Notes under the pieces: model-generated
Told to the model about the DNA's origin: nothing
Seen by the model: only the letters and a program-made list of their open reading frames with translations
Databases searched by the model: none
From: an uncultured Christensenella sp.
GTDB taxonomy: Bacteria; Bacillota; Clostridia; Christensenellales; DTU072
Assembly (NCBI GenBank): GCA_964418255.1
Contig: CAYQKV010000002.1
Coordinates: 108,421-172,420, forward strand
Reading direction: 5' to 3'
DNA: 64,000 nucleotides
Made by a program: the position numbers and the translations under genes
In this document: piece after piece, positions 1 to 64,000 of the stretch
Position numbering within the stretch: the stretch's first letter is position 1
Layout: each line of letters opens with the position of its first letter

Positions 1-194
1 CCGTACCCGAGATGCTTGAAAAAGCGGACCATATAGTCGCGAAGATGAAGGAAGACGACCCGTCTCTGCTCGGCAAATCTCAGCGTCATTTCTATTCCTG
101 GCAGAAACTTCTCGTAGGCGCAATCAATCAGTCAAACGTCGCAAAGAACGACAATTCGGACGGAGACGCGTTCGGAGAAGATTTCGAGATATAA
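1..194 (+). CDS. 3' end of an unidentified CDS entering from upstream of the window
   Basis: Frame is open from the window edge to TAA at 192-194 (ORF track 12..194). No motif recognised. Confidence 0.3.
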   Translation, partial: VPEMLEKADHIVAKMKEDDPSLLGKSQRHFYSWQKLLVGAINQSNVAKNDNSDGDAFGEDFEI

Positions 195-221
195 AGGCGA
201 AAACGGTTGAGGGTGGTAAAA

Positions 222-1904
222 ATGAAAAGAAAATTTACGATTTTTGCGCTTGCGGTCGGTATTGCTATGTGCCTGCTCGCGTTTACGGGGTGTAGCGGCG
301 AATGTAAAGTTCACGAGTTTACCTCGGCGGAATGTATATGGAACGACGACGGAACCGCGCTTGTCGTGGCGACGTGCGGCGTATGCGGAGGGCAGATTAC
401 CGAACAGGCGGCGGTGAGCGAGACTGTGACCAAACAACCTACCTGCACGCAAAGCGGAACGCTTAAAAGAACGGCTACCGTCAGCATAGGCGGCAATACG
501 TTCAACACTTTCGAGTCGCCGGAGCAGCAGATTAAACCCGTGGGGCACGACTACGGCGCGACGAAATACACGTGGAGAGAACAAGGCGGCGTGCAATATT
601 GCAAAGCGAGTAAATCCTGCGCGCACTGCAACGATAAAATTGAAGAGGAAGTCGCATCAAGAAAGGTGACAACCGCGCCGACCTGTTATAGGGAAGGGGA
701 AAACGAATACACCGCTACCTTTACAAAGGGTTTCAAAACCGCTCAAAAGACGGAAAGCATAGCGAAAACCGCGCATAATTACGGCAACAATATCACGTAT
801 ACCTGGAAAAATCATAAATGTACCGCGACGGAATCCTGCCTTGTGTGCGGAGAAAAACGCACGGTAAGCGCGGCGTCGGTCGTGTACGAAGAAGTGCGCG
901 CGGCGACCTGCACCGAGGACGGAGTGGGAAGAAACGTAGCTACGTTTACCGATTCCAAATTCGCTACGCAGACCGAGACGGTGACTATCCCCAAACACCA
1001 CGACTACGGCGAGCCCGAATGTCGTTGGGACGCGGGACACACCGAGTGTACGGCAAAGAGTGTGTGCGTTAGGTGCGGAGACGAAGTATATAAAACCGCC
1101 AACGCGTCCGATATAAAGATAGCTATTACCAAAGCGGCGACCTGCACGGAAGACGGAGAACGCGTTTATTCGGCGACGTTCGAGTTTGACGGGAAAAGGT
1201 ATACGAGCAACGATAGAGAGGTTATTCCGTCCAAAGGCGGGCACGACTACGGCGAAATCGTCTATTTATGGAGCGCGGACTATCGCACTTGCACGGCGAA
1301 AAAAGTCTGTAAGGAGTGCGGAGACAAGATAAGCGAAGTGCAAAGCGCGACTTCGACTGTGACGAAAAACCCGACCTGCACGGAAGACGGAAATATGAAG
1401 TATACCGTAAGTTTCGTAAACGAGGAATTCGTAGGGCAGACCAAAGAGGTTATTATTCCGAGAAAAGGACACAGCCAAGGAAAAGTTGATTATCTGTGGA
1501 ACGACAATCATACGAGTTGTACGGTAAAAATTTACTGCTCGGCGTGCGACGAAGTCTACTACGAAGAGACGACGGACAATATCACGAACACGGTTATAAA
1601 AGAACCTACCTGCTCGGAAAAAGGCGAGAGGAGATACGTCGCCGTATTCTCGCGCTCGGACCTTAGAGACGTAGAATACGTGGAGGAAACCGCTACGCAT
1701 AAGTACGACAAACCGACGTACAGATATTTCTGGGAAGACGGCGTGCTTAAATGCGAAGCGTCGAAAACCTGCGTATTCGGCGAAACAGTAAGCGAAATAG
1801 CGACGGGTAAATTCGTCAGCGACAACGGCAAAGTGAAGTTCGTCGTAGAGTTCGAGGACGAGGACTTCGAAACGCAAACTTACGAAATAACTATAAGCGA
1901 ATAA
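222..1904 (+). CDS. Cys-rich tandem-repeat lipoprotein (about 7 repeats of about 75 aa), function unknown
   Basis: ATG at 222 follows gagggtgg. Signal peptide with lipobox LLAFTG-C. Repeats share HDYG..Y.W....C.A...C..CG......PTCTEDG...Y.A.F. The upstream TTG at 207 is less likely as the start. Confidence 0.8.
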   Translation: MKRKFTIFALAVGIAMCLLAFTGCSGECKVHEFTSAECIWNDDGTALVVATCGVCGGQITEQAAVSETVTKQPTCTQSGTLKRTATVSIGGNTFNTFESPEQQIKPVGHDYGATKYTWREQGGVQYCKASKSCAHCNDKIEEEVASRKVTTAPTCYREGENEYTATFTKGFKTAQKTESIAKTAHNYGNNITYTWKNHKCTATESCLVCGEKRTVSAASVVYEEVRAATCTEDGVGRNVATFTDSKFATQTETVTIPKHHDYGEPECRWDAGHTECTAKSVCVRCGDEVYKTANASDIKIAITKAATCTEDGERVYSATFEFDGKRYTSNDREVIPSKGGHDYGEIVYLWSADYRTCTAKKVCKECGDKISEVQSATSTVTKNPTCTEDGNMKYTVSFVNEEFVGQTKEVIIPRKGHSQGKVDYLWNDNHTSCTVKIYCSACDEVYYEETTDNITNTVIKEPTCSEKGERRYVAVFSRSDLRDVEYVEETATHKYDKPTYRYFWEDGVLKCEASKTCVFGETVSEIATGKFVSDNGKVKFVVEFEDEDFETQTYEITISE

Positions 1905-1993
1905 GTATAAGGGAGAAAAGCGGGCGACGCGAATGCGGCGCCCGTAAACGGAATAAGACGAGTCGTTTTATAACAACAGTCCGAGTTCCGACA

Positions 1994-2030
1994 AACAAGG
2001 CGTTGCCGTAAGGGACGCCTTGTTTGTATA
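1994..2030 (+). terminator. Rho-independent terminator after the Cys-rich lipoprotein gene
   Basis: Stem aacaaggcgt/acgccttgtt followed by a T-rich tract ttgtatat. Confidence 0.6.
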
Positions 2031-2222
2031 TAATAAACGGAAAGAGAGAAAACGAAAATAAAACGGTAGGCAAAATCGAGACGAAAACGCCGCCGTCCGT
2101 CCGCGAAAATATACGAAAGGGAAACAAATGTCGAAACAAAGTAAAACCGAGTTTACGGCGGGATTTTCGAGGAATTCGCAGCAATGAAAGGACAAGGAAA
2201 GGACGCGGTTTGAATTATAATG

Positions 2223-2256
2223 AAAGAGACTGTTCGCGAATGCGGACAGTCTCTTT
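2223..2256 (-). terminator. Terminator hairpin downstream of the dihydroxyacetone kinase gene
   Basis: Stem aaagagactgt/acagtctcttt, 27 nt past the stop of the minus-strand gene. The U-tract is weak. Confidence 0.5.
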
Positions 2257-2282
2257 ACGTTGGTTATAAGTGAGAGTTGTTA

Positions 2283-4112
2283 TTAAAAGTTTTTGATATA
2301 AGCGGCGAGTTCGTTGAAGATAACGTCTAAGCCGTGCGCGCCTGCGTCGGGATAACCGATACTGCGTTCGCCGACCGTTCCCGCTCTTCCGAGGGTAGCG
2401 ACGTGAGATTTGGTAGCCTCCGCGCCTTCGTGAGCCGCTTTCGCGCCGAGGTCTAAGCCTTCTTGCAGTTTCTTGCCGTCTTTCGCCGCTTTGGTAAGAG
2501 CGATAGCGCAGGGTTTCAACGCGTCTACGAGGGTCTTGTCTCCGATGTCCGCGCCTTTGCCGAAGCTCTTTTTACCGGTTTCGTAAACGCCTCTGTTGGC
2601 TTCGGTGAAGAGGAACGCAACGTCGGTGAGGTTTACTTCTTTCTTGCCGAGCATCGCTTTTCCTGCGTATTTGAACGCGGAACCCCAGATAGGACCGGAC
2701 GCGCCGCCGCAGTATTCTTTGATGATTTCCGAGCAGCTTACGAGGAACTGACCGATGTCGCCTTTCTTTCTCGTCGCCCAGTCCGCTTTGAGCTGTCTGA
2801 AACCTTTCGCAATGCTCATTCCGAAGTCTCCGTCGCCCATTTTGTCGGCTTCGCAGAAGGGAACTTCGTTTTCGATGATTACGTCCGCCATTTTTTCCAC
2901 GATTTTAACGAAAGCCGCGGTGTTAATGGTTTCTCCGATAGCGGGGGTGCCTTCCACTTCGTAAACGGCGTTGGCGTCGTCTTCTTCGGCAGCCGCTTTT
3001 TTGGCTTTCTTAGCCGCGGGAGCAACCGCGCCGGGAGTGATGTTGAGGGCTTTCGCGATAGCGTTCATAGCTTCTACCGCCGCTTCAGCCTGCGCGCCCA
3101 TAGCCGCGCCCCAAGTGAGTGCGGGAGTGCTTACCGGATAATCTACGAGCTTTTTGAGTTCGTCGTCTACTCTTAATACGGTAACCGACGCGCCCGCCAT
3201 ATCGATGGACGTCATATAGTTGCCGACCATAGTGCGGTGAATTTTAATTCCGTCCGCTTCGAGAGCTTTGGTTACGGAGTTGTTGAGGATATAGAGTTCC
3301 TGCAACGGGCTTCCGCCGAAACCGTTGATGAGAAGAACTACTTCTTCGCCGGATTTAAGTTTGAGGTCTTCTTCGAGGTCTTTAACTATTCTCACCGAGA
3401 GGTCGTCGCAGAACGTGCCTTTCGAATAGTCGATTTTTTCACGGAAACGTCCGGGTTCGCCGTGGATGCCTACGCCGAATTCCATTTCGTCGTCGCCGAT
3501 TTCAAACGTCGGATGTCCCGCCGCCGGAACGGTGCAGGAGGTGAACGCGAAACCGAAACTTCTTACGTTTTCGATAACTTTGTTGGCTACGGCTTTGACT
3601 TCTTCGAGTTCTTTGCCTTGTTCCGCCGCCGCGCCCGCGCATTTATGAACGAGTACGGTTCCCGCAACGCCTCTGCGACCTACGGTGTAAAGGCTGTCTT
3701 TAACGGCGATATCGTCGTTTACGTAAACCGCGTCTACTTTGATTCCGTCTTCCTGAGCGTCCGCCATAGCGTTGTTGAAGTTCATACAGTCGCCCGAGTA
3801 GTTCTTTATAATGAGGAGAACGCCCTTGTCGGTAGCGCATTTTTTAATCGCGTTGTAGACCTGTACCTGGCTGGGAGAAGCGAAAACGTCTCCGCAAACC
3901 GCGCAGTCGAGCATTCCTTTGCCTACGAAACCCGCGTGAGCAGGTTCGTGTCCCGAACCGCCGCCGGATATAAGGCTGACTTTGTCGTCGTTTATTTCAA
4001 CTTTCTTAACGATTTTGAACTTTTCTACGAATTCGAGGTCGGGATGAGCTTTCGCCAGTCCGTGACACATATCGTATACGAAAGTTTCGGGGGTGTTCAT
4101 TATTTTTTTCAT
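2283..4112 (-). CDS. dhaK: Dihydroxyacetone (glycerone) kinase, single-chain DhaK+DhaL (Dak1+Dak2) type
   Basis: 609 aa. The N-terminal Dak1-like region contains SGGGSGHEPAH. An Ala/Lys-rich linker (AAKKAKKAAAEEDD) precedes a C-terminal Dak2-like half (DGDFG, GASGPIWG). RBS aaaggaga. Sits immediately downstream of gldA. Confidence 0.9.
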   Translation of the reverse strand: MKKIMNTPETFVYDMCHGLAKAHPDLEFVEKFKIVKKVEINDDKVSLISGGGSGHEPAHAGFVGKGMLDCAVCGDVFASPSQVQVYNAIKKCATDKGVLLIIKNYSGDCMNFNNAMADAQEDGIKVDAVYVNDDIAVKDSLYTVGRRGVAGTVLVHKCAGAAAEQGKELEEVKAVANKVIENVRSFGFAFTSCTVPAAGHPTFEIGDDEMEFGVGIHGEPGRFREKIDYSKGTFCDDLSVRIVKDLEEDLKLKSGEEVVLLINGFGGSPLQELYILNNSVTKALEADGIKIHRTMVGNYMTSIDMAGASVTVLRVDDELKKLVDYPVSTPALTWGAAMGAQAEAAVEAMNAIAKALNITPGAVAPAAKKAKKAAAEEDDANAVYEVEGTPAIGETINTAAFVKIVEKMADVIIENEVPFCEADKMGDGDFGMSIAKGFRQLKADWATRKKGDIGQFLVSCSEIIKEYCGGASGPIWGSAFKYAGKAMLGKKEVNLTDVAFLFTEANRGVYETGKKSFGKGADIGDKTLVDALKPCAIALTKAAKDGKKLQEGLDLGAKAAHEGAEATKSHVATLGRAGTVGERSIGYPDAGAHGLDVIFNELAAYIKNF

Positions 4113-4139
4113 TTCAGAAATCTCCTTTAATTCGAAAAT

Positions 4140-4173
4140 GACGTTACGACCGAGAAATCTCGGGCGTAACGTC
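4140..4173 (-). terminator. Intercistronic hairpin between gldA and the kinase gene (possible attenuator or processing site)
   Basis: 9-bp stem gacgttacg/cgtaacgtc with an inner ccgag/ctcgg stem. On the minus strand only a short attttc tract follows. Confidence 0.35.
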
Positions 4174-4192
4174 GAAATCGTGTTTTAATGGC

Positions 4193-5332
4193 TTATTCGC
4201 CGTATTTGTAGTCGTAACCGATTTTGTCTGCGGTCTTGATAGCCGCGGCAACCATATCGACCGTCACGGGGAAGGGCATATTGTGAATGGATTCGTCGGG
4301 GATGCAGGTCTTTTCCGCGATAGCTTTGAGCATTTCGTCGTCGATGGAATCGGTGCCGATGTCCTTCAAGCATACGGGAAGTCCTACCGTCAGGCAGAAA
4401 GCGAGAACTTCGTAGAGCTCTTCTTCGGGAGCGTTTTCGAGGACGAGCTGGCAGATTGTTCCGAACGCAACCATTTCGCCGTGGAAGTATTTGGTGTGCG
4501 AGGGAAGCAACGTAAGTCCGTCGTGGATAGCGTGAGCAGCCGCAAGACCGCCGCTTTCGAAACCGAGACCGGAAAGAAGAATGTTGGTTTCGATGATTTT
4601 TTCAAGAGCGGGAGTAACGACTTTGTTTTCGCAAGCCGCAACCGCTTTCGCACCGTCGGAAAGAAGTGTCTGATAGCAAAGGGTTGCGAGAGCCATAGAC
4701 GCCATCGTGCCGTATCCGAGAAGAGTTCCCTTAGCGCGGTTAGCTCCGCAGGGAAGTCCCGCGTTTACGTTGCTGAAAGACCTTTCGTTCGCGCGAGCTT
4801 CGAAATAGGTGCTCAGAGCGTCGCCCATACCGCTGATAAGGAAACGGGCGGGAGCGTTGGCGATAACTTTGGTATCGATAAGAACTACGCTGGGGTTCTG
4901 ACGGAAATACGCGTAGTCGTCGAAGTGATGGTCGTCGGTATAGAGAACCGCGCTGTGCGAAGTGGGAGCGTCGGTAGCCGCAATCGTCGGGCAGATGATA
5001 AGGTTGCTGCCTTGCGCTACGCATTTAGCAGTGTCGATGGCTTTTCCGCCGCCGAGACCGATGGTGCAGGCGCATTTGTTTTCTTTCGCAAAATCCTGCA
5101 ATGCTTTTACTACGTTACGGGAACATTCGCCTTTGAAAATGTCTCCGCAGGGGTAAAATTCAACGCCGTATTTCGCAGCCGTTGCGTCAAGTTTGTCTTT
5201 AACGAGGTTGTATGCGAACGGGTCGGCTATAAGCAACGCCTTTTTCCCGAAAGTTTTCACAAAATAACCTAAGTTAAGTAATTCGTCCTCGCCTTGAACG
5301 TACTTAGACGGACAGATAAACGCTTTTCTCAT
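4193..5332 (-). CDS. gldA: Glycerol dehydrogenase (iron-containing alcohol dehydrogenase family)
   Basis: 379 aa. Typical GldA N-terminus (FICPSKYVQGEDEL), GLGGGKAIDTAK nucleotide-binding loop, and His ligands (AAHAIHDG, HGEMVAFG). RBS aaggaga. Confidence 0.9.
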   Translation of the reverse strand: MRKAFICPSKYVQGEDELLNLGYFVKTFGKKALLIADPFAYNLVKDKLDATAAKYGVEFYPCGDIFKGECSRNVVKALQDFAKENKCACTIGLGGGKAIDTAKCVAQGSNLIICPTIAATDAPTSHSAVLYTDDHHFDDYAYFRQNPSVVLIDTKVIANAPARFLISGMGDALSTYFEARANERSFSNVNAGLPCGANRAKGTLLGYGTMASMALATLCYQTLLSDGAKAVAACENKVVTPALEKIIETNILLSGLGFESGGLAAAHAIHDGLTLLPSHTKYFHGEMVAFGTICQLVLENAPEEELYEVLAFCLTVGLPVCLKDIGTDSIDDEMLKAIAEKTCIPDESIHNMPFPVTVDMVAAAIKTADKIGYDYKYGE

Positions 5333-5422
5333 AAATCAAATCTCCTTTTTTGATAAATTTTTTCTTTTTTGTCGGCATAACGCCGTTAAAAATATTATAT
5401 CTTATACGGTTAGAACATTTCA

Positions 5423-5452
5423 TTAGACAATCTTATTTTATTATGGTATAAT
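5423..5452 (+). promoter_or_regulatory. Candidate sigma-70 promoter for the AraC-family gene
   Basis: ttagac (5423-5428), 18-nt spacer, tataat (5447-5452). Confidence 0.4.
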
Positions 5453-5486
5453 TTTGACATTACGCGGAATTCTTTAAGGAAGGTTT

Positions 5487-5975
5487 ATGGAAAAAATTTT
5501 TTTGAGCAGCCCTAAAGAGGTGTTGGCGGCGATAGAAAAGGAAAAAAAACTGGCGATTTTCGAGGTTGACGACGACGGAAAACCGATTTTTCCCATAAGT
5601 GAAATAAATGTAAAAAAAATCGGGATTTTGCCTAAAAATCGCGAAATCATAAAACCCGCGGTAAAATACGTGCACGAACACTTTAATAAGGAAATAAGGC
5701 TGGATATGCTCGCTGGGCTGTGCGACGTGTCGAAGAGTTATTTTTGCAGACTGTTCAAGGAAGCGTACGGCATAGGCGTGGCGGCGTACGTAATTAAACT
5801 GCGTATGGACGAGGCGTGCCGCCTGCTGGAAAAAACCGACAGTTCGGTCGTCGCGATAGCGTTCGAGGTCGGATACGTCGATTGCGGATATTTCAATAAA
5901 CTTTTCAAAAAAAACGTAGGGTGCACCCCGCTCGAATACAGACGGCAGCCGAGGTTTGTCTTTATCGACGCGTAA
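5487..5975 (+). CDS. AraC-family transcriptional regulator, divergent from gldA-dhaK
   Basis: C-terminal double HTH typical of AraC/XylS (SKSYFCRLFKEAYG..., IAFEVGYVDCGYFNKLFKKNVGCTPLEYR). Confidence 0.85.
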   Translation: MEKIFLSSPKEVLAAIEKEKKLAIFEVDDDGKPIFPISEINVKKIGILPKNREIIKPAVKYVHEHFNKEIRLDMLAGLCDVSKSYFCRLFKEAYGIGVAAYVIKLRMDEACRLLEKTDSSVVAIAFEVGYVDCGYFNKLFKKNVGCTPLEYRRQPRFVFIDA

Positions 5976-6147
5976 TTTTCGGAAAAAACACGGAGTGGAG
6001 AGATTGCGTTGATTTTTTTCGTAAGTGAACCGTCGCTGTACCGACGTACAGAAATATCACCCCCAAAAGCATATATCTTTTCGGGGACCCCGACTAAACT
6101 TACGGAAAAGTGGAAAAAACTCAGATTTTGTCCGCTTTTTACTGCTT

Positions 6148-6346
6148 AAATACTCAAAAAGTAAAAATCGCACTTTTTACTTTTTGCCCTTATGGGGTTC
6201 GAGCAAGGGGAAACCCCTTGCGAACTTACATAACAAGCGGAACGGTACGCTCCGCTTCCTTGTAAGTCCGACTTGCGTGGATAAAGATTTTATCGGCACA
6301 AAGATTAGCGACTTGCCGTAAAATCCCGCGCAACGTCTGGTCGGAA
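6148..6346 (+). repeat. Structured repeat element, subfamily 1, copy 1 (orientation A on + strand)
   Basis: Homologous to 17326-17531(-), 48275-48475(+) and 57230-57428(+). Hairpins: caaaaagtaaaaa/tttttactttttg, gcaagggg/ccccttgc, aagcggaacg/cgctccgctt. Long 3' helix: tccgac..ttgcgtgg..gattttatcggca / tgccgtaaaatc..ccgcgcaa..gtcgga. Confidence 0.85.
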
Positions 6347-6614
6347 AATTTCCGGGCGTAAAGCAACGCGATATATACACTCGTAAAAAGCATATTGACA
6401 AGTAATATTTTATCGCTTACCATAAAATAAATAGGGGTTTAATAATTGATTTCGCACAAAACGGAATCGAAGAAGACGGCTTATTGACAATTTTTGAGAG
6501 GAAAAAATTTTTTTTTACAAATTTCGTGGACAAAACGGCTTGTCGGATTGTTATAGTTTATAGGTGAAAAAAACCGACACTATAAACGCTATAAGAGGAG
6601 GCGTCGGAGCGGAG

Positions 6615-7202
6615 ATGTTTATATCAAAACGGCACAAGAAGAATATTTTACCTTTGCTTATAACGGTACTGCTCGCGATAACTTTTATGTTGTCTTTTGT
6701 CGGGTGCCGGAAACAATATGATAATAAATACAATAACAAATACAATGCGGCTATACTGTACTCCGAATATAAATTCCGAGAAGGATTTCTTCAAGAAAAC
6801 GTTACTCGCGGAAGTTACGGTCATTACTGGGATGAAAACAGAAAAGGGTGCCAAAGCGAAACGGACGATTATAGTTCGAAAGAGGTCGACGACGGTTTGC
6901 CGAAGACAATACTTCGCGTTATAAATACCGAGGAAGAAGCGGACGCCGTTTTTTTCGAGCTGCCCGAAGACGTGGATTTTGAAAAACATACCGTGTGCGT
7001 TTACGTATTTACCACTACGTGTTATCGTCAATGCCTGGTGAAAATGTCGGGTTTGCAAAATGGCATTTTAAGCATTTACTTTGATTTCGAAAAAGATAAA
7101 CATCCGAATGCAGACAGTGCGACTATGCCGAGTTCCAAACATTTAGTCATCAAAGTCGACAAGGTAAACGCAGACAAGATAGAAATTGTTAAAATGAGTT
7201 AA
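6615..7202 (+). CDS. Hypothetical lipoprotein
   Basis: Signal peptide with lipobox MLSFVG-C. The ATG at 6615 is preferred over the GTG at 6564 used in the track. No functional motif recognised. Confidence 0.6.
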   Translation: MFISKRHKKNILPLLITVLLAITFMLSFVGCRKQYDNKYNNKYNAAILYSEYKFREGFLQENVTRGSYGHYWDENRKGCQSETDDYSSKEVDDGLPKTILRVINTEEEADAVFFELPEDVDFEKHTVCVYVFTTTCYRQCLVKMSGLQNGILSIYFDFEKDKHPNADSATMPSSKHLVIKVDKVNADKIEIVKMS

Positions 7203-7341
7203 TTGTATCGTTTTATCACAGATATAACAACGAAGTATATTTAGCGCAATAATACAACTAAAATGAGAAAAGTTTAAGGGGACATTACGAATTAAAATTG
7301 TGTAAATATAAGGTTGTAAACGGACGTTTGGCAGGGTACAC

Positions 7342-7373
7342 GAAAAGCGCGGCAGATTTTGCCGCGCTTTTTC
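7342..7373. terminator. Bidirectional terminator between convergent genes (lipoprotein and corA)
   Basis: Stem gaaaagcgcggc/gccgcgcttttc, flanked by A-runs and T-runs on both strands. Confidence 0.7.
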
Positions 7374-7407
7374 GAGTTGTTTTAACGTAAAGCCATATTT
7401 ATGGAAA

Positions 7408-8385
7408 TTACATAAGTTTTTTGCGTTTGAGTATCCAGGCTATTACCACGGCGAGTATCATAGAAACGCCGGTTACTACGCCGAACGCCCAGGGAGCGTT
7501 TTTCGCGCCGGGAATTCCGTCGAGGTTCATACCGAACAGGCTTGCGATTAACGTAGGCACGGAAATGATGAGCGTGATTGAAGTAAGCACTTTCATTACT
7601 ATATTGAGGTTGTTGCTGATTACCGAGGCGTACGCGTCCATAGTCCCGCTTAAAATGTCGCGGTAAATGTTACACATTTCTATTGCCTGGCTGTTTTCTA
7701 TCGCTACGTCTTCGATTAAGTCCTGGTCTTCTTCGTGTTTTTTGATGAGGCTCGTGCGCGTAAGTTTATCGATTATCGCCGAGTTCGCTCGCAGAGAAGT
7801 GGAAAAATATACGAGGGAGTTTTCGATATCGAGCAATTCGATAAGTTCTTTATTCTTCATCGACTTGTGCAATTCGGTTTGGATTCTCTGGCTGCTTTTG
7901 TCGATTCTTCTGAGATAAAAAAGGTATTTGGTCGCTATCTGGAAAAGCAGTTGAAAGGTCGTGCGGCTGTGCATTTGGAGTTTTACGCCTTTTACCTTGC
8001 TCATTCCCTGTCCGAATTCCTGTAAAATAGGCGAATCTTCGAGGCAAACCGTTACGAAGAAGTTATCGCGCATAATTATGCCGAGAGGGATTGTCGAATA
8101 GGTGCAGTACGATTTTTTTTCGTCCATAATCACCGTGGGAATGTCGACGACGATAAGAAGGCAGTCGTCTTCTTTTTCTATACGGGAACGTTCCTCTTCG
8201 TCCAACGCCGCTTTGAGAAAATCGGGGAAAATTCCCGTTTTACTTGCGATAAAATCGATTTCACGTTCGTCCGGGTTTATAAGTTGAACCCATTTGTTGG
8301 AAAAATCGGAACTCTCGTTAATGAGTTCCTTAGGAACTTTCGTTACTCTGCCGGAATTAGTATCCGTGTAACAAACGCTAATCAT
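7408..8385 (-). CDS. corA: CorA-family Mg2+/Co2+ transporter
   Basis: 325 aa. C-terminal two TM helices carrying the signature GMN motif (LFGMNLDG). Confidence 0.85.
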   Translation of the reverse strand: MISVCYTDTNSGRVTKVPKELINESSDFSNKWVQLINPDEREIDFIASKTGIFPDFLKAALDEEERSRIEKEDDCLLIVVDIPTVIMDEKKSYCTYSTIPLGIIMRDNFFVTVCLEDSPILQEFGQGMSKVKGVKLQMHSRTTFQLLFQIATKYLFYLRRIDKSSQRIQTELHKSMKNKELIELLDIENSLVYFSTSLRANSAIIDKLTRTSLIKKHEEDQDLIEDVAIENSQAIEMCNIYRDILSGTMDAYASVISNNLNIVMKVLTSITLIISVPTLIASLFGMNLDGIPGAKNAPWAFGVVTGVSMILAVVIAWILKRKKLM

Positions 8386-8391
8386 AAAAAA

Positions 8392-8512
8392 ACCTCCTAA
8401 TGGCAGTACGCATAAACCCGACGTGCCGTCAGAAGGACTACATCGGGCGTATCAACCTAAACAATATCGACTGTAAGGGTCAGGGTCCATTACGCTACCT
8501 CCGAAAATAATA
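8392..8512 (-). promoter_or_regulatory. Structured 5' leader of corA; possible Mg2+-responsive (M-box-related) element
   Basis: About 120-nt leader with mutually exclusive helices (ctgacg/cgtcgg versus cccga/tcggg). The segment GCGUAAUGG..ACAGUCGAUAU..UAGGUUGAU resembles the M-box core (GCUAAUGGGUCAACAG..AUCGACAUAAGGUGAU). The 5' half of a canonical M-box is not seen. Confidence 0.3.
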
Positions 8513-8517
8513 AAACA

Positions 8518-8546
8518 ATTATATCACCGCAAACCCGCGTTTGCAA
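8518..8546 (-). promoter_or_regulatory. Sigma-70 promoter for corA
   Basis: Read on the minus strand: TTGCAA (8541-8546), 17-nt spacer, TATAAT (8518-8523). Confidence 0.6.
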
Positions 8547-8582
8547 GCCTTTGCCCAAAAAAAATTTCCGTCGAAAAAATCG

Positions 8583-9422
8583 CTATACGGACGGGTCGTC
8601 GCGGTAGAGTTCGTTAAAAGATTTTTTAATCCCGTTATGCTTGTATCCGAGAATTTTATCGATAATTACGTTGTTTGCCGCGGTGAAAATGTTCTTTTCC
8701 GCGACGGGGTTATATTCGGTGAGAACTTTTATCAGTTCCTTCGTCTTTTTGCGCTGAGAGACGGTTTCCGGGTTGCTTTGAGCGTCCTTTTCGGTGAAAC
8801 GGCACGCGCATTGCAGGAATTTTAGTCCGTGATACTCCGACCACGCGATTATGTCTTTTTCTCTTATAAGGTACATCGGGCGTATGAGTTCCATACCTTC
8901 GAAATTTTGACTTCTCAGTTTCGGAAGCATAGTCTGGAACGCGCCCGCGTTGAGCATACTCAAAAGCGTGGTTGCGATAACATCGTCGAAATGGTGCCCG
9001 AGAGCTATTTTATTGCAACCCAAATCGCGCGCAATAGAGTACAACGCGCCTCGGCGCATTTTCGCGCAGAGGTAGCAGGCGATTTTGCCTTGCGAAGCGG
9101 TTACTTCGAAAATGTTGCTGTCTTTTATTTCGGCGGGAATGCCGAGAAGGGTTATATTACTTTTGATTAGTTCGAGATTTTCCTCGTTGTAACCGGGGTT
9201 CATAACAAGATAGGTTACGTCGAAAGGAATATTCGAATGGCGGTGAAGTTCCTGAAAAAGTTTGGCGAGAAGCATCGAGTCTTTTCCGCCCGAAATGCAA
9301 ACGCAGATACGGTCGTTTTCTTCGACGAGTTCGTATTCCTTTACCGCTTTGGTGAACTTCGACCAAAGACGGGAACGGAAGTTGGTGATTATGCTTTTTT
9401 CGATGTTTTGTACGTCCGACAT
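8583..9422 (-). CDS. ttcA: tRNA 2-thiocytidine synthetase TtcA-like PP-loop ATPase
   Basis: PP-loop SGGKDS (CVCISGGKDSML), plus CYLCAKMRRG and CACRF cysteine motifs. The track starts at 9473, but the internal ATG at 9422 (MSDVQNIEK) is more plausible. Confidence 0.8.
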   Translation of the reverse strand: MSDVQNIEKSIITNFRSRLWSKFTKAVKEYELVEENDRICVCISGGKDSMLLAKLFQELHRHSNIPFDVTYLVMNPGYNEENLELIKSNITLLGIPAEIKDSNIFEVTASQGKIACYLCAKMRRGALYSIARDLGCNKIALGHHFDDVIATTLLSMLNAGAFQTMLPKLRSQNFEGMELIRPMYLIREKDIIAWSEYHGLKFLQCACRFTEKDAQSNPETVSQRKKTKELIKVLTEYNPVAEKNIFTAANNVIIDKILGYKHNGIKKSFNELYRDDPSV

Positions 9423-9562
9423 ATTTTCCTTACGGCGGAAATTGTACCAAAAAATATTTCCCGTGTCAAACAAGGTAAACGGTCGAACACTTTGTACTTG
9501 CCTGTCTGCGCTTTTGCGTGTATAATAAGATTAAAACACATAAAAACTTACGGAGTGGAACA

Positions 9563-10690
9563 ATGAAAAAAATTCTCGTTGCCGCAGACTCGTTCAAAGG
9601 CTCGCTGTCCTCTAAGGAAATCGCGGATATTTTCGCGGAACAGGCGAGAGAAGAAAATTTGGACGCGGTCGTTACGGGCGTGAGCATAGCCGACGGCGGG
9701 GAAGGAACGCTTGACGCGGTTTTGTCTTGCGGAAAGTACAGGGAAGTAAAAATCGTCTGCCGCAATCCGCTGTTTGACGATGTCACGGCAAGATACGCGC
9801 TCGGAAACGGCGAAGCCGTGGTGGAAATGGCGGAAGCGTCGGGGCTGACTCTCATAGATTACGCCGACGGAAACGCTTTGAAGACGACTACGTACGGAAC
9901 GGGAGAACTCATCGCCGACGCGGTAAAGAACGGCGCGAAACACGTCTACGTATGCGTGGGCGGAAGCGCAACCAACGACGGCGGAGCGGGCGCGCTGTCC
10001 GCGCTCGGGGTTAAATTTTTCGACGAAAAGGGCGACGTTTTCCTTCCCATAGGCGGGACGCTCGATAAAATAAGCGGCGCGGATACTGAGGGATTGAAAA
10101 AATACGACGGCGTGAAATTTACGTTGGTTGCCGACGTCGACAACCCTTTGCTCGGAAAGACGGGCGCGACTATGTTTTACGGCGGACAGAAAGGCGCGGT
10201 CGGGAAAGATTTCGAAGTCCTCGAAAACGGAATGAAAAATTACGCCGAAGTGACGGAAAAAGTTACGGGCGCGAGTATCGGAGAAATGAAGAGCGCGGGC
10301 GCGGCGGGCGGACTCGCGGGGGGATTGATTGCATACCTCGGCGCGGAAGTGCGGAGCGGGATAGGAACCGTGTTGGAAATCATCGGGTTTGACAAATACC
10401 TTGACGGAAAGGACGCTGTCGTTACGGGAGAGGGCAGGATAGACGAACAGTCTCTGCACGGGAAAGCGGTGTGCGGCGTGTGCGCGGCGGCGCGGAAGAA
10501 AAACGCGGCGATTTACGCGATAGCGGGGTGCACGAGTTTAAGCGCGGAGCGGTACGAAGAGATAGGAATACGGCATATAGAAACACTCGTAAGCTATGCG
10601 GAATCGGCGGAAGACTCGATAAACAACGCGAAAAAATACGCGGAAAAAGCGGCGAAAAAATTATTGAAAATCATTTGCGAGGAGGAGTAA
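9563..10690 (+). CDS. glxK: Glycerate kinase
   Basis: N-terminus MKKILVAADSFKGSLSS is typical of the glycerate kinase family. Also GGSATNDGGAG and TGEGRID motifs. The ATG at 9563 is preceded by cggagtgg. Confidence 0.85.
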   Translation: MKKILVAADSFKGSLSSKEIADIFAEQAREENLDAVVTGVSIADGGEGTLDAVLSCGKYREVKIVCRNPLFDDVTARYALGNGEAVVEMAEASGLTLIDYADGNALKTTTYGTGELIADAVKNGAKHVYVCVGGSATNDGGAGALSALGVKFFDEKGDVFLPIGGTLDKISGADTEGLKKYDGVKFTLVADVDNPLLGKTGATMFYGGQKGAVGKDFEVLENGMKNYAEVTEKVTGASIGEMKSAGAAGGLAGGLIAYLGAEVRSGIGTVLEIIGFDKYLDGKDAVVTGEGRIDEQSLHGKAVCGVCAAARKKNAAIYAIAGCTSLSAERYEEIGIRHIETLVSYAESAEDSINNAKKYAEKAAKKLLKIICEEE

Positions 10691-10691
10691 A

Positions 10692-11594
10692 ATGAAAAAA
10701 GAGGAATTGAAAGAATTAGTCGGAAGAATGGAAAAATTCGAATTGACCGACGAAGAAAGAGCGAAGAAAAACGGTAAATTTATCAAACTTCCGAGCGGAA
10801 ATATCCATTACGAAATCAAAGGAGAAGGGGAAACCGTCGTGCTTGTGCACGGCTACGCCACCCCTTATTATCTCTATGATAAACTGTTCGACAGGCTGGT
10901 GAGCGCAGGATACAAAGTACTTCGGTACGACCTTCCGGGAAGAGGATACTCGGAAAGAGTGGATACGGTTTATTCGCCCGAATTTTTTGCAAAAAACCTC
11001 GACGAACTCACGAGCGCGCTATTAGGCGATGAAAAGTTTTATCTTGCGGGAACGAGTATGGGCGGTACGATTTGCGCCGCGTTCTGCGCGATGAGACCGG
11101 AAAAAGTCAAAAAACTCATTCTGCTCGCCCCTGCGGGAATGGATACGTTCAAAGCGCCCGCTTATATGAAACTTTGTAAAATAAAAGGTTTCGGCGAGTT
11201 CCTTTTCTACAACGTCGCAGGGAAAATTCTGTTGAAAAAATGCGCCTCGGAAATGTACTTCTCTCCCGAAGAAGACAAGGACGAATATATGCGCCTCTTT
11301 GCGGACGCGGCGCAATATAAAGATTTCTTAAAATGCACGCTTTCGTCGCTCAGAAACACGATTTTGAGAACCGATATAGCGATAAAAGGATACAAAGAAG
11401 TGGCTAAAAACGGAATTCCCGTACTTTGCATATGGGGAACGGCGGATAAGACGATGCCTTACTATCAGCACGAAAGACTGCTTGAAGTATGCCCGCAGAC
11501 GAAACTGATAACTTATGAAAATTCGGGACATATTTTCCTGTACGACGAGGGAGAAAGAACGGCGGACGACGTCCTCGAATTCATAAAGGGTTAG
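10692..11594 (+). CDS. Alpha/beta-fold hydrolase
   Basis: HG oxyanion motif (VLVHGY), nucleophile elbow GTSMGG, and a C-terminal His (SGHIFLYDE). Confidence 0.8.
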   Translation: MKKEELKELVGRMEKFELTDEERAKKNGKFIKLPSGNIHYEIKGEGETVVLVHGYATPYYLYDKLFDRLVSAGYKVLRYDLPGRGYSERVDTVYSPEFFAKNLDELTSALLGDEKFYLAGTSMGGTICAAFCAMRPEKVKKLILLAPAGMDTFKAPAYMKLCKIKGFGEFLFYNVAGKILLKKCASEMYFSPEEDKDEYMRLFADAAQYKDFLKCTLSSLRNTILRTDIAIKGYKEVAKNGIPVLCIWGTADKTMPYYQHERLLEVCPQTKLITYENSGHIFLYDEGERTADDVLEFIKG

Positions 11595-11620
11595 AAAGAA
11601 AGTTTTTAAGAAGAAATGTT

Positions 11621-11648
11621 AAAGGCGCGGCGAACTTGCCGCGCCTTT
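11621..11648. terminator. Bidirectional terminator between convergent hydrolase and cupin genes
   Basis: Stem aaaggcgcggc/gccgcgccttt. Confidence 0.7.
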
Positions 11649-11665
11649 ATGAGTTTTGCGACAGA

Positions 11666-12016
11666 TTAAACGATAGCGTCGGTCATAGTGTAGTTTTCAA
11701 GAGAACCCGCTTTTGTCTGAATACAGATATATTTCAAAGATTGCGTGGACGAAGCGAAAAACTGTCTCTTTGCCGCGGGAGAAACGCGAAGCCAGTCGCC
11801 GGCTTTCAAGGCGATTTCTTCTCCGTCTATCACGGCGACGCCTTCTCCGTCGAGAATTCCGTAGACCTCTTCGTTTTGTTTGTGAGAATGGATAAAAGGA
11901 ACGCTTGCGCCCGCGGGCAGTACGTTAATACTGATTTCCGAACCCGAGAGGTTGAGTTTGTCGTGAAGTTCCGCGCGCGGTTCTTCCGCCACGCCGTATT
12001 TGGTGTAATTTGTCAT
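11666..12016 (-). CDS. Cupin-domain protein
   Basis: 116 aa. Cupin motifs around PFIHSHKQNEEVY and GDWLRVSP. Confidence 0.75.
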   Translation of the reverse strand: MTNYTKYGVAEEPRAELHDKLNLSGSEISINVLPAGASVPFIHSHKQNEEVYGILDGEGVAVIDGEEIALKAGDWLRVSPAAKRQFFASSTQSLKYICIQTKAGSLENYTMTDAIV

Positions 12017-12179
12017 AGTAATACCTCCGAAACGATTTTATTTTGCAACTTTTACTTGTTACGTTTTCAGTATAGCAAAAGAACACCGATAAGACGTGAA
12101 GGTTACTTTTTTATTATCGGATAATAAATTGGTTACAAGGTTACTTTTGGGAAACCTTTGGGAATTTCCGATACTTTTT

Positions 12180-12977
12180 TCAGTAAGGTTTTCGGGAAAT
12201 TTCGAACGCGTCCGTAAGTTTGTCGGGGAAACAATCTTCGTTTAACGAATGTTTTCGACGGTATTTTATGCCGTAGGCGTTCAGTCCGTAAAAAGCCGCG
12301 ATAAACGCGCAGAGAGCGACGCAGACTCCTACGTAGTACAGCGCAAGTTGCCAGCCGAGGAGGGACGCGCCTTGCGGGAACAGGAATTGCAAAATCTGCC
12401 CGTCCGTTATCTTTATTATTATGGGTTTTCCTTCGGTCTGACTGTAATTTGTGCAACCGTAAATCAACCAGGAATAACCGACCATAAGAGCAATACCTAT
12501 AAAATGCTGATATACGGTTTTCTTGAATTCATAGCGACGAACGTTGGCGAGCATAAGCATACCGCCTGCGAAAAGCATATGGTGGTTGATGATAGCCATA
12601 GCAAACAGGAACTTGCTTTCTTCGCCGTTTACAAAACTATCGGGAGAAATCCAGAAGGAAACCGAATAGAAAAAGCCTGCGAGTATCGCCGTAAACGCCG
12701 CGAAACAGTCGCACTTTTTTATGCGGAAAGTCGTGAATATTCCGAATATGAAATAACTGAGCGCGGAAAATTCCACGGGAAAATGCATATGGCGACCTAT
12801 CGCTTGCCAGTAGAGATATTCGCATATTTTGTAGACTAATAGAAACGCGCCGATGGCATAAGCCGTCGCGTAACTCGCTTTCGGAGATTTGCGTAAAAAA
12901 ATTATTCCGACGTTTATTGCGATAAACAGTAAAAAGATTAGTAAACCGCAATACCAGTATTGATTATTTCCAAACAT
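12180..12977 (-). CDS. Integral membrane protein, function unknown
   Basis: 265 aa with about 7 hydrophobic segments. No motif recognised. Confidence 0.6.
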   Translation of the reverse strand: MFGNNQYWYCGLLIFLLFIAINVGIIFLRKSPKASYATAYAIGAFLLVYKICEYLYWQAIGRHMHFPVEFSALSYFIFGIFTTFRIKKCDCFAAFTAILAGFFYSVSFWISPDSFVNGEESKFLFAMAIINHHMLFAGGMLMLANVRRYEFKKTVYQHFIGIALMVGYSWLIYGCTNYSQTEGKPIIIKITDGQILQFLFPQGASLLGWQLALYYVGVCVALCAFIAAFYGLNAYGIKYRRKHSLNEDCFPDKLTDAFEISRKPY

Positions 12978-13252
12978 TATTCATTGTCGCCTAACTATTG
13001 TAGATAATGATTATATAATAATTTTGTCGAGAAAGCAAGACAAATTAAAATTGATTGTTCGTCGCGCACCGTTCCAACGGAGATATAGCGGAGTAATTCT
13101 TCGTGTTTTTATCTTTCATATTTAGAAAGCCGCCTGTTAATGAAATGTCGCAAAAGCGACATAAAATATCTTTCGATGTGAAATACGGCAAAAGCCGTGT
13201 GAAATAAAATTCGCCTTTTGCTTGATACTTTTTTGGTATAAAGGGACGTAAA

Positions 13253-13392
13253 AAATGAAGTCGCTGTCGCTAATGAAGACGTTACGCTAATGAAAAATGA
13301 AGCGAAGCGCCACCATAATTAGCGCAATTTTTGCGCGACTTCATTAGGCGAAGCCGTCTTCATTCTTCATTCAACAAAAGTGGCGCTTCATT
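13253..13392. repeat. Cluster of convergent AATGAAG motifs (3 on the + strand, then 4 on the - strand)
   Basis: The + strand carries aatgaagtcgc, aatgaagacg and aatgaagcg..gcgccac. Their complements follow in the same order: gcgacttcatt, cgtcttcatt(cttcatt), gtggcgcttcatt. Confidence 0.5.
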
Positions 13393-13393
13393 T

Positions 13394-13427
13394 CAAACCC
13401 CCCTTTGAAAAAACAAAGGGGGGTTTG
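13394..13427 (-). other. GC-rich perfect hairpin closing the structured segment downstream of tRNA-Leu
   Basis: caaacccccctttg / caaaggggggtttg with a tttttt loop. No clear U-tail after the stem. Confidence 0.4.
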
Positions 13428-13428
13428 A

Positions 13429-13572
13429 TGGTGCCGATGGTGGGGGTCGCTCCGACATCCGAACTTTGTTCGGACTTCGCGGTTAACACCGCTACGCAGA
13501 CCACGCTGTGTCTATCACGCCGGGGCGGACGACAACTCATCGGATTGTCGTTTAATCCGCCCGTTCGACCCC
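13429..13572 (-). ncRNA. Candidate 144-nt structured RNA, or att-bounded remnant, ending in a copy of the tRNA-Leu 3' end
   Basis: Closing stem GGGGTCG/CGACCCC. Internal helices GGGCGGA/TCCGCCC, ACGACAA/TTGTCGT, GCGGT/ACCGC and TCCGAAC/GTTCGGA. The last 21 nt are identical to the tRNA-Leu 3' end including CCA. Class not recognised. Confidence 0.3.
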
Positions 13573-13584
13573 ATAAAATATATC

Positions 13585-13622
13585 AAGAAATAAAATAATC
13601 CGAGATTTTATCTCGGATTATT
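13585..13622 (-). terminator. Rho-independent terminator after tRNA-Leu
   Basis: Stem aataatccgaga/tctcggattatt, followed on the minus strand by ttttatttctt. Confidence 0.7.
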
Positions 13623-13627
13623 TTATT

Positions 13628-13714
13628 TGGTGCCGATGGTGGGGGTCGAACCCACACGATGTTGCCATCACGGGATTTTGAGTCCCGCGCGTCTGCCAGT
13701 TCCACCACATCGGC
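13628..13714 (-). tRNA. tRNA-Leu (anticodon CAA), type II with long variable arm, CCA encoded
   Basis: Manual cloverleaf: acceptor GCCGATG/CATCGGC, anticodon stem CGGGA/TCCCG with loop CTCAAAA, variable arm TGATGGCAACATCGT, T arm GTGGG-TTCGACC-CCCAC, and terminal ACCA. Confidence 0.9.
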
Positions 13715-13809
13715 TTGAAATGTATTATTATATTATCACATATTTTTTCGCGTGGCAAGCGTTACGGCGTTTTTTTCACTGATTTTTAGTTCGCCTGACT
13801 TTGCCTTTT

Positions 13810-14337
13810 TCAGTCTATGAGCATTTCGACGTACGTTTTGTATACTTCGGGCGCGGTTTCCTGCCATTTCGTGGCTACGCTGTTTGCTTTCGCTTTGGTC
13901 GGAACGGTGAATTTCAGCTCGAACATAGTGGTTTCTCCGTTCAGCACCATACAGTTTACGGAATAAGTTCCGTCGGGGTTTTGCTCGTTCGTGCAGACAA
14001 ACTCCTGTTTTTTGCGGTATTCCAGCTTATTGTTGCGTATGTATTCCGCCACGTCGTCGCGCACGGATTTGAAAATACTGCTGTAAAAATAACTCAGACA
14101 GACTTTTCCGTCTTCGCTTATCGTCAGCAAACTGTCGTTTTTGTTGTGCGGGTCGGGTTTGGAGAAAACGAAACGCGCGCCGACGAGTTCGTCTATAAAA
14201 TGGGCGAAGCAAAAGTACGGAACCCAGTTGTTTTCCACGCAGCACATTTGCGTGAGCAACTCCTGATTTATCGGGGTTTCGTATTTGTCAAGTATAAACA
14301 ATATCAATAATTTATTCTTTATATCTTCGTCAATCAT
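13810..14337 (-). CDS. DUF4364-family protein (putative regulator)
   Basis: 175 aa. The N-terminal NKLLILFILDKYETPINQELLTQ pattern matches my memory of DUF4364 proteins. Confidence 0.55.
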   Translation of the reverse strand: MIDEDIKNKLLILFILDKYETPINQELLTQMCCVENNWVPYFCFAHFIDELVGARFVFSKPDPHNKNDSLLTISEDGKVCLSYFYSSIFKSVRDDVAEYIRNNKLEYRKKQEFVCTNEQNPDGTYSVNCMVLNGETTMFELKFTVPTKAKANSVATKWQETAPEVYKTYVEMLID

Positions 14338-14542
14338 TTCTAAAAAAGTATACAGATTTTACTTCGTTTTGTCAAATCAACCGCGATAATAAAACCGATA
14401 AAAAACGGCGGTCGCAATATCTTGTACCGCGAAAAGTGTCAGGTCACAATTTTATCCGTTTTATCTGTCGCGAAGAATTATTTTTACGATTGCGCTTTAC
14501 CTGTGCGTATTATCGTTCGGCAAGGCGCGCTTTAACATATTT

Positions 14543-15043
14543 CTATTTATTCGTGCTTCCGAACCCGCCGTTGCGTTCGCCCGTGGCTTCGTCGTCCGTC
14601 GTTATTCCGAACTGCAGGAAAATTCCCTGGCAAAAGCCGCCGCCTTTTTTTACGGTTAACGCCTTGTTTTCGCGGGAATCATTGGTTATTTTGCAAAAAA
14701 TATGCCCTTGATTATCGCTTTCATAGTAGTCCGCGTCGATTATTCCCACGGTGTTGTCGAGTTGCATTCTGAACTTAAAACCGAGTCCGCTTCTCGGAAA
14801 GAGCGCGAGCACCCAGCCGTCCGCGATTTTAACCCGTATTCCCGTCGGAATTTTCACGCTTTCTCCTGCGGACAGCGAAAATTCGTACGGGGCGTAAAAG
14901 TCATATCCCGCGCTTCCTTTCGTCGCGCGTTTCGGAAGAATGATTTCGTCGTAAATTTCCTTTATTTTGTCGTCGGAAACGCCGTTAAAAGCCTTTTTGT
15001 ATTCGTCGAAACTTACTTTTTCGAACCTTGCGATTTTTTCCAT
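14543..15043 (-). CDS. dut: dUTP diphosphatase (trimeric dUTPase family)
   Basis: Motifs KGSAGYDF, PRSG, GIIDADY and the C-terminal GGFGSTN. Confidence 0.8.
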   Translation of the reverse strand: MEKIARFEKVSFDEYKKAFNGVSDDKIKEIYDEIILPKRATKGSAGYDFYAPYEFSLSAGESVKIPTGIRVKIADGWVLALFPRSGLGFKFRMQLDNTVGIIDADYYESDNQGHIFCKITNDSRENKALTVKKGGGFCQGIFLQFGITTDDEATGERNGGFGSTNK

Positions 15044-15049
15044 ATTGCC

Positions 15050-16399
15050 TCAGTTTTTATGCGCCCATACGGGAGCGGGAATTCTTCCTCCGCGGGCGAT
15101 AAAAGCGGCGGGGGAGAACTTGCTTATCGGCATTATCGGCGCGCTTCCGAGGAGTCCGCCGAAATCGACCGAGCCTTCTTCTTTTCCGCATACGGGGATA
15201 ACTCTTACCGCCGTCGTTTTGCCGTTTACCATACCGATTGCCGCTTCGTCGGCAATAAGCGCGGAGATTACCTCTTTGCTCGTGCTGCCCGGGACGGCTA
15301 TCATATCCAGTCCGACGGAGCATACCGCCGTCATCGCTTCGAGTTTTTCTATTTTCAACGCGCCGCGTTTTACGGCGTTAATCATTCCTATATCTTCGCT
15401 TACGGGGATAAACGCGCCGCTGAGCCCTCCGACGTGGCTCGTCGCCATAAATCCGCCTTTTTTAACCGCGTCGTTCAGAAGGGCAAGGCACGCCGTCGTG
15501 CCGCAAGCTCCTACGCTTTCAAGACCTATTTCTTCGAGAATGTGCGCGACGGAGTCGCCCATAACGGGAGTGGGGGCAAGGCTTAAATCCACTATGCCGA
15601 AGTTGGCGTTAAGGCGTTTCGACGCTTCGAGCGCGACGAACTGACCTACGCGCGTGATTTTATACGCGATTTTTTTAACCGTTTCCGCTACCGTCGTGAG
15701 GTCGGCGCCTTTGACTTGTTCGAGGGCGGCTTTGACTACGCCCGGACCGCTTACGCCTACGTTAATTACCGCGTCCGCTTCTCCTACGCCGTGAAACGCG
15801 CCCGCCATAAACGGATTGTCTTCCACCGCGTTGGCGAAAACGACGAGCTTCGCGCAACCGATACTTCCGTCGTCGCGCGTCTTTTCCGCGGTTTTTTTGA
15901 TTATGTCGCCCATTAAAGCGACCGCGTCCATATTTATACCCGTGCGCGTGGAAGCCACGTTTACCGACGAACAGAGTTTTTTCGTGGAAGCGAGGGTGTC
16001 GGGAATGGTTTCGATAAATTTTTTCTCGTAGTCGGTCATACCTTTATGGACGAGGGCGGTGTAGCCGCCGATAAAGTCCACGCCGCAGACTTCCGAGCAT
16101 TTGTCGAGAACCGCCGCGACTTTTTCCGAACCGCCCGTTCTTGCCGTTATGAGGCTGACGGGAGTAACGGAAATGCGCTTGTTTACTATCGGAATGCCCG
16201 TTTCTTTCGCTATGTCGTCCGCGGTTTTTACGAGTGAACCCGCGTAAGAGGTTATTTTATCGTATACGTTGGCGCAGGTCTCTTCCACAGTGCCGCCTAC
16301 GCAGTCGAAAAGGGAAATGCCCATAGTGACGGTACGCACGTCAAGGTGTTGCGCGTTTACCATACGGTTTGTTTCGAGAACTTCGTTAATGGAAATCAT
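15050..16399 (-). CDS. UPF0210 (DUF711/PFL-like) family protein
   Basis: 449 aa. N-terminus ...VLETNRMV....[12 protein letters not shown] is typical of UPF0210. Paired with an upstream ACT-domain gene, as is usual for this family. Confidence 0.8.
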
Positions 16400-16410
16400 A
16401 ATTTACCGCC

Positions 16411-16680
16411 TTAAATTCTGTGCATCGCCTGGAAAATCGCTTCGCTTTGAATACGTATGTCTACGCCGATGGAAGAGCCTACCTCTTTGAGTTTGCTGTC
16501 TATGCCGTCGAAGGCAAGGTTCGCTTCGCCGAGGTCGACGAGCATAATCATAGTGAAATAGTCCTGCATAATCGTCTGGGATATGTCCTCGACGTTTACG
16601 TTCATTTCCCATAAAGCGGTCGTCACCTTTGCGATTATACCGCGCTTGTCCGTGCCGATAACTGATACAATTGCTTTCAT
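16411..16680 (-). CDS. ACT-domain protein (UPF0237 family)
   Basis: MKAIVSVIGTDKRGIIAKVT... is an ACT fold signature. The ATG at 16680 is preferred over the track start at 16740. Confidence 0.8.
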   Translation of the reverse strand: MKAIVSVIGTDKRGIIAKVTTALWEMNVNVEDISQTIMQDYFTMIMLVDLGEANLAFDGIDSKLKEVGSSIGVDIRIQSEAIFQAMHRI

Positions 16681-16793
16681 TTTTTCTCCGTTACACCGTT
16701 TTTTTTCTGCTATTATACCAAATTTCCCACAATAAGACAACCGTTTACAAAATAAAACAAAATATTACACGCACCCGAGTCCATAATCAGTTT

Positions 16794-17318
16794 ATGAAAC
16801 CGAGAAAGAAACTAAAAAAAGATAACGGGACGAAAACAGACGAAGCGATGCTGATAAAACAGCAGGCTGAAAGAATAGAAGAATTAAGAGAGGAAAACCG
16901 CGCGCTCGAACTGTCTCTGGAAAGTTACAGAAACAGGGAAAAGGAAATCGTCGCTACGCTCGAATTCGCTAAAAAGAAAGGCGAAGAGTACGTCGCTATG
17001 GTAAGGGTAAAATACGCCCTCGAATGCGACCGTCTCGCAAGGTTCAGAACGAAACTCAAAGCATATAGGACGAAAGAAGAATTGATAAAGGGTTATGACG
17101 ACGCTTACGGACAGCTCAAAGAATGGCAGAACGAACTCGAACAGGCTATCGCGAAAGACTTCGGCAACCCGATGAAAGACTACCTCGGCGAAAGAAAAAG
17201 ATTAAACGACGAACCCGCCCTTAATTACGGCGCGATTATCGGAGAGGGAACGACCGACCTCGAAAACGCAACGCAGATAAGCGAAGAGGAACTTAAAGAA
17301 TTACTTGAACAGATATAA
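16794..17318 (+). CDS. Coiled-coil protein, DivIVA-domain-like
   Basis: Charged heptad-rich sequence (EELREENRALELSLESYRNREKEIVATLEFAKKKGEEY). The ATG at 16794 is preferred over the track start at 16671, which overlaps the ACT gene promoter region. Confidence 0.5.
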   Translation: MKPRKKLKKDNGTKTDEAMLIKQQAERIEELREENRALELSLESYRNREKEIVATLEFAKKKGEEYVAMVRVKYALECDRLARFRTKLKAYRTKEELIKGYDDAYGQLKEWQNELEQAIAKDFGNPMKDYLGERKRLNDEPALNYGAIIGEGTTDLENATQISEEELKELLEQI

Positions 17319-17325
17319 ACGCAAG

Positions 17326-17531
17326 GCTTCCGACCAGTCGTTGCGCGGAGATTTTCCGTCAGTCGCTAACGCTTTGTGCCGATAAAATTTTGTATCCGCG
17401 CAAGTCGGACTTCCGCGGAAGCAAAATGACACATTTTGCTTAATAGTTTAGTTCGCAAGGGGTTTACGCCCCTTGCTCGAACCCCATAAGGGCAAAAAGC
17501 GAAAAGTGCGATTTTCACTTTTTGGGTATTT
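17326..17531 (-). repeat. Structured repeat element, subfamily 1, copy 2 (orientation A on - strand)
   Basis: Reverse complement aligns end to end with 6148-6346. Helices ttgcgcgga/tccgcgcaa, ggaagcaaaatg/cattttgctt, gcaagggg/ccccttgc and caaaaagtgaaaa/ttttcgctttttg. Confidence 0.85.
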
Positions 17532-17672
17532 TGACGTAAAACTTATCGGGTCACCCCGCCCGCCCACCCGATAGAGTGGGTGTTTTTTATCTGTTATCCT
17601 TATCCGCTTTATTTCACTTTATTTACAGAGATACTTAATTAGGGAGAAAACTATAATAAACAATACGAAAGA

Positions 17673-17825
17673 TTTTTGTAAGGGAAGAGCGCGAGAGGGG
17701 AGAAACTTTTTGCTAAAAAAGGTTTCCTCTCTCGCAATTTTAACATACCAACTTACGAAAAGTTTTTGTAAAGAGGGAGCACGAGGGAGAAGAAACTTTT
17801 TGTCAAAAAAGGTTTTCGCCCTCGT
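17673..17825. repeat. Two 'empty' inverted-repeat hairpin units (the same arms that flank subfamily-2 cores, but without a core)
   Basis: Unit 1 (17673-17735): gcgagaggggagaaac-tttttgctaaaaaag-gtttcctctctcgc. Unit 2 (17763-17825): acgagggagaagaaac-tttttgtcaaaaaag-gttttcgccctcgt. About 85-90 bp spacing, continuing into the full element at 17846. Confidence 0.7.
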
Positions 17826-17845
17826 AAACTCTCTAATAAAATTTT

Positions 17846-18115
17846 TGTTTTTGTAAGGGAAGAGCGCGAGAGGGGAGAAACTTATATATTCGACACGAAC
17901 GTGCGCGTACCGAGAGTGTCGCCTTTATGGGGGTAAGCAAGGGGAGTGAACCCCTTGCGAGCTTACATAACAAGCAAAATGTGTCATTTTGCTTCCTTGG
18001 TAGTCCGACTTATGCGGATTAAGAAATCGTCCGCGTGTCGAATTCATCTCGACCGCGAGCGATTTTCCGCATAACGTTTGGTCGGGTGTAGTCTAAAAAG
18101 TTTTCCTCTCTCGCA
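17846..18115 (+). repeat. Structured repeat element, subfamily 2, single core inside inverted-repeat arms
   Basis: Left arm gcgcgagaggggagaaactt (17864-17883). Core begins cgacacgaacg..gtgtcg. Right arm aaagttttcctctctcgc (18098-18115). Core is homologous to the 203-bp units at 56477-57150. Confidence 0.85.
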
Positions 18116-18120
18116 CGCTA

Positions 18121-19188
18121 CTATTGCACAAAAGAAAAAGCGAAATCGCCGTCGCTGTCGATGGTAAGAATGATGGTGCCGTTAAGGTCGGTGCGGTAGA
18201 CCGAGGCGTCTGCCGCTTCGAGACGGGCGAGGGCGTCGGGAGTGGGGTGACCGTATTTGTTATCCTGTTCGTCAACGCAGATAATCGCGTACTCGGCTTG
18301 CACGTAAGCGAGAAATTCGGTCGTGGACGAATGTTGGCTGCCGTGGTGAGCGACTTTGAGAAAATCGACGTCCATATCGTAACTTTCGCTGTACAGAATA
18401 AACCATTCCTCTTCTTCGCTCGGCGCGTCGCCCGTAAGAAGGAGTTTTCTCCCGCCGTAGGTAAGCAAGGTAATAATCGACATACCGTTTTTGATTTTGC
18501 TTTCGGTCTTTGTAAAGCCGTCGTTGCCGGGAGAAAAGAAAGTGAGAACGCAGTCGCCGACCGTTAAATCAAACGTAGAACTTTCGGGCGTATCGATAAT
18601 ATGTAACGTCGCGCCGTCCTCGGCTTTCGCCTTGTCCGTGAACTTTCGATAGGTAGCGGAACCGTCCTCATAATAATCGTTAAAATAAAAGTTTTTTATA
18701 ACGTAGTCGTCCACGACCTGACTCATCATATTGACGTGGTCGCTGTCCGGATGTGTGACGACAAGATAGTCGATAACGTCTCCCTCCACGACGTCGGATA
18801 AGTATGAATAATACCGCGTCTTCGTCGCGGACGAAGCGGAAAGTCCGCTGCCCGCGTCCACAAGCATATATTTGTTTTCGGGAAGTTCGATTACTATCCC
18901 GTCGCCCTGACCGACGAACACGAAATGAATTTTTATCGGCACGCCGTCTATTTCGCCGACGGAATCGCCCCGCACCGTAGCGGAAGTCCCGCCGCTTGCG
19001 CCGCCATTATTGCCGTTTCCGTCGTCTAAGTTGTCGTCCTGCGTTTCGCCGAGGATAGCGTCGATTACGCTATCGAGTTTTCCTGTTTTATATAAAACTA
19101 TCGTTAAGGCTACCAAAACGAGGATAAGGAGCACCGCAATTATGATTATTGCTGTCTGATTACTTTTTCGAGATTTTCTTTTTGCCAT
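18121..19188 (-). CDS. Membrane-anchored MBL-fold hydrolase, ComEC/Rec2 C-terminal-domain-like
   Basis: N-terminal TM anchor, HxHxDH-type motif (VVTHPDSDHVNMM), and VAHHGSQHS. Confidence 0.7.
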   Translation of the reverse strand: MAKRKSRKSNQTAIIIIAVLLILVLVALTIVLYKTGKLDSVIDAILGETQDDNLDDGNGNNGGASGGTSATVRGDSVGEIDGVPIKIHFVFVGQGDGIVIELPENKYMLVDAGSGLSASSATKTRYYSYLSDVVEGDVIDYLVVTHPDSDHVNMMSQVVDDYVIKNFYFNDYYEDGSATYRKFTDKAKAEDGATLHIIDTPESSTFDLTVGDCVLTFFSPGNDGFTKTESKIKNGMSIITLLTYGGRKLLLTGDAPSEEEEWFILYSESYDMDVDFLKVAHHGSQHSSTTEFLAYVQAEYAIICVDEQDNKYGHPTPDALARLEAADASVYRTDLNGTIILTIDSDGDFAFSFVQ

Positions 19189-19425
19189 ACCGTCCGCCTT
19201 ATAGTATTTTGCAGGCTTATGAGCCCGAGAAAAATTTTATCGAAAATATTATATGCCAAACGCGATTTTTGCGCAAGAAAAAGGGCGGGCATATCGCATT
19301 TTTGCGCAATAAAAACAAAGTCGCGGAATAGCGGTTTTATTTCGATAAGCGGGATACGGGCAAGGTTTGCTTATCGGTTTTCTCCGAAATAACAGCAAGC
19401 GTATAAGCTGAAATAGATTTTAACA

Positions 19426-19455
19426 TTGACAAAACGCGCGGTATTATTGTATAAT
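19426..19455 (+). promoter_or_regulatory. Sigma-70 promoter for the giant LRR lipoprotein gene
   Basis: ttgaca (19426-19431), 18-nt spacer, tataat (19450-19455). Implies a 5' UTR of about 170 nt. Confidence 0.55.
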
Positions 19456-19633
19456 CGTTTTGTATTTTTATTTATGCGCGCACGCAGAGCGCGTACGCAT
19501 AAAGAAAAGACGGAGTGCGCATATAGCGTTTTGCCGATTGTCCGGAAAGTCCGCTTCGTTTATGCGGCGGCGAAATTACTTACTTTTCCGAAAGACAAAC
19601 GCAATCTGTTCACACCGTGTAAAGGCGCGAGGT

Positions 19634-22600
19634 ATGATGATGAAAACTAAAAGATGTACGGGTCTGAAAATTGCCGTTACGGCTATCGCGGCGGCGCTGC
19701 TTACGATGTTGCTTTCGGCGTGTTTCGGGACGCATACCGTAATTACGTTTCAGACGAACGGCGGTTCTCCCTGCGAGTCGATTACCGTAGACGGAGAAAC
19801 CGAAAGCATTACGTTGCCCACGCCGACGAGAGACGGTTACGACTTCGACGGGTGGTACGCCAACCGCGCGTTGACCGAGTCCGTTCCGAACGTTCTCACG
19901 GGAGAGAGTATTCCCACCGCAAGCGTTACTTTTTACGCGAAATGGCTCGTTAAACAGATTACCATAACTTTTGTGGCGGGAGACGACGTCGTCGAAAAAC
20001 GCGTGCTCGACTACGACTCGTACGTTTATGCGGAAGATTTTCCGTCTCTTGCCGACTATCCCGATTATCGTTGGAACAACGCTACGTTCAGGGCGCAGTA
20101 CGACCGTACGATAACCGCGGTGAAAGTGACGGTCGAAGACCCGGAATACACCGTGTCTTACTATGTCCCCGGTGAAGACGGTTTTTCCTTATACGCTTCC
20201 CGAAAAGGGACGGAAGGCACGGCTATCGTATCTCCCGAAAATCCCGTTTCTCCCGACGGCGACTCCGCTAAATATTTCGCGGGATGGTACTACGACGAAA
20301 ATTACGTCAATCTCTGCCGCGAGCTTCCGAGCAGTATAGGGGGAGAAAACCTTTCTTTCTACGCTAAGTTCGAAGAGGCGGGAGACGATTCGAGATACTT
20401 ATTCTATGAAGAAACCGCCGACGGAACGGGCGTGACTATTATCGGTTTTACCGTGGTCGGAGGATACCAGCCTACGGTGTCCATTCCTTCCGAGATAGGC
20501 GGCAAACCCGTAGTCGCGTTGGGTACGGGCGGAGAGCCCGCGGCAAAAGGCGCGCTCGGCTCGACGTTTTTGAAACGCGTGGTGGTTCCCGCGTCGGTGC
20601 GGGAGATAAGAGACTGGGCTTTCGCGGGGTGTACCGCGCTCGAAGAGGTTATTTTTACGGGCGACGCGGTTACTTCGATAGGTAAAGGAGCGTTCGCGGG
20701 GTGCGTTTCTCTTGCGGCGTTTAACCTACCCGATAACGTGACGAGCGTGGGCGATTACGCGTTCGCGGGGATAGGAACGGGCGGAACGGAAGACGTCGAA
20801 ATCGACGGGCTTACGGGAAAATGGACGAAAACGGAAATGAAACTTGCGCGTTTCAACTCGGGTTCGGCGAGCAAACTTTCCGCGCTCGGCGCGTATGCGT
20901 TTTATAACTGCCCGCAACTTGTCGGCGTCAAACTCGGCGCGGTTATGAGAGAATTCAACTACCTTGCGTTTATGGGAAGCGGCATTGCCGAAGTGGAATT
21001 TTACGAAGGGGGCAACCTTACGGGCATAGACGGCGCGGTGTATTCGCGTTCGGGAGCGACCCTTTACTATTATCCGCTTAACGGTAAAGTTGAATATACG
21101 ATGCCGCAAAGCGTAACGGCTGTCGCGCCTTACGCGTTCTACGCAAACGGCAATATAAAAACAGTCACGGTTTCGCCGCGGCTTGTTTCGATAGGAGAAA
21201 AAGCCTTCGCCGAGTGCTCTGCGCTCGAAAGCGCGTATTTAAGAGATTCCGTCCTTTCTTCTGTGGGAGAAAGCGCGTTCGAAAACTGCGTGTCTCTCGG
21301 AAGAATAGTTTTCCCTGCGACGCTCGTAACTCTTTCTTCTTCCGCGTTCGCTTCCTGCTCTGCGCTCGAAAGCGTTACGTTCGAAGGAAGCGCGCTTTCC
21401 GCGATAGGGGACAGGGCGTTTGAAAATTGCGTTTCGCTCGGTTCGATTACCGTACCGACGGACGTGACGAGCATAGGAAATTATGCGTTCGGAAATTGTA
21501 CTTCTCTCGCGTATCTGCGGTTCGGGACGAGGAGTAAACTGACGTTCGTCGGCGATTACGCGTTTTACGAATGCAGAAGCATCGGCTCGGTGTTGTTGCC
21601 GTCGGGAATAACTTCGATAGGAAGGTACGCGTTCGCTTCGGAAAGCGGCAGAATGGAATTCGAATTCGACGGAGATACCGATTTAAGCAACCTCGAATAC
21701 ATAGGCGATTGCGCGTTTATGAACACGCGAATAGCTTCGGTTACCATATCGGGGAAAATCGCGTCGAACGACGCGCTCGGGAAATACGTTTTCAAAAACT
21801 GCACTATGCTTAGACAGGCGTTCTTCTCGCCCGCCGCGTATACCGCTGTGCCCGAAGGACTGTTTTACGGTTGTACTTCTCTTACGAGAATAAGATTTTC
21901 GGGAAATATCCGCTCGGTGGGAGCGTACGCGTTTTATAACTGCGCGGCTATGGAATGGGCGGAATTCGGTTCGGGCGTTACGGAAATTTACGAAAGCGCG
22001 TTCGAAAACTGCGTTTCCCTTACCAACCCGGGAGCGGACCAAAGAGTTCTGCCACGCAACCTTACCTATCTCGGGTCGAGGGCGTTTTATAACTGTTCTT
22101 CCCTCGAAACCGTCAATATACCCGCAAATCTTGCGAAAATAGAGAAAGAAACTTTCGCGCGGTGCTCTTCGCTTACCGATATAAACTACGACGACGGTGC
22201 GGTTCTCGCCACGATAGGGGAAAACGCGTTTGCGTACTGTTCGAGCCTGCAAAGGGCGGCTTTGCCCGTTTCCCTTGCGGAGAGGAACGAAGACAACGCG
22301 AGCGGATTTGTGGGAAATCCTTTCTACGGGTGCGCGAATTTGAGAGAATACGTCTTCGCGGGAACGCCAGAAGGAACGTTGTTCGCCGAGGACGGAGTTG
22401 TCTATCGCAAGCTGGAAAAGGCGAGCGTTGAGGGCGAATACGCCGCGGAAAGGGCGATTTACGCGTATCCTACCGCAAAATCCACGGCGACGTTCAATGT
22501 TTCGACAAACGTCGCGGTTATCGACGCGTACGCGTTTTACGGATGCGTAATAAGAGGGCTCGGGTTTGCGAGAAATACCGAAGTCGGCGGAACGGAAAGC

Positions 22601-25600
22601 GTGGTTTTGGTGTCGATAGGGGACTACGCGTTCGCCGACACGCAGATAACGACGGCGAATATTTCCTTCCGCGTGTACGAAATAGGAGAAGGCGCGTTCA
22701 GAAACAGCCAACTGAGCAGCGTGACCGTGGACGGAACTTATATTTACGACGGAATAAGCGATTATTCGATAATAAATACCGATACCGACAGAGCGAACAA
22801 TCTGATTTCCATAGGAGCGTACGCGTTTGCCGAGACTTCGATAGCGACGTTTACCGCGCCGTCGAGAACGGCTTTGCTCGGAGAGGGTGCGCTCAGTTCG
22901 GATTACAAACTTTCGTCGGTGACGCTTACGGGAGGGAATTTAACCGAACTTACGCTCGGCGCGCGGCTTTTCGAAAAGGACAACCTCATTACCGAAATCA
23001 CCCTGCCGTCCTCGGTAGTCGAAGTGGGAGCGTACGCGTTTTATCGCTGTTCCAACCTCGGTTCGGTGCGCTTTGTTTCGGGCGGTTCGTTCGGACTGAC
23101 CATCGGAGACTACGCGTTTTCCGAAGCGCATTATCTGTATGAAATAACTTTGCCGTCCACCGTGGTTTCCCTCGGAACGGGCGTGTTCGACGGCGATACC
23201 AGACTTAAATACGTATACTTCCCGGAGACTCTTACCGTTGCGACCGACCTTGCCGTACCCGACAGAGCTTTTGAAGGTATGCCCGCGCTTAACGAGCTGG
23301 AAATTCCCGAGTATATCTCGAAAATAGGGGAAAAAGCGTTCGCGTCATCCGCGCTTAGAAGCATAACCTTCCTCGGAACGGAAGATTCGGTCGGACTGGA
23401 AATAGCAAGCGAAGCGTTCGCAAAACTCGACGGACTTACCGAAATAACCCTTCCCGCGAATTTAACCGCAATAGGAGAAAGAGCGTTCGCGTATTCTGCG
23501 TTGAAAGAAGTAGTTTACGGAGAGGGCAAAACCTTTACGATAGGCGACGGAGCGTTTGAAGGAACCGCGCTTACCCAATTTACGGCGACGGAAAGAGTGT
23601 CGAAAATCGGGAAGAGAAGTTTTGCAAACGTCGCTACCCTTACCTCTTTTACATCCGCGGATACGGTGACGGAAATACCCGATATGGCGTTCTACGGAGA
23701 CGCGCGCCTTTCGAATTTATCCCTCGGAAACGCGGTGACGAGCCTTGGAAGAGAATGTTTTTACGGAACGGGAATTACCGAATTCCTTTCCGAATCGGTG
23801 ACGGAAATAGGCGTCTCCGCGTTCGGGAATTCGGCGGTTAAGAAAGTATCGTTTGTTTCTTCTTCGAAAATCACGGTGGAAGAAAGAGCGTTCGAAAACG
23901 CGAGAGCGCTTGCGGAAGCGAGCTTCGAAGCGGCGGGAGAAATAGTTATCGGCGAAAACGCGTTCGAAAACAACGCGGCGCTTATCGCGCTTACTGTAAA
24001 AGGCGCGACGGCGGTACTTGCGGACGGGTTCGCTTCGGGAGCGACCTCGCTCGGAGAAGGGTTCTCGTTCGAAGAAACCGACTCTGCGTACGCTAATTAC
24101 AAGTTCGACGAAGAGGAAAAAGTACTGTACTCGGCGGATGGAAAGAAATTCGTATATTATCCCGCGGGCAAGACGGGTTCGGTGTTTACCCTTGCAAGCG
24201 AAGTGGAAGAAATCGGTCCTTACGCGTTCTATGCGAACGCGGGGATTACCGCGCTTATTATAGAAGGGGAAAACGTCGTAAGGAGCGATACCAGTTTCGG
24301 ATATACGAGCGCGGACCTTACTTTCTACGTCGCTTCCGACCTGGTGGAACAGTATATAAACAGATGGCAGACGAGCGCGTTTGCGGCGCGGTCGACCGTG
24401 CTCGGCGGGTTCGTTCTCGCGTTGCAGAGTTCGGGAGATTACAGCGTAACCGAATACCTCGGAGCGGACGACTACGTGGAAATAACCGGCGAAATGACGG
24501 ACGAAGAGGGTAAAACTTACGTCGTTTCTTCCGTCGGAGAAAACGCGTTCAGAAACAATACCGTCATACGGACTCTCGTAATAGACGGAGGGATAAAGAC
24601 GATAGCGAGCGGAGCGTTCCGCAACTGTTACAAACTCGCCTCGGTTACGATAGGAGAAAACGTGACGAGCGTGAAGAGTTACGCGTTTTATAACTGCGCC
24701 GCGCTGGAAAGCGTGGAGTTTGCGGGAGAAAGCAGTCTGATAAGCATAGGAAATTACGCGTTTGCGCGGGACGGTGAGCTCAAAGAATTCTCCGTACCAG
24801 ACGGGGTGGAGAGCATAGGAATATTCGCGTTTTCGGGAGATTACAGTCTTAAAGAAATCACGATAGGAAACGGGCTTGCGGAAATAGGCAACAACGCGTT
24901 CGAAAACTGTTCGTCAATCGTATCCGTCGCTATGCCCGCGTCGCTGTCGAAAATGGGAAGTTACGTTTTCAGCGGTTGCGATAACCTCGTATACCTCGAT
25001 ATAGGCAATCCGTCGGTGTGCTCGATAGAAAGCAACACGTTTAACGGAACGCCCGAAAGTTTGTATTTCTTCGTTCCCGATTCTGCGGCGGCAAGACTTT
25101 ACAAAGCGGACGGGGTGTGGAGAACGCATATCAGCAAAATTCTGTCCGCGGAAGAGCGTTGCGCGGAAGAAGGGTTTGAAAACTACGTCCTTAGAAACGA
25201 CGGGACGGGGTATACGCTTATAGCGTATCTCGGCACGGAAACCGACGTGGAAATCGTATCCGATATTTCCGACGACGTGAAAATCGAAGAAATAGGCGAG
25301 TATGCGATAGGACAGTTTGCGAAAAACGTGACGGTTGATGACGGCGTAAAAGTAATAGGAGAACGCGCGTTCTATCAGGCGAAAAACCTCGCTACGCTCG
25401 TTCTTCCGTCAAGCTTGGAAGAAATCGGTTCTTACGCGTTTCAATATCTCGAAAAATTGACTTCGGTAACCGTAAACGACGGGTCCGTCCTCGCTTCGAT
25501 AGGACCTTACGCGTTTTACGGATGTACGGGACTTACCGAAATCGTGTTGCCCGCTTCTTTAAGAACCGTGGGGGACTACGCGTTTTCGTGCGCGGACGGA

Positions 25601-27775
25601 GAAAGTATGAACTTGAAAACGGCGCTTTTCTTACACGACGCCGTAGGCGGAACGGACGGGACGGGAGCGAGCGTATATATTTCGATAGGAAGAAAGGCGT
25701 TCGCAAACAACGCCGAGCTTAAAACGCTTACGTTCAACTGCCGCGTGTCGGCAATCGGAGACGGCGCGTTCGACGGGTGCGAAAGTCTCGACAGTCTGTA
25801 CCTTAATTACAATCCGACGAGAAACACTTCCGATATGGTGGCTTCGGTAAGCGGAAACGGAGTGTTCGGCGGGTGCGAAAAACTTTCGGTGTTCCTGCCC
25901 ACGACGGCGATAACGGGACAGTACAGGACGGTATGGACGTCGGACTACGACAAACATAAACTTACCGCGGTTACTTACCGCGACACTCTCGGCTTCGTGT
26001 ACGCGGTTACTTCCACGTCGAACAGACAGGTTACCGTTATTAACTATCTCGGCGATGATACCGAAGTTAACTTCCCGACGGAGACGCAAATCGGACAGGA
26101 AGTGTACAGAGTGGTGCGTATAGGCAGAGAGAAATACGGGACTGCGGAAGAGGTAAACGGACGGATTATAGGAAACAACGTTACGAAAGTAACGATACCC
26201 TCCACGGTCGTCACGATAGGAGAGGACGCGTTCAGGGACAGCGAAAATCTTAAAGAAGTCACGATGGGGACGAGCGTAAACACGATAGAAGGATATGCGT
26301 TTGCCGGGTGCAAAAAACTTACCGACATAACCATACCTCTTTCGGTGACGACGATAGAAGCGTACGCGTTTTACGACTGCGACAGTCTTAACACGGGACT
26401 GCGTTTTGCGGAGTCTGTCGCCCCGCCCGCCACCCCCACCCTTATTATCGGAGGATACGCGTTTGCCGAGTGCGACGAACTTGCTTCTTTCTACGTGCCC
26501 AACCACGTCAGAACGATAGGCGGCGTAAGAACGACGGGAAGCGTAAACGTCGGGCATACGTTCGAAAACTGCGTAAACCTTACTAAAATAACTTTCTCGT
26601 CCGACGCGCTCATTACGGCAATCGAAGGATATAACTTCGTGAATACGGCGATTGAAGAAATCGTCCTTCCCCGTTCGCTGGAAACGGTGGCGGATTACGC
26701 GTTTGCAAACTGCTCGAAACTTCTGAGAGTGGTAGTGGAAAGGGAAATCGGCGCGGGCGTTTCCACACCGACGACTGCGGGGAACAACGTGTTCGACGGC
26801 ATAGACAACCCTCAATTAAAAGTTTACGTTCCGTCGGCGTCTTACGACGTGTACGCGGCAAGCCGCGGTTGGAACGTAAAAACGGTAATAGAAAACAACG
26901 TTACGCCCGACGGACTGTTCGCTTATAAACTCGACGGAACGGGCGACGGCGCGTACATAACCCTTACCGACTATCGCGGAACGGAGGAAATCTGCGTCGT
27001 GCCGAGGTTGGTGACGTTGCAAAGCCGTGATTATTACGTTACCACGATAGGCAGATATTTTGCCGCTTCGTACGTGAAAAAAGTCGAGTTCGAAAACGTT
27101 TCGTCGGTTACGGCTTTGGCGGAGTACGCGTTCGCGTCGTGCTATATGCTCGAAGAAATACATCTGCCCGACGGAATAACGACGATAGGAGCGCACGCGT
27201 TCGAAGGGTGCGTAAAACTTACCGATATAACGCTTTCCGCTTCTCTGTCGGAAATCAAAGAATTTACGTTCTATAATTGCAATTCGCTTAAAGAAATCGT
27301 TCTGCCCGAGGAAATTCTCAGCATCGGACCGTCGGCGTTTTACCGCTGTTCCAACCTTTCGAGAGTGGTCGTTAAGTTCGGGAAAAACCTCAACGAAAGC
27401 AACGTGGGCGCGTCGATAGGAAACTCCGCGTTCGGTGACGCGGGCACGGGCGCGGGCGGACTGGCTATTATAGTCCCCGACGACAAATACGCGGTATTCC
27501 GCGCGGGCTGGATTGCGGACAGAGACCGTATTTATTCGGCAAGCAACGTCGTGGGCGACTACGTGGTCAGAATAAACGATATGGGAACCGCGCTTACCCT
27601 CGTGCAGTACGTCGGCAACGCCGAGACGCTTGACCTTACGGAAATTTCTATGATGGGACTGTACGTCGATACAATCGCGGAAAACGCCATAGCGAGCGAA
27701 CTTACTACGATAATCGTGGGTAAAAACGTAGTTTTCCCGTCGGATATTGCGGACAGGATACAGATAAAGGAATAA
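19634..27775 (+). CDS. Giant surface lipoprotein (2713 aa) with a Listeria-Bacteroides-type repeat and many BspA-type leucine-rich repeats
   Basis: Start moved to ATG 19634 (MMMKTKR...LLSAC lipobox). The N-terminal segment FQTNGGS....P.RDGYDFDGWY is followed by dozens of repeats of the form IGxYAFxxCxSLxSVxIPxSVTSIGxxAF. Confidence 0.9.
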   Translation: MMMKTKRCTGLKIAVTAIAAALLTMLLSACFGTHTVITFQTNGGSPCESITVDGETESITLPTPTRDGYDFDGWYANRALTESVPNVLTGESIPTASVTFYAKWLVKQITITFVAGDDVVEKRVLDYDSYVYAEDFPSLADYPDYRWNNATFRAQYDRTITAVKVTVEDPEYTVSYYVPGEDGFSLYASRKGTEGTAIVSPENPVSPDGDSAKYFAGWYYDENYVNLCRELPSSIGGENLSFYAKFEEAGDDSRYLFYEETADGTGVTIIGFTVVGGYQPTVSIPSEIGGKPVVALGTGGEPAAKGALGSTFLKRVVVPASVREIRDWAFAGCTALEEVIFTGDAVTSIGKGAFAGCVSLAAFNLPDNVTSVGDYAFAGIGTGGTEDVEIDGLTGKWTKTEMKLARFNSGSASKLSALGAYAFYNCPQLVGVKLGAVMREFNYLAFMGSGIAEVEFYEGGNLTGIDGAVYSRSGATLYYYPLNGKVEYTMPQSVTAVAPYAFYANGNIKTVTVSPRLVSIGEKAFAECSALESAYLRDSVLSSVGESAFENCVSLGRIVFPATLVTLSSSAFASCSALESVTFEGSALSAIGDRAFENCVSLGSITVPTDVTSIGNYAFGNCTSLAYLRFGTRSKLTFVGDYAFYECRSIGSVLLPSGITSIGRYAFASESGRMEFEFDGDTDLSNLEYIGDCAFMNTRIASVTISGKIASNDALGKYVFKNCTMLRQAFFSPAAYTAVPEGLFYGCTSLTRIRFSGNIRSVGAYAFYNCAAMEWAEFGSGVTEIYESAFENCVSLTNPGADQRVLPRNLTYLGSRAFYNCSSLETVNIPANLAKIEKETFARCSSLTDINYDDGAVLATIGENAFAYCSSLQRAALPVSLAERNEDNASGFVGNPFYGCANLREYVFAGTPEGTLFAEDGVVYRKLEKASVEGEYAAERAIYAYPTAKSTATFNVSTNVAVIDAYAFYGCVIRGLGFARNTEVGGTESVVLVSIGDYAFADTQITTANISFRVYEIGEGAFRNSQLSSVTVDGTYIYDGISDYSIINTDTDRANNLISIGAYAFAETSIATFTAPSRTALLGEGALSSDYKLSSVTLTGGNLTELTLGARLFEKDNLITEITLPSSVVEVGAYAFYRCSNLGSVRFVSGGSFGLTIGDYAFSEAHYLYEITLPSTVVSLGTGVFDGDTRLKYVYFPETLTVATDLAVPDRAFEGMPALNELEIPEYISKIGEKAFASSALRSITFLGTEDSVGLEIASEAFAKLDGLTEITLPANLTAIGERAFAYSALKEVVYGEGKTFTIGDGAFEGTALTQFTATERVSKIGKRSFANVATLTSFTSADTVTEIPDMAFYGDARLSNLSLGNAVTSLGRECFYGTGITEFLSESVTEIGVSAFGNSAVKKVSFVSSSKITVEERAFENARALAEASFEAAGEIVIGENAFENNAALIALTVKGATAVLADGFASGATSLGEGFSFEETDSAYANYKFDEEEKVLYSADGKKFVYYPAGKTGSVFTLASEVEEIGPYAFYANAGITALIIEGENVVRSDTSFGYTSADLTFYVASDLVEQYINRWQTSAFAARSTVLGGFVLALQSSGDYSVTEYLGADDYVEITGEMTDEEGKTYVVSSVGENAFRNNTVIRTLVIDGGIKTIASGAFRNCYKLASVTIGENVTSVKSYAFYNCAALESVEFAGESSLISIGNYAFARDGELKEFSVPDGVESIGIFAFSGDYSLKEITIGNGLAEIGNNAFENCSSIVSVAMPASLSKMGSYVFSGCDNLVYLDIGNPSVCSIESNTFNGTPESLYFFVPDSAAARLYKADGVWRTHISKILSAEERCAEEGFENYVLRNDGTGYTLIAYLGTETDVEIVSDISDDVKIEEIGEYAIGQFAKNVTVDDGVKVIGERAFYQAKNLATLVLPSSLEEIGSYAFQYLEKLTSVTVNDGSVLASIGPYAFYGCTGLTEIVLPASLRTVGDYAFSCADGESMNLKTALFLHDAVGGTDGTGASVYISIGRKAFANNAELKTLTFNCRVSAIGDGAFDGCESLDSLYLNYNPTRNTSDMVASVSGNGVFGGCEKLSVFLPTTAITGQYRTVWTSDYDKHKLTAVTYRDTLGFVYAVTSTSNRQVTVINYLGDDTEVNFPTETQIGQEVYRVVRIGREKYGTAEEVNGRIIGNNVTKVTIPSTVVTIGEDAFRDSENLKEVTMGTSVNTIEGYAFAGCKKLTDITIPLSVTTIEAYAFYDCDSLNTGLRFAESVAPPATPTLIIGGYAFAECDELASFYVPNHVRTIGGVRTTGSVNVGHTFENCVNLTKITFSSDALITAIEGYNFVNTAIEEIVLPRSLETVADYAFANCSKLLRVVVEREIGAGVSTPTTAGNNVFDGIDNPQLKVYVPSASYDVYAASRGWNVKTVIENNVTPDGLFAYKLDGTGDGAYITLTDYRGTEEICVVPRLVTLQSRDYYVTTIGRYFAASYVKKVEFENVSSVTALAEYAFASCYMLEEIHLPDGITTIGAHAFEGCVKLTDITLSASLSEIKEFTFYNCNSLKEIVLPEEILSIGPSAFYRCSNLSRVVVKFGKNLNESNVGASIGNSAFGDAGTGAGGLAIIVPDDKYAVFRAGWIADRDRIYSASNVVGDYVVRINDMGTALTLVQYVGNAETLDLTEISMMGLYVDTIAENAIASELTTIIVGKNVVFPSDIADRIQIKE

Positions 27776-27817
27776 AAACAAAACGCCGTTTTATAACGGA
27801 ACAAAAGAGGTGAAGAT

Positions 27818-28357
27818 ATGGAATTTTACACAGTGGACATCGACGGGAGAAAGGAAGACCTTCCCGTTCTTACGATAGGAGAAAACCTGAAAATAGCGTT
27901 TTTCAATTTGCACGGAGCGCAGGAACTTACCGAGTATTGCGCGGTTAAACTTGCTAAGAAGATAAGAGAGACGGGCGCGGAAGTGGTGATGACGGCGGAA
28001 AGCAAAGGATTACAGCTTGCGCATTGCGTGGCGAGAGAACTCGGACAGAAATTTTACGCGGTGGCAAGAAAATCGAAAAAACTCTATATGCAGGACGGCA
28101 TCAGTTCTACCGTAAAATCGATAACGACGGCGGGAGAGCAGACGCTGTATCTTTCAAAGCACGACGCCGAACTCATAAAAGGAAAGAAAATAGCTATCGT
28201 GGACGACGTCATCAGTACGGGCGGAAGTCTTAAAGGACTGGAAGAACTTGCCAATCAGATGGGCGCGGAAATCGTATGCAAAGCGTTCGTGCTTGCCGAA
28301 GGCGCGGCGGCGGAGAGAGAAGACGTCGTGTATCTCGGCACGATTCCGCTGCTGTAA
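27818..28357 (+). CDS. Phosphoribosyltransferase-family protein (purine PRT-like)
   Basis: PRPP-binding motif KKIAIVDDVISTGGSL. Confidence 0.7.
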   Translation: MEFYTVDIDGRKEDLPVLTIGENLKIAFFNLHGAQELTEYCAVKLAKKIRETGAEVVMTAESKGLQLAHCVARELGQKFYAVARKSKKLYMQDGISSTVKSITTAGEQTLYLSKHDAELIKGKKIAIVDDVISTGGSLKGLEELANQMGAEIVCKAFVLAEGAAAEREDVVYLGTIPLL

Positions 28358-28393
28358 TTTAATATCTGACAAAGGAAGAAGTTTTAATATTAT

Positions 28394-29161
28394 ATGGAAA
28401 TAAGCGTATATTCTCTCGGGAGCGGGTCGAAAGGCAACTGTTTCATCCTTTCCGACGGGAAAACGAATATTATGATAGACGCGGGACTGAGTATCCGCGC
28501 TACGGTGAGCAAACTTGCGGAAATCGGCTTGCGTTTGCAGGACGTCGGCGGCATTTTGCTTACTCACGAACATAACGACCATATAAGGAGCCTTCCGCAA
28601 CTCAGTACGTATCTGTCCGTGTATTCGCACGAAGAAACCCTGCGCGAAGCGGAAAAAATCGACGGGACGAGGCTTGCTTCTCTTAACGTCGCGGATAAAG
28701 GGTTTTACATCGGCAACTTTTTTATAACGCCGTTCGACGTAAGCCACGACGCCGCGCACCCGTACGGGTTTGTGGTGGAGACGGAAAAAGAAAAAGTCGC
28801 TTACGTCACCGACACGGGGTATATCAGCAATGGCATTATGAAAAAAATCGAGGGGTGCGGAACCGCGATAATCGAGAGCAATCACGATAAAGAACTGCTT
28901 ATGCGAGGAGGGTACCCCGAGCGGCTCAAACGACGCATACTTTCCGACAAGGGACACCTATGCAACGAAGAAGCCGCGCTCACTGTAAGAGACCTCGTAA
29001 AGTCGGGCGCGAAACGTCTTATGCTCGCGCATTTAAGCGAAAACAACAACCTCGGAGAACTTGCGTATTGGACTACCGCAAAATTGCTTTCGGGAGTCGG
29101 AATACGTAAAGGCGACGTAAAACTTGCGGTGGCAAGACAAAGGGAAACGGTGATACTGTGA
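28394..29161 (+). CDS. MBL-fold metallo-hydrolase (YycJ/WalJ-like)
   Basis: SLGSGSKGNC...IDAG, then the HxHxDH motif LLTHEHNDHI. Confidence 0.8.
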   Translation: MEISVYSLGSGSKGNCFILSDGKTNIMIDAGLSIRATVSKLAEIGLRLQDVGGILLTHEHNDHIRSLPQLSTYLSVYSHEETLREAEKIDGTRLASLNVADKGFYIGNFFITPFDVSHDAAHPYGFVVETEKEKVAYVTDTGYISNGIMKKIEGCGTAIIESNHDKELLMRGGYPERLKRRILSDKGHLCNEEAALTVRDLVKSGAKRLMLAHLSENNNLGELAYWTTAKLLSGVGIRKGDVKLAVARQRETVIL

Positions 29162-30030
29162 CGGAAAAAACGGAAAGAGCGATAGACCAGAAATTCGCGG
29201 TGATTTCATACGCGGCGGCGGTGTGCATAAGCGCGGTGCTGTCCGCTCTCGTGCAGGCTACCGTAGAAAGCGGAACAAATCTCTATATTTACCTTGCCTA
29301 TCTGTTTCCGCAGATGGGATATATAGCGGTGTTCGCGGTTATGTGGCTTAGGTATAAGCATAGTTTCAAAACGTTGGTTAGAAGAGAAAACGTAAGAGGC
29401 GCGGACTACGTTTTAAGCGCGCTTATAGCGGTAGGACTACTGTTTTTCGCGCTTTTACCCAACTACGGAATGAACAGACTGTTCGAAGTTATGGGAATAA
29501 AGGCGAGCGTAATCGTGCCCGAAATGAATTACTGGTACGAATACGTTTTATGCGGAATAACTATCTGTTTATTGCCCGCGGTCGGAGAAGAACTTGTGTT
29601 CAGAAAGGCGTTCTGCGACGGAATGGAGAACGTGGCGGATTATAAAACCGTGCTGCTTTGCGGACTGTGTTTTTCCTTGTCTCACCTCAACGCCGCGCAG
29701 ACGGTGCACCAGTTCGTACTCGGGTGCGTGCTCGCCCTGGTTTACGTAAGGACGAAAAACGTAACCGTCACGATGACGATGCACTTTATAAACAACGCGC
29801 TCGCGCTGTATCTCGAACGGATAACGGGCGCGGAAGTATGGAATAATATAACGGTAACGGCGATTTGTTGCGCGGTTGGCGCGGTCGCGGTTGCGGTCGG
29901 GATTTACCTTTTGTTAAGAAAAGGAAAACTCGACAATAAAAAAGAAGGGAAAATCGAACCCGTCACAGTGATACTCATAGCCGTGCTGAGCGCGGCGTGG
30001 GCGATTACGTTCGGGTTTGCTTTCAGATAA
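29158..30030 (+). CDS. CPBP-family intramembrane glutamic endopeptidase (CAAX protease-like)
   Basis: Motifs EELVFR, FSLSH and HFINN. The GTG start overlaps the upstream stop (GTGA). Confidence 0.8.
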   Translation: MTEKTERAIDQKFAVISYAAAVCISAVLSALVQATVESGTNLYIYLAYLFPQMGYIAVFAVMWLRYKHSFKTLVRRENVRGADYVLSALIAVGLLFFALLPNYGMNRLFEVMGIKASVIVPEMNYWYEYVLCGITICLLPAVGEELVFRKAFCDGMENVADYKTVLLCGLCFSLSHLNAAQTVHQFVLGCVLALVYVRTKNVTVTMTMHFINNALALYLERITGAEVWNNITVTAICCAVGAVAVAVGIYLLLRKGKLDNKKEGKIEPVTVILIAVLSAAWAITFGFAFR

Positions 30031-30044
30031 AAATCGGAGGAAAT

Positions 30045-31058
30045 GTGACGAAAACTTTCAAAACGTGCGCAATTTTTTGTTTTACCACCCTGTGGCTGGT
30101 AATTATGCGCATTATCGTGAGCGCAATAAACCTTTCTGATAACGTTGCCGACTGGGTATTTTCTTTCTGTGTGCAGGTTATAGGGCTGGGCGCAATTCCT
30201 ATGCTCTTGTATAAGTTCTGGGTGAAAGAGGACGTAAAAACGGGCTTTTTCTTCAACGTCAAAATCAACCCGCTTATTTATTTGATTGCCGTAGGCGTCG
30301 GGTTGTCTTTGCATTTTCTCATTCGTTCGGTTTCCGTGCTGTGGCAGAGCGTCGCGATTATGATGGGATACACGCCGTCGAACAGCGTGGGAACGATTTA
30401 TTCGGGTCCGGAAGTTCTTATAATGAGTTTGCTTTGTACCGCAGTTCTGCCCGCGATTTTCGAAGAGACGACTTATCGCGGACTGGGTATGCAGATGCTT
30501 TCGGCGGTTAAGGACGAAAAAACCGTTATTCTGATAATGGGATTATTGTTCGGACTCGGGCATCAGTTCATTTTGCAGACGGGATACGCGTTCGTCGCGG
30601 GAATGGCGTTCGCGTACCTCGCAATTAAAACGAAGAGCATAATTCCGGGTATGATTATCCACTTTATAAACAATGGACTCAGCGTGATAAGCGAGTACTC
30701 GGAACAGAGACAAAACGCGTATTACGCTATGGAAACAAGCATAAACAACGTGCTTTTCCGTTCTTACGGAACGGTAATACTGACGCTCGTCGTTTCCGCG
30801 GCGGTTACGGTCGGACTGCTGTACGCGGCTAAAAATCTCACGAAAAAATCGCGCGTAGAAGAAAACGCGGAAGAGGGGACTTATTTTTATCCGAACACGA
30901 CGCAGTATATCGACGATTTGTTCGGAAAATCTTTGAGAGCGGAAGTAAAAGTCAGACCCGAATCGGTCGCCTGGTACGAATACGCGTTTTTATACGGAGC
31001 GATTGCGATTATGACGCTCACGACCGTGTTCACCTTCGTATGGGGCGTTATGCAATGA
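30045..31058 (+). CDS. CPBP-family intramembrane glutamic endopeptidase, second paralog
   Basis: Motifs FEETTYRG, GLGH and HFINN. The GTG at 30045, with GGAGG upstream, is preferred over the track ATG at 29997. Confidence 0.8.
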   Translation: MTKTFKTCAIFCFTTLWLVIMRIIVSAINLSDNVADWVFSFCVQVIGLGAIPMLLYKFWVKEDVKTGFFFNVKINPLIYLIAVGVGLSLHFLIRSVSVLWQSVAIMMGYTPSNSVGTIYSGPEVLIMSLLCTAVLPAIFEETTYRGLGMQMLSAVKDEKTVILIMGLLFGLGHQFILQTGYAFVAGMAFAYLAIKTKSIIPGMIIHFINNGLSVISEYSEQRQNAYYAMETSINNVLFRSYGTVILTLVVSAAVTVGLLYAAKNLTKKSRVEENAEEGTYFYPNTTQYIDDLFGKSLRAEVKVRPESVAWYEYAFLYGAIAIMTLTTVFTFVWGVMQ

Positions 31059-31495
31059 TAAAACTCAATATAGTCGCGGTGGGGAAAATCAAAGAAACGT
31101 TTTTTACCGAAGCGGTAAACGAATATGCAAAACGTATCGGGCGTTTCGCCTCGCTTAAAATAATCGAACTTTCCGAAAGACGAACGATAGAGGAAGAAGG
31201 AGAGGAGATACTCGCAAAAGCGAGCGGAACGGTTGTCGCGACCGACGTAAAAGGCGAGCTTGTTTCCAGCGAAGATTTGGCTCGACTTATAAAAAACGAG
31301 GCGAATTACGGAAAAAGCGAAATTACTTTCGTCATCGGAAGCAGCGAAGGGCTTTCCGACAAGGTAAAAAAATCGGCGGATAAAAGAATCTCTTTCGGCA
31401 AAGTCACGTTTCCGCACCAGCTTATGCGCGTGATACTATCCGAACAGCTTTACCGCGCGATGACGATACTTAACAACGTTACTTACCATAAGTAA
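31055..31495 (+). CDS. rlmH: 23S rRNA (pseudouridine1915-N3)-methyltransferase RlmH
   Basis: MIKLNIVAVGKIKE...EY.KRI N-terminus and a SPOUT C-terminus (SFGKVTFPHQLMRVILSEQLYRA). ATGA overlap with the upstream gene. Confidence 0.9.
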   Translation: MIKLNIVAVGKIKETFFTEAVNEYAKRIGRFASLKIIELSERRTIEEEGEEILAKASGTVVATDVKGELVSSEDLARLIKNEANYGKSEITFVIGSSEGLSDKVKKSADKRISFGKVTFPHQLMRVILSEQLYRAMTILNNVTYHK

Positions 31496-31557
31496 CCGCC
31501 TTAAAACGACAAGAGAACGGGTATATAACGAGTGAAACCGTCATATACTTCGTTATT

Positions 31558-32403
31558 ATGATAAAATTAAACGATAAACTAACCCGGTGTTATGAAAAAC
31601 TGGGTCGCATTGCCGCGTCCGAAACCGTAGGGAAAAGCGTTCTCGGCAGGGAAATCAGAATGTTTCGGTTCGGAAACAACCCGAAAACATTGATTTTCGG
31701 CGGCATACACGCGCGCGAGTGGATAACCGTTCTTCTTTTAAGCGAACTCTCGGAAAGAGAGGGGAAAAACGCAAAATACGGTTTCGACCTCGTGCCCTGT
31801 CTCAATCCCGACGGAATGAGCCTGTGTCTCGACGGAATAGGGTCGGTTCCCGACGAAAAACTCGGGAAAGAACTGATAAAAATCAACGGCGGAGCGGACT
31901 TTTCGCAATGGAAAGCCAACGCGAGAGGAGTAGACCTCAACGTCAATTTCGACGCGGACTGGGGAGAGGGAAGATATAACGTAACCGAACCCGCGCCCGC
32001 AAACTACATAGGAAGGGAACCTTTCAGCGAGCCCGAAACGCGCGCCGCGGCGTCACTTATGCAAAGAGGATACTCCCTTGTAGTGAGTTATCACTCCCTC
32101 GGGGAAGAAATTTACTGGGGGTACGAAAGTAATTTCAGACACTACGCGGAAGCCAAAGAGTACGCGGAGAAGGTAGGATACAGACTTAAACGGAGCGAAA
32201 ATTCCTCGGGCGGATTAAAGGACTTCTACGCGCTTTCTTACGACGGACTGGGACTTACGGTGGAAGTGGGCGAGGAAAAGGAAGGACATCCGTATCCCGA
32301 AGAGAAACTTACGTCGCTTGTAAAAAGACACGAAGGAAGCATAGAACTGCTTACCTCGCTTGGAGAAAGAATAAATGCAAGACTTTATGGAGGAAGCGCT
32401 TAA
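31558..32403 (+). CDS. M14-family zinc carboxypeptidase (gamma-D-glutamyl-meso-DAP peptidase-like)
   Basis: Zn-binding HxxE motif GGIHAREWIT, then the downstream SYHS motif. Confidence 0.75.
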   Translation: MIKLNDKLTRCYEKLGRIAASETVGKSVLGREIRMFRFGNNPKTLIFGGIHAREWITVLLLSELSEREGKNAKYGFDLVPCLNPDGMSLCLDGIGSVPDEKLGKELIKINGGADFSQWKANARGVDLNVNFDADWGEGRYNVTEPAPANYIGREPFSEPETRAAASLMQRGYSLVVSYHSLGEEIYWGYESNFRHYAEAKEYAEKVGYRLKRSENSSGGLKDFYALSYDGLGLTVEVGEEKEGHPYPEEKLTSLVKRHEGSIELLTSLGERINARLYGGSA

Positions 32404-32821
32404 AGAAGCGAAAAAAGCGTATAAGAAAGACGAGGTGCCCGTCGGGTGCGTCGTCGTTTGCGACGGCAAAATAATCGCGAGAGCGCACAATAGCAAAATT
32501 TCCGACAACGACTCGCTTGCGCACGCGGAAATCAAAGCGCTTAAAAAAGCGCAGAAATTTTTAGGGACGAAATACTTGTACGACTGCGAAATGTTCGTCA
32601 CGCTTGAACCTTGCGCAATGTGCGCGGGAGCGATAGTAAACGCGCGACTCGGGAAACTTCACTATGCGGTTAAAGAACCCAAAACAGGGTGTTGCGGAAG
32701 CGTTTGCAACCTCGTAAACGGGACGTTTAACCACACGGCGGAAGTGTTTTGCGGGGAAAAGGAAGAGGAAGCGAAAAAACTTTTGCAGGAGTTTTTCAAA
32801 GAAAAGAGGAGAGACAAATGA
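32375..32821 (+). CDS. tadA: tRNA adenosine(34) deaminase TadA
   Basis: CMP/dCMP deaminase motifs HAE(IKAL) and PCAMCAGA. Confidence 0.9.
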   Translation: MQDFMEEALKEAKKAYKKDEVPVGCVVVCDGKIIARAHNSKISDNDSLAHAEIKALKKAQKFLGTKYLYDCEMFVTLEPCAMCAGAIVNARLGKLHYAVKEPKTGCCGSVCNLVNGTFNHTAEVFCGEKEEEAKKLLQEFFKEKRRDK

Positions 32822-33384
32822 TAATAATCGGACTGGGAAACCCGGGGGTGCAGTATAAAGGAACCTATCATAACGCGGGGTACGGCGTAGCGGAAGCGGC
32901 GGCGAAACTCGTAGGGAAAAAAATAAACAGGGCGGAATGCAATTCGCTTACCGCCGTCACCGAATATAAGGGGAGCAAGCTCGTTATCGCCAAACCGCTT
33001 ACATATATGAACAACAGCGGAGAAGCGGTCGCAAGCCTGGTCGCAAAATACGGAAAAGAAGCGGGGGAAGCGTTCGTCTGTTACGACGATATAGACCTCG
33101 AAAGATTTTCCGTGCGGATACGGGCAAAGGGAAGTGGCGGAACGCATAACGGAATGCGCGACGTTGTACGGGTAATGAAGACGGAGGATATAAAACGGCT
33201 CAGGGTCGGCATAGGAAAACCCGACTATAATCTGAGAGACTACGTCCTTGACAAACCCGCGAAAGACGACGGAAAAAAATTCGAAGAAGTGTTCGACGAA
33301 TGTGCGAAACTGCTTTTAGCCTACGCCGCCGACGGGGACTTCGATAAACTTATGAGAGAGGGAAATTCTCTTGGCAACAGATAA
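32818..33384 (+). CDS. pth: Peptidyl-tRNA hydrolase
   Basis: MIIIGLGNPG..Y..T.HN.G N-terminus, and GTHNGMRD. The ATG at 32818 overlaps the tadA stop. Confidence 0.9.
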   Translation: MIIIGLGNPGVQYKGTYHNAGYGVAEAAAKLVGKKINRAECNSLTAVTEYKGSKLVIAKPLTYMNNSGEAVASLVAKYGKEAGEAFVCYDDIDLERFSVRIRAKGSGGTHNGMRDVVRVMKTEDIKRLRVGIGKPDYNLRDYVLDKPAKDDGKKFEEVFDECAKLLLAYAADGDFDKLMREGNSLGNR

Positions 33385-36300
33385 AATCTTTTCTCCCGAA
33401 AAAGGCGCGATAGGAGAAATAAAGAAAAACATAAACGCGGGAAGGAACGTAACCGTCTTTAACGCCGCGCCGAACAACCGCAGACACATAGCTTCCGCGC
33501 TCGGTAAAAAGTTTATCTACGTAGTCGCGGACGTAAGCGAAGCGAGGAAAACGTGCGACAGACTTAACGAATACGGCGAGGGCGTTTACGCGGTGATGCC
33601 CGAAAAGGAAGACCCCCTCGTTAAACGCAAAATGTGCGACTATTCCGCGCTCGGCGAGAGAATGAGCGTACTTAACGGACTGTCGAATAAAACCCTTGAC
33701 GGAGTGGTAGTCACCTGCGAAAGTCTGCTTGCGAGATACCCCGAAAAAAACAGATTTCTTTCTTCACGCATAGTTTTGAAAAAAGGGGAAGAAACCGAAA
33801 CTTCCGCTTTGACCGAAAGACTGCTTTTCGCAGGATATAAACGGGTCGCGGAGACGGATAAACCCGGTTCGTTCAGGCTTTCCGGCGACTGCCTGGAAAT
33901 CTTTCCGACTACCGAAAGCAACCCTTTAAGGGTGGATTTTTTCGGCGACGAGGTCGAGTCAATCCGCGTTTTCACACCCGAAACGCACGTCTCGGGAGAA
34001 GAACGCGAAACTTTGGAAATTCTTCCGGCAAGCGACATTTTAGTGCGCCGAGACGAAGTAAACGGTATCCTTAACTCGCTCAAAAAGGCGATACGCTTAG
34101 TCAAACCCGAATACAGAAACGCAATGGCGGAAGAGGGAGAAGAATTTGTAAACAATCCGTCTTCGCCTCTGAATACTTTTATGCTTCCCTTCCTCGAAGA
34201 GCAGACGGGAAGTTTTCTTTCGTACGCGGACGGGTACGTTCTCGTAATAGACGACGCGAGACAGATTACCGATAAACTCAAACTTACCGCGAAAGCCTGC
34301 GAAAACCGCGCGGAAGCGATGGCGGAAGGGGGCAAAGCGTTGCCTTGCCACAGGCGTTCGATATTTTCCGCGGAAGAAGGAATAAAGTTCGGCGGAACGA
34401 CGCTCGCGTTCGGGAGAATGACGGCTTCGTCGGGGTATTTTACTCCGCAGGAAGTTTTCGATTTGAAAACCACGCCGCTGCCCCCATACTACAACGATAT
34501 GGAAGGCTTTTTTACGACGGTAAAACAGATGCTTATTCGCGGAGTGAAAATAAGGGCGTACGCAAAAGACGAAAATTCCAAACGCGCGCTCATCGAGGCG
34601 TTCAACGAGCACGACGTGGGAATAGCGGACGGGTTCGACGAAAAAGCGGATATAGCGATAGAGGTCGGGAAAGTCGGCTACGGGTTCGTTTATCCCACGG
34701 AAAAACTTCTGTGCATAGGAATTTACGACCTCGTCAGAAAGAACGCGCCGATAAGGACGGCGAAAAAGAAACCCATAACGTTCGAACTCCCGATGAAAGG
34801 GGATTACGTCGTCCACGAAAAGCACGGCATAGGCATAAGCGAAGGTATGCAGAGGGTGAAAACCCTTTCGGGCGAGAAAGATTTCTTCGTCGTACTTTAC
34901 CGCGGAGGAGACAGGCTTTTCTTGCCCGTGGAACAACTTGACGCGATAGAAAAATACAACGGTTCGGACAAGCCCGCTTTGCACAGACTGGGCGGCGCGG
35001 AGTTCGAACGGGTCAAGAACAGAGTGCGGGAAAGCGTCAAGGAAATGGCGATAGACCTTTTGGAAATCTATCGGGCGAGAGCGGGGAGAAAAGGGCACGT
35101 CTACCAGCCCGACACGCCGTGGCAGAAAGAACTCGAAGACGACTTCGAATTTACCGAAACCGACGACCAGCTCGACGCGATAGCCGCGGTAAAACGCGAT
35201 ATGGAAAGCGGCAGGATAATGGACAGACTTATCTGCGGAGACGTGGGATACGGGAAGACGGAAGTCGCCGTGCGGGCGATTTTCAAGACGGTTATCGAGG
35301 GTAAACAGGCGGCGATTCTCGCCCCTACGACCGTTCTCGCTCAACAACACTACAATCTTTTAAGCGCGAGAATGAACAAATTCAAGCTGAAAATCGAGCT
35401 TCTGAGCCGTTTTGCGCAGCCCGCGGAGATGAGGGAAGCGTTAAAGAGGATAAAGAGCGGAGAGAGCAATATTATCGTCGCGACGCACAGAATTTTGGGG
35501 AAAGACGTGGTTTTTAACGACCTCGGGCTTCTCGTGCTCGACGAAGAACAGAGATTCGGCGTGGAGCAGAAAGAAAAACTGAAAGGGATAAAAAACACGG
35601 TGAACGTGCTCAGTCTGTCGGCTACGCCGATACCCAGAACTCTTCATATGGCGTTGTCGGGGATACGGGATATTTCCACGCTGGAAACTCCGCCGAAAAA
35701 CCGTTTGCCCGTTGAGACATACGTCACAGAGTATTCCGACGAACTTCTGGGCGACGCGCTCGGAAGGGAAATAGGTCGGGGCGGTCAGGCGTTCGTTCTG
35801 TACAACCGCGTGCAGGGAATTGAAAAGTTTTATCAAAAAGTGCAGGAAATCGTGGGAGAAAAGGGAAAAGTCGTCTACGCTCACGGGCAGATGAACGAAG
35901 AAGACCTCGAAGACGCGATTAAAAAATTCTACGACGGGGAAGCGAACGTGCTCGTTTCCACTACGATTATCGAAAACGGGATTGACTTACCCAACGCGAA
36001 CACTCTTTTCGTGCTCGACGCCGACAGGCTCGGACTGAGCCAGTTGTACCAGCTCAGAGGAAGGGTAGGAAGAAGCGATACCCTCGCGTACGCGTATTTC
36101 ACCGTGCGGGAAGGGAAAGTGCTTACCGAAAACGCGGCGAACAGACTGGACGCGCTTATGGCGCATACCGAACTCGGGAGCGGATTTAAGATAGCGATGC
36201 GGGATTTGGAAATCCGCGGAGCGGGCAATATCTTAGGCAGAGAACAGCACGGACAGATGGAAAAAGTCGGGTACGATATGTATCTCAAACTCATCCGCGA

Positions 36301-36790
36301 AGGCGTGGAAGAAGCGATGGGACATTCGGTGGAAGAACAAAAAGAAACCGAACTGAAAATCGACGGGGATTTCGCGCTCGAAGAAAATTATATAAAAGAC
36401 GCGAAAGCGAGAATAGCGATATACCGCGCGGCGGCGGAGCTTGTTTCCACCGAAGAGGGGAACGAGTTTTACAAAAAAACCGCGGCGGCGTACGGGGAAA
36501 ACTCAAGGTTAAAAAACATAGTGAGAATGGGAATTCTGAAAAATCTCGCGAAAAAAACCGGAGTGAAAAAAGCGGTGGCGGACGGCTCGGGAACGGGACT
36601 GTTTTTCGCCGATTCGCGTATTCTCGCCGACGAAAAATTGTTCTTTGCGCTGGAAAAATACAAAAAAGCCGCCGTGCTATGCCCGACTAATCCGCCGAGC
36701 GTGATTTTCGGCGGAATAAACAGACCGATAGGCGCGAGGATAAAAGAACTCAAAGATTTTCTCGAAGAGGTTGCGGGTAAAACCGAATAA
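33371..36790 (+). CDS. mfd: Transcription-repair coupling factor Mfd
   Basis: 1139 aa. CarD-like segment (GDYVVHEKHGIG), SF2 helicase motifs (GDVGYGKTEVA, DEEQRFGV, SATPIPRT) and a TRCF C-terminal domain. Confidence 0.95.
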   Translation: MATDKIFSPEKGAIGEIKKNINAGRNVTVFNAAPNNRRHIASALGKKFIYVVADVSEARKTCDRLNEYGEGVYAVMPEKEDPLVKRKMCDYSALGERMSVLNGLSNKTLDGVVVTCESLLARYPEKNRFLSSRIVLKKGEETETSALTERLLFAGYKRVAETDKPGSFRLSGDCLEIFPTTESNPLRVDFFGDEVESIRVFTPETHVSGEERETLEILPASDILVRRDEVNGILNSLKKAIRLVKPEYRNAMAEEGEEFVNNPSSPLNTFMLPFLEEQTGSFLSYADGYVLVIDDARQITDKLKLTAKACENRAEAMAEGGKALPCHRRSIFSAEEGIKFGGTTLAFGRMTASSGYFTPQEVFDLKTTPLPPYYNDMEGFFTTVKQMLIRGVKIRAYAKDENSKRALIEAFNEHDVGIADGFDEKADIAIEVGKVGYGFVYPTEKLLCIGIYDLVRKNAPIRTAKKKPITFELPMKGDYVVHEKHGIGISEGMQRVKTLSGEKDFFVVLYRGGDRLFLPVEQLDAIEKYNGSDKPALHRLGGAEFERVKNRVRESVKEMAIDLLEIYRARAGRKGHVYQPDTPWQKELEDDFEFTETDDQLDAIAAVKRDMESGRIMDRLICGDVGYGKTEVAVRAIFKTVIEGKQAAILAPTTVLAQQHYNLLSARMNKFKLKIELLSRFAQPAEMREALKRIKSGESNIIVATHRILGKDVVFNDLGLLVLDEEQRFGVEQKEKLKGIKNTVNVLSLSATPIPRTLHMALSGIRDISTLETPPKNRLPVETYVTEYSDELLGDALGREIGRGGQAFVLYNRVQGIEKFYQKVQEIVGEKGKVVYAHGQMNEEDLEDAIKKFYDGEANVLVSTTIIENGIDLPNANTLFVLDADRLGLSQLYQLRGRVGRSDTLAYAYFTVREGKVLTENAANRLDALMAHTELGSGFKIAMRDLEIRGAGNILGREQHGQMEKVGYDMYLKLIREGVEEAMGHSVEEQKETELKIDGDFALEENYIKDAKARIAIYRAAAELVSTEEGNEFYKKTAAAYGENSRLKNIVRMGILKNLAKKTGVKKAVADGSGTGLFFADSRILADEKLFFALEKYKKAAVLCPTNPPSVIFGGINRPIGARIKELKDFLEEVAGKTE

Positions 36791-36988
36791 CGCGGAATTA
36801 AAACCGAAGAGTCCGTCTTTTCGCATAAATAAACGCAATCTGTTTTTTCCGAATTCTTAAATTTACTTGCTTTCCGTAGGAAAGTAGTGTATACTCTTAT
36901 GAGTAGCTTGTCGGCAAGCGGGTTTTCGCTTACCGTCGAAGCGATTCGGGCGCGGAAAACCGCGGTATCAACTCTAAGAAGGAGTAGG

Positions 36989-39496
36989 ATGATGAAGAAG
37001 AAAGGATTATTGTTTTTGCTGATTTGTATGACGCTTGCGTTCTGCGTGGCTCTGAGCGCGTGTTCGTTGGTGCAGGTCAACGAAGAGAGACAAGCCAACC
37101 GCGTTATGGCTACGGTTACCGTAGACCTCGCGAAAGAATACGGCGACGGCGTGAAAGTGCTCGGCAACGACTGGGATTATACCGTTTCGATGGATATTAC
37201 GCGAAGAGAACTGATTTCCACGGTAAACTACGCAATCAACTATTATTCGCAACTCTACGCGACGTACGGAATGACGTACAGTTACGATATAAAAACCCTT
37301 CTCGACTCCGCGTTGAAAACTCTTAAATCGCAAAAATACAATACCATATGCGCAATGGGAGAACTTCTTGCGGAATCGAAAAGCACGGGAAGGTTCGACG
37401 CGTTGTACTGCCGCACGGAAAAGTATGCGGAAATCTACGGCAAAACCCTCGTGCCCGAAGGCGTGCTCACCGTTGCGGAAAGATATTCCGCGATAAAAAC
37501 GATAAACGACCAGTTTACTTCGCAGCTCGAAACCTACCTCGGAGAGAGCAAGGACGAAGAAAGAGACAGAGAAAAGAGCGAAGCCAACGACAGCCTCGCC
37601 AAATACTATGCCGACGGATATTTCGTAGCGGGAGTTTCCGTTGCCAACAAAGGGGATAACGGAGAATACGCCGACGGACTGTACGCGAAAGAAGTGGTGG
37701 ACGACGGCGACGAAGACACCGCGGAACTCGACTACACGAAAGTGTATTCGAAAGTAAGACTTGTAAAGACGGGCGAAGAAGACGTTTACGTTTACGTTCC
37801 GATAGAGGAAGAAAATCTTACCGTGGCGGAAGACGAAGGCGCGGTCAACGCGAAATACCTCACGGCAAAGACGGCTACCGTCACTTATTCGGGCAGAGTT
37901 TACGCGGAAGTTACCGAGGATAACGACTCGGGTTACGACATAGAGAGCTTTACTTCGGAAGCGGAAAATTACACGCTTATAAGCGCGCGTTCCGTTCCTT
38001 CGGAAGAGGAAGAAGAGAGTTCCCTTCTCGACGCTCTCCGTTATATAACCAACGAAGTGTGGGCGGACGAAAGTTCGTATACCGAAGATATGACCGAGTT
38101 CAAAGCGGAAATTTTCAACCCCAATCCGGATAGTTTCGAAAGCAACGAAGAAAAGGACGCTTACAGACAGTTAAGAAACACTTTCAATACGAATAACATC
38201 GGTTACGTAGAGACCGACCCCGGCAAGGAAAACGTAAGCGATTACAGAAACTACAAGTTCTACAACGGTTTGCAGTATTACTACGATTCGCAATTCTCCA
38301 CCGTATTGCTCAACGCGAAGAACTACGAAATCGGCGCGAAGATAACCGAAGCTACGCCGGAGGAAATTGCCGCGGAATACAGCCTGCTCGTGCTTAAAGA
38401 CAAAGCGAACTACGAATATCTCACCGCGGAAGAGCAGGTTAAAAAGTTCTTCGATACGATAAAGGGTACGGACGCAGACGGACTCAGCAAAGTTTATTAC
38501 GTGCCGATTGACGCGCTGTGCTCGGTTTCTTACGAAATAGACCCGACGGAGAAAGCATACGCGCCTTTGTTTACGCTTGACGCGGCGGACAACGTAGTTT
38601 CCTATAATACGACTTACGTTGCCGAAGAAAACGGAAAATATACGATGAAATACGCGTATGACAACGGCGACGGAACGTACACAATCAATATGATTTTCGT
38701 TACGCACGTTCTTCTGAGTTTCGACAACGTGCCCGGGCTTGCCGACCAATACAAGGAAGCGGCGAAAGACTTTACCGACGAACAGAAGATGGTGTTCATT
38801 AAACTTTTCGCGGAAAAAATCAAGACCTGCCCGCAGCTGGAAAGTTATATTGCCAACTACGATAAGGACAAAGCCTATAAAGTAAGCGACGTCTTTGCGA
38901 CCGACGAAAACGGAAATCTCAAATATCAGACGTATGCGGAAGCGGAAAGCGCGATGAACGCGATTATCCAAGAAGCGTTCGCGACCGGCAGTTATCAAGA
39001 TTTACTCGACGCGTTTATCAGACTTACCGAGATTTACGACGACGACGGCGGAAAACTCACCGATTCGGGTTATCTCGTCAGCGCGGGAGAAATGGAAAAC
39101 GGCTGGTACGAAGATTTTACCGCGACCGCGCTCAATATCTATTTCGGATTGCTTAACGATGGATATAAACCCACGGGATACGAGCAAGCGGACGGAACGA
39201 ACGTCGAAGACAGAATAAAAGACGCTTATTCCGATTACGGCGTGCATAAAATGTTTATAAGTTTCGCGCCTCTTTACAACGTTAAGATTGACGTCAACGG
39301 CGCGATGGCTGTAGATACCGTGCTTAACCTCGACGGACTTACGAGATGGGACGAAATAGGCAAGAGCCTGGTCGAGAGCAAACGCACGAAGGCGTATTCC
39401 GACTGGACGGCGAAACTTACCGAAGAAAAGGCGGACGCGCATACGGTCGTCAACGAAAAGTATTACAACCGCGTGGTTAAAGAAGTAACCGACTAA
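36989..39496 (+). CDS. Large acidic lipoprotein with a degenerate C-terminal parvulin-like (PrsA/SurA-like) segment
   Basis: Start at ATG 36989 (MMKKKGLLFLLICMTLAFCVALSAC lipobox). The C-terminal DDGGKL..SGYL..GEM...W...F....YGVHKMFI resembles the parvulin PPIase pattern. Position after mfd matches PrsA-like genes in Firmicutes. Confidence 0.6.
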   Translation: MMKKKGLLFLLICMTLAFCVALSACSLVQVNEERQANRVMATVTVDLAKEYGDGVKVLGNDWDYTVSMDITRRELISTVNYAINYYSQLYATYGMTYSYDIKTLLDSALKTLKSQKYNTICAMGELLAESKSTGRFDALYCRTEKYAEIYGKTLVPEGVLTVAERYSAIKTINDQFTSQLETYLGESKDEERDREKSEANDSLAKYYADGYFVAGVSVANKGDNGEYADGLYAKEVVDDGDEDTAELDYTKVYSKVRLVKTGEEDVYVYVPIEEENLTVAEDEGAVNAKYLTAKTATVTYSGRVYAEVTEDNDSGYDIESFTSEAENYTLISARSVPSEEEEESSLLDALRYITNEVWADESSYTEDMTEFKAEIFNPNPDSFESNEEKDAYRQLRNTFNTNNIGYVETDPGKENVSDYRNYKFYNGLQYYYDSQFSTVLLNAKNYEIGAKITEATPEEIAAEYSLLVLKDKANYEYLTAEEQVKKFFDTIKGTDADGLSKVYYVPIDALCSVSYEIDPTEKAYAPLFTLDAADNVVSYNTTYVAEENGKYTMKYAYDNGDGTYTINMIFVTHVLLSFDNVPGLADQYKEAAKDFTDEQKMVFIKLFAEKIKTCPQLESYIANYDKDKAYKVSDVFATDENGNLKYQTYAEAESAMNAIIQEAFATGSYQDLLDAFIRLTEIYDDDGGKLTDSGYLVSAGEMENGWYEDFTATALNIYFGLLNDGYKPTGYEQADGTNVEDRIKDAYSDYGVHKMFISFAPLYNVKIDVNGAMAVDTVLNLDGLTRWDEIGKSLVESKRTKAYSDWTAKLTEEKADAHTVVNEKYYNRVVKEVTD

Positions 39497-39528
39497 CGGG
39501 CGGAAATAAACTAAAATATAAAGATGAG

Positions 39529-39564
39529 AAGAAGTTATCTTGTCGTTCAGGATAACTTCTTTTA
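39529..39564 (+). terminator. Rho-independent terminator
   Basis: Stem agaagttatc/gataacttct followed by tttt. Confidence 0.6.
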
Positions 39565-39582
39565 CTCGGACGGAGAAAAAAT

Positions 39583-40410
39583 ATGGCGGAATTCGATATA
39601 GAACTTGTCGGAAAAGTGGGAAGTATGGCGCTTATAAACCGCGACCACGACGATATGGATTATAATATCATCGCGAGAATAGGGCGGTATCTTCACCCGG
39701 GAGTTATATGGGTTACGAGCGGCGCGTCGGAAATCGGGCGGCTCGACTACATAAAACGCACGGGGAAGGAATTAGATGGCGACATAGAGGAGATAAAAGC
39801 CGACTACGCCGCGCAGGGGCAGTGCGTGCTTATGACGCAGTACAGGCAGTTTATCGACAGCAAATACAGTTTGCGGCAGATACTTGTCGAGCATCAGCAT
39901 TTCAACGACGCGGCGAAACGCGAGCATCTTAAAAGGTTGCTTTTAAGGAGTTGCGAGCAGGGCGCGGTTCCGATAATTAACTACAACGACCCGGTAAACG
40001 ACGAAGAAGTGCGAAAACTCGAAATACGTTCGCTCATTCTTGCGAGGGGCAACGCCGTCGAGTGCGTCGACAACGACGAAACGGCGAGCCAGATAGCCTG
40101 CCTCGTGAAACCGAGAACGTTGGTTATTCTCACGGGAGTGGACGGTATATATAAGGATAAGGACGACAAAGAAACCCTGATTAAGGAAATCTGCGGGAGC
40201 ACCGTTTACGAAACGGTGGAAGAAGTGGAACGGTATCGCACGTTTTGCGACGGAGCGAGCAGAAAAGGCGCGCACGGAGCGAGAGCGAAACTCGGTTACG
40301 TCAAAGAACCATTGAAAAACGGCACTACGGTGTTTATCGCCAACAGCAAATACAATATCGGCGATATAATTACGGGCAAAGCGCCGTCGACCAAAATTTA
40401 CACGAGATAG
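39583..40410 (+). CDS. Amino-acid kinase family protein (glutamate 5-kinase-like)
   Basis: KVGSMAL N-terminal strand, VTSGA, and VDNDETASQIA (compare the ProB GDNDxLSA motif). Confidence 0.6.
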   Translation: MAEFDIELVGKVGSMALINRDHDDMDYNIIARIGRYLHPGVIWVTSGASEIGRLDYIKRTGKELDGDIEEIKADYAAQGQCVLMTQYRQFIDSKYSLRQILVEHQHFNDAAKREHLKRLLLRSCEQGAVPIINYNDPVNDEEVRKLEIRSLILARGNAVECVDNDETASQIACLVKPRTLVILTGVDGIYKDKDDKETLIKEICGSTVYETVEEVERYRTFCDGASRKGAHGARAKLGYVKEPLKNGTTVFIANSKYNIGDIITGKAPSTKIYTR

Positions 40411-40474
40411 GGCTTTCAGCCTTTGTTAAGAATAGCCGATTAGAATTAAGAAAACGGCACAGGAGGGAGAATTT

Positions 40475-41569
40475 ATGAAAAAATTCGGTAAGATTTTAAT
40501 AGCGGTCTGCGCCGCCGTTCTCGTGATTTGTTCGGTATTTACGTTTACCGCGTGCAACGCTTCGTCCGATAAAGATGGCGCGTATTCCCCTGCGGAAGAC
40601 GGGAGTTCGAACGGTGGAGACGGGCTGAATTCGATAGTAATTACCGAAGACAGACTTGTGGTTTATACCGTCGATATGGATATGACCGTCGAAGACCTGA
40701 CAAAGACGGTTAAAACCGTCAGAGCAAAATTGAAAGAAGTCGGCGGTTGGGAAAAGAATATGTCGGTCGACGGTTACGACGACAGTCAATACGCAAGTTT
40801 CGTTTTGCGGGTGCCGACCGAAAAACTTGACGAATTTCTTAACGCGATAGAAGAGGGAAACAAAGTCGGTTCCAAAAGCATACGGGGAGTAGACGTCACC
40901 GAAGAATATACGGGTGTGGAATCGAAAAAGAGAGCGTTGGAAATCGAAAAAGAAATGCTTGAAAGAATTCTCGCGGAAGAGGAACCTGATTATTCTACGA
41001 AGAAGGAAATTTATACAAGGCTCAACGAAATCGCGGCGCAAATGGATGAATATACCGCGGAAATGACGGAGTATAAAAAACAGGTCGAATACAGTACGGT
41101 TAATCTGTCCATACATAAAAATAACAGCGGAGCGAAAGAGAGTTTCTGGGACAGACTGGGCAGAGTTTTGTCGGGAAGCGGTTCCAGTCTCGGTAGCGTG
41201 TTCGGATGGATACTTACGATAATAGTCGCAATCCTGCCGTATCTCGGAGTAATAGCGGCGATATTCGGACTGTACGTTCTCATTAAGTTCATCGTGTGCA
41301 AAATCCGCAAAGTTCCGTTCACGTTGTTTGCAAAGGCAAGAGAAAGAGCGAAAGCGAGAAAGGAAATGAAACGCCGTATGGCGGAAGCGTATGAAAAACG
41401 CGAACGCAAAAGAAACGGCAAAAAAGAGGAAAAAACCGAGGAAAAACCGAAAGAAATAGAAACTTTAATCGAAACCCGAGAAACCGCGCCCGAAACGAAA
41501 GAAAGCGCAGGCGAAGAAAAGAAAGGGGAAGATAAGCCAGAAGAAACGGATAAAAACGATAACGAATAA
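40475..41569 (+). CDS. DUF4349-domain lipoprotein with a C-terminal TM helix and a charged tail
   Basis: Lipobox FTFTA-C. Central region matches my memory of DUF4349 (..VDMDMTVEDL...FVLRVP.EKLDEFL...VTEEY..VES...LE.E). C-terminal TM plus a Lys/Glu-rich tail. Confidence 0.7.
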   Translation: MKKFGKILIAVCAAVLVICSVFTFTACNASSDKDGAYSPAEDGSSNGGDGLNSIVITEDRLVVYTVDMDMTVEDLTKTVKTVRAKLKEVGGWEKNMSVDGYDDSQYASFVLRVPTEKLDEFLNAIEEGNKVGSKSIRGVDVTEEYTGVESKKRALEIEKEMLERILAEEEPDYSTKKEIYTRLNEIAAQMDEYTAEMTEYKKQVEYSTVNLSIHKNNSGAKESFWDRLGRVLSGSGSSLGSVFGWILTIIVAILPYLGVIAAIFGLYVLIKFIVCKIRKVPFTLFAKARERAKARKEMKRRMAEAYEKRERKRNGKKEEKTEEKPKEIETLIETRETAPETKESAGEEKKGEDKPEETDKNDNE

Positions 41570-41575
41570 AGGTTA

Positions 41576-41605
41576 AAAACGTCCGCCTGATAGCGGACGT
41601 TTTTT
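41576..41605 (+). terminator. Rho-independent terminator
   Basis: aaaacgtccgc-ctgata-gcggacgtttttt. Confidence 0.85.
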
Positions 41606-41621
41606 GTAAAACGGAGGGAAT

Positions 41622-42614
41622 ATGCCCAAAAGCGAGCATCAGAAACTGAAAGCGTTGGTTTTACTCGACGTGTTACGGACGTATACCGACGAAGAACACC
41701 CTATGTCTACAAACGAGATAATAGCGAAACTCGCGGAACTCGGGATAGAGACGGGGAGAAAGGCGTTGTACGACGATATAGCCGCGCTTAATTCGTTCGG
41801 GTACGAGGTTATGACGGTCAAGTCGAGAAGCAATCTTTATTACGTCGCAGACAGGAGATTCGACCCCGCGGAGCTTCGTATACTGATGGACGCGGTTATT
41901 TCCGCGGATTTTATAACCGAAAAGAAAACCGCCGTGCTTACGAAAAAAATTGCGGAAACGGCGGGCGTGCACAGAGCGAAAATTATGACGAAAAACGTCG
42001 TTTATTCGGACACTTCGAAACATACGAATGAAAAAGTATACTACTCCGTAGACGCGGCGGACAGGGCGATTGCCTCGGGTAAAAAACTCGAATTTCGATA
42101 TTTCGACCTCGATTGCCACGGACAGAGACAGTACAGAAAAAACGGAGAAAAGTATATTGTCAACCCCGTTGCGCTGATTTTCAACGAGAACAAGTATTAT
42201 CTCACTTGCTATAACGACAAATATATGAATATTTCCAACTACCGTATAGACAGAATGGACGACGTGGCGGTTACTGAAGCGCCGATTACGCCATCGCACG
42301 ATATGGAAGAATTCAACGTAAACAGGCATAGAAAACAGGCGTTTTCTATGTATTGCGGAAAGACGGAAAAAGTGACTTTTGCCGTGGAAAGCGACGCGCT
42401 CGACGTTGTTTTCGACCGTTTCGGAGAGAAAACGCGCTTTTCTTACTACGGCGACAAATTTAAGTTCGGAGCGAACGTACAGATAAGCCCGACTTTTTAT
42501 GCCTGGTGCGCCTCATTGGGAACAAAACTCAAAATACTCTCGCCGACAGAGGTTGCGGAAGGGTATTCCGATTACCTTAAAAAAATAGTAGGCTTGTACG
42601 ACGAGAAACCATAA
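41622..42614 (+). CDS. HTH + WYL-domain transcriptional regulator
   Basis: N-terminal winged HTH (MSTNEIIAKLAELGIETGRKALYDDI), and a central WYL-type segment (KYYLTCYNDKYMNISNYRIDRM). Confidence 0.8.
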   Translation: MPKSEHQKLKALVLLDVLRTYTDEEHPMSTNEIIAKLAELGIETGRKALYDDIAALNSFGYEVMTVKSRSNLYYVADRRFDPAELRILMDAVISADFITEKKTAVLTKKIAETAGVHRAKIMTKNVVYSDTSKHTNEKVYYSVDAADRAIASGKKLEFRYFDLDCHGQRQYRKNGEKYIVNPVALIFNENKYYLTCYNDKYMNISNYRIDRMDDVAVTEAPITPSHDMEEFNVNRHRKQAFSMYCGKTEKVTFAVESDALDVVFDRFGEKTRFSYYGDKFKFGANVQISPTFYAWCASLGTKLKILSPTEVAEGYSDYLKKIVGLYDEKP

Positions 42615-42618
42615 ACCG

Positions 42619-42645
42619 AAAAACGCGAAAATATCGCGTTTTTTT
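42619..42645 (+). terminator. Rho-independent terminator
   Basis: aaaaacgcg-aaaatat-cgcgttttttt. Confidence 0.8.
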
Positions 42646-42700
42646 CGCCGAAACGAAGATATAAGTTACTTTTATTTTACGGGGCGACGGGAAAAAAGCG

Positions 42701-42729
42701 TTGACAGCGGTTGATGACGGAATTATAAT
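42701..42729 (+). promoter_or_regulatory. Sigma-70 promoter of the FMN riboswitch/ribU unit
   Basis: ttgaca (42701-42706), 17-nt spacer, tataat (42724-42729). Confidence 0.65.
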
Positions 42730-42744
42730 TTGAATAATAAATCA

Positions 42745-42925
42745 ATTCTTTGGGTGGGTAACCAACCGGCGGTAATGCCGCTTTGCGTCAAAAGCGAACG
42801 CGGACGAGTCCGACAGCCCCAGCAGCCGATGCGGTGAGATTCCGCAACCGCCTGTAAAGTCAGAATGGGAAAGAATGTCATATCACGGTGTATATGTTTG
42901 TGCGCGCGTTCGTACATTCTTTTTC
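42745..42925 (+). promoter_or_regulatory. FMN riboswitch (RFN element) with a terminator-like expression platform
   Basis: P1 is auucuuu (42745-51) / aaagaau (42870-76). Conserved RFN strings ACCGGCGGUA, GGUGAGAUUCC and CUGUAAAGUCAGAAUGGGAAAGAAUG (compare GACAGUAAAGUCUGGAUGGGAGAAG). gaatgt/acattc plus ttttt (42873-42924) overlaps the 3' strand of P1. Confidence 0.7.
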
Positions 42926-42956
42926 GGTAAGATTTTACCCCGAAGCGGAGGGTAAT

Positions 42957-43577
42957 ATGAAAAAAATGTCGAACAAAGCCATTCTCACTACAAAAGTCAT
43001 TGCGTACGCCGCAGTAAGCGCGGCGGCGGTAATGGTAGCCACGCTGCTCGGTTTTTCTTCCGCGCAGTTTTATTTTAACCTCGGGGATTCGGTTATTTTA
43101 ATCGTTTCCGCGATTTTCGGACCTGTTATCGGTATGTTTGCGGGCGGAATAGGGAGTTTCTTCGCGGATTTGGCGGTATATCCCGTCACAATGTTTTATA
43201 CGCTTATAATCAAAGGGCTGGAAGGACTTATAGTCGGCTTACTTATAAAACTCGTCAAAAAATTCGTAAAGAAAAAACCGCTTAATATAACCTTGTCGAT
43301 AGCTTCGATGGCGCTCGGCGCATACCTTATGATGACGGGCTATTTTATCTGCCAGACTTTCTTTTACGGAAGTTACGCTTCCGCGCTCGTCGCGCTTCCT
43401 ATGGACGCGGTGCAAGCTACCGTATCCCTTTTCGTCGCGTCAATCGCATTGTATCCGCTTAAACTCATAGATAAAAGCGACAAGGTCTTTTCCGTTAAAT
43501 CGCTTGACGAAAAGATTAAAAAAGAAAAAACCGCGAAAGAAAAATTTGATGAAACAGAAAACTCTGACAATAAATAA
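42957..43577 (+). CDS. ribU: ECF-transporter S component, riboflavin (RibU)-like
   Basis: About 6 TM helices, with an S-component-like GDSVILIVSAIFGPVIGMFAGGIGSFFADL segment. Preceded directly by the FMN riboswitch. The ATG at 42957 has a GGAGGG RBS. Confidence 0.65.
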   Translation: MKKMSNKAILTTKVIAYAAVSAAAVMVATLLGFSSAQFYFNLGDSVILIVSAIFGPVIGMFAGGIGSFFADLAVYPVTMFYTLIIKGLEGLIVGLLIKLVKKFVKKKPLNITLSIASMALGAYLMMTGYFICQTFFYGSYASALVALPMDAVQATVSLFVASIALYPLKLIDKSDKVFSVKSLDEKIKKEKTAKEKFDETENSDNK

Positions 43578-43596
43578 CCGTTACTTAAAATGTATT

Positions 43597-43914
43597 TTAG
43601 GGTAACGGTTTAACCGAGTACAGGTCATCAAAATAGATTTTGGAAGTTGTTGTTTGAATAAAGCCGACGTTGACGTCTATTGATTTTACCACGTATACGT
43701 CGGTGACGTAGTTGCCTCCGATATAGTGAGTTATTTCCGCGGAAGAACCTTTTTTGAGGGTACTAAGCGCGTCGGAAATTTCTTTTTGCTGAGTTTCCGA
43801 AAGCACGGCGCGTTCTACGCGAGTTCGCATACGTTCGCGACGAAGAAGTTCTTCGCGCAAGCCTTTAAGCGCGTCGAAAGGAAGAAACTGTTTAGCTCGG
43901 TCGGTTCTATTCAC
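43597..43914 (-). CDS. YolD-like protein
   Basis: RAKQFLPFDALKGLRE motif typical of YolD. Overlaps the stop of the upstream Y-family polymerase gene. Confidence 0.75.
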   Translation of the reverse strand: MNRTDRAKQFLPFDALKGLREELLRRERMRTRVERAVLSETQQKEISDALSTLKKGSSAEITHYIGGNYVTDVYVVKSIDVNVGFIQTTTSKIYFDDLYSVKPLP

Positions 43915-45169
43915 CGTTGTGTCCTCCGATTAAAGTATTGCGTTTTCTCGTCGTGGCTTCGTCTCTGAGGTCTATGCCGCGTAAAATTGAGTTTTTGCCG
44001 AATTTATCTTTGATGTCGAGGACGGCGGTTTCCGCGCTTTTTTCTTTGTTGATTTTATCCACGTCCGTTAGAAGCCCGTAGTTTTCGAATTCGTCGGACA
44101 CGACCGACCCGAAATCGACGCTAAGTCGCCGTATGGGCGCGTTTTTTCGCGTGGTTTTGCGGAAAAGTTCGGTAAAATACGGAAGCAGAACGGAAAACGA
44201 CGAAGTGTGCTCGCTTATTTTTGCAGACCCTCCCGTCGAGGGCAGTTCGTCGGACGAATATCCGACGTAAAACGCTATTCTGTCGGTAACCGCCTTTCTC
44301 CGCATAAGTTCCTGACAGCCGGAAAGCACCATTTCTTTCATAACGGTTTCCGCTTTGTTGTAGTCGTAGTCTTCGAAAAGTATCTGCGAAAAGGATACCG
44401 AAGTGTTTTTCCGTTTATATGCTTTTATGTCCGCCATCGTGCAGGACTCCCTGCCGTAGGCGTGGTCTATAAGCAGTTCCGCGTTTACCCCGAATTCTTC
44501 GTACAACGCCTGTTCGGGGTAGGCGGCGATGTCTTTCATCGTGTAAATTTTTCTCTTTCGCAGTCGTTGAGCCGTGCCGCGCGCGATTTGCCAGAAATCG
44601 GTTATCGGCGTGTGGTTCCATAAGGTTTTTTGATACAAATTTTCATCAAGATAACCTATTCCGTCGGGAGTTTTTTTTGCCGTTATGTCGAGGGCGACTT
44701 TGGCAAGGTAGAGATTCGTGCCGATACCTGCCGTGGCGGGGATATTTTTGCGGGTGCGGATTTCTTCTATCAGGCGTTCGGCAAAGGCGCGGGGTTTGGT
44801 TTTATAGACCGAGAGATAGCGGGTCGCGTCGAGGAAACATTCGTCGATGGAATAAACGTGAATGTCGTCGGGGGAGAAGAAATCGAGATAAATATCGTAA
44901 ATATCCGCGGCGTATTCGATGTATTTTTTCATACGGGGTTTGGCGATGATAAAGTCCGCGCCCGCGGGGATTTCGAAAAGGCGGCATCTGTTTTTTACGC
45001 CCATAGCTTTGAGCTTCGGAGAAACCGCAAGACAGAGCGCGCCGCGACCGCGCGTTTCGTCGGCGACGACAAGACAGGTTTTCATAGGGTCGAGCCCGCG
45101 TTCGGCGCATTCCACCGACGCGAAGAAAGATTTCATATCTATACAGAAGTAAATGCGGCTTTCGTCCAT
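43907..45169 (-). CDS. Y-family DNA polymerase (UmuC/UvrX/DinB-like)
   Basis: IYFCIDMKSFFASVECAER (catalytic D..SFFASVE), SIDECFLD, and the palm, finger and little-finger layout. The ATG at 45169 is preferred over the track start at 45223. Confidence 0.9.
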   Translation of the reverse strand: MDESRIYFCIDMKSFFASVECAERGLDPMKTCLVVADETRGRGALCLAVSPKLKAMGVKNRCRLFEIPAGADFIIAKPRMKKYIEYAADIYDIYLDFFSPDDIHVYSIDECFLDATRYLSVYKTKPRAFAERLIEEIRTRKNIPATAGIGTNLYLAKVALDITAKKTPDGIGYLDENLYQKTLWNHTPITDFWQIARGTAQRLRKRKIYTMKDIAAYPEQALYEEFGVNAELLIDHAYGRESCTMADIKAYKRKNTSVSFSQILFEDYDYNKAETVMKEMVLSGCQELMRRKAVTDRIAFYVGYSSDELPSTGGSAKISEHTSSFSVLLPYFTELFRKTTRKNAPIRRLSVDFGSVVSDEFENYGLLTDVDKINKEKSAETAVLDIKDKFGKNSILRGIDLRDEATTRKRNTLIGGHNGE

Positions 45170-45194
45170 ATAAGAATTATCCCCGATTATTGAA

Positions 45195-45223
45195 ATTATA
45201 CCCCACGGTTGAATTCGGGTCAA
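45195..45223 (-). promoter_or_regulatory. Candidate promoter of the Y-family polymerase/yolD operon
   Basis: Read on the minus strand: TTGACC, 17-nt spacer, TATAAT. Confidence 0.45.
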
Positions 45224-45291
45224 CAGGTAAAAGAGAGAAACGTTCGTTTGATGCTCGACATATAAATATATAAAAGGAGGTAACGGAAAAA

Positions 45292-45780
45292 ATGGAATGT
45301 TTATATAAATCGGATTTGCCGTATCCGGAAGTAGCGGCGGGGAAAAGTCCGTTCGAAGTCAGACTGCTGATGCCCGTATACGGCGGCAAAACAAGCGAAA
45401 CCACCGCAATTATGGGGTACATATTTCAAAGTTACGCGCTAGGGGATAAAGAACCGGAGATTTCCAAATGTCTGGAAAAAATCGCAATAAGCGAGATGCG
45501 TCATCACGATATGCTGGGAACGGCAATCGTAAGGCTCGGCGGCGTGCCGTATATAGGAGACAACCGCGGGTTCTGGCAAGGCGGGTTTGTCAATTATATG
45601 CTTAATCCCAAAGAGATGATTCAGTCGGACATCAACGGCGAAAAAGAAGCGATACGGGGCTACAGGGACGTCATACGACTGTCGAAGAACGACGAGATAA
45701 AAGCGCTTATAGAACGCATAATAATCGACGAGGAAATACATATAGAAACCCTCGAAAGCATATTGCGTTCGCTTTTATAA
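45292..45780 (+). CDS. Ferritin-like diiron-fold protein (CotJC/Mn-catalase-related)
   Basis: Paired metal-binding helices with E..H motifs (ISEMRHH, IIDEEIHIE). Confidence 0.6.
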   Translation: MECLYKSDLPYPEVAAGKSPFEVRLLMPVYGGKTSETTAIMGYIFQSYALGDKEPEISKCLEKIAISEMRHHDMLGTAIVRLGGVPYIGDNRGFWQGGFVNYMLNPKEMIQSDINGEKEAIRGYRDVIRLSKNDEIKALIERIIIDEEIHIETLESILRSLL

Positions 45781-45836
45781 AACATATCCGGAAGGGCGCG
45801 GGATAAAATTTTGCAAGAAGTAAATAGGTTAAGACG

Positions 45837-45871
45837 GCGGGCTGTTCGTTTAATGCGAACAGCCCGTTTTT
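45837..45871 (+). terminator. Rho-independent terminator
   Basis: gcgggctgttcg-tttaat-cgaacagcccg followed by ttttt. Confidence 0.85.
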
Positions 45872-46000
45872 CATACGGATTTTTATATTTTGACGTTTCC
45901 CTTCGAATTCCGTAGAAAGTATTTTATAAATCGCTATTGAAATAAACCGTGCAAAATGATAAAATCATAGGGAAAGCCATAAAGTGCAAGGAGAGAAAAG

Positions 46001-47569
46001 ATGAAAAAAGCGAAAAATTTAAGTACCGTTCGGAATAAAGTTACGGCGTGCGTGGTAGCGCTCTTTGCGTTTATCGCGCCGTGGATTTTTTATTCCTGTC
46101 GGGTGGGATACGTTTTTATAGACAGTTATACTTTCTCGGGTTTGAGTATGACGCTGTTTTTTATAATGGTATTTAACGCGCTTGTTGCGGCGGCAAACGC
46201 GTTTTTATTGCTGACCGGTTTGGAAAGAGTTCCCGAGGGAAAGAAAGAGAAACTGCCGCTTATAGCAAAAGGCGTGTGGATTTCGGAAATCGTCGTCTCA
46301 ATTCTTACGGCTTTGTTCACGGTCGCGTGGGTCGTGTTTTTTGTAGTGCTCGGGGAAGAATCTTCGCCTCTTGCGGGGAGAATGCTCGCCTCGGTTGCGC
46401 CTTATATGGCGATTACTTTCTGCGCCGTGTTTTTCGCGTTGTTCTTCCCCGCGGTTAAAAACGGAAAAGCAAGGCTTACGGTATTGTGTTTTTGCGTTGT
46501 CGCAGGTATAATCGGTCTTACAAGCGCGATTTTTCCCTTCGGAAAGTTTGAATTTATCTCCGACCCCGCGGTCATCGACACGGGAGACGGATATTCGGTT
46601 GTTTTTGCGCTTTCGGATACCGGAACAGGATATATAGAATACGAATTCGGCGGAAAAGAGTATAGAATATACAATGAGGACGGCGGACGGAAAGTGAACG
46701 CGAGGATACATAGTTTTACCGTTCCGTACGAAGCGGCGGCAAGCGGCTATAAGGTAGGAGCGACGCGGGTGACAGACGAGCTTACTTACGGCGGGAGGGT
46801 CGGAAAGAGCATAGAGAGCGGCGAGTACGAAATCAAGCCGATTAAGGGCGAAGAACAGAAATATTTATGTGTGTCCGACTGGCATACGGAGTTGAAAAAG
46901 GCGAAAAAAACCGCGGGATATATAAGCGGATACGACGGAATAATTCTGCTCGGAGACGCGGCGGCGGGTTTGCAATACGAAGAGGAAGCCGCGGAATACG
47001 TGGTGGGATTTGCGGGCGACCTGTCAAAGGGCAGCGTACCGATAATTTACGCGAGAGGAAATCACGAAACAAGGGGAGCGTATGCGTCCGAACTTAGGGA
47101 CGCGCTCAATCTTAAAGAATTTTATACGGATATAAAGGTGGGAAATTATCGATTCATCGTGCTTGATTCGGCGGAGGATAAAGAGGACGGACACGCGGAA
47201 TACGGACAAATGGCGGATTATTCGGCTTATAGGGAAAGAATGGTTGAATTTCTCGAAGGGCTCAACGCGGAAGAGGGGGAGAAAATCGTCGTTATATGCC
47301 ACGATTATAAAATATGTCGGGAAGAGGAATTGTCGGAAAGAGCGCTTGCAAAACTCGGAAATTTAGGCGCGACGGTAATTCTTTGCGGACACTATCACGA
47401 AGTGGGGTTCGGAGAAATCGGCGGGATACCGTATTTTATCGACGGGGGTAAAACGGACGAAGGGTTTATCGTAAGCGAAGTCAGGATAAGAGAAAGCGGA
47501 ATAACGATGACGGCGATAGACGAAGACGGAAAAACGGTCGATAGTTATAAAATAGACGAGTGGAAGTAA
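46001..47569 (+). CDS. Membrane-anchored metallophosphoesterase
   Basis: N-terminal region of about 190 aa with several TM helices. Calcineurin-like motifs follow: SDWH, GD, GNHE and GHYH. Confidence 0.7.
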   Translation: MKKAKNLSTVRNKVTACVVALFAFIAPWIFYSCRVGYVFIDSYTFSGLSMTLFFIMVFNALVAAANAFLLLTGLERVPEGKKEKLPLIAKGVWISEIVVSILTALFTVAWVVFFVVLGEESSPLAGRMLASVAPYMAITFCAVFFALFFPAVKNGKARLTVLCFCVVAGIIGLTSAIFPFGKFEFISDPAVIDTGDGYSVVFALSDTGTGYIEYEFGGKEYRIYNEDGGRKVNARIHSFTVPYEAAASGYKVGATRVTDELTYGGRVGKSIESGEYEIKPIKGEEQKYLCVSDWHTELKKAKKTAGYISGYDGIILLGDAAAGLQYEEEAAEYVVGFAGDLSKGSVPIIYARGNHETRGAYASELRDALNLKEFYTDIKVGNYRFIVLDSAEDKEDGHAEYGQMADYSAYRERMVEFLEGLNAEEGEKIVVICHDYKICREEELSERALAKLGNLGATVILCGHYHEVGFGEIGGIPYFIDGGKTDEGFIVSEVRIRESGITMTAIDEDGKTVDSYKIDEWK

Positions 47570-47623
47570 AAAACGAGCAAGGAAGTTTTTCGAAAATTTT
47601 GCAAATTTTTGAAAAATACCCCC

Positions 47624-47652
47624 TTGACAGAAAATGAAGGATACAATATACT
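47624..47652 (+). promoter_or_regulatory. Sigma-70 promoter for hup
   Basis: ttgaca (47624-29), 17-nt spacer, tatact (47647-52). Confidence 0.6.
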
Positions 47653-47765
47653 GAAATTGAGGGAAACGTCGGAATAAACGCCGATTATCCCCGAAAAGCA
47701 GGAGAAAACGGATAAGCGGGCGACGCAAAAACCGATTCTTAATACATAATTTGGAGGAAAGTATA

Positions 47766-48041
47766 ATGAACAAAAAAGAATTTGTCAAGGCAATCGCCAA
47801 GGAAATGGACGCGTCCAACCAGGTTGCGGAAAAGGCATACGACGCATTTGTGGCGGCGGTAACCAACGCGCTTAAAGACGGCGACAAAATTCAGCTTGCG
47901 GGATTCGGCACGTTCGAAGTGAAAGAAGTGCCGGCAAAAACGGGAATAAACCCGCGTACGCAGGAAAAAGTAGAAATCCCCGCGTCGAAAAAACCGGTGC
48001 TTAAATTCGGAAAAGCATACAAAGAGATAATCAATAAATAA
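47766..48041 (+). CDS. hup: DNA-binding protein HU
   Basis: MNKKEFVKAIA...GFGTFEVKE.PA..G.NPRT...V.IPA...P.FK.GK is the canonical HU sequence. Confidence 0.95.
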   Translation: MNKKEFVKAIAKEMDASNQVAEKAYDAFVAAVTNALKDGDKIQLAGFGTFEVKEVPAKTGINPRTQEKVEIPASKKPVLKFGKAYKEIINK

Positions 48042-48083
48042 GATTTTTACGCAAGATAGTCGATTTCCATATTCAGATTTGGC

Positions 48084-48118
48084 AATGAGTTCGGGAAAAC
48101 TCCGAACTCATTTCATTT
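48084..48118 (+). terminator. Rho-independent terminator after hup
   Basis: aatgagttcgg-gaaaact-ccgaactcatt followed by tcattt. Confidence 0.7.
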
Positions 48119-48274
48119 ACAAAAGGAAGCGAAACATACCGTTCCGCTTTCGGTTATTTGTACTATAAAATATCGTATCAACCCACCCGCCCGCCCGAAT
48201 TGCTTTTCTTCTTTATCCGCTTCCGGGGTTTAATAAGGAGTCTCCCCTTATTTCGTGAAAGGGTGTAGGGAATT

Positions 48275-48475
48275 CATATTCAAAAAGCGAAAACTACGTT
48301 TTTCGTTTTTTGCCCTTATGGAAATAATTAAGGGGAGTGAACCCCTTGCGGACTTAAATGAAAAGGAAGTCGGTACGAATTCATTCATTATGAGTCCGAC
48401 TTGCGCGGATATAAGGTTTTATCGGCACAAAGCGTAGCGACTGGCGGAAAATCTCCGCGCAACGACTGGTCGGAT
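48275..48475 (+). repeat. Structured repeat element, subfamily 1, copy 4 (partly degenerate)
   Basis: H1 is caaaaagcgaaaa/ttttcgttttttg. H2 is aagggg/cccctt. H4 is ttgcgcgga/tccgcgcaa and tccgac/gtcgga. H3 and the inner part of H4 carry mismatches. Confidence 0.8.
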
Positions 48476-48498
48476 AAAACAGATAATAAAGCCAATGC

Positions 48499-48527
48499 TT
48501 GACATATTGCGCGTCATTATATATAAT
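48499..48527 (+). promoter_or_regulatory. Sigma-70 promoter for rplI
   Basis: ttgaca (48499-504), 17-nt spacer, tataat (48522-27). Confidence 0.7.
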
Positions 48528-48556
48528 TTAGTGGAAAAAACTTACGGAGAATCAGT

Positions 48557-48997
48557 ATGAAAGTCATATTATTGCAAGACGTTAAACCCTTAGGCAAAAA
48601 AGGCGACATAGCCGAAGTGAACGACGGATACGCGAAGAATTTTCTCATACCTAAGAAAATGGCGACGGCGGCGACCAAAGACGCGCAGAACGAACGCAAT
48701 CAGCGTATAGCCAACGAAGAGAAGAGAAAAGCGGAAGAAAAAGCCGAGGCGTTGGCGTTATACGCGAAAATTAACGGAGCGACGGTAAAAGTGCCCGTCA
48801 AATGCTTCGAAGGAAAGATGTACGGAAGCGTAACCGCGGCGGACGTTGCGAACGGGCTGGCGCAGATGGGTTTTACCGTAGACAAGAAGAAAATAACCGT
48901 GCCTTCCTCGATAAAGAACGTGGGAGAATACGACGCCGAAGTATGGTGCTATAAAGAAACGGTGGCGAAAATCCGTATCGCGGTCGTAGCGGAGTAG
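48557..48997 (+). CDS. rplI: 50S ribosomal protein L9
   Basis: [30 protein letters not shown] is the canonical L9 N-terminus. Confidence 0.95.
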
Positions 48998-49037
48998 TTT
49001 TTTAACAGAAAAACCGGTTTTTTAAGTAAGAATTCGG

Positions 49038-49066
49038 ACGCGCCGCATTTTTGCGGCGTTTTTCTT
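49038..49066 (+). terminator. Rho-independent terminator after rplI
   Basis: acgcgccgca-ttt-tgcggcgt followed by ttttcttt. Confidence 0.7.
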
Positions 49067-49135
49067 TATCAAACCTTGAAAAACCTCGGTTATCTTTACA
49101 AAAAAAGCAAAGTGCGGTATAATTACGTAGACAAA

Positions 49136-50725
49136 ATGAAGAAAAAGTTACTGTTTTTAATTCTTGTCGCGCTTGTTGCGGCGATATTTACGGGTTGCGA
49201 AAAGACGTTCCCGTCCGATTTGTATATCGAGGCGACGGACGTAGTAAACGCGCCCGCAGGGGAGTATTATCTTCCTTATTCCGTCAATAATTTTTCCTCG
49301 TACGAAATGAAATACGATTTGTTCGTTTCGGTGAAGGCATACGTTTTGCCCGACAACACCCCTGTTACAGTCAACAATAACCGCTCGATAACGGTGGAAA
49401 AAGAAAAGACGTATTCGGTCGTAGTGCGGCTTTACGGCGCGGTTGACGGAAAAAATCTGAGTCAGACCAAGTCGTTTACCGTCGAAGCGGAAAAAGCGGA
49501 CAGAGTTATCACGTTTATGCACGAAGACAATACGGTCGTCAAAAAATTTATCGTGCCTTACGGCGGCAGTCTCGCTTTCGACGAGGTGCCCGAACTTCCC
49601 GACAGATACGAACTTTCTGACGAGAGCCATTATACGGAAATCGTTTCAAAACGTTGGGTCGTATACGAAAAAGTAGGGGAAAACACGGAAACGCGCGAAC
49701 TTATCGAAGAGTATCTTACAAACGTAACGGAAAATATTCCCGTGTACAGCGAGTACGTTTATTCTACAAAGCCTCTCGAATGTACGGTAAAGTTCGATAC
49801 CGACGGCGGTTCGGAAATTCCCGACTACCACGGCGATACCGACACGGTTATGCCCAAATCCGCTTCTCCCGTTAAAGACGGATATACGTTCGTAGGGTGG
49901 TGTACCGACGAAGAAAGAACGGAGTTTTATAACTGGGCGCAGAGCGTAAAATTGAAAAAAGATATGGTTTTATACGCCAAATGGGTAAAAAACACGGAAA
50001 ATGCAACGCCGAATTCGAATTTCAATTTTTATCTTTCCGAGGACAACTACGGGAACGAGTTTTATCTGATAGAAGCTAAGGACAAAGAAAATCTCGGCGG
50101 AATTCTCGTTTTGCCGAACAATTATCTCGGCTTGCCCGTAAGAGGAATGACCGAGCGCGCGTTTCAAGGGACGTCGATTACTTCGGTAATAATCCCCAAC
50201 TGCTACGTGCTCGATAATCAGAGAGGGTTCGCCGAATGCAGAAATCTGAAAACCGCTACGATAGAAGCGGGAGGCGTCACCGACACGATTGCGTCGGAAT
50301 TTTTCTATCAATGCACCGCGCTCGAATACGTCGATTTGCCCGACGGAATTAACATAATACGCCCCGGCGCGTTTACGAACTGCCTCTCTTTAAGGGAAAT
50401 AACTTTGCCTTCCTCGCTATATTTCATCAACAGTCGCGCGTTCGTCGGGTGTAAGGCCTTACGGCGGGTGGATATTCCCGATACCGTGACGGTAATAGGA
50501 GAAGAGGCATTTTCGGGATGCGCCGAACTTGCCGAACTCATAATAGGGGAAAAGAGTGGGATAAAAGCAATCGAAACAAACGCGCTTAAAGATACGAAAA
50601 TAACCGAAATAACCTTGCCGTATAAATGGAGTCTTGAGGAAAATCTGCCGATAGACGATAAGAATATCACCGTAAAGTTCTACCCCGACAGACAGGAAGA
50701 GGAAGAAGAGGGAACGGAAGAATAA
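49136..50725 (+). CDS. Lipoprotein with a Listeria-Bacteroides-type repeat and BspA-type LRRs (small paralog of the giant protein)
   Basis: The ATG at 49136 gives MKKKLLFLILVALVAAIFTGC (lipobox). The segment FDTDGGSEIP....DGYTFVGW is followed by IxxxAFxxCxxLxxIxLP repeats. The C-terminal tail is acidic. Confidence 0.85.
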   Translation: MKKKLLFLILVALVAAIFTGCEKTFPSDLYIEATDVVNAPAGEYYLPYSVNNFSSYEMKYDLFVSVKAYVLPDNTPVTVNNNRSITVEKEKTYSVVVRLYGAVDGKNLSQTKSFTVEAEKADRVITFMHEDNTVVKKFIVPYGGSLAFDEVPELPDRYELSDESHYTEIVSKRWVVYEKVGENTETRELIEEYLTNVTENIPVYSEYVYSTKPLECTVKFDTDGGSEIPDYHGDTDTVMPKSASPVKDGYTFVGWCTDEERTEFYNWAQSVKLKKDMVLYAKWVKNTENATPNSNFNFYLSEDNYGNEFYLIEAKDKENLGGILVLPNNYLGLPVRGMTERAFQGTSITSVIIPNCYVLDNQRGFAECRNLKTATIEAGGVTDTIASEFFYQCTALEYVDLPDGINIIRPGAFTNCLSLREITLPSSLYFINSRAFVGCKALRRVDIPDTVTVIGEEAFSGCAELAELIIGEKSGIKAIETNALKDTKITEITLPYKWSLEENLPIDDKNITVKFYPDRQEEEEEGTEE

Positions 50726-50747
50726 CGGGTTCATAGTATAAAAAAAT

Positions 50748-50782
50748 AACTGTTTCCGTGTGAAATGCGGAAACAGTTTTTC
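50748..50782. terminator. Bidirectional terminator between the LRR lipoprotein gene and secG
   Basis: aactgtttccg-tgtgaaatg-cggaaacagtt, flanked by an A-run and a T-run. Confidence 0.8.
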
Positions 50783-50816
50783 TATTTTGTAAGGTTTTTG
50801 TTTAACGGGAATTCTT

Positions 50817-51113
50817 TTAGCCGAGTCTGTGGAGAAGAACCTGGAACACAAAGAAGAGAATGGAGAAGACGAGCATACTCGAAGCTACGATGATCGTCGC
50901 AAGTTTGAATTTGCCGTCTATGCTTCTCGATTTGTGTCTGCCGAAGAACGTGTCCGTTCCGCCGGTTATAGCGCTCATCCCGTTGTTATCGCTGCCGCGT
51001 TGCATAAGAACGATAACAATCATCGCTATGGCTGCGAGTACGAGCAGCACCATAAAAGCGATGCAAAATCCGAAATATACGTCCGCGGCAGTAGCCGCAA
51101 TCAAACCAAACAT
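50817..51113 (-). CDS. secG: Preprotein translocase subunit SecG
   Basis: Two TM helices around LMQRGSDNNGMSAITGG...FFG (compare the LLQ.GKG..LSGAFGG pattern). Confidence 0.7.
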   Translation of the reverse strand: MFGLIAATAADVYFGFCIAFMVLLVLAAIAMIVIVLMQRGSDNNGMSAITGGTDTFFGRHKSRSIDGKFKLATIIVASSMLVFSILFFVFQVLLHRLG

Positions 51114-51228
51114 CTATCTAACTCCTTAAAGTAATAATTCGATATTGCTAAAACATTTTATCATAACTTACGCGCTATGACAAGCGTTTTTTGCGTTTTG
51201 GCGTAAATTTAAGTTTTTTACGCGTAAA

Positions 51229-52170
51229 TCAGTAGAACATAGTAACCACGTCTTCGGGCGCGGGCTCGGTCGCTTTTTCGAATTTCATAGCGAGAAGAAT
51301 GGGTCCTTCGCCGCCGTAAACCTTGTGCTTGTTTACGCATATCTTTGCCGTAAGATAGTACCACTGTCCCGTTGCAAACGAACGCGAACCGTTATGTTCG
51401 CATACCAAACCGCAGTATTTGGTATCCGCTTCGCAACAAGTCATTATGTGTCTTCCTACGACGACGGTGGTTTTTCCCAGGCTTCTGTCGTAAGCGGTTA
51501 CGCAAAGAAAGCGCACGGTTTTGCCGTGATAGGCTTTCATATTTTCCGTAAGTTCGCGGTAAAAGTACGCGTAGTCTCTGTCTTCGATTTCGATAATCGG
51601 CGCGTTTACGTCGAAGGGCAACGGGTCTTCTATGTCGTCGCGTTCGATTTCTTTACGTTCGTTTTCGTAAATTATGTCGTTGTTTCTCGAAATACCTCTG
51701 ACGATTTTATGATACGGCGTCTTGTCATCGCCGCTTTTGTAACGGTTGAAGACGATGAGGTCGGCGTACTGAATTTTATCGAAAACCAGTTGGCGCATAT
51801 TTGCGTTGTAAATGAGAATATTCGTACAGTCGAATATAGCCATAATCTGGCATACGACCCAGTTTTCGGGCATTGCGTCGAGGAAATCGCCGAGTTCCCA
51901 CATACCGTTGTATTCGACGAAAATACGCGTATAATCGCCGTCGGTTTCCGCTTTCGACATCTTTTCGAGCGTGATGAAATTTTTATCGAGGTGGAAAACG
52001 TCGGTGTTTTTCAACTTCTTTTCTTCGTATTCTTCCTCTCCGTCTTCGAAAACGAACAAAGCGGTCTTTTCGCCCGTGTCCAGCTCTTCGCTCGCAAGAG
52101 CGTTGGATATGAAAGTCGTCTTTCCCGCTTCGAGAAAACCGCAGAAAATGTAAACTCCTACTTCGTGCAT
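51229..52170 (-). CDS. P-loop NTPase (G3E/CobW-like N-domain) fused to a Cys-rich C-domain with a CCxxD motif (DUF1980-like)
   Basis: Walker A GFLEAGKTT. C-terminal GRHIMTCCEADTKYCGLVC resembles the R..M.CC.AD motif I recall from DUF1980/TIGR03943 proteins. Starts 9 nt downstream of the COG0523 gene. Confidence 0.6.
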   Translation of the reverse strand: MHEVGVYIFCGFLEAGKTTFISNALASEELDTGEKTALFVFEDGEEEYEEKKLKNTDVFHLDKNFITLEKMSKAETDGDYTRIFVEYNGMWELGDFLDAMPENWVVCQIMAIFDCTNILIYNANMRQLVFDKIQYADLIVFNRYKSGDDKTPYHKIVRGISRNNDIIYENERKEIERDDIEDPLPFDVNAPIIEIEDRDYAYFYRELTENMKAYHGKTVRFLCVTAYDRSLGKTTVVVGRHIMTCCEADTKYCGLVCEHNGSRSFATGQWYYLTAKICVNKHKVYGGEGPILLAMKFEKATEPAPEDVVTMFY

Positions 52171-52179
52171 TTTTACCTC

Positions 52180-53304
52180 TTAAAGTCCGAAAAGTTCTCC
52201 GAGCGCGCTCTCGTTAAGTTTGCTTCCGATAACGCATATTTTACCGATTACGTCCGCGCTTCCGCTTCTTACGTCCGCGCCGTCGGGGATATAGTCGAAG
52301 TGTAACCACTCGTTTTCCCCGCGTACGATACCTTTCGCGCGGAGAACCGCTCCGAATTTTTCTTCGTCTCCCAAAGCGGAGAGAATCGCTTCAAGCCGCT
52401 CTTTCGTATAGGTCGCCGTCGTTTCTTTCCCCCACGAAACGAAAACTTCGTCCGCGTCGTGTCCGTGATGATGGTGATGACAGCAGTGTTCGTGTTCATC
52501 TTCCTCGTCGTGGTGATGACAGCAATGTTCGTGCTCGTCGTCCTCGTCGTGGTGATGGTGGCAGTGTTCGTGCTCATCTTCCTCGTCGTGGTGATGGTGG
52601 CAGTGTTCGTGCTCATCTTCCTCGTCGTGGTGATGACAGCAGTGCTCGTCTTCTTCGTCGTGATGATGGCAATGTTCGTGTTCGGAGAGGAGTTCGTCTG
52701 CCATTTTTTTTGCGGAAGAACGGCTTTCCATTGCGGCAAGGACGGTTTTTCCGTCGAGTTCGCTCAAAGGAGAGGCGATAACGGACGCGTTGGGGTTATG
52801 CTCTTTTACGAACGCGAGACATTCCGCGGTTTTCGTTTCGGTCGCGTCGTCGGTGTGGCTAAGCACCACGCAGTCGGCGTTTTCAAGTTGGTCGAGGAAG
52901 AATTCGCCGAAGTTTTTCGCGTACATAAGGCATTTTTTGACGTTCACGACGGTAGTTTTCGTGTTAATAGGCGCGTTGTCGAGACCTCTTTCCACGGCTT
53001 TTTCCACGTCGCTCAGTTTGCCTACTCCCGACGGTTCGATTATTATACGGTCGGGCGAATAGTCCTCGGTTACTTTTTTGAGGGCTTTTGCGAAATCGCC
53101 GACAAGGCTGCAACAAATGCAACCGCTGTTCATTTCCGTGATTTCCACGCCCGCGTCGCGTAAGAAACCGCCGTCTACGCCGATTTCTCCGAATTCGTTT
53201 TCTATAAGGACGACTTTTTCGCCTTTATAGGCTTCTTTTATCAGTTTTTTGATTAAAGTGGTCTTTCCCGCTCCGAGAAAGCCCGAAAAAATATCTATTT
53301 TCAT
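52180..53304 (-). CDS. COG0523/CobW-family metallochaperone GTPase with a long His/Cys/acidic repeat insert
   Basis: Walker A GFLGAGKTT, the CxCC motif GCICCS, a CobW C-domain, and about 75 aa of (HEHC[C/H]HHHDEEDE)n. The ATG at 53304 is preferred over the track start at 53367. Confidence 0.85.
   Translation of the reverse strand: MKIDIFSGFLGAGKTTLIKKLIKEAYKGEKVVLIENEFGEIGVDGGFLRDAGVEITEMNSGCICCSLVGDFAKALKKVTEDYSPDRIIIEPSGVGKLSDVEKAVERGLDNAPINTKTTVVNVKKCLMYAKNFGEFFLDQLENADCVVLSHTDDATETKTAECLAFVKEHNPNASVIASPLSELDGKTVLAAMESRSSAKKMADELLSEHEHCHHHDEEDEHCCHHHDEEDEHEHCHHHHDEEDEHEHCHHHHDEDDEHEHCCHHHDEEDEHEHCCHHHHHGHDADEVFVSWGKETTATYTKERLEAILSALGDEEKFGAVLRAKGIVRGENEWLHFDYIPDGADVRSGSADVIGKICVIGSKLNESALGELFGL
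52455..52690 (-). repeat. In-frame tandem DNA repeats (about 33-39 bp) encoding the His-rich tract
   Basis: 52561-52599 and 52600-52635 are identical for 36 nt. Flanking units are diverged copies. Confidence 0.8.
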
Positions 53305-53375
53305 TTTCCGTAAACCTCCGTTAAAGAAAATTTTTTGAGTTTTGTATTTTTTTGCCGCTTTGCGCAAAACTATCG

Positions 53376-54047
53376 TCAGTCGAAGTCCGCGCTTTGCGAC
53401 GGTTTGAGTATCAGAGTTTTCCCTTTTACGAGGGAGGCGAAACGCTCCGCGTCCGCTTTAATCGGCGGAAACGTGTCGTAGTGAATGGGAATGACGGTAT
53501 CGAACGAGAAATATTCGTTGCAGACAAACGCCGCTTTTTCTTCGTTCATAGTAAACCTGCCGCCTATGGGCACGAGCCCTATCGTCGGACGGTGGAAGCG
53601 GTTTATTAACGCCATATCGCCGAAAGCGTCGGTGTCGCCGAAGTGGTAGACCGTGTTATTACCCATTTTTATCACGAAACCGCCCGCTTCTCCGAGGTAA
53701 ACGCCCTTGTCCGAAGAGCTGTGAACGGCGGGGACGAGGGAAAAAGAGACGTCTCCGAAGTCGAGCGTGCCGCCGAAATTCATTCCGTAAGTATTGGTAA
53801 AGCCGTGGGAAGAGAGGTAAGAGCAGAGTTCGACTATGCCGACTATTACGGTGTTTTTGCCCGCTATCGAAGTAAGCGCGGCGGTGTGGTCGTCGTGTCC
53901 GTGAGTGAGAGCGATATAGTCGGGGTGTAAAAAGTTTGGATATTCCCGCATAACCGCGTCGAGGTTGGACGTAAACGGGTCGATAACCACCGTCGTTCCG
54001 TTATGTTCGAGCATTACGCAGGCGTGTTCTATAAAAGTAAGTTTCAT
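53376..54047 (-). CDS. UPF0173-family MBL-fold metal-dependent hydrolase
   Basis: MKLTFIEHACVMLEHNG..VVIDPF N-terminus and the LTHGHDDH motif. First gene of the operon with the two GTPase-like genes. Confidence 0.8.
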   Translation of the reverse strand: MKLTFIEHACVMLEHNGTTVVIDPFTSNLDAVMREYPNFLHPDYIALTHGHDDHTAALTSIAGKNTVIVGIVELCSYLSSHGFTNTYGMNFGGTLDFGDVSFSLVPAVHSSSDKGVYLGEAGGFVIKMGNNTVYHFGDTDAFGDMALINRFHRPTIGLVPIGGRFTMNEEKAAFVCNEYFSFDTVIPIHYDTFPPIKADAERFASLVKGKTLILKPSQSADFD

Positions 54048-54065
54048 AATCGATAATCTCCGAAA

Positions 54066-54097
54066 CGGTTATATTATATTAGTATACCATATAACCG
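54066..54097. promoter_or_regulatory. Inverted repeat over the putative -10 of the MBL/COG0523 operon (candidate operator)
   Basis: cggttatat, 14-nt spacer, atataaccg. The spacer contains tatact/tataat on the minus strand. Lies 19-50 nt upstream of the start codon. Confidence 0.35.
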
Positions 54098-54178
54098 AAC
54101 GGATTACAAACGAAAGGGAACAATGAATTATGCGTTCAAACGCAATTTGTCCGAACCGCAAATCAAAAAGTATATCGA

Positions 54179-55063
54179 TTAGTTAGCAGATTTATCGTTT
54201 TGTTTTTTTTGCGCTTTTTTCAATTTGATTTTTACGGCGAGAGGGTGGAACATATCGCAGAGTTCGTCTTCGTCGGGTTCGCCCTTAATCAAAGCGAGTT
54301 TTCCGTTCTCGTTCCGTTTCAGACGGGAAATAAGGAAAGAAGAGCGGTTGAGGATTACAAGCCCCACGCCGAAAATGGTCGGCCACAGCAAAATCCACCA
54401 CCACTGATGAAAGGTCGCGTCGTCGTAGAAAAAGAACGGGTTTGCAACGCCGTACATTCCCGCGTTCAACAATCCTTGTTCTCCGCCGTATACGGATTTC
54501 ATAATAATTCCGAAAATTTTGTCTGTAAGATAAAATATCGTCGGCGGGACGATGCCCAACGTGCCGTAGATTTTGCGCGTTTTTCCTTTTTCTTCGAACA
54601 AGACGTACATAATAACGTACAAAACGGGGCACAGGAAGAAGGACAGGAATATTTTTAAGTCAAGCCAATATCCTGCCGTCGCGATGGCGGGGTAGATACT
54701 GCCGTACGCCGTGGACGAAGTCAGGCGATAATTTCCTATTCTGTCGATAAAGAACGAACCGCAGATAAAGCAAAACAGCATACTGCTTAAAGCGCAGAAT
54801 TTAAGGAAGGAAAATTTCTTCGTATAGGTTGAAAACTCTCCGCTTTTGTAAATTTTCACGTCTTCGACAAGCGCGCCCGCCGTGCAGACGATAGACATAA
54901 TCAATGCCCAGACGAAATAGTTCGTGAAAAAGTACGCGTCGAATCCGCTCGGTTCGCTTCCCCCTCCGATAGACAAAAATCCGAGGTTTGCCAAAAGCCC
55001 TACGCACGCGATAACAAGATACGCGGTGCGGAAAATTATTTCTTTTATAAGTCTGTTTTGCAT
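54179..55063 (-). CDS. Integral membrane protein, function unknown
   Basis: 294 aa with about 8 hydrophobic segments and a basic C-terminal tail. Confidence 0.6.
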   Translation of the reverse strand: MQNRLIKEIIFRTAYLVIACVGLLANLGFLSIGGGSEPSGFDAYFFTNYFVWALIMSIVCTAGALVEDVKIYKSGEFSTYTKKFSFLKFCALSSMLFCFICGSFFIDRIGNYRLTSSTAYGSIYPAIATAGYWLDLKIFLSFFLCPVLYVIMYVLFEEKGKTRKIYGTLGIVPPTIFYLTDKIFGIIMKSVYGGEQGLLNAGMYGVANPFFFYDDATFHQWWWILLWPTIFGVGLVILNRSSFLISRLKRNENGKLALIKGEPDEDELCDMFHPLAVKIKLKKAQKKQNDKSAN

Positions 55064-55315
55064 TAGTGAATTAGTGCCCCTTTCTTTTTTTACCGTAAGT
55101 TCTTTACGGTTTTTTACATTATATCAGAAAGTCGTATCGTTGTAAAGACCGAACGCAATAAACGGTTCTAAATATATATGCGTGCGTTTTAGGCGGTTTT
55201 ATTAGAAATAACGACGCCGAGCGGAAACTTGTCCCGGTTTGAGTTGCGTTTTTTTTCAGTTCTGATATAATAGTTCTATTATAATAGTGTAGAGCGCAAA
55301 GCCGAACTAAGGAGA

Positions 55316-56467
55316 ATGAAATTGAGTAAAGTATTTGATTTGATTAAAAAAGAAGAAGAACGCCAGAGCCGAAACATAGAACTTATCGCGAGCGAAAATT
55401 TTTGCAGCGAAGACATTATGAAAGCGGTGGGCAGTTGCCTTACGAATAAATACAGCGAAGGGTATCCGGGTAAAAGATATTACGGCGGGTGCGAAGTCGT
55501 AGACGAGATAGAGACATATTGTATAGAGATGTGGCAAAAAGTGTTCAATACCGATTACCACGTCAACGTCCAGCCCCACAGCGGTTCGAGCGCGAACCTT
55601 GCTTCTTACCAGGCGATTCTTGTTCCCGGAGACAAGGTTCTCAGTATGGAACTTAACAACGGCAGTCATCTTACCCACGGTTCGGCGGTAAACGCGAGCG
55701 GAAAACTCTATAACTTTTCTTTTTACGGAGTGGACGAAAGAGGTTATATCGATTACGAAGACGCGAGAAAGAAAGCTCTCGAAATCCGTCCGAAACTCAT
55801 AGTGGCGGGCGCGAGCGCGTATTCGAGAATAATCGATTTCGCCAAATTTTCCGAGATAGCGAAAGAAGCCGGCGCGCTTCTTATGGTAGACATCGCGCAT
55901 ATAGCCGGACTTGTCGCTACGGGTTATCATCCTACGCCGTTCGGGTATGCCGATATAGTAACTACGACTACGCATAAGACGCTGAGAGGACCGAGAGGCG
56001 GTTTGATTTTCTGTAAGGAAGAACTTGCCAAAAAAATCGACTCGGCAATCTTCCCGGGAACGCAGGGCGGACCTTTGCAACACGTTATCGCAGGCAAAGC
56101 AATCGCCGCGGAAGAAGCGTTGACACCCGAGTACAAGGAGTATATAGGAAAGGTAGTCGAAAGCTGTCGCGTTATGGCGGAGGAGTTCGTAAAAATGGGC
56201 TATAAGGTCGTCACGGGCGGCACCGACAACCATCTTTTCCTTGTGGACTTGACGGACAAAGGAGTAAGCGGAAAACAGGTGCAGGAGGCTTGCGACGCAG
56301 TCGGTATAACCCTCAACAAAAATTGCGTGCCCAACGAAACCCGTTCTCCTATGCAGACGAGCGGCGTGAGAATAGGCACCGCGGCAATGACAACAAAAGG
56401 CTTTACCGCAAAAGATTTTGTCGAAACCGCTCATAAAATCGATAAAGTTATTAAAAATATTTTATAA
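55316..56467 (+). CDS. glyA: Serine hydroxymethyltransferase
   Basis: [32 protein letters not shown] and [14 protein letters not shown] (PLP lysine). At 383 aa it is shorter than the roughly 415 aa of well-known GlyA proteins. Confidence 0.95.
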
Positions 56468-56476
56468 ATTTAGATT

Positions 56477-57150
56477 GCGAGAGAGGAAAACTTTTTAGAC
56501 TACACCCGACCAAACGTTATGCGGAAAATCGCTCGCGGTCGGCATTTAGCCGACGCGCGGACGATTTTTTTAATCCGCATAAGTCGGACTACCAAGGAAG
56601 CAAAATGACACATTTTGCTTATTATGTAAGTTCGCAAGGGGTTTACTCCCCTTGCTTATCCCCATAAGGGCGACACTCTCGGTACACGCCCGTTCGTGTC
56701 GATTATCTCCGACCACACGTTATGCGGAAAATCGCTCGCGGTCGGCATTCAGCCGACGCGCGGACGATTTTTTTAATCCGCATAAGTCGGACTACCAAGG
56801 AAGCAAAATGACACATTTTGCTTATTATGTAAGTTCGCAAGGGGTTTACTCCCCTTGCTTATCCCCATAAGGGCGACACTCTCGGTACACGCCCGTTCGT
56901 GTCGATTATCTCCGACCACACGTTATGCGGAAAATCGCTCGCGGTCGGCATTTAGTCGACGCGCGGACGATTTTTTTTATCCGCATAAGTCGGACTTCCA
57001 AGGAAGCAAAATGACACATTTTGCTTGTTATTTAAGTTCGTAAGGGGTTCACTCCCCTTACTTATCCCCATAAGGGCGACACTCTCGGTACACGCCCGTT
57101 CGTGTCGAATATATAAGTTTCTTCTCCCTCGCGCTCCCTCTTTACAAAAA
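56477..57150 (-). repeat. Structured repeat element, subfamily 2: three tandem 203-bp cores inside a single pair of inverted-repeat arms
   Basis: Unit phase markers gacca[a/c]acgttatgcgg lie at 56508, 56711 and 56914 (period 203). Arms are gcgagagaggaaaacttt (56477-94) and aagtttcttctccctcgcgc (57115-34). Units are nearly identical. Confidence 0.9.
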
Positions 57151-57229
57151 CTTTCCTTATTTATGTATTTAATCTTTCCCTTACATTAAGTGTAAACTTA
57201 AATGGATGGAAAAGAAAAAGGAATAAAAT

Positions 57230-57428
57230 AAATTCAAAAAGTGGAAAGCACATTTTTCACTTTTTGCCCTTACAGGGGTCGAGCAGGGGAATATCCCCTG
57301 CGAACTGTGGATATAAGGAAGTCGGTACGACTTTCTTCCTTATAAGTCCGCCTTACACGGAAATAAATTTTATCCGCACAAAGGTTTTACCGATTGCGGT
57401 AAAATTCCGTGTAACGTTTGGTCGGAAG
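57230..57428 (+). repeat. Structured repeat element, subfamily 1, copy 8
   Basis: H1 is caaaaagtggaaa/ttttcactttttg. H2 is gcagggg/cccctgc. H3 is aaggaagtcg/cgactttcttcctt. H4 is ttacacgga/tccgtgtaa and aattttatccgca/tgcggtaaaatt. Confidence 0.85.
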
Positions 57429-57544
57429 CCTGCCGCCGTTTGGTTGGAAGCTTGCCTTGACTATTTTAGTTATAATGTAGTATACTTTATTTAAGGTAGA
57501 TGTTTACCTAAAATATATTTTGTCATATTAGGAGGATAGTTATT

Positions 57545-58018
57545 ATGACTGTATTAAGCGGTTTGGCGGCGATGCAACCGTGGCTTATGTGGCTTATAAT
57601 CATACTTGCGGCGGTAATCGTTTTCGGCGTTATTATGCACTTTATCAACCGTTCGTTCCGCATCAAGTACGATTTGAACCTTTTCGGCGGCGGCTTGCTT
57701 ATGGCTATCGCGCTTGCAAGCGCGGTCGGCGGCTTTTTCTTGGTTAAAGGAGAATCTAAAATCGGATACGCGCTGTTTGCGCTTACGGCGATACTTATTA
57801 TCGTGACGCTTATTTACGACGTAAAAAAATGCGGAGGAATGGGCGTCGTAGCTCTTATATGTCAAATTCTCTTCTCGGTAGGTTCGATTTTATTGATATT
57901 CGATTTCTTCGGGAATAAATCCCGTTCGTCGGTCTCGCACTCGATTCGCGAGGACAGAATCGTTAGAAGAGAACGTGAAAGAAGAGGATATAACGACCGC
58001 GACCGCGGATATTATTGA
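57545..58018 (+). CDS. Small membrane protein with an Arg/Asp-rich C-terminal tail
   Basis: 4 TM segments, then RERERRGYNDRDRGYY. Good RBS (taggagga). Confidence 0.6.
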   Translation: MTVLSGLAAMQPWLMWLIIILAAVIVFGVIMHFINRSFRIKYDLNLFGGGLLMAIALASAVGGFFLVKGESKIGYALFALTAILIIVTLIYDVKKCGGMGVVALICQILFSVGSILLIFDFFGNKSRSSVSHSIREDRIVRRERERRGYNDRDRGYY

Positions 58019-58036
58019 TAACGCGGTAAAAAGCAT

Positions 58037-58765
58037 ATGAGAAACGACAGGTTAGAAGCCAAATTCAGAGCTAAAAAAGAAGTACGAGGGAATTGGGTAG
58101 CGCTGTTTTTTACGAGCGTGCTTATAGGACTGCCGAGTTCGGTAATCGACGCGGTTGCCGCGGCGATGCAAAGGAACGTAGGGAACGGAGCGGAATATGC
58201 GCTTATAGGCGCAATTCTCGGAGTGATAGGTTTTGTCGTTGCGATTTTGCTCTTTCCCGCTTCCGCCGCGCTGAATAAGAAATATCTTGCTGTGGCGAGA
58301 GGGGAAGACAGAAGAAACACGTCCGTTTTGTGCTATTACAGAGAACGCGACTGGTCGGAAAAAGTCAAAGCGTATTTTCTCGTAATGCTGTATACTACGC
58401 TCGGACTTATTTTGTGCGTCATTCCCGGAATAATCATAGCGATAAAATATTCTATGCTCGGATACGTTTTCGCGGACAATCCGAATATCGGATACCGCGA
58501 CGCGATGGATAAATGCAAAGAGCTTACTGCGGGAAGAACGTGGGAAATTTTCGTTTTTCATCTCAGTTTTATCGGTTGGCACCTGCTTTCCGTGCTCACG
58601 TTCGGCATTCTCGAAATATGGGTCATTCCGTACGAAAATACCGCGTTTGCCGCATGGTACGATTTGAACAGACCCGTCGAAGATGATTTTGCTTCGGGCG
58701 AAACGGATGAACTTTTTCAATCGGGGACTTCCGATTTTTACGAAAATACAAATACGTTGTTTTGA
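58037..58765 (+). CDS. DUF975-family membrane protein
   Basis: The N-terminal ...AK..V.GNW pattern and TM layout match my memory of DUF975. Confidence 0.65.
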   Translation: MRNDRLEAKFRAKKEVRGNWVALFFTSVLIGLPSSVIDAVAAAMQRNVGNGAEYALIGAILGVIGFVVAILLFPASAALNKKYLAVARGEDRRNTSVLCYYRERDWSEKVKAYFLVMLYTTLGLILCVIPGIIIAIKYSMLGYVFADNPNIGYRDAMDKCKELTAGRTWEIFVFHLSFIGWHLLSVLTFGILEIWVIPYENTAFAAWYDLNRPVEDDFASGETDELFQSGTSDFYENTNTLF

Positions 58766-58821
58766 TAATTACGCCGATTTGCGCTTGGTTTTCGCGGTGC
58801 AGAAAAGGCGCGGAGAAAAAT

Positions 58822-60225
58822 ATGGATAAGTCGCTAACCTACTCTTTGCAGTCAAGATGGAAGCAAGAGGGCAGTATTCTGCGTTATTACGGTTTAAGGA
58901 ACAAGGAACACCTGTTTGAAAATACCGTAAAACTGACTGAAAAGCAAAAAAATATTATAGAAAAACTTCCGTGCGCAATTACGGATAAAGAGTTGTCCGT
59001 ACTGGGAAAGCTTGTAGGAAACGCGGTGGTAAGAACAGAGGAAGTGAGAAAAATTCCGAAAAATCTTTCGGAAGCGCGTTTTTGCGCAAATTGCATTGCA
59101 AACGATTTTATAATTCCGGGGTTGGAATTTGACGGCAACGGGTTTTGTCCTATGTGCCAGACAAAAAAAGAAACGGAAAAACTCAAAAGTATAGTCCCGA
59201 TAAAAAATACCTTTCCTCATTCGAAAAAATCGCGCTTCGACGTCGCGCTGTTTTATACGGGAGGTAAGGATTCCACATATTTACTCTATTATCTTGCAAA
59301 AGTACAGAGATTAAAAGTGCTTGCGCTTACTTGGGAAATCCCGTACATATCCGACAGCGCGAGGGAAAGTATCGGCGAAGCAAAGAAGAGGCTGCCGAAC
59401 GTCGAGTTTATTTCGAGAAAGGTAGCGGACAGCGACTTAAAACTGATGTACGGACGACTGTATGAATTAAGCGGAAACACCTGCGCCTGCCCGTCGCTTG
59501 CATACGCGCTGTTCTATCCGGAGCTTGTTTCGAATAAAGTTCCGTATTTCGTAGTAGGAAACGAAACCGCGCAAATCGTCGGACTTTACTATAACCGTAT
59601 GGCTCCGAAATTCGCATATTCGTTTGCGGATAATAAAACAGCAAACTTTTTTATAAACGTCGGAAGAGTTGTTACGCTCCGTCCGCCGTTGAAAAGAGGA
59701 CAGTTTCATACGATTGCGACAATGAAACAGCTTGCTTACGGCGACAACCCTTTGAAAAAAATCTTCGGCTACGGGAACGAGTTGGTAAGTAACGTAGTAG
59801 AATCCATGCTTACCGTGCCGAATATGGTAAAACCGTTAAAAAGAGCGATAAGAATTTCATCGCTTACGGGTAATATACCCGTTTTTGCTCAGGTAGACTT
59901 CGACGAAATAAGCGGAGGAAAGTACGACTGGAAAAAAATTAAATCGATAATAGTGAAGGAATGCGGATGGGTAGAACCCGAAGAAAACGCAAAAGGCTTG
60001 CACACAAGCTGTAATATAGAAAAGTGCAAGGAATATTCGCAATTTAAGCGGTTTTACGATATGGAAAGCGATATGATACCGTTCAGCGCGCTTGAACTTG
60101 CCATCGCGGTACGAGACGGCAACGCGACGAGGGAAGACGCCTTGAAAGAGCTCGATTGCGCGCTCGGTTTCAGTCTCGAAGAAGTTCCCGAATGTGCGAT
60201 AATGAAAGAATATTTGGCAAAATGA
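58822..60225 (+). CDS. PP-loop ATP-pyrophosphatase-like protein with an N-terminal Cys4 ribbon (N-acetyl-sugar amidotransferase/WbpG-like)
   Basis: CANC....PG.EFD..G.CPMC, followed by the PP-loop variant LFYTGGKDSTYLLYYL. The ATG at 58822 is preferred over the track start at 58762. Confidence 0.6.
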   Translation: MDKSLTYSLQSRWKQEGSILRYYGLRNKEHLFENTVKLTEKQKNIIEKLPCAITDKELSVLGKLVGNAVVRTEEVRKIPKNLSEARFCANCIANDFIIPGLEFDGNGFCPMCQTKKETEKLKSIVPIKNTFPHSKKSRFDVALFYTGGKDSTYLLYYLAKVQRLKVLALTWEIPYISDSARESIGEAKKRLPNVEFISRKVADSDLKLMYGRLYELSGNTCACPSLAYALFYPELVSNKVPYFVVGNETAQIVGLYYNRMAPKFAYSFADNKTANFFINVGRVVTLRPPLKRGQFHTIATMKQLAYGDNPLKKIFGYGNELVSNVVESMLTVPNMVKPLKRAIRISSLTGNIPVFAQVDFDEISGGKYDWKKIKSIIVKECGWVEPEENAKGLHTSCNIEKCKEYSQFKRFYDMESDMIPFSALELAIAVRDGNATREDALKELDCALGFSLEEVPECAIMKEYLAK

Positions 60226-60905
60226 ACGCCGTAGTCTATTACTCAAATACGGGAGAAAGCCGTAAAATAGCGGAATATTTCAGCGAAAAGCTGGGTTATC
60301 CCGTTTTCGATATCGGCGGTTTAAATATATACGAATTCGATACCGTCGCGCTTGTTTTTCCGGTGCATTGTCAAAATATCCCGAAAGCGGTAAAAGGGTT
60401 TCTGAAAAAATTAAACGCAAAAAACGTAGCCGTCGCCGCAACTTACGGAAAAATGTGCAGAGGCAACGTTCTGTACGAAGCGCAGAACCGTTTTAAGCTC
60501 AACGTTATCGCAGGAGCGTATATTCCGACGAAGCATTCGTATATCGAGGAGAAAGAATTTACGGAATTTGACGAGCTCGACCGTTTTATCGAAAAAATAA
60601 AAACTCCTACGTCGGTTAAAATACCTCGTTTGTATAAAAATCCGCTCGCAAACTTCTTTCCTAAGTTACGCAGTGCGGTAGGAGTCAGAATCGAAACGAA
60701 AAAAGAGAAGTGTATCCGATGCGGCGAGTGCGGAAAGGCGTGTAAGAACAGCGCGATAGAGTGCGGCAGTATAAATTCCGAATGTATCAGATGCCTTGCG
60801 TGCGTAAATGCGTGCAAAAACGGCGCGTTGACGGTTAAATACACATTCCCGATGAAAATTTATCTTAACGGGAAAAAACATAACGATTTTATTTTTTACG
60901 TTTGA
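60222..60905 (+). CDS. Flavodoxin-like + 2x[4Fe-4S] ferredoxin fusion (EFR1-type)
   Basis: N-terminal VVYYSNTGESRKIAEYF. C-terminal CIRCGECGKAC and CIRCLACVNAC. ATGA overlap with the upstream PP-loop gene. Confidence 0.75.
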   Translation: MNAVVYYSNTGESRKIAEYFSEKLGYPVFDIGGLNIYEFDTVALVFPVHCQNIPKAVKGFLKKLNAKNVAVAATYGKMCRGNVLYEAQNRFKLNVIAGAYIPTKHSYIEEKEFTEFDELDRFIEKIKTPTSVKIPRLYKNPLANFFPKLRSAVGVRIETKKEKCIRCGECGKACKNSAIECGSINSECIRCLACVNACKNGALTVKYTFPMKIYLNGKKHNDFIFYV

Positions 60906-60913
60906 TTAGCTTT

Positions 60914-61849
60914 TTATTGTTCCGTTTCCGACCGAGAGGAGCTGCGGTATTCTTCGATTAGACCGAGGAAATAGGCGTCGTAATCTTCGGGCGATTTGAC
61001 GTTTTCGTCGTAGAATGCGTACATATTTTCCTGCCCGTCGTGGGTTATGCCTTCTTCGAGGGGAACGGTAACGTCGCGAGTGAAAGTAAGGTCGTTAATC
61101 TCGAATTCGACGCCGCTTATTTTAATTTTTTCGGGGACGGACGTTTGTTCGTTTCTGACAAACGTAAGAGTAAGATTTTCTTCCGTTATCGGAGTTAAGT
61201 CGGATTTGAGCGCGTAATAGAGGGTCGCTTTTCCGTTAATTACGTCGAGGTCGTAAAACTTATAGATATAATCGGAGTAGTTTGCGTAAGGTTTAGCTAT
61301 TTCCGCATAGAACAAACGGTTGTACTCGGAAGTGGCGTACGGGAATGCGCGCAAACCTTTATATACGGTTTTTACATAGGATAAGTCCGTCGCTTTACTC
61401 ACCTTTTTATACTGTCTTTCGTAGGCGTCGATGAGTTTGGAAGCGCTCGGCCAACGCGCGACGAGATAAACCGTTCCGTCGCGGGCGTCCACGTTGTAAG
61501 AAGAAGTCTTCCGATAAATATCGGCGGTGTAGGTGACGGACGTGATTTTGTCGTCGTCGTTTTTGTTATATGAAAGTTTTACGGTTTTGCAGGTAACGGA
61601 CGTGTACTTATCTTCGTAAATGTAATAACCGTAATCGCCGTCGGTCAAGACGAGATAGGATTTTACGCCGTATTCGGCTATTCTGTCCACCGTTTCCTGT
61701 TCGTATTGTTGATATGTGTCGATTATAAGTTCGTAGGTGCCGACGACTTTCGACATTTTCGCGGGAGTACAGCCCGCAAAGACAGCGGCGAAAGAAACGA
61801 GCAAAGCAAACAGAACGGCAAGCGACGTTATTTTTGTGATTTTCTTCAT
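60914..61849 (-). CDS. Hypothetical lipoprotein
   Basis: Signal peptide with lipobox VFAG-C. No functional motif recognised. Confidence 0.7.
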   Translation of the reverse strand: MKKITKITSLAVLFALLVSFAAVFAGCTPAKMSKVVGTYELIIDTYQQYEQETVDRIAEYGVKSYLVLTDGDYGYYIYEDKYTSVTCKTVKLSYNKNDDDKITSVTYTADIYRKTSSYNVDARDGTVYLVARWPSASKLIDAYERQYKKVSKATDLSYVKTVYKGLRAFPYATSEYNRLFYAEIAKPYANYSDYIYKFYDLDVINGKATLYYALKSDLTPITEENLTLTFVRNEQTSVPEKIKISGVEFEINDLTFTRDVTVPLEEGITHDGQENMYAFYDENVKSPEDYDAYFLGLIEEYRSSSRSETEQ

Positions 61850-62002
61850 AATTTCCTTATTATAGCGGGGAAAGCGCGTTTTATTTTTATTATATTCCCC
61901 GTTTCGATTTTAATTATGGCACGAAAGAATAATTTTGTCAATACGGGGTAAATTCCGTCAGCCGCTTGACAACTGACATTTTGTCGGTGTAAGATAACGG
62001 CA

Positions 62003-62046
62003 ATGAAGGTTTTCGGTAAACACTTCATAATAAAAAAACCGAGGTA
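62003..62046 (+). promoter_or_regulatory. preQ1-I-type riboswitch candidate
   Basis: UGAAG-GUUUUCGGUAAACA-CUUCA-UAAUAAAAAAACCGAGG. It has a 5-bp P1, an A-rich tail, and P2 UCGG/CCGA overlapping the RBS. This parallels B. subtilis AGAGGUUCUAGCUACACCCUCUAUAAAAAACUAAGG. Located upstream of queT. Confidence 0.6.
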
Positions 62047-62052
62047 ACTATT

Positions 62053-62640
62053 TTGAAAAAATCAAAAACTCTCGTTATCGCGCGCGCCGCGCTTATCTGC
62101 GCCCTCTACGTCGCGCTTACTTACGCGTGTATGCCCCTTGCTTACGGTCCGTTGCAAATCCGTATAGGCGAAGCGCTTACCGTTTTGCCCCTTTTGTACG
62201 TCGAAAGTATACCCGCGCTGTTTATCGGCTGTATTCTTTCTAATATCGGTTCGCCTTTCGGCTTTTACGATATTATTTTCGGTTCGATAGCGACGCTCAT
62301 CGCGTCTCTGTTTACCTTTCTCGTCGGCAGAAAAGTAAAAAACAGACCGCTTAAAATCGTCCTCGGCGGACTTCCTCCAGTGCTTGTAAACGCTTTTATC
62401 TTGCCGCTTATGTGGCTTTTGTTCGATTTCGATGCCGGGTACGTAGCTAATATGCTTTCAATTTTGCTTACGCAGAGCGTTTTCGTCTACGCGGCGGGGA
62501 CTCCGCTTTATCTTGCGGCGGACAGGCTGAGAAGGAAAAACGTAAAAGGTTTTCAGACTTGCGACGAGCTGTTTACGCGGAAAAAGATGAAGAAAAGGCG
62601 TAATTTTCAGGCGTTTTTTAATTCAAAAAAGGTAGAATAG
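62053..62640 (+). CDS. queT: QueT-family queuosine-precursor transporter (ECF S-component-like)
   Basis: TTG start. ARAALICALYVALTY...GPLQIRIGEALTVLP is typical of QueT. Confidence 0.8.
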   Translation: MKKSKTLVIARAALICALYVALTYACMPLAYGPLQIRIGEALTVLPLLYVESIPALFIGCILSNIGSPFGFYDIIFGSIATLIASLFTFLVGRKVKNRPLKIVLGGLPPVLVNAFILPLMWLLFDFDAGYVANMLSILLTQSVFVYAAGTPLYLAADRLRRKNVKGFQTCDELFTRKKMKKRRNFQAFFNSKKVE

Positions 62641-63097
62641 AAGAGTACGAGGAAACGAGGTCGTCGAATTTTACGGCGCAGTTCGCCGGACTCGGGCTCG
62701 GAAGAAGGACGGGCGTTTCGCCCGTGAAACGGCGGTAAAGGGCGTACGCGGTTTTGCCCGTCGTAAAAACGCGTTTGATATCCGCAGCCGAAAAAATAAC
62801 CGAAAAATCGTTGGGAACGGCGTTTTTTATGCTCGAATCCGACGCGCCGTTTATGTCGCAGGAATAGATTACGTCCCAGAGTGCGATTCCTTTTCCGAGA
62901 AGAAAGGCGCGTTTAGCTTCGTTTGAATCGGGAATTTCTTCGTTGAAAACTTTTTCGAGAACGCGCCAGAAACGATTTTGCGGATGCCCGTAGTAGAAAC
63001 CTTTGGCGCGGGAAAGGGGAGAAGGAAGACTTCCGAGAACGAGAACTTTGCTGTTTTCGTCGAACACGGGTTCGAGCGTGTGAAAAACTTTTTCCAT
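62618..63097 (-). CDS. DNA-deoxyinosine (hypoxanthine) glycosylase, UDG superfamily
   Basis: VLVLGSLPS..S......YYGHPQNRFW motif. The 3' end overlaps queT convergently by 23 nt. Confidence 0.75.
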   Translation of the reverse strand: MEKVFHTLEPVFDENSKVLVLGSLPSPLSRAKGFYYGHPQNRFWRVLEKVFNEEIPDSNEAKRAFLLGKGIALWDVIYSCDINGASDSSIKNAVPNDFSVIFSAADIKRVFTTGKTAYALYRRFTGETPVLLPSPSPANCAVKFDDLVSSYSSILPFLN

Positions 63098-63177
63098 AAA
63101 GGCATTATATCACGATTTATAAGAGGAGGAGCGCGAAAAAAAATATTACGGCTCGGGAAAAAATTTTTTCATTATGT

Positions 63178-63207
63178 TTGACAAGGCGCGCCGCGCGGTT
63201 GTATCAT
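63178..63207 (+). promoter_or_regulatory. Candidate promoter for gdhA
   Basis: ttgaca (63178-83), 18-nt spacer, tatcat (63202-07). Confidence 0.45.
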
Positions 63208-63256
63208 ATAAAAAACACTCTTGCGTGCGTAGGCGCGCGACTAAAATGCTTTTTAA

Positions 63257-64000
<744 letters not shown>

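Follow-up and report, generated by a model that had tools for sequence, protein, structure and literature searches.

The window analysed here, a stretch of 64,000 nt of DNA, carries eight copies of a large folded repeat that recurs in genomes of the Christensenellales and often lies with one end immediately behind the stop codon of a neighbouring gene. The repeat is real and statistically solid, and the positional rule is unexpected and highly significant. That it is a structured element absent from Rfam, and undescribed as far as a literature search shows, is well supported. We consider that there is about an even chance that it represents a new REP/REPIN-like family, a non-autonomous structured repeat copied in trans and deposited mostly at the start of gene 3′ UTRs. 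On our best reading of the copies, the family would be specific to the Christensenellales lineage, larger than REP, BIME and REPIN elements and richer in helices.

The window is an ordinary piece of a Christensenellales MAG chromosome, encoding L9, HU, Mfd, Pth, dUTPase, CorA and a 2771-aa BspA-type LRR protein. We refer to the orientation of the copy at position 6148 as polarity A and to the opposite one as polarity B. An earlier note on this DNA had placed eight units in the window, all intergenic. A regular expression for the conserved 3′ end, CCGYRYAACGNNTGGTCGG, returned exactly eight matches at the same places (c1-c8; Table 1), which a covariance model of the core scored at 105-116 bits, and the intergenic location also stood; the sole overlapping ORF (6025-6321) is not conserved. 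The ranges 17846-18115 and 56477-57150 given in that note do contain copies, but they also cover two arms of a different hairpin repeat.

The surroundings of the copies fall into several patterns. Copies c1, c4 and c8 lie in orientation A, 20-50 nt upstream of promoter-like sequences of co-directional genes, and are not placed behind a stop codon. For c3 the stop codon of the convergent gene 18121-19188 is 35 nt away; the array c5-c7, which like c3 occupies the loop of such a hairpin repeat, begins 38 nt past where gene 55316-56467 stops. In both cases an arm of the hairpin repeat separates stop and copy. In c4 the H3 helix is degenerate; it is intact in another strain (L043).

Table 1. Coordinates of the repeat copies, their helices and adjoining features in the window
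Feature	Position	Strand	Remarks
c1, full-length	6155-6345	+	Covariance model 112.7 bits
c1 H1	6155-6186	+	
c1 small GCCCTTATGGGG hairpin	6187-6196	+	
c1 H2	6203-6221	+	
c1 H3	6235-6257	+	
c1 3′ domain	6266-6344	+	GTCCGAC / TGGTCGG closing
c2	17330-17524	-	TGGTCGG end 11 nt from TAA 17316-17318 of convergent gene 16671-17318
Spacer ACGCAAGGCTT, stop codon to c2	17319-17329	+	TG instead, plus new TGA stop, in L178
Terminator-like hairpin of gene 16671-17318 itself	17561-17582		Beyond c2
Host hairpin repeat GCGAGAGGGGAGAAAC..GTTTCCTCTCTCGC	17664-17827	+	Two intact copies
Split host-repeat arms around c3	17839-17882 and 18095-18115		
c3, subfamily 2	17891-18085	+	H1 = CGACACG..GTGTCG; within loop of other hairpin repeat
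c4	48281-48473	+	Upstream of rplI promoter
c5-c7, head-to-tail array	56506-57114	-	203-nt units, 95-100% identical to each other
c5-c7 unit bounds	56506-56708, 56709-56911, 56912-57114	-	
c5-c7 short linker	56702-56708, 56905-56911		AGATAAT in orientation A; positions on + strand
Split host-repeat arms around c5-c7 array	56471-56492 and 57115-57168		
c8	57235-57425	+	Upstream of promoter of gene 57545-58018
Partial duplicate CCGTTTGGTTGG of the element's own 3′ end	57436-57447	+	10 nt beyond c8

Read 5′ to 3′ in polarity A, a full-length copy folds into H1 (a 13-bp hairpin), a small GCCCUUAUGGGG hairpin, H2, H3 and a long irregular hairpin of ~85 nt. The base of this last hairpin is formed by GUCCGAC pairing with GGUCGG at the extreme 3′ end, and inward of the base follow a 5-nt one-sided bulge (CGNNU), then H4 and the inner stems. 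The helices H1-H4 quoted in the earlier note are present and are maintained through double substitutions, and its claim of a common multi-helix fold held by compensatory changes was confirmed by RNAalifold at each depth of alignment. The eight window copies gave 55 pairs, 25 of them compensatory, 20 full-length copies from several genomes gave 52 pairs with 30 compensatory, and 56 distinct core sequences gave 34 pairs with 20 compensatory. Within the 3′ domain, made up of the closing helix GTCCGAC/GTCGGA, H4 and the inner stems, 10 pairs are compensatory. In the 56-sequence alignment 97.7% of the cells formed pairs, against 87.1% after shuffling and 37-45% when the partners were slid by 1-3 columns; the covariation score was 0.371, against 0.167 for shuffled alignments, and none of 500 shuffles scored as high. 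On either strand c1 also folded far better than shuffled versions of itself (z -7.6 and -6.8). The patterns with which the collection was made contained the closing helix GTCCGAC/GGTCGG and the AACG bulge, so the invariance of these parts outside the window is a matter of ascertainment. In the distant variants L085 and L156, H4 is wholly replaced by a complementary pair of other sequence. Coding potential was rejected, since the small ORFs are not conserved and the compensatory changes are non-synonymous.

A pattern spanning the 3′ domain had 45 exact matches in 6 of 185,579 species genomes, each of them a Christensenellales MAG; the MAGs derive from human, pig, rumen and other gut material. 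The earlier note had proposed a covariance model and a wider search; the core model (R1) recognised ~85 copies in the collected loci, including the distant variants L085 and L156. The copies come from gut metagenomes as well as from the six MAGs; the pattern of the metagenome scan was too loose, so that most of its 120 loci are chance matches in soil data and ~20 are real. The element had been left without assignment to any named RNA family, and this proved right. Against Rfam 15 the whole window gave only a tRNA-Leu at gathering thresholds, and permissive scans of c1 and c5-c8 gave chance-level scores of 12-25 bits, far under threshold. A blastn search of c3 against plasmids and phages gave no match, three matches in a scan of viral contigs were chance hits rejected by the covariance model, and a literature search on Christensenella repeats turned up none described.

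Across the whole family only the 3′ ~120 nt are conserved, that is H3 and the ~85-nt hairpin, a restriction that the earlier note had missed. The H1/H2 domain is found in the window-type subfamilies, and the 5′ domain varies among subfamilies: copies in Christensenella sp. UBA6420, binchicken_co323_70 and RUG11213 begin just before H3 or bear an unrelated 5′ block of 110 nt. The copies have multiplied and split into subfamilies inside genomes.

The most striking property of the family is where its copies lie. Among 56 independent contexts, 19 have a convergent ORF (minimum length 140 codons) whose stop codon is no more than 8 nt away from the TGGTCGG end; random intergenic placement in the same loci would give 1.8% (P~1e-19). 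The spacers in these 19 contexts are 2, 3 (five times), 4, 5, 6 (eight times) and 7 (three times) nt. Four further contexts have the stop at 11-16 nt, bringing the total within 16 nt to 23 of 56, and 14 of these 23 spacers are multiples of three, an excess of 3- and 6-nt spacers with a post hoc p of ~0.006. The other end of the element shows no comparable closeness to stop codons. The distant variants behave in the same manner; a ScpB-like ORF stops 2 nt from the element in L156, and in L085 a PyrB-like ORF continues for four codons into the element before its stop codon. Three causes could lie behind the proximity to stop codons: targeted placement, erosion of the flank as far as the first base under selection, or an effect on the gene that selection favours.

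With its TGGTCGG end behind a convergent stop, the element is read in polarity B on the mRNA of the neighbouring gene. On this mRNA a stable hairpin begins 2-7 nt past the stop codon. Read in polarity B, H3 has at least 5 T among the 9 nt after it in 18 of the 19 copies that have the A-rich leader; terminator-like calls were made for H3 in L021 and for H1 in c2, and the pattern is absent from some subfamilies. Polarity B also tends to lie on the G-rich (leading-sequence) strand and polarity A on the C-rich strand (24 of 32 loci, p=0.007).

It had been argued that non-Watson-Crick pairs pointed to selection on a single-stranded molecule with the polarity of the 6148 copy, and this we could not establish. 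Paired cells in polarity A do contain 146 G·T against 9 A·C, but 130 of the 146 come from three columns in which G·T is the fixed state: a T·G beside the bulge (56 of 56 sequences), an inner-stem T·G (42 of 56) and the G·T that closes the H3 loop (32 of 56). The sporadic cells number 16 G·T against 9 A·C, which is not significant. Folding energies of the core are equal on the two strands (-48.0 vs -47.3). Full-length copies favour A by ~5.6 kcal/mol, with 4.6 vs 2.55 G·U pairs and a lower MFE in A in 17 of 20, a preference that the fixed G·T pairs account for, and c1 taken alone folds better in polarity B. With most of the G·T excess residing in three fixed columns, the argument for polarity A is weak, and the genomic context conflicts with it.

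Several observations show that the repeat behaves as inserted DNA. Gene 16671-17318 has orthologs of 58-81% identity in which the space to the convergent gene is 60-100 nt and contains a simple terminator. In the window the counterpart of that space is 800 nt and consists of c2, a C-rich motif and terminator, two hairpin repeats and c3. By this comparison the orthologous sites in related species are empty. Loci L038 and L065 have different subfamilies at the same post-stop position, and L041 has another MITE, one with inverted repeats, nested within a copy; it was such a nested MITE that had looked like an ORF upstream of copies in L027 and L041. Copies truncated at the 5′ side occur in L026, L008 and L005, and tandem arrays in the window, L024, L002, L011 and L018. 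Short-read contigs of this species terminate at the repeat, and within-species insertion polymorphism is for that reason mostly invisible; between MAGs, orthologous copies have diverged too little to allow a test for selection.

The usual hallmarks of transposition were looked for around these copies. In 19 copies the first 16 nt and the reverse complement of the last 16 nt shared 3-7 identities, which gives no terminal inverted repeat, and there was no sign of target-site duplication, the best flank match averaging 1.84 nt against 1.93 nt in mismatched controls with none of the 19 reaching 5 nt. This agrees with the earlier failure to assign the element to an IS end. An all-against-all BLAST of 220 adjacent ORFs gave no recurrent neighbouring protein beyond ordinary paralogues. 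Using phmmer with IS608 TnpA together with HUH/YxDD motif scans, we found no Y1/IS200-like ORF among 2249 ORFs in ~470 kb, covering ~+/-4 kb around copies in incomplete MAGs, and the 64-kb window contains no transposase, reverse transcriptase or integrase.

The element has a single sharply defined end, TGGTCGG(A). The exact termini were set at the limit of similarity, because there is no clean filled/empty pair at nucleotide resolution. The flanking sequences vary from copy to copy, the left flanks being A/T-rich and without conservation, and the first positions of the flank beyond the sharp end being G-poor with a preference for A-W-W-T. Stretches beyond TGGTCGG are shared by certain copies, AAGCCT(T)GC by c2 and c8 and GTGTAGTCT by c3 and c5. 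The last 8-14 nt of the element are repeated a few nt downstream in 6 of 54 contexts, and remnants like that at 57436-57447 are present in L011, L017 and L018. The junction of c2 is ATATAA-ACGCAAGGCTT-CCGACCA in the window and ATATGA-TG-CCGACCA in strain L178, in a region of 840 nt that is 99% identical between the two strains. As the spacer in the window resembles the post-stop sequence of a 76%-identical ortholog, L178 appears to have lost ~9 nt and regained a stop. From these junctions we infer that the TGGTCGG end would be the site of copying or cleavage. Two other ideas about the ends were dropped: a circle-junction promoter across tandem units has no usable -35, and the resemblance to a tRNA 3′ end (CCGACCA), and hence to a primer-binding site, extends over only 7 nt.

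We propose that a trans-acting enzyme recognises the folded 3′ module in single-stranded form and makes copies of it. Through such recognition, selection would maintain the helices of the master copies. The active end would be TGGTCGG, which would explain the adjacent deletions, the end duplications, the carried flank nucleotides, the 5′-truncated copies and the tandem arrays. Most inserted copies would be co-transcribed in polarity B as the start of the neighbouring 3′ UTR. There, a stable hairpin at most 15 nt past the stop could impede terminating ribosomes or block 3′ exonucleases, as E. coli REPs do, and the distal hairpin with its U-rich tail could act as a terminator. At that position the hairpins probably influence how translation and transcription terminate and how stable the mRNA is at its 3′ end. 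Some observations stand against this REP-like reading. No mobilising enzyme was found in the window or in the ~+/-4 kb around copies, the multi-helix architecture would suit a functional RNA too, the three fixed G·T positions speak for polarity A and not for the mRNA-sense strand, and c1, c4 and c8 lie upstream of promoters and not behind stops. To our knowledge the architecture is richer than that of any hairpin recognised by a transposase.

The other explanations differ in what they take the element to be. The 3′ module could be the structured RNA or single-stranded DNA of an undescribed mobile system, recognised by an enzyme that puts copies within a few nt of stop codons, or it could be a new class of 3′-UTR regulator that is coupled to translation termination and spreads as a cassette; we regard this pair of possibilities as unlikely, and we know of no transposon for which placement within a few nt of stop codons is a targeting rule. 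Genes for a structured non-coding RNA of polarity A, working as a trans-acting regulator or as a ribonucleoprotein scaffold with a protein-binding 3′ module, would account for the multi-helical fold with its strong covariation, for the conservation of sequence across genera, and for the three fixed G·U pairs in A and the lower full-length MFE there (17 of 20). Its C/U-rich segments CUUCCUU, CCCUUAU and CCCCUU could pair with Shine-Dalgarno sequences. However, we found no conserved promoter, and a -10-like hexamer abuts H1, so that such a transcript would start within H1. The conserved 3′ end lacks a terminator, the 5′ domain varies across the family, the sporadic G·U and A·C counts (16 to 9) do not differ significantly, and truncated and nested copies resemble junk DNA. 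The orientation to neighbours is mixed, and the dominant context makes strand A antisense to the adjacent gene. We think an RNA gene unlikely.

Movement as single-stranded DNA by a Y1 transposase, in the manner of an IS200/IS605 PATE whose 3′ module combines the right end with a TnpB-type omega RNA and takes its guide from the flank, appears rather unlikely. PATEs that encode omega RNAs are known (PMC10055086), and here a structured module of ~120 nt ends exactly at a sharp 3′ boundary next to a variable 5′ part, with neither terminal inverted repeats nor target duplication and with a strand bias relative to GC skew. Yet the 5′ flank has no conserved motif of 4-5 nt, the left and right hairpins are unrelated and the left end is subfamily-dependent or absent, and the boundary falls at the foot of the hairpin and not several nt past it. 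No Y1 or TnpB-like ORF lies near any copy, the scanned copies have no Rfam match at permissive thresholds, and tandem units leave just a short linker where the guide would be. SINE-like retroposition, in which a reverse transcriptase would recognise the 3′ module of a polarity-A RNA and copy it into nicked DNA, is very unlikely: minimal elements share one start where random truncation points would be expected, no promoter was seen, and there is no reverse transcriptase near any copy or in the window. It would nonetheless fit the constant 3′ module with variable or truncated 5′ ends, the head-to-tail arrays, the short duplicates of the 3′ terminus with a few extra nt beyond the end, and the joint absence of target duplication and terminal inverted repeat. 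No such system is known to us in bacteria, which also counts against it. We consider it extremely unlikely that the repeats are ORF-less cassettes with a folded, integron-attC-like site for a tyrosine recombinase. In favour of this idea, the base of the ~85-nt imperfect hairpin is a 7-bp helix of conserved sequence, GTCCGAC/GTCGGAC (compare RYYYAAC/GTTRRRY), its spacer is unpaired and its tip variable, the hairpin starts directly past a stop codon as attC sites do, and the tandem units are without ORFs. The copies are nevertheless dispersed in both orientations among syntenic housekeeping genes and are not arrayed by intI/attI, conservation and structure continue past the supposed crossover point into H3 and the 5′ domain, the unpaired spacer is restricted to one strand, and it is the wrong end of the site that has the variable junction.

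Several known systems resemble the family in part. It shares with REP and BIME elements the character of high-copy extragenic hairpins in the 3′ ends of genes, here with a stop at most 8 nt away in 19 of 56 contexts and at most 16 nt away in 23. REP and BIME elements are co-transcribed, as we propose for most copies here. A passage in PMC12306157, citing Liang et al. 2015, gives 260 of 496 E. coli REPs within 15 nt of a stop codon in one study and connects them with ribosome stalling; it also states that REPs near stops stabilise the upstream mRNA. REPs are single hairpins of 20-40 nt from Proteobacteria with a GTAG-type motif, whereas the Christensenellales unit measures 120-200 nt, folds into 3-6 helices, has one conserved end, belongs to Clostridia and has no RAYT near the copies. 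Instead of a single palindrome of 20-40 nt we see a conserved unit of ~120 nt with at least two hairpin domains, and in place of a conserved tetranucleotide the position equivalent to GTAG is variable (NNAG). REPINs are repeats mobilised by RAYTs (PMC3116915). The present family resembles them in being non-autonomous, lineage-restricted and divided into subfamilies, in lacking terminal inverted repeats and target duplication, and in having a long hairpin (~85 nt here) with two inverted conserved arms, a variable tip and compensatory change. It differs in that a REPIN is the hairpin alone, while here H3 is always attached and usually a further domain of 85-110 nt, and in that the arms are unequal with a 5-nt one-sided bulge and no flanked single-copy RAYT was seen in the ~+/-4 kb around copies.

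The likeness to PATEs lies in a protein-less element with a structured right end at the boundary and no terminal inverted repeats or target duplication (PMC10055086). PATEs of the IS200/IS605 group move as single-stranded DNA, with strand-specific biology (PMC10055086). Unlike them, the repeat lacks a conserved transposon-adjacent motif, its left and right hairpins do not match, and neither tnpA nor tnpB lies nearby; H1 is unrelated to the 3′ hairpin and is missing from minimal copies. The attC likeness consists in a folded single-strand site with a conserved base and a variable tip that begins at the stop of the preceding ORF, but the family here is dispersed, the window has no integrase, and conserved structured sequence extends past the site. 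The bcr1 repeat of Bacillus cereus, ERIC and the Correia element of Neisseria are intergenic repeats of 100-160 nt with RNA-stable folds and compensatory changes, which alter the expression of neighbouring genes. They carry terminal inverted repeats and/or target duplications (TTTAT, TA), and the Christensenellales family differs from these MITE-like repeats in having neither. An IS110 bridge-RNA element was rejected, as the flanks differ between copies and no guide-like complementarity of at least 8 nt was found between flank and interior. The element thus fails the defining tests of classical MITEs, IS200/IS605 PATEs, IS110 elements, integron attC arrays and all Rfam families.

On the REP-like reading, Clostridia would join the bacteria known to have structured REP-type repeats directly behind stop codons. 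Its hosts, the Christensenellales, are an abundant, health-associated and poorly studied gut lineage. With its more elaborate fold the family would be a second, independent case for studying whether repeats reach such positions by targeting or are kept there by selection, and how termination, mRNA decay and translation are affected. The one-ended conservation, the remodelling of junctions and the end duplications point to a copying mechanism outside the standard transposon classes. In practical terms, short-read assemblies of these genomes break at the repeat, which could also be used as a marker to tell strains apart.

At the stop codon adjoining copy c2 of the structured element, a multi-hairpin repeat of 120-200 nt, the window has TAA followed by 11 nt (17319-17329), whereas L178, one of the fetched element-bearing loci and from another strain, has TGA followed by 2 nt (2526-2527). 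Outside this junction the 840-nt region is 99% identical between the two strains. Structured-element insertions interrupt two copies of a second repeat family in the window, the unit of which is ~75 nt long and consists of TTTTTGTAAGGGAAGAGC followed by a hairpin, GCGAGAGGGGAGAAAC...GTTTCCTCTCTCGC. These hairpin repeats lie in tandem behind gene ends, and L012 carries the family as well. The structured element is itself interrupted in L041, where a distinct MITE of ~270 nt with terminal inverted repeats GCCGGTCAAGAACAATACAAA / TTTGTATTGTTCTTGACCGGC separates helix H3 from the 3' hairpin; the L031 ortholog of this copy has no such interruption.

In the minimal elements, which begin just before H3 and do not have the H1/H2 domain, the H3 stem covaries and its loop, GGACT, is invariant. 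The loop is complementary to AGTCC in the 5' strand of the helix closing the 3' hairpin, and could therefore form an alternative pairing or pseudoknot. Minimal elements often have a 110-nt block ahead of them, the opposite strand of which contains a strong Shine-Dalgarno sequence, a mini-ORF of six codons (ATGAGGAAAGGGGTTTATTAA) as well as a GC hairpin, AAGGGGGC...GCCCCCTT.

Positions of the repeats and motifs in the window and in the fetched loci (L numbers)
Feature	Window	Fetched loci
Hairpin repeat, ~75 nt	17664-17737; 17754-17827	L012
Hairpin repeat, split copies	17839-17882 with 18095-18115; 56471-56492 with 57115-57168	
Minimal elements (examples)		L021 3178-3300; L034 4050-4170
110-nt block		L001; L005; L019; L024 4480-4600 and 4708-4830; L041; L134
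MITE, ~270 nt		L041 7545-7815; L027 1-75; L105; L118; L020
C-rich/G-rich motif	17555-17569; 48182-48196; 26422-26436	L005; L065; L099; L149
REP-like arrays		L014; L022; L036; L038; L039; L042 (element flanks)
REP-like arrays, AATTCAC/AATTAAC type		L021; L024
39-nt tandem repeats	52433-52674	

Other repeats accompany the structured element. REP-like arrays comprise 3-5 repeats, in each of which a short, variable hairpin precedes a constant 7-9-mer, GTGAAGTT or GGCAATT(C/A)AC; the arrays run in the same orientation as the structured element. The motif CCC(A/G)CCCGCCC(A/G)CCC, the opposite strand of which could form a G-quadruplex, turns up repeatedly in intergenic sequence close to structured elements in several genomes. 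The window holds three matches, where 0.04 would be expected.

Many of the short repeat families detected in the window trace to a single ORF (19460-27775), encoding a surface-type protein of 2771 aa with 19 BspA-type leucine-rich-repeat stretches and a Listeria-Bacteroides repeat. A CobW/HypB-type GTPase gene (52180-53367, minus strand) contains a 39-nt tandem repeat in five to six units, whose coding strand specifies a segment rich in His, Asp and Glu that probably serves as a metal-binding linker.

Follow-up and report, generated by a model that had tools for sequence, protein, structure and literature searches.

Positions 13429-13573 on the minus strand of the 64-kb window (the whole stretch of DNA that was analysed), downstream of a tRNA-Leu(CAA) gene, are probably, at an estimated 0.55, an intact copy of a family of guide-bearing, non-autonomous, mobile structured elements residing behind the 3' ends of tRNA and tmRNA genes. 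The unit is conserved, folded and encodes no protein, and both its ends are written in the sequence of the preceding tRNA. As no prior description of such elements was found in the literature searched, the family is apparently undescribed.

An exact search of the window detected TGGTGCCGATGGTGGGGGTCG exactly twice, at 13429-13449 and 13628-13648 (0 of 100 shuffles matched). Since the tRNA-Leu(CAA) gene occupies 13628-13714 (minus) according to both ARAGORN and Rfam, 13628-13648 corresponds to nt 56-76 of the tRNA including CCA, and the other copy sits 199 nt downstream on the tRNA strand, just as a sequence-only reading of this DNA had stated. The same reading had described a strongly folded segment of 144 nt, and 13429-13572 (minus) indeed folds at -61.3 kcal/mol (z = -2.9) and forms the helices listed there (GGGGTCG/CGACCCC, GGGCGGA/TCCGCCC, ACGACAA/TTGTCGT, GCGGT/ACCGC and TCCGAAC/GTTCGGA). 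It had overlooked that the 5' end of this segment is an antisense copy of the T-loop of the tRNA. The features of the locus are, in the direction of the tRNA:

13628-13714, minus: host tRNA-Leu(CAA) (ARAGORN; Rfam tRNA, 51.4 bits)
13628-13648, minus: repeat copy A1, the last 21 nt of tRNA-Leu(CAA), nt 56-76 including CCA
13588-13627, minus: terminator palindrome T, AAAUAAAAUAAUCCGAGAU-AAA-AUCUCGGAUUAUUUUAUUU, immediately after CCA (from sequence and fold)
13573-13587, minus: A/U-rich spacer of 15 nt
13563-13572, minus: guide segment S, GGGGUCGAAC, reverse complement of tRNA-Leu nt 53-62
13566-13572 with 13443-13449, minus: helix P1, the first 7 nt of S paired with a 3' strand that lies within A2
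13450-13562, minus: conserved core
13557-13562 with 13523-13528, minus: helix P2, capped by P3
13545-13550 with 13530-13535, minus: helix P3
13512-13522, minus: joiner CGGCGUGAUAG
13510-13512 with 13454-13456, minus: helix P4, enclosing three variable hairpins (13457-13509)
13450-13453, minus: joiner GGAG
13429-13449, minus: repeat copy A2, exact copy of tRNA-Leu nt 56-76
13429-13442, minus: distal tail CACCAUCGGCACCA within A2, unpaired when the unit is folded alone
13394-13428, minus: GC-rich hairpin after A2, AAACCCCCCUUUG / CAAAGGGGGGUUU, 13 bp, unrelated to T

The core joiners can also be given as GGCGUGAUAG and GGAGC, and the three-way junction at this locus consists of AAC of S with P2/P3, and of P4 with the joiners. 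The terminator that had been noted ahead of the segment was recovered as a perfect palindrome (T). Neither T nor the hairpin at 13394-13428 was flagged by a simple terminator scan of the minus strand; in the case of T this is explained by an A/U-rich stem that, from our reading of the sequence, fails the G-C rule of the scan. The hairpin after the tail had been predicted with 14 bp; it is present, with a length of 13 bp, and judged from its sequence it is most likely the original downstream sequence of the tRNA at this locus. In about half of the arrays the sequence past the last tail copy is unrelated to the terminator of the unit. The neighbouring genes are ordinary ones (glycerate kinase, alpha/beta hydrolase, DUF4364, dUTPase and DUF711), and the earlier remark that no integrase is nearby was confirmed for these neighbours of the tRNA-Leu(CAA) locus.

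Comparison of 13429-13572 with Rfam 15 at E values up to 10 gave no known RNA family that matches the segment as a whole; two chance-level matches (E 0.35 and 5.3) enter only its 3' third from the flanking hairpin, and none of the intron, retron and ribozyme models matched the segment. In BLAST against the genus, two other species were found to have the segment beside tRNA-Leu(CAA) too, and its 5' half recurred behind many other tRNAs, often in tandem. A covariance model (R1) was then built from 13 copies, in which the tRNA-Leu(CAA) copy scored 144 bits, the second highest value among all copies. R1 gave 112 matches in 31 of 81 genomes of the taxonomic family, with up to 10 matches per genome; in Christensenellales 49 of 301 genomes (16%) from 33 of 150 genera are carriers, including genomes of 0.8-1.2 Mb. 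Outside the order, 8 carriers were found among 401 sampled genomes of the phylum (2%), and among the relatives of one of these (G709) R1 was detected in 18 of 41, several of them single-contig genomes. The complete single-contig carriers are probably cultured isolates. The suggestion of a miniature tRNA-targeting element, made from the sequence of this one locus, was thus essentially right: the units form a multicopy family behind more than 25 kinds of tRNA gene and tmRNA, and two empty/occupied site pairs are described below. The host isoacceptors include Leu, Ser, Ala, Pro, Arg, Gly, Glu, Lys, Val, Asn, His and Thr, and at one tmRNA locus four units are lined up behind the gene. Each carrier genome has 1-10 copies; tandem arrays occur, and decay or truncation of copies is frequent. 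A metagenome scan for the empty-site or the occupied junction of the tRNA-Leu(CAA) locus gave no match, and two short contigs matched the family pattern.

Units measure about 100-170 bases, or 105-230 bp including the terminator. In the Christensenellales family searched, S starts 43-63 nt past the CCA of a tRNA on the same strand, and 10-69 nt past CCA in other groups. T belongs to the unit in most Christensenellales copies and is missing from copies within tRNA operons, where some units lie 10-24 nt past CCA; one of these operon-embedded units is located upstream of a tadA-like ORF, its translation judged by eye. When copies at different tRNAs are compared, the shared homology begins immediately after CCA. 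In the source genome, 6 of the 37 tRNA genes have their tail repeated within 250-500 nt, and the cores of these tail-copy units fall into three unrelated families with the same layout. For the two core families other than R1, an Rfam comparison at E values up to 0.1 gave matches to tRNA alone. A resemblance of the joiners, or of CUGACGAG in core family 3, to a hammerhead was considered and rejected, owing to an unfit core order and the lack of an Rfam match.

The order of parts is the same in all units of the family examined: an optional terminator of the unit's own and a short linker, then S, the core, and a copy of host nt 56-76. The consensus of S is GGGAYUYGAAC (10-11 nt), the reverse complement of host nt 53-63 (T-loop and 3' T-stem). 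As S is the reverse complement of GUUC (nt 53-56) plus GAAUCCC (nt 57-63), it spans exactly the junction between the core and the host tail. The core reads AAC, P2-P3, YGGCGUGAUAG, P4 and CGGAGC, with a variable P3 and with P4 being either a simple hairpin or a stem around up to three hairpins, depending on the copy. The tail copy runs from host nt 56 or 57 to nt 76; its first 7-8 nt pair with S in P1, which meets P2 and P4 at a three-way junction, and the border between conserved core and host-specific tail is exactly the base of P1.

Covariation supports this fold. In 104 distinct sequences, 93.5% of the cells were paired compared with 76.9% after shuffling and 36-48% with the partner slid, whereby the fitting of the alignment to the model makes these pairing figures lean towards structure; changes on both sides were found in 24 of the 27 pairs. 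G-U combinations outnumber A-C combinations 77 to 15, indicating that the folded strand is the tRNA-sense strand. Over the 104 distinct copies, S pairs with the tail copy at about 95% of the P1 positions, tracking the T-loop variant of the host. P1 columns 4, 5 and 8 covary (AU/GC; UA/CG/GC/AU; CG/UA), the P1 columns change with the T-loop variant of the host and with nothing else, and S follows seven or more such variants. Tail copy and host tail agree in most units, the mismatch rate being about 2% per site, and in eight copies P1 is kept with an unrelated distal tail. In the order-wide consensus about 20 unpaired junction nucleotides are invariant across the order.

S has a second possible partner. 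In all 47 of 47 first units it can pair, according to the folding, with the T-loop of its own tRNA across the terminator instead of forming P1, giving a long hairpin that is topped by the terminator and in which the 13-nt distal tail and the spacer lie opposite each other in a symmetric internal loop. The upstream and the downstream pairing of S are mutually exclusive; in a unit-length circle P1 and the S/T-loop pairing would be one and the same helix. For the full read-through RNA of the tRNA-Leu(CAA) locus, folding predicts the S/T-loop pairing as well as pairing of the distal tail with the 5' acceptor strand of the tRNA (z = -7.5). No conserved promoter hexamers were found in the spacer upstream of S.

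Two comparisons of congeneric genomes, both at other tRNAs, provided unambiguous pairs of an empty and an occupied site. In G604, tRNA-Arg(CCT) ends with ...CCACCA and passes directly into TTGAAAACTGAGGTACTATG..., and in G709 a 17-nt linker, an S that fits tRNA-Arg, the core and GAGTCCTCCCGGGGCCACCA come in between, after which the same flank follows. The insertion is exact and comes with a duplication of 20-21 nt of the host tail. In G631, tRNA-Ser(TGA) and tRNA-Arg(ACG) are 5 nt apart, and in G504 linker, S, core and tail copy are found between them; here 6 nt of the linker recur at the exit junction and CCGCCA is used again, a microhomology footprint. In both pairs the flank past the last copy is that of the empty site. 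These two pairs indicate that new copies enter after CCA and leave nt 56-76 of the recipient duplicated. In addition, cores with 95-98% identity were detected at different tRNAs, in two cases inside one genome, with the homology reaching from just past CCA to the tail copy and with both tails host-specific; some of these near-identical copies may also go back to gene conversion between older units. One further copy of the source genome (C10) carries a foreign tail, its relocation being due to recombination between flanking repeats. Among the arrays, many comprise 1.x units and terminate in a linker and a truncated S, which looks like copying from a tandem or circular donor.

For the mobile-element reading we would envisage a copy-in process similar to template switching. 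A new copy would enter at the 3' end of a tRNA gene, and linker, S and core would be copied from a donor, i.e. another locus, a tandem array or a circle. Copying would return to the recipient where the start of the new tail copy (nt 56-63) meets the T-loop sequence of the recipient, and a return at this place duplicates the recipient's tail. The match between S and the T-loop would decide which tRNAs are usable, and later spread would proceed by gene conversion and unequal crossing-over.

The search for a mobilising enzyme speaks against this reading, as none was found. Reverse transcriptase (PF00078, RVT_1) is absent from the source genome and from 64 of the 81 family genomes, including some with 6-10 units, and is likewise lacking in most of the carriers tested; for a structure at the RNA level, the step back to DNA would then be left without an explanation. 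The Y1 transposase (PF01797) is absent from the source genome and was found in 3 of 28 genomes of the genus, and a search of the 28 genomes for Y2 (PF04986) gave no match, which is uninformative because the control genomes were silent too. Of the large serine recombinase genes, 3 of 25 adjoin a unit and none is located in the source genome; they abut some units because separate islands have inserted into the same tails. At least one tyrosine recombinase was detected in every carrier tested, and this ubiquity makes tyrosine recombinases uninformative with respect to the mobiliser. BstBI-like cutting at the junction (TT^CGAA) was considered and rejected as not general, with many hosts lacking TTCGAA.

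Of RNA and single-stranded DNA, RNA is the likelier form of the folded strand. Points in favour of RNA are the G-U bias, the invariant unpaired junction and the terminator-less units in tRNA operons; points against it are the missing promoter of its own, the strong terminators before S in most Christensenellales copies and the absence of a reverse transcriptase. With these terminators between tRNA and S, expression of the unit is putative. The unit may also be a small RNA mimicking the acceptor 3' end of a tRNA, one of the readings first offered for the segment; the fold is strand-specific, some units reside in tRNA operons, and the tail is predicted to be single-stranded in the unit alone.

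A possible but unlikely explanation is that the units are RNAs serving the host in tRNA biogenesis, in cis or in trans, their transcription resulting from read-through or from inclusion in a tRNA operon. In a switch, S would pair either with the T-arm, thereby blocking tRNA folding, or with the spare copy (P1), and the junction would bind a ligand or protein; in a putative ribozyme, cutting and joining between C56 and G57 would give the cognate tRNA a fresh 3' end. Such a function would fit the terminator-less units 10-24 nt past CCA in tRNA operons, one of them ahead of the tadA-like ORF (by eye), the strong preference for G-U over A-C, the position of S exactly across the point where core meets host tail, its mutually exclusive pairings, and the read-through fold that joins the distal tail to the 5' acceptor strand at z = -7.5. 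The 20 or so invariant unpaired junction nucleotides, found across the order, would also suit a host-beneficial RNA. Units are moreover kept in genomes of only 0.8-1.2 Mb, and the succession of 5' guide, core and 3' exon resembles the internal guide and 3' exon of group I introns. A host function is, however, difficult to reconcile with the patchy spread over 16% of the genomes of the order and 2% in the remaining phylum, with 1-10 copies per genome, with tandem arrays and many copies that are decayed or truncated, with insertion polymorphism between congeners, and with two unrelated core families of the same layout in the same genome. The eight copies that keep P1 next to an unrelated distal tail also argue against it, and the core is far below the size of any splicing ribozyme and matches no known ribozyme model.

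Doubtful, and less likely still, is the idea that the unit is a putative self-sufficient, guide-programmed nucleic-acid device, whose core is catalytic or recruits only core host enzymes and acts between C56 and G57 of the tRNA or tmRNA matched by the guide. Its working form may be a unit-length circle, and the putative chemistry would swap or renew tRNA 3' ends, or copy the unit behind new tRNA genes.

That the two tails are attL and attR of an island or phage with a T-loop-class tyrosine integrase, either collapsed or moved in trans as att sites only, appears improbable. In its favour, the source genome has a real island of 11.3 kb at tRNA-Val(TAC); tRNA and tmRNA genes are the classical targets, the tRNA 3'-end direct repeat starts in the T-loop as a classical identity block, every carrier tested has a tyrosine recombinase, and a unit of 105-230 bp with terminator resembles a minimal attP such as that of lambda in size. 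Conservative recombination between non-identical sites would leave the tail of the donor in the tRNA, whereas both tails are host-specific in the fresh insertions and in the copies of 95-98% identity at different tRNAs. Furthermore, no integrase is found near this locus or most copies, S changes together with the host, and the covariation in the core is that of base pairs and not of protein-binding boxes. Two carriers (G254 and G220) possess units and only one full-length tyrosine recombinase each, which is Xer-like. Truncated units as the left ends of big islands were considered and rejected, as no distal tail copy follows within 15-19 kb. The family was also not found in phage records by blastn, and pattern scans of IMG/VR gave only chance matches in GC-rich coding DNA, with no R1 match and no tRNA. 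The scar of a decayed or excised element, which had been offered first for this locus, was hence not borne out, considering the missing integrase, the covariation at the single-strand level and the host-specific tails of fresh insertions.

Passive debris, in which tRNA 3' flanks are shuffled by replication slippage and gene conversion at hairpins and the core is a stable passenger, is hardly credible: copies of terminator modules and hairpin repeats are scattered over tRNA flanks too, one copy was moved by recombination between flanking repeats and one insertion shows a microhomology footprint, but compensatory changes in 24 of 27 pairs, invariant junction nucleotides and a host-matched S across the order and beyond would not be expected without selection on the fold.

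The mobile structured element can be placed next to several known systems. T-loop-class tRNA/tmRNA integrative elements and CIMEs likewise target tRNA and tmRNA 3' ends, are bounded by a tRNA 3'-end direct repeat beginning in the T-loop (an exact 21 nt here, and present in most copies with an identified host tRNA), accrete in tandem and may bring their own terminator. In contrast to them, the units lack integrase and cargo, their fresh insertions duplicate the tail of the recipient instead of importing that of the donor, and they hold an internal, host-tracking antisense copy of the T-loop within a body whose covariation is that of a folded single strand. Integron attC cassettes and the CTXphi attP(+) hairpin (IMEX) share with the units a structure that is kept over sequence, a strand-specific fold, a stem re-creating a copy of the target core, tandem arrays and the absence of an enzyme from the unit. 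The units appear to deviate from the attC R-box consensus RYYYAAC/GTTRRRY, however: S does end in GAAC, but the tail-copy side reads GGAGC followed by GAA and not GTTRRRY. Their target is the tRNA T-loop and not attI or dif, about 20 unpaired nucleotides of their junction are invariant, and a tail duplication is unexpected from the conservative reactions of these systems.

A scaffold combined with a short segment complementary to the own target or flank is also known from the IS110 bridge RNA and the IS200/605 TnpB omega RNA, and the group I intron internal guide and engineered trans-splicing ribozymes have the same succession of 5' guide, core and target-identical 3' sequence. Unlike with these guide RNAs and ribozymes, the unit neither contains nor adjoins a recombinase or nuclease gene; compared with group I introns the core is much smaller (60-110 nt), shows no similarity to intron models, and its catalysis is putative. 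MITEs, REP/REPIN, BOX and Correia elements are protein-less, multicopy, hairpin-rich and intergenic as well, often lie near terminators and include decayed and tandem copies. Different from these small repeats, the units have no terminal inverted repeats linked to a transposase family, are strictly sited behind tRNA/tmRNA genes with host-matched ends, and are bounded by a 20-21-nt duplication between T-loop and CCA. S and the start of the tail copy do form an 8-bp inverted repeat, but its sequence follows the host, and no autonomous partner was found. RAYTs belong to the Y1 transposase family, and this family is absent from most carriers tested, which separates the units from REP/REPIN. The unit junction falls after GTTC of the T-loop; IS91-type elements insert next to GTTC/CTTG and would need a Y2 transposase, for which the search was uninformative. 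From retroelements (SINE-like elements, retrons and group II introns) the units differ in that the source genome has no reverse transcriptase.

The 3' ends of tRNA genes are the best-known landing pads of islands and phages, and short tail repeats at these ends are routinely taken for integrase scars. For a large share of such repeats this assignment would not hold: the repeats are something else at 6 of 37 tRNA genes here, and the same is true for many Christensenellales and scattered other genomes of the phylum, several of which are complete single-contig assemblies, so that the annotation of tRNA flanks is affected. If the guide truly selects the target, the units would amount to a programmable insertion system of very small size; should the core prove catalytic or regulatory, they would be a new class of RNA tied to tRNA maturation or repair. 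The device described above, if real, would be a natural counterpart of engineered trans-splicing ribozymes. The complete single-contig carriers make the units amenable to testing. Many copies are located at contig ends, which would account for assembly breaks in gut MAGs.

Besides the R1-type units (R1 being the covariance model of the element family behind tRNA and tmRNA genes), the genome of the window holds two further, unrelated core families with the same layout, in which a segment antisense to the 3' part of the tRNA precedes a folded body, with a copy of the tail in sense orientation after it. Core family 2 was found behind Thr-GGT, Thr-CGT and Pro-CGG, and core family 3 as three tandem 168-nt units behind Arg-ACG; neither matched an Rfam family. 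In core family 3, the 5' end is predicted to pair with the tail in an acceptor-like helix of 11 bp that leaves GCCA as an overhang. Together, the two families occupy these stretches:

C10:28473-29079
C15:23472-24059
C3:174236-174548
C1:296183-296502

A tmRNA gene can also act as host, as at locus L170 (G254:C21:41800-43000), where four R1-family units lie behind it, each closed by a duplicate of the 3' end of the tmRNA.

Conventional integration at tRNA genes was observed as well, with a classical island in the genome of the window that is delimited by a 39-nt sequence repeated from the 3' half of the tRNA and contains no structured unit:

C3:141804-153242, 11.3-kb island at tRNA-Val(TAC)
C3:142054-142461, tyrosine recombinase match in this island

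Elsewhere, genes for large serine recombinases of about 500 aa lie beside units at L071 (G004:C18), L050 (G014:C237), L087 and L111, and terminate within a degenerate tRNA-tail look-alike adjoining the unit. These are islands that entered the tRNA tail on the upstream side of the unit.

Two features were detected just downstream of the tRNA-Leu(CAA) locus:

13138-13210, forward strand, Rfam Gut-1 RNA match below threshold (42.5 bits at E = 1.3e-6, the gathering score being 50), with three hairpins and UGAAAU flanks
13223-13392, AATGAAG / CTTCATT motif array, immediately after the distal hairpin of the element

CTTCACT/AGTGAAG hairpin repeats related to this array follow four other tRNAs of the same genome (C10 Val-CAC, C12 Ser-GGA, C3 Ser-TGA and C18 Ala-CGC), each time preceded by a AAAATCGGCAAA...TTTGCCGATTTT-type terminator. 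Another terminator module, AATAATACGAAC...GTTCGTATTATT, recurs after the last tail copy of several different tRNAs in different genomes (L033, L076, L098, L106, L065, L117 and, in the genome of the window, C3:153243-153300), so the terminators behind tRNAs are dispersed modules in their own right.

Very often, units and arrays are located where a contig of a metagenome-assembled genome ends (many loci, e.g. L013, L031, L040, L076, L088 and L119). Short-read assemblies are probably broken by the element family. Single-contig carriers were L263 (G769; 5,279,134 bp), L264 (G771; 4,321,753 bp) and L256 (G770; 3,624,449 bp).

Follow-up and report, generated by a model that had tools for sequence, protein, structure and literature searches.

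How does one intergenic patch come to hold a hairpin that encloses a structured RNA and, beside it, closely similar hairpins that enclose nothing? The question is raised by positions 17326-18115 of the window, which is the whole stretch of DNA analysed here (64,000 nucleotides from an uncultured Christensenella species). An initial annotation described two oppositely oriented elements, termed subfamily 1 and subfamily 2, separated by 'empty' hairpins made up of inverted-repeat arms, and took the latter to be units from which a core of roughly 230 bp was absent or had been excised. This intergenic locus (locus 1) combines two non-coding components that are distinct from each other, a hairpin repeat of 63 bases and a structured RNA of ~200 bases, the core.

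The layout of locus 1

At the left of the locus lies a subfamily-1 core (17326-17531, minus strand), a structured RNA of ~200 nt that runs from a hairpin termed H1 to a conserved 3' end, ...AACGACTGGTCGG, and that is supported by blastn, nhmmer (17530 to 17327, E 6e-60), folding (z -4.4) and covariation. This copy is ~205 nt long and is convergent with a gene for a 174-aa hypothetical protein (16794-17318, plus strand; from the list of open reading frames), the stop codon of which is 11 nt from the 3' end of the core. On the strand of the core, and 24-38 nt upstream of it, a pattern scan detects a G-quadruplex-type motif, GGGTGGGCGGGCGGG (17555-17569, minus strand). There follow a terminator-like hairpin with a T-run (17561-17590, plus strand), called by a consensus scan only, and a central-region motif, TTATCCTTATCCGCTTT (17594-17610, plus strand), found through 8-mers common to three sister-species assemblies (L102, L103 and L105).

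Three hairpin units occupy the plus strand, with starts at 17673, 17763 and 17848--that is, spaced 90 and 85 bp apart, as had been described--and each opens with TTTTTGTAA followed by a purine-rich tract. Unit 1 (17673-17735; from folding and from a hairpin covariance model, R1) has a 13+6-bp stem with the loop GCUA. Unit 2 (17763-17825; from comparison, folding and R1) is a diverged copy, 78% identical to unit 1, which keeps the fold: the arm changes from gcgagag/ctctcgc to acgaggg/ccctcgt are compensatory, in keeping with the annotated view that the arms of the two empty units differ and yet stay complementary. The sequences joining their arms are tttttgctaaaaaag and tttttgtcaaaaaag. The two empty units fold at -70.6 kcal/mol versus -39.8 ± 4.0 for shuffled sequences (z -7.7; none of 200 shuffles is as stable), and R1 scores unit 1 at 90 bits and unit 2 at 88 bits (both E ~1e-21); both arm-only units are thus present, and fold well beyond chance.

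Unit 3 is the filled one. Its prefix and left arm (17848-17883, plus strand) are identical to those of unit 1 at 36/36 positions, and its right arm (18095-18115, plus strand), identical at 20/21, pairs with the left arm in a continuous 18-bp helix. Between them lies an insert of 211 bp (17884-18094, plus strand; defined by the unit 1/3 comparison, nhmmer and folding), consisting of a subfamily-2 core (17884-18088, E 1e-58) with short linkers, ATATATT... and ...GTGTAGTC. The core measures ~204 nt, so that the earlier size of ~230 bp was an overestimate. The insert replaces exactly the 5-nt apex, TTTGC, of the hairpin loop. Relative to unit 1, the filled unit lacks TTTGC and one A, and a G of its right arm is replaced by T. 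Its predicted fold, at -117.7 kcal/mol (z -7.9), pairs the arms around the core. A convergent gene for an MBL-fold hydrolase (Pfam PF00753; 18121-19188, minus strand; supported by orthologues) ends with its stop codon 5 nt from the right arm. The two cores of the locus, on the minus and the plus strand respectively, face opposite ways with their 5' H1 ends toward each other, exactly as annotated.

The core RNA family

The window contains eight cores where none is expected, as judged by a pattern from the conserved 3' part: four of subfamily 1 (starting at 6148, 17326, 48281 and 57235) and four of subfamily 2 (that in unit 3 and three tandem copies at a second composite locus). Two of the subfamily-1 cores stand alone, with no arms (6148-6346 and 48281-48474, both on the plus strand and found by nhmmer), the latter between the genes for HU and ribosomal protein L9 and with a G-quadruplex-type motif nearby (48182-48196). 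With one mismatch allowed, this motif pattern has three matches versus 0.12 expected; two are perfect, and both of these adjoin subfamily-1 cores (the motif is also given as GGGTGGGCGGGCGGGG). The sequence TCCGCTTT is likewise found upstream of the cores at 6148 and 48281. The window itself is ordinary chromosome, with genes for L9, HU, glyA, Mfd, DinB, CorA and tRNA-Leu as well as for a 2771-aa BspA-type LRR protein; no mobile-element genes were seen among the window genes scanned.

When bacterial genomes are searched with the core pattern at one genome per species, 60 loci are found, 56 of them in Christensenellales-type gut or rumen MAGs (up to ~20 per MAG), and an nhmmer profile search of the pattern loci adds ~72 full or partial matches in Christensenellales MAGs. 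Four genome matches in Streptomyces and Acidimicrobiales are not matched by the core profile and are probably due to chance. The family is restricted to Christensenellales, and is absent from the phage records, plasmid records and viral contigs searched.

The core is a real structured RNA of ~200 nt, with five to six helices, multicopy and under selection on its fold; the predicted structure includes an invariant AACG bulge and a conserved CGAC loop. When 25 full-length copies with a mean identity of 64% are aligned, 29 of 45 predicted pairs show compensatory changes. A second covariation test used a hand-completed structure of 56 pairs, for which 89% of cells are paired versus 37-48% when the partners are slid, and for which 204 cells carry double changes versus 66 ± 8 in shuffles (none of 500 reaches 204). 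Because G-U pairs far exceed A-C pairs when cores are read from H1 to GGTCGG, the transcribed strand is taken to be H1 to GGUCGG.

Each core begins with the H1 hairpin and ends in ...TGGTCGG. Similarity among copies stops within ~10 nt of the RNA, and there is no common promoter region. Some copies (~11/85) are 3'-biased truncations or carry tandem duplications of the last 10-21 nt. Within distant MAGs only the 3' ~120 nt of the core is conserved, and the 3' domain of ~80 nt sometimes occurs alone. The two subfamilies are not clean lineages: in other genomes (L018 and L043, for example) H1 type and inner-hairpin type assort independently.

At gathering score, Rfam 15 matches no core anywhere in the window, where its sole match is tRNA-Leu; at E <= 10 over 17250-18200 there is nothing on the cores, HEARO and IS605-orfB included, and on the hairpins there are spurious miRNA-like matches and IS605-orfB-I (22 bits versus a gathering score of 94 bits). 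Literature searches for such an RNA or repeat in Christensenellales turned up no description. No protein recurs beside cores at ~60 loci, where the largest clusters of open reading frames are ABC transporters and BspA-type LRR proteins.

One reading would make the core an undescribed, Christensenellales-specific class of ornate multicopy RNA that spreads as an RNA-sized cassette, within a new type of bidirectional non-coding locus; this is possible but is put forward tentatively. Such a class would have a constant 3' domain of ~80 nt (GUCCGAC...AACGNNUGGUCGG) and interchangeable 5' modules; it might spread via an RNA intermediate, as fragments biased toward the 3' end and duplicated termini would suggest; and the bidirectional locus would comprise cores, hairpin arrays, the G-quadruplex motif and an AT-rich centre.

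The hairpin unit and its empty form

The hairpin unit, of ~63 nt, consists of an A/T-rich prefix (variants TTTTTGTAAG, TTTTAGGGAA and TTTTCGGGAA), a purine tract and a stem of 19-21 bp. Across eight units the 19 stem pairs are 96.7% paired, and five pairs are changed on both sides. Core-less units occur in the related MAG L018 (two, beside a core), L066, L068, L080 and L083. A left-arm pattern has 20 matches in metagenome contigs, of which four, on unrelated contigs, are true--all of them single, intergenic and core-less, with the same prefix--and the other 16 are ascribed to chance, as are five viral matches to the prefix pattern, which are without a hairpin.

A covariance model of the eight units, run over 462 kb (the window, core loci and hairpin contigs), finds no further units, and among the core loci searched it finds arms only at the two composite loci of the window. 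This argues that arms are not a normal part of the core: ~76 of the ~80 core copies detected (partial ones counted) lie outside any arms. The view of the initial annotation that there are two separate layers is borne out insofar as hairpin and core each occur alone; its further view, that the core occupies hairpin loops, does not hold as a general rule.

The hairpin layer is richest in a sister species, six assemblies of which (L102-L107, sharing an identical glyA protein) have related units and no core. Two outward-facing arrays lie there between orf154 and a UDG gene, around an AT-rich centre that shares TTATCCTTATC and TATCCGCTTT with window positions 17594-17610. The number of long units differs among those assemblies (1+1, 2+2, 2+1, 1+2 and 2+1, with spacers of 400 to 570 bp), which indicates that a hairpin repeat array exists as a layer and is dynamic. 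Outside these six assemblies, only ~8 empty units and the arms of two filled units were found in ~580 kb.

Could the arm-only units be ordinary intrinsic terminators that resemble the arms of the filled unit by coincidence? At 7/8 sites a convergent gene has its stop codon 3-33 nt from the outermost hairpin end, and L102-L107 have mini-hairpins (arm sequence plus T-run) that look like true terminators. The long units, however, show no T-run on the plus or the minus strand, and a terminator scan does not call them; coincidence is excluded by the 36/36 identity between the left arms of units 1 and 3, the conserved prefix and conservation across genomes (E ~1e-20); this explanation is hardly credible. 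Lying so near convergent stop codons, the units could also act on the opposite strand, as elements of mRNA 3' ends.

Some other functions were considered for the hairpin. A conserved small open reading frame was rejected, the loop TTG being absent from L018, L066, L068 and L083. So was TTTTTGTAA as a -35 box for the opposite strand, for which the one weak promoter call was not reproduced at other units. Upstream of units 1-3, the plus strand gave no call for a sigma-70-type promoter.

As for the empty form, unit 1 has the loop TTTTTGCTAAAAAAG, which agrees with the loops of units in core-free genomes, so that what the empty units carry is the canonical loop; the empty form is thus probably ancestral and not an excision footprint. 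Of the two alternatives originally offered, absence of the core is therefore upheld and its excision is not. A derivation of empty units from filled ones, by excision or deletion of the core, would draw on the identity of the left arms of units 1 and 3, one of which must recently have come from the other; it is very unlikely nonetheless, considering that core-free genomes of other taxa share the loop of unit 1, that the filled unit lacks the five loop nucleotides and one A and has G changed to T in the right arm, and that the sister-species arrays contain no core at all.

Nesting of the core in the hairpin

A second composite locus lies on the minus strand of the window, 8 nt past the glyA stop codon (gene at 55316-56467, plus strand). 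It comprises a right arm of the type of units 1 and 3 (56476-56496; from sequence comparison), three tandem subfamily-2 cores of ~203 bp each within one arm pair (56497-57114; from comparison and a pattern search), and a prefix and left arm of the unit-2 type (57115-57154; 39/40 identity to unit 2). A subfamily-1 core (57235-57429, plus strand; nhmmer) diverges from it, in the same head-to-head layout as at locus 1. The tandem cores are 95-99% identical to one another and 91-92% identical to the locus-1 core, and the subfamily-2 cores of the two loci carry compensatory differences. In the minimum-free-energy fold (z -11.7) the arms pair around all three cores. The pair is chimeric, its left arm being of the unit-2 type and its right arm of the unit-1/3 type.

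Both filled loci have the same left junction, ...GAAACTT|ATATATTCGACACG, and the same right junction, ...GGTCGGGTGTAGTC|TAAAAAG, which suggests a single nesting event. The placement of a core within a hairpin loop, which had been read as a rule, is seen at these two loci and in this species only. The comparison points to one event, after which the nested unit was copied to a second locus, its core was tripled in tandem and arms were exchanged, an order of events chosen by parsimony. Thus, in the lineage of this species, a core would have entered the apical loop of one hairpin unit a single time, replacing five loop nucleotides; the nested unit would later have been copied to the second locus, where the core was amplified to three tandem copies inside one arm pair; arms may have been exchanged by recombination among units; and unequal recombination may change the copy numbers of both layers.

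The composite is absent from orthologous sites in three sister species: L093, where the MBL protein is 71% identical and synteny is kept, has a 100-bp spacer with a plain terminator and neither module, and L100 and L101, with a 94% identical glyA, have 49 bp (and neither module) in place of the 1.08-kb second composite. The composite is, by these comparisons, most probably a lineage-specific gain. The intergenic regions of the sister species are too diverged for the insertion boundaries of the window to be aligned with them. The only other assembly that spans locus 1 (same species, 99% identical MBL protein) has the same composite architecture and differs from the window at 16 positions over 950 bp (7 substitutions plus a deletion of 9 bp); no filled/empty polymorphism between strains, such as had been anticipated, was found. 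Every short-read contig that encodes one of the flanking proteins exactly breaks off 35-40 bp past the gene (~39 bp for the 174-aa gene). Cores taken by themselves also come and go: a Hadza MAG has two or three where the window has a 61-bp spacer, and several others are kept, with compensatory changes, at orthologous positions between related species. Cores are accordingly gained and lost over family-level time and kept over shorter time.

One alternative takes the core for a non-autonomous mobile element whose insertion sites are the apical loops of hairpin repeats, and for the targeting of loops or stems there are precedents in the IS elements that insert into REP hairpins and the group IIC introns that insert into terminator stems. 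The core is multicopy, is missing from orthologous sites in sister species and sits exactly at the loop apex; the truncated copies and terminal duplications, and the abrupt end of similarity at the limits of the RNA, could likewise be read as marks of mobility. Yet only two loci among ~80 copies are hairpin-borne, and their identical junctions amount to one event; there are no terminal inverted repeats, and neither the footprint nor the target duplication that the initial annotation proposed to look for is visible at the junctions; no transposase or reverse transcriptase was recognised among the open reading frames near cores (~460 kb around cores and hairpins, with some of the flanking frames screened); and the copies retained at orthologous positions have undergone compensatory evolution. 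Mobility of this kind is considered rather improbable.

Less probable still is that arm, core(n) and arm together make up a miniature composite element of the BOX kind, moved and amplified as one piece of DNA with no RNA function. The architecture is that of boxA-boxB(n)-boxC, with an inner module in zero, one or three tandem copies and a position downstream of genes; the genome has two copies with identical junctions; and assemblies break at the repeat. Against this, the inner module belongs to an independent 200-nt RNA family under structural selection, the arm pair at the second locus is chimeric, and composite copies number only two.

What, then, might the preferred arrangement--two modules, nested once--do? 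At both window loci and in L018, a subfamily-1-type core runs one way and the hairpin units, with or without subfamily-2 cores, run the other way from a short AT-rich centre. In 13/22 distinct units the hairpin is more stable as the sense strand, and in 2 it is less stable, a bias that rests largely on one conserved G-U pair. From the recurring layout and this sense-strand stability we infer that transcription runs outward from the centre through units and cores. Our best guess, based on the predicted folds, is that in these outward-transcribed non-coding RNAs the arms serve as a helix for closure or processing: pairing over 18 bp, they would keep the fold of one or several cores apart from its surroundings. 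Purely by analogy, this helix could conceivably act as a double-stranded processing or stabilising element, like the RNase III stems that flank rRNA; protection of the 3' end would also call for such a helix. The explanation as a whole--a mosaic of two unrelated modules, a single nesting, outward transcription and arms serving as a closing helix--is given a probability of about 0.5.

Comparison with known systems

Bacterial rRNA precursors have processing stems in which a long helix, a substrate of RNase III, encloses structured RNAs. Here, too, the flanks are predicted to pair around one or three structured RNAs; unlike an rRNA processing stem, the helix also exists with nothing inside, and the likeness is one of predicted folds only. 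Clustered or multicopy sRNA families such as LhrC1-5 and the Qrr sRNAs resemble the cores in having paralogous copies per genome, some of them in tandem, with conserved structure. The cores differ in being far more numerous (8 in 64 kb, and 10-20 or more per MAG) and in being larger and more ornate, with modular 5' domains and partial duplications at the 3' terminus.

Several element classes do not apply. The long units lack the combination of G+C-rich stem and U-tract that defines an intrinsic terminator, having no T-run and being uncalled by the scan. MITEs do not fit, since the cores have no terminal inverted repeats and no junction shows a target-site duplication, and TnpB/IscB omega-RNA and IS110 bridge RNA do not fit in view of the lack of a recurrent partner gene at ~60 loci.

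The hairpin units, as short extragenic palindromic units that cluster near gene 3' ends, have conserved flanks and evolve by duplication, are reminiscent of REP, REPIN, BIME and SPRITE sequences. REP sequences and their relatives are described as short extragenic palindromes that often form small clusters near gene 3' ends and duplicate (PMC3116915, PMC3733652), with a palindrome of 20-40 bp that bears a GTAG or CGTC tag at one end (PMC3733652); SPRITE repeats are terminator-like (PMC3049150). The hairpin unit has neither tag and so falls outside the REP/REPIN class. It also differs in its low copy number (a handful in ~580 kb), in its longer stem (19-21 bp), in the lack of a U-tract in long units and in a loop that can hold a structured RNA; and no RAYT or transposase gene was seen among the window genes scanned.

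The closest analogue of the composite would seem to be the pneumococcal BOX element, by analogy and not by membership. In BOX, boxA pairs with boxC, and boxB, which folds on its own, can be missing or repeated several times in tandem, in numbers that vary between strains (Croucher et al. 2011, PMC3049150). BOX elements are intergenic and enriched downstream of genes, and their modules, of 45-59 nt, are predicted to form a stable RNA stem-loop (PMC3049150). The composite likewise has complementary outer modules, with a predicted 18-bp arm helix at both filled loci; an inner module whose copy number can be zero (0, 0 and 1 at locus 1, and 3 at locus 2); and, corresponding to the differences between strains, a hairpin unit number that differs between sister-species assemblies. 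The likeness is one of architecture, and the hosts differ, being Streptococcus in the one case and Christensenellales in the other. Moreover, the inner module here is a multi-helix RNA of ~200 nt instead of 45-59 nt, and belongs to an independent family found mostly outside arms; the outer hairpin also occurs alone in arrays; and no resemblance to IS-like terminal inverted repeats is known here.

The arrangement is a modestly novel modular interspersed repeat, built on an RNA family that Rfam does not contain. As gut bacteria that are heritable and associated with health, Christensenellales have received little molecular study, and an abundant, strongly selected RNA family of this sort would give RNA biology a concrete target in them. 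In practice, these repeats break short-read assemblies of their genomes. The two composite loci, together with the free-standing cores, form a natural experiment in which the same RNA exists with and without a closing helix, and in one copy or three. As a second, unrelated case of the modular design seen in BOX, they suggest that an inner module able to expand and to fold by itself, held between outer modules that pair, is a design at which bacterial non-coding DNA has arrived more than once.

Relatives of the hairpin units, and assembly breaks at the arm and core repeats

In six sister-species assemblies that share an identical glyA protein (contigs L102-L107, at about 4685-4750), the arm sequence alone forms mini-hairpins (GYGAGAGGG-N4-CCCTCTCAC), which are followed by a T-run and are located immediately after orf154. 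Because these mini-hairpins look like ordinary intrinsic terminators, they suggest that the long hairpin units were derived from terminators. Two of the same contigs, L106 (about 5125-5215) and L107 (about 5075-5160), also harbor a 'half unit', in which the sister-species right arm is retained while the left arm's place is taken by an unrelated 14-bp hairpin (gagtatgcaggggg...ccccctgcatactc) preceding it. Within the source species, the arm and core repeats break up assemblies: short-read (Logan) contigs carrying the exact flanking genes (L061-L065, L097 and L099) all end 35-40 bp beyond the gene, that is, within an arm or a core.

Sequences and genes adjoining the cores

A canonical G-quadruplex-type motif, GGGTGGGCGGGCGGG, adjoins subfamily-1 cores at 17555-17569 and 48182-48196 of the window, in both cases G-rich on the minus strand, and is preceded 15-25 nt ahead, on the same strand, by AAGCGGATAA. 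With one mismatch allowed the window contains three matches to this motif versus 0.12 expected, and its two perfect matches are precisely those adjoining cores; the orientation of motif relative to core is not the same at the two loci. The motif likewise occurs in four loci from other assemblies (L005, L014, L051 and L080). A separate repeat, ggataagggggaacattatgaggaaaggggtttattaagggggcttggagcgatgcccccttaa, which includes a 6-codon ORF and a terminator-like hairpin, adjoins cores in both orientations and is found upstream of them in L003, L005, L008, L011, L012, L035, L055 and L058-L060.

Very large BspA-type leucine-rich-repeat surface proteins are encoded near cores in several genomes--in the window at 19460-27775 (2771 aa) and 49076-50725, and elsewhere in L008, L036, L042 and L055--which probably just reflects how common these genes are there. 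At 55307-56467 of the window, each strand has a long ORF that overlaps the other; the plus-strand ORF is glyA/SHMT (55316-56467; PF00464, E 1e-162), and the 375-aa minus-strand ORF is spurious.

Duplicated, truncated and variant cores

In about 11 of the 85 core copies, the terminal 10-21 nt (..AACGTTTGGTCGG) are followed, after a gap of a few bases, by one or two repeats of themselves (window 57425-57455; L009 438-490; L017 6394-6430 and 6641-6665; L024 7118-7145; also L025, L027, L028 and L029), and some truncated copies consist of the 3' domain only (e.g., L059 7827-7904, and L037). Duplications and fragments alike are biased toward the 3' end.

Several cores of Catabacter bin.66 and a Hadza MAG (L006, L016, L023, L043, L044 and L046) look like complete small-RNA genes: several have a TATAAT box conserved about 20 nt upstream of the 5' hairpin, H1, and several also have a conserved 3' extension ending in a terminator-like hairpin (ccttcccc..ggggaagg+ttt). 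In distant MAGs (co323_70, RUG11213 and UBA6420; L056 3253-3400, L052 4163-4308, L033, L060 and L031), a constant 7-9-nt linker (AACTTCAC, AATTCGY or AATTGCC), repeated in runs and interspersed with variable 5-bp mini-hairpins, takes the place of the core's 5' half, an arrangement that resembles a multi-site protein-binding RNA.

Follow-up and report, generated by a model that had tools for sequence, protein, structure and literature searches.

We have characterized a tandem array of three complete 203-nt units that lie head to tail at positions 56506-57114, directly after glyA, within an enclosing imperfect hairpin. The array occurs in a 64-kb stretch of DNA, referred to below as the window. 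Its unit is a member of a dispersed, clade-restricted family of small, non-coding, hairpin-rich intergenic repeats, and the arms of the enclosing hairpin are a second, independent family of hairpin-module repeats. The array is probably a non-autonomous mobile element that inserted in this lineage and was enlarged, to a dimer and then to a trimer, by ordinary recombination. It represents a well-behaved case of a phenomenon already known, not a new kind of replicon.

Small structured intergenic repeats, among them REP/REPIN, ERIC and Correia, are well known in Proteobacteria and in a few Firmicutes, and they shape mRNA stability, termination and genome plasticity. Christensenellales are a heritable, health-associated gut clade for which we found no such repeat family described. 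The family reported here is notable for a compact and unusually well-supported structure, and for where its copies sit: 2-7 nt past stop codons, inside hairpin loops and next to the ends of copies of its own kind. The precise placement just past stop codons is the most interesting point.

The glyA gene (serine hydroxymethyltransferase; 55316-56467, + strand; Pfam SHMT PF00464, 9.6e-163) is followed by the left arm of the hairpin module at 10 nt and by unit 1 at 38 nt downstream of its stop codon. The left arm occupies 56471-56505 (+), with a core at 56477-56494 (gcgagagaggaaaacttt), and the 8 nt gactacac then adjoin unit 1. Tandem Repeats Finder (TRF) reported an array at 56506-57112 with a period of 203, 3.0 copies, 97% matches and no indels, and a repeat search placed units at 56506, 56709 and 56912 with identities of 100, 99 and 95%, respectively. 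Both agree with an earlier note on this DNA, which had read three head-to-tail cores with an exact 203-bp period right after glyA; its marks at 56508, 56711 and 56914 have the same phase as our units with a shift of 2 nt. Unit 1 (56506-56708, +) is a full 203-nt element with hairpins P1-P4, as delineated by TRF, repeat search, profile, alignment and fold. Unit 2 (56709-56911, +) differs from it at two positions (8 and 42), being unit 3-like at position 8 and unit 1-like from position 45 on. Unit 3 (56912-57114, +) differs from each of the other two at 11 positions, among them C130T and G149A, compensatory changes that preserve a base pair in hairpin P3, and it retains the ancestral 3' end GAATATAT. 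The few differences between units 1 and 2, the larger number in unit 3 and this compensatory pair had all been noticed before and are confirmed here. The two internal junctions are identical (GATTATCT/CCGACCAC, the slash marking the boundary), derive from the element's own 3' end and, as previously read, contain no arm sequence. The period of 203 equals the length of the element, which measures 202 nt in a single copy at 17884-18085, and no flank is included. Array units differ from that single copy at 18-19 positions and are closer to one another, making them each other's closest relatives within the window. The right arm with the module tail follows at 57115-57151 (+; core 57115-57134, aagtttcttctccctcgcgc). 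A divergent, inverted copy of the element lies 111 nt past the array at 57226-57425 (-; nhmmer 1.8e-49, alignment), and directly upstream of that copy is a partial 22-nt duplicate of its 5' end (CCAACCAAACGG...; 57415-57456, -; TRF period 22).

The arms at 56477-56494 and 57115-57134 are inverted repeats, as the earlier note had proposed, and when the insert is removed they form an imperfect hairpin (z -2.8 at glyA and -5.0 at the 17864 locus). Its further proposal, that the same arms flank a single core at 17864/18098, holds as well: an exact second copy of the left arm stands at 18097-18114(-) and one with a single mismatch at 17718-17735(-), and four matches were found versus 0.11 expected. 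The hairpin module measures about 75-90 nt, and three such modules stand in tandem at 17664-18115. Two are stand-alone or "empty" modules (17664-17737 and 17754-17827, +) with the empty loop TTTTTGCTAAAAAA, and these fold similarly (z -3.2 and -3.5). The third, with arms at 17864-17883 and 18097-18114, holds in its loop the single 202-nt copy of the array subfamily (17884-18085, -). The arm/unit junction ctttttagactacac/CCGACC is also found at 18086-18114(-) and in L049, L074 and L076. The arms are absent from the four divergent copies in the window and from L013, the closest foreign copy of the array subfamily. Two observations go beyond the earlier note, namely the membership of the unit in a dispersed family and that of the arms in a second module family with empty copies.

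The 5' end of the element is razor-sharp at CCGACC, and the flanks are unrelated among copies. The long form (about 200 nt), carried by the window genome and three others, consists of P1-P4, with P4 followed by an A/T-rich tail at the 3' end. The short form (about 115 nt), found in three genomes, consists of P1 and P2 followed by a U-run, and P1+P2 (about 115 nt) is the core of the element. P1, an imperfect hairpin of 86 nt whose foot is invariant, is closed by CCGAC/GUCGG; it is unrelated in sequence to P4, and GTAG/CTAC stands next to its foot in some subfamilies only. A single unit folds into four separate hairpins, with z = -7.1 as RNA and -8.1 as DNA. The rod-like structured unit described earlier is thus upheld as a discrete structured repeat and not as a rod, since the four hairpins are separate.

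Conservation of the fold is extensive. Across 57 distinct copies, P1+P2 positions are 97.2% paired, versus 85% in shuffles and at most 45% in slid-partner controls. Double changes occur in 20 of the 34 P1+P2 pairs, a level reached by 0/500 shuffles, and among the window copies alone a compensatory change is seen in 25/54 pairs. One-sided states are uncommon: G·U occurs in about 15 cells, compared with 295 double changes, and A·C, in about 12 cells, offsets it, so that pairing is equally good on both strands. Such pairing fits a constraint on single-stranded DNA at least as well as one on RNA. Small local hairpins within the P1 arms were also considered as the selected structure and were rejected, because the compensating partners of TG-to-CA changes in the 5' arm lie solely in the distant 3' arm.

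The element has no coding capacity. Rfam 15 at gathering thresholds returned a single tRNA from the window, and at E<=10 over 56400-57500 it returned four chance-level matches with no ribozyme among them. The self-cleaving ribozymes that the earlier note had suggested looking for (hammerhead, twister, HDV-like, hatchet, pistol) therefore found no Rfam match even at E<=10. There are no terminal inverted repeats, as the 5' CCGACC pairs with positions 78-82 and not with the 3' end (…GTGTCGAATAT). Flanking direct repeats indicative of a target duplication were found at none of the window copies, and the glyA spacers of relatives are not alignable. One candidate duplication, formed by the 8 nt before unit 1 (GACTACAC) and the element tail (GAATATAT), matches at 5/8 positions and was rejected as unconvincing.

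A profile search of the 64-kb window recovered 8 units at 5 intergenic loci. Besides the array, the single copy at 17884-18085(-) and the inverted copy at 57226-57425(-), these comprise a divergent intergenic copy at 6144-6344(-), a divergent copy at 17330-17533(+) that begins 11 nt past the stop codon of the ORF at 16671-17318, and a divergent copy at 48272-48473(-) in the HU-rplI spacer. The last has a 99% identical counterpart in another strain (L085); the spacer is thus occupied there too, and it offers no empty site. A look for an empty site at the 6144 locus by synteny with L073 showed a different downstream gene there. A two-anchor pattern of invariant positions matched 48 loci among 185,579 species-representative genomes, nearly all of them in six Christensenellales-type metagenome-assembled genomes (MAGs) with many copies per MAG. 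The same pattern gave 22 matches in metagenome contigs, mostly from the same assemblies with the addition of one further metagenome and a human-gut contig. About 60 copies are known beyond the window, in six Christensenellales genomes, and the glyA homologues that carry source names are from Christensenellaceae. The element had no match in viral contigs, and nothing similar was found among the plasmids or phages searched; most family members are single chromosomal copies. Some copies occupy orthologous positions across species (L033/L034, L023/L041, and window 17330 versus L021), which argues for long retention or function over high mobility. Short-read assemblies break at the element, as in an L049 contig from the same strain that ends at the base before CCGACC. 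A repeat that breaks assemblies exactly at its boundary has practical relevance for MAG quality.

The neighbors of the copies are housekeeping genes, e.g. glyA, rplI, hup and cysS. An integron attC site or gene cassette was rejected as an identity for the element, as copies are dispersed by housekeeping genes and form no cassette arrays. Of 52 copies, 34 share the strand of the upstream gene and 18 are opposite to it, and 5 have both neighboring genes on the other strand. Sixteen copies begin 2-7 nt, and 21/52 (about 40%) 2-16 nt, past the same-strand stop of a substantial ORF, whereas a rough null predicts about 0.8 and 2, respectively (P~1e-16). Stop triplets peak at offset -9, where they are present in 10/46 flanks versus about 2.6 expected. 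The 5' flank shows a preference for W-T-W-T immediately before the element, with T at -1 in 34/53 flanks. Partial duplication of a copy's own 5' end, 22-23 nt upstream of it, is seen in five or six cases, among them the window copy with its duplicate at 57415-57456.

Neither the window nor the immediate surroundings of the approximately 60 copies yielded a transposase or another mobility enzyme. Pfam searches of 30 window ORFs detected no transposase, HUH, RT or nuclease domain. When ORFs within 600 nt of the copies were clustered, only paralogous ABC ATPases, LRR proteins and syntenic housekeeping genes recurred. Upstream of CCGACC, a search for promoters yielded no consistent -35/-10 elements. 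Sites resembling terminators were flagged in two copies, unit 3 and the one at 17330.

These data bear on the question of whether the unit instead serves 3' untranslated regions primarily as a functional RNA module, which read-through transcription of the upstream gene would produce, with the array as a tandem duplication of it. P1 would then be a protective or regulatory hairpin opened by the terminating ribosome, and P2 (and P4) would be intrinsic terminators. The same-strand bias, the clustering of starts just past stop codons and the peak of stop triplets at -9 all speak for such a role, as do the hairpin and U-run that end the short form, the terminator-like sites, the positions kept across species and the structure conserved through compensatory changes. 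Post-stop, same-strand placement and terminator-like hairpins fit a role at the RNA level that the mobile-element explanation does not need. However, one third of the copies are antisense to the upstream gene, five are placed between two other-strand genes, and no conserved promoter was found. Furthermore, the balance of G·U and A·C states favors neither RNA strand, and three successive terminators past glyA have no obvious purpose where relatives manage with a 50-nt spacer. Judged against terminator-like 3'-UTR repeats (SPRITE-like, as a functional analogy), the family has P2 and a U-run at the end of its short form and the 34 versus 18 strand distribution, with one third of copies antisense. 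We regard this reading of the unit as possible and somewhat unlikely; an RNA-level role and mobility can also coexist.

The preferred explanation, a mobile element that inserted and was then enlarged, draws on a comparison of strains at glyA. The spacer between glyA and the next gene measures 49-52 nt in L077 and L078 (glyA 94% identical) and in L079-L084 (91%), versus 1077 nt in the window, where it contains the hairpin module, the three units and the inverted copy. The next gene in the relatives is an ORF of 147-154 aa, and in L077 and L078 DUF975 follows, as it does in the window. Given this difference in spacer length, the whole block is a lineage-specific acquisition. It put about 1.1 kb, in place of about 50 nt, between glyA and the genes that follow, and so probably rewired an operon. 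In L074 and L076, independent ENA assemblies from strains that are 98.8% identical upstream, an arm is followed by a unit, the junction GATTATCT/CCGACCAC and a second unit, inside which both sequences end. The tandem unit/unit junction is therefore real; the count of exactly three units and the junction between units 2 and 3 are seen in the window assembly alone. The two units of L074 and L076 differ mutually at positions 8 and 42, as do units 1 and 2 of the window. Both have a unit 3-type body (67T, 86T, 116G, 121T, 130T, 139C, 149A) together with a new shared variant, T142G, a haplotype that points to concerted evolution through gene conversion or unequal exchange.

The sequence of events may have been as follows. 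One copy of the element would have entered the loop of an unrelated hairpin module just past glyA in this lineage. In a first step, a head-to-tail dimer of whole elements would have formed. Because the period equals the element length and whole units are joined without flank, an element-end-specific step is indicated in place of a random duplication. The most likely route would be that a further copy inserted precisely where the first one ended, which is plausible since the element's 3' end (…GAATAT/…TATCT) matches the A/T-rich W-T-W-T insertion site. Elsewhere in the family, unlike subfamily members abut head to tail with zero spacer in L055 (…AATATA/CCGACC) and lie head to tail with spacers of 22-45 nt in L020 and L012, which points to arrival next to resident copies; a search of JGI metagenome contigs for this head-to-tail adjacency pattern gave 0 matches. 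Spurious ORFs that span the unit junctions, taken as probes for arrays in other assemblies, had no match on record, and look-ups of the window ORFs at 57545 and 16671 likewise gave no entry. As the array units are each other's closest relatives in the window, an in-situ, element-exact duplication could equally have produced the first dimer, and a rolling-circle or HUH-type step is possible at this point. In a second step, a single unequal homologous crossover between the two units would have given the third. Unit 2 seems to combine units 3 and 1 by recombination, and its pattern in the alignment matches what a single unequal crossover in a dimer of units 1 and 3 would yield. Judged by its divergence, unit 3 is older than the near-identical units 1 and 2. 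In a third step, gene conversion or further unequal exchange would continue to reshuffle the units.

As to the enzyme, the conserved P1 foot (CCGACCAnnCGUU / AAGUCGGACU), the lack of visible terminal inverted repeats or target duplications and the equally good pairing on both strands suggest that an HUH/Y1-type transposase acting in trans may recognize folded single-stranded DNA, in the manner of REPINs or IS200/IS605 derivatives. It is quite unlikely that the family is an undescribed, Christensenellales-restricted structured mobile element that integrates just after stop codons (peak spacing 6 nt) and at the 3' ends of resident copies. If it were, its targeting mechanism would be coupled to gene ends, and we know of no transposon family shown to target gene ends or the ends of resident copies in such a manner. 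Targeting might proceed by recognition of ribosomes or transcripts in the course of termination, or else by base pairing between the conserved P1 foot and target DNA; a hint of the latter could be seen in the partial 22-nt duplicates of the 5' end that precede some copies. Identification of the enzyme and of the targeting rule would provide a clean system for studying how repeats choose gene ends.

The earlier note had taken the head-to-tail units as the trace of rolling-circle or slipped replication of a small element. The array would then be an integrated multimer of a small replicon, either viroid-like or driven by an HUH Rep, or the outcome of one slipped or rolling replication event. Whole units are indeed joined end to start with an exact period, and head-to-tail neighbors recur within the family. 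HUH nick sites have a subterminal 3' hairpin followed by an A/T-rich tail, and each unit has both in P4 and its tail. On the other hand, no ribozyme or other Rfam match emerged even at E<=10, the fold is multi-hairpin and not rod-like, and the neighbors in L020, L012 and L055 are unlike members of the subfamilies and no sisters of one another. The viral contigs, plasmids and phages held nothing similar, and most family members are single chromosomal copies. The unequal unit ages, the chimeric unit 2 and the homogenization across strains point to at least two separate events plus homologous recombination, for which rolling-circle replication is unnecessary. We therefore consider this origin very improbable. 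That the triplication is an assembly artefact of the repeat, which the earlier note had named as a refutation, is barely conceivable: short-read assemblies do break at the element and the three-unit count comes from this window only, but the units differ at diagnostic sites and the arm/unit and unit/unit junctions recur in the two independent assemblies of other strains (L074, L076), which rules out an artefact at least for the arm, unit 1, the junction and unit 2.

Several known systems resemble the array or its unit in part. The insertion sequences IS30 and IS21 form head-to-tail (IS)2 dimers. Along with ordinary tandem-repeat dynamics, such dimers compare well with the chimeric middle unit, identical junctions and concerted strain haplotypes observed here. 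The first duplication, however, was element-exact without visible microhomology, which simple slippage does not predict.

PATEs derived from IS200/IS605 move by a single-stranded DNA "peel and paste" mechanism, for which a circular single-stranded DNA intermediate is conceivable. The element shares with them asymmetric ends, a lack of inverted terminal repeats, hairpins near the ends and insertion after a short A/T-rich motif; PATEs make no target duplication, and none was seen at the window copies. It differs in a weak W-T-W-T preference in place of a fixed 4-5-mer, in a 5' hairpin that begins at nucleotide 1, in dissimilar left and right hairpins and in that no TnpA or TnpB was found nearby. 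With no fixed target motif, and with P1 and P4 unrelated, an IS200/IS605 derivative was rejected as its identity.

The family is small, non-coding and multicopy and shows presence/absence differences between relatives, as expected of miniature inverted-repeat transposable elements (MITEs). Like the classical MITEs Correia/NEMIS, ERIC and RUP, it consists of small non-autonomous repeats co-located with genes (PMC2229807), and hairpins in ERIC and NEMIS RNA influence flanking mRNAs (PMC2229807). Unlike in these MITEs, no terminal inverted repeats, TA ends or target-site duplication were found here. Classification as a classical MITE was rejected for want of terminal inverted repeats, the outer arms being a separate module that also occurs empty and is absent from other copies.

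Parallels are also offered by YPAL/RU-2 and CIR, which are enterobacterial and alphaproteobacterial repeats (reviewed by Delihas, PMC2229807). Both are about 110-170 bp, have internal and not terminal inverted repeats, and are not typical MITEs (PMC2229807). YPAL targets sites in or near dyad symmetry, which compares with the unit in a hairpin loop, and CIR likewise joins several arms via linkers (PMC2229807). Their sequences and hosts are unrelated to those of the element, YPAL makes target duplications of 3-26 bp (PMC2229807) whereas none were seen at element copies here, and stop-codon adjacency and head-to-tail arrays are not described for YPAL or CIR in that review (PMC2229807).

REP/REPIN sequences and their RAYT (Bertels & Rainey 2011, PMC3116915) differ from the element in that the latter has a greater length and a modular build, in which P3 and P4 may or may not accompany P1 + P2, lacks a conserved GTAG/CTAC and forms arrays head to tail and not in alternating orientation (PMC3116915). 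The RAYT that mobilizes REP/REPIN is single-copy (PMC3116915), whereas no RAYT was seen within 600 nt of the approximately 60 copies here. The likenesses are nonetheless many: both are short, non-coding, multicopy and intergenic, without terminal inverted repeats in the transposon sense; the long REPIN hairpin has a counterpart in the imperfect 86-nt P1, whose foot is conserved while its upper stem covaries freely; and both have no enzyme gene beside the copies, persist in one lineage and occur in clusters (PMC3116915). By analogy, the element appears to work like repeats of the REP/REPIN or YPAL/CIR type (PMC3116915; PMC2229807).

The repeat block inserted after glyA is bordered immediately on its 3' side by a sigma-70-like site (TTGACT-18-TATACT; window positions 57457-57486), which lies 59 nt upstream of the next gene. 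In relatives, the same gene is found only 49-52 nt behind glyA, and there the two probably constitute an operon. Taken together, this short spacing in relatives and the promoter-like site behind the block suggest that the insertion may have uncoupled the next gene from glyA.

Short-read Logan contigs of the window's species (L049, L075 and L086-L089) terminate either precisely at the element or a short way into it. After glyA, the contigs break at the base preceding CCGACC, the element's 5' end, and in the HU-rplI spacer they break within hairpin P1. Copies of the family thus cause these genomes to assemble in fragments.

The element itself appears to be modular. One copy on a human-gut contig (L055, positions 1-240) does not have hairpin P4 (…CCCCCTAA|AATATA), and it is directly abutted at its 3' side by a second, unlike copy of the element; P4 thus looks like a module that is optional or can be deleted. 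A G + C-rich, terminator-like hairpin (CCCGCCCACCC-GATAGAG-TGGGTG, followed by T6) is conserved 10-30 nt beyond the 3' end of several long-form (P1-P4) copies in different genomes, and may be an optional fifth module. It occurs at 17561-17590 in the window, at about 3335-3385 in L067 (a locus on the same contig as L029), and in L010 and L011.

At the opposite end, a partial duplicate of the element, consisting of its initial 11-16 nt, stands upstream of the full copy in five or six of 56 copies when up to five mismatches are allowed; the chance expectation is approximately 0.4 at up to four mismatches. The partial duplicate lies 22-23 nt upstream of the full copy, or 14 nt upstream in L019. 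These duplicates are located at 57415-57456 in the window, at about 6407-6430 and 6654-6676 in L012, at 1578-1600 and 1796-1818 in L020, and at about 7131-7146 in L019.

Further short repeated modules repeatedly adjoin the element in related genomes. Upstream are two modules, tcggtgtgaaaagaaag…gccgcatct and ggggaaggtgtcgg…gaggggtagattat, and a hairpin module, gtgaagttcggc…gccgagtgaag, while a downstream module of ~110 nt ends in AAGGGGGCTTGGAGC…CCCCCTTAATTATA. The loci concerned are L003, L009, L030, L032 and L037; L006, L011 and L017; L015, L021, L024, L045 and L048; and L022, L026, L043, L047 and L048. Between genes, these bacteria appear to carry a patchwork drawn from several families of repeats.

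Repeats are also present within genes of the window. A CobW/COG0523-type GTPase gene (52180-53367, minus strand) carries an in-frame, 39-nt tandem repeat of 4.6-4.8 copies (52472-52668), predicted on the coding strand to encode an Asp/Glu/His/Cys-rich stretch. In a related species, the orthologous ORF of six strains (L079-L084) is 377, 377, 390, 403, 416 or 429 aa long; the lengths rise by steps of 13 aa, equal to 39 nt, so the repeat number differs between strains. An ORF of 2771 aa (19460-27775) is packed with internal repeats of ~70-150 nt, belonging to families D4, D5, D7, D11, D12 and D14. Homologues of a 549-aa ORF (49076-50725) adjoin elements in other genomes only on account of the paralogy of their family; the ORF itself combines BspA-type leucine-rich repeats with Listeria-Bacteroides repeat domains.
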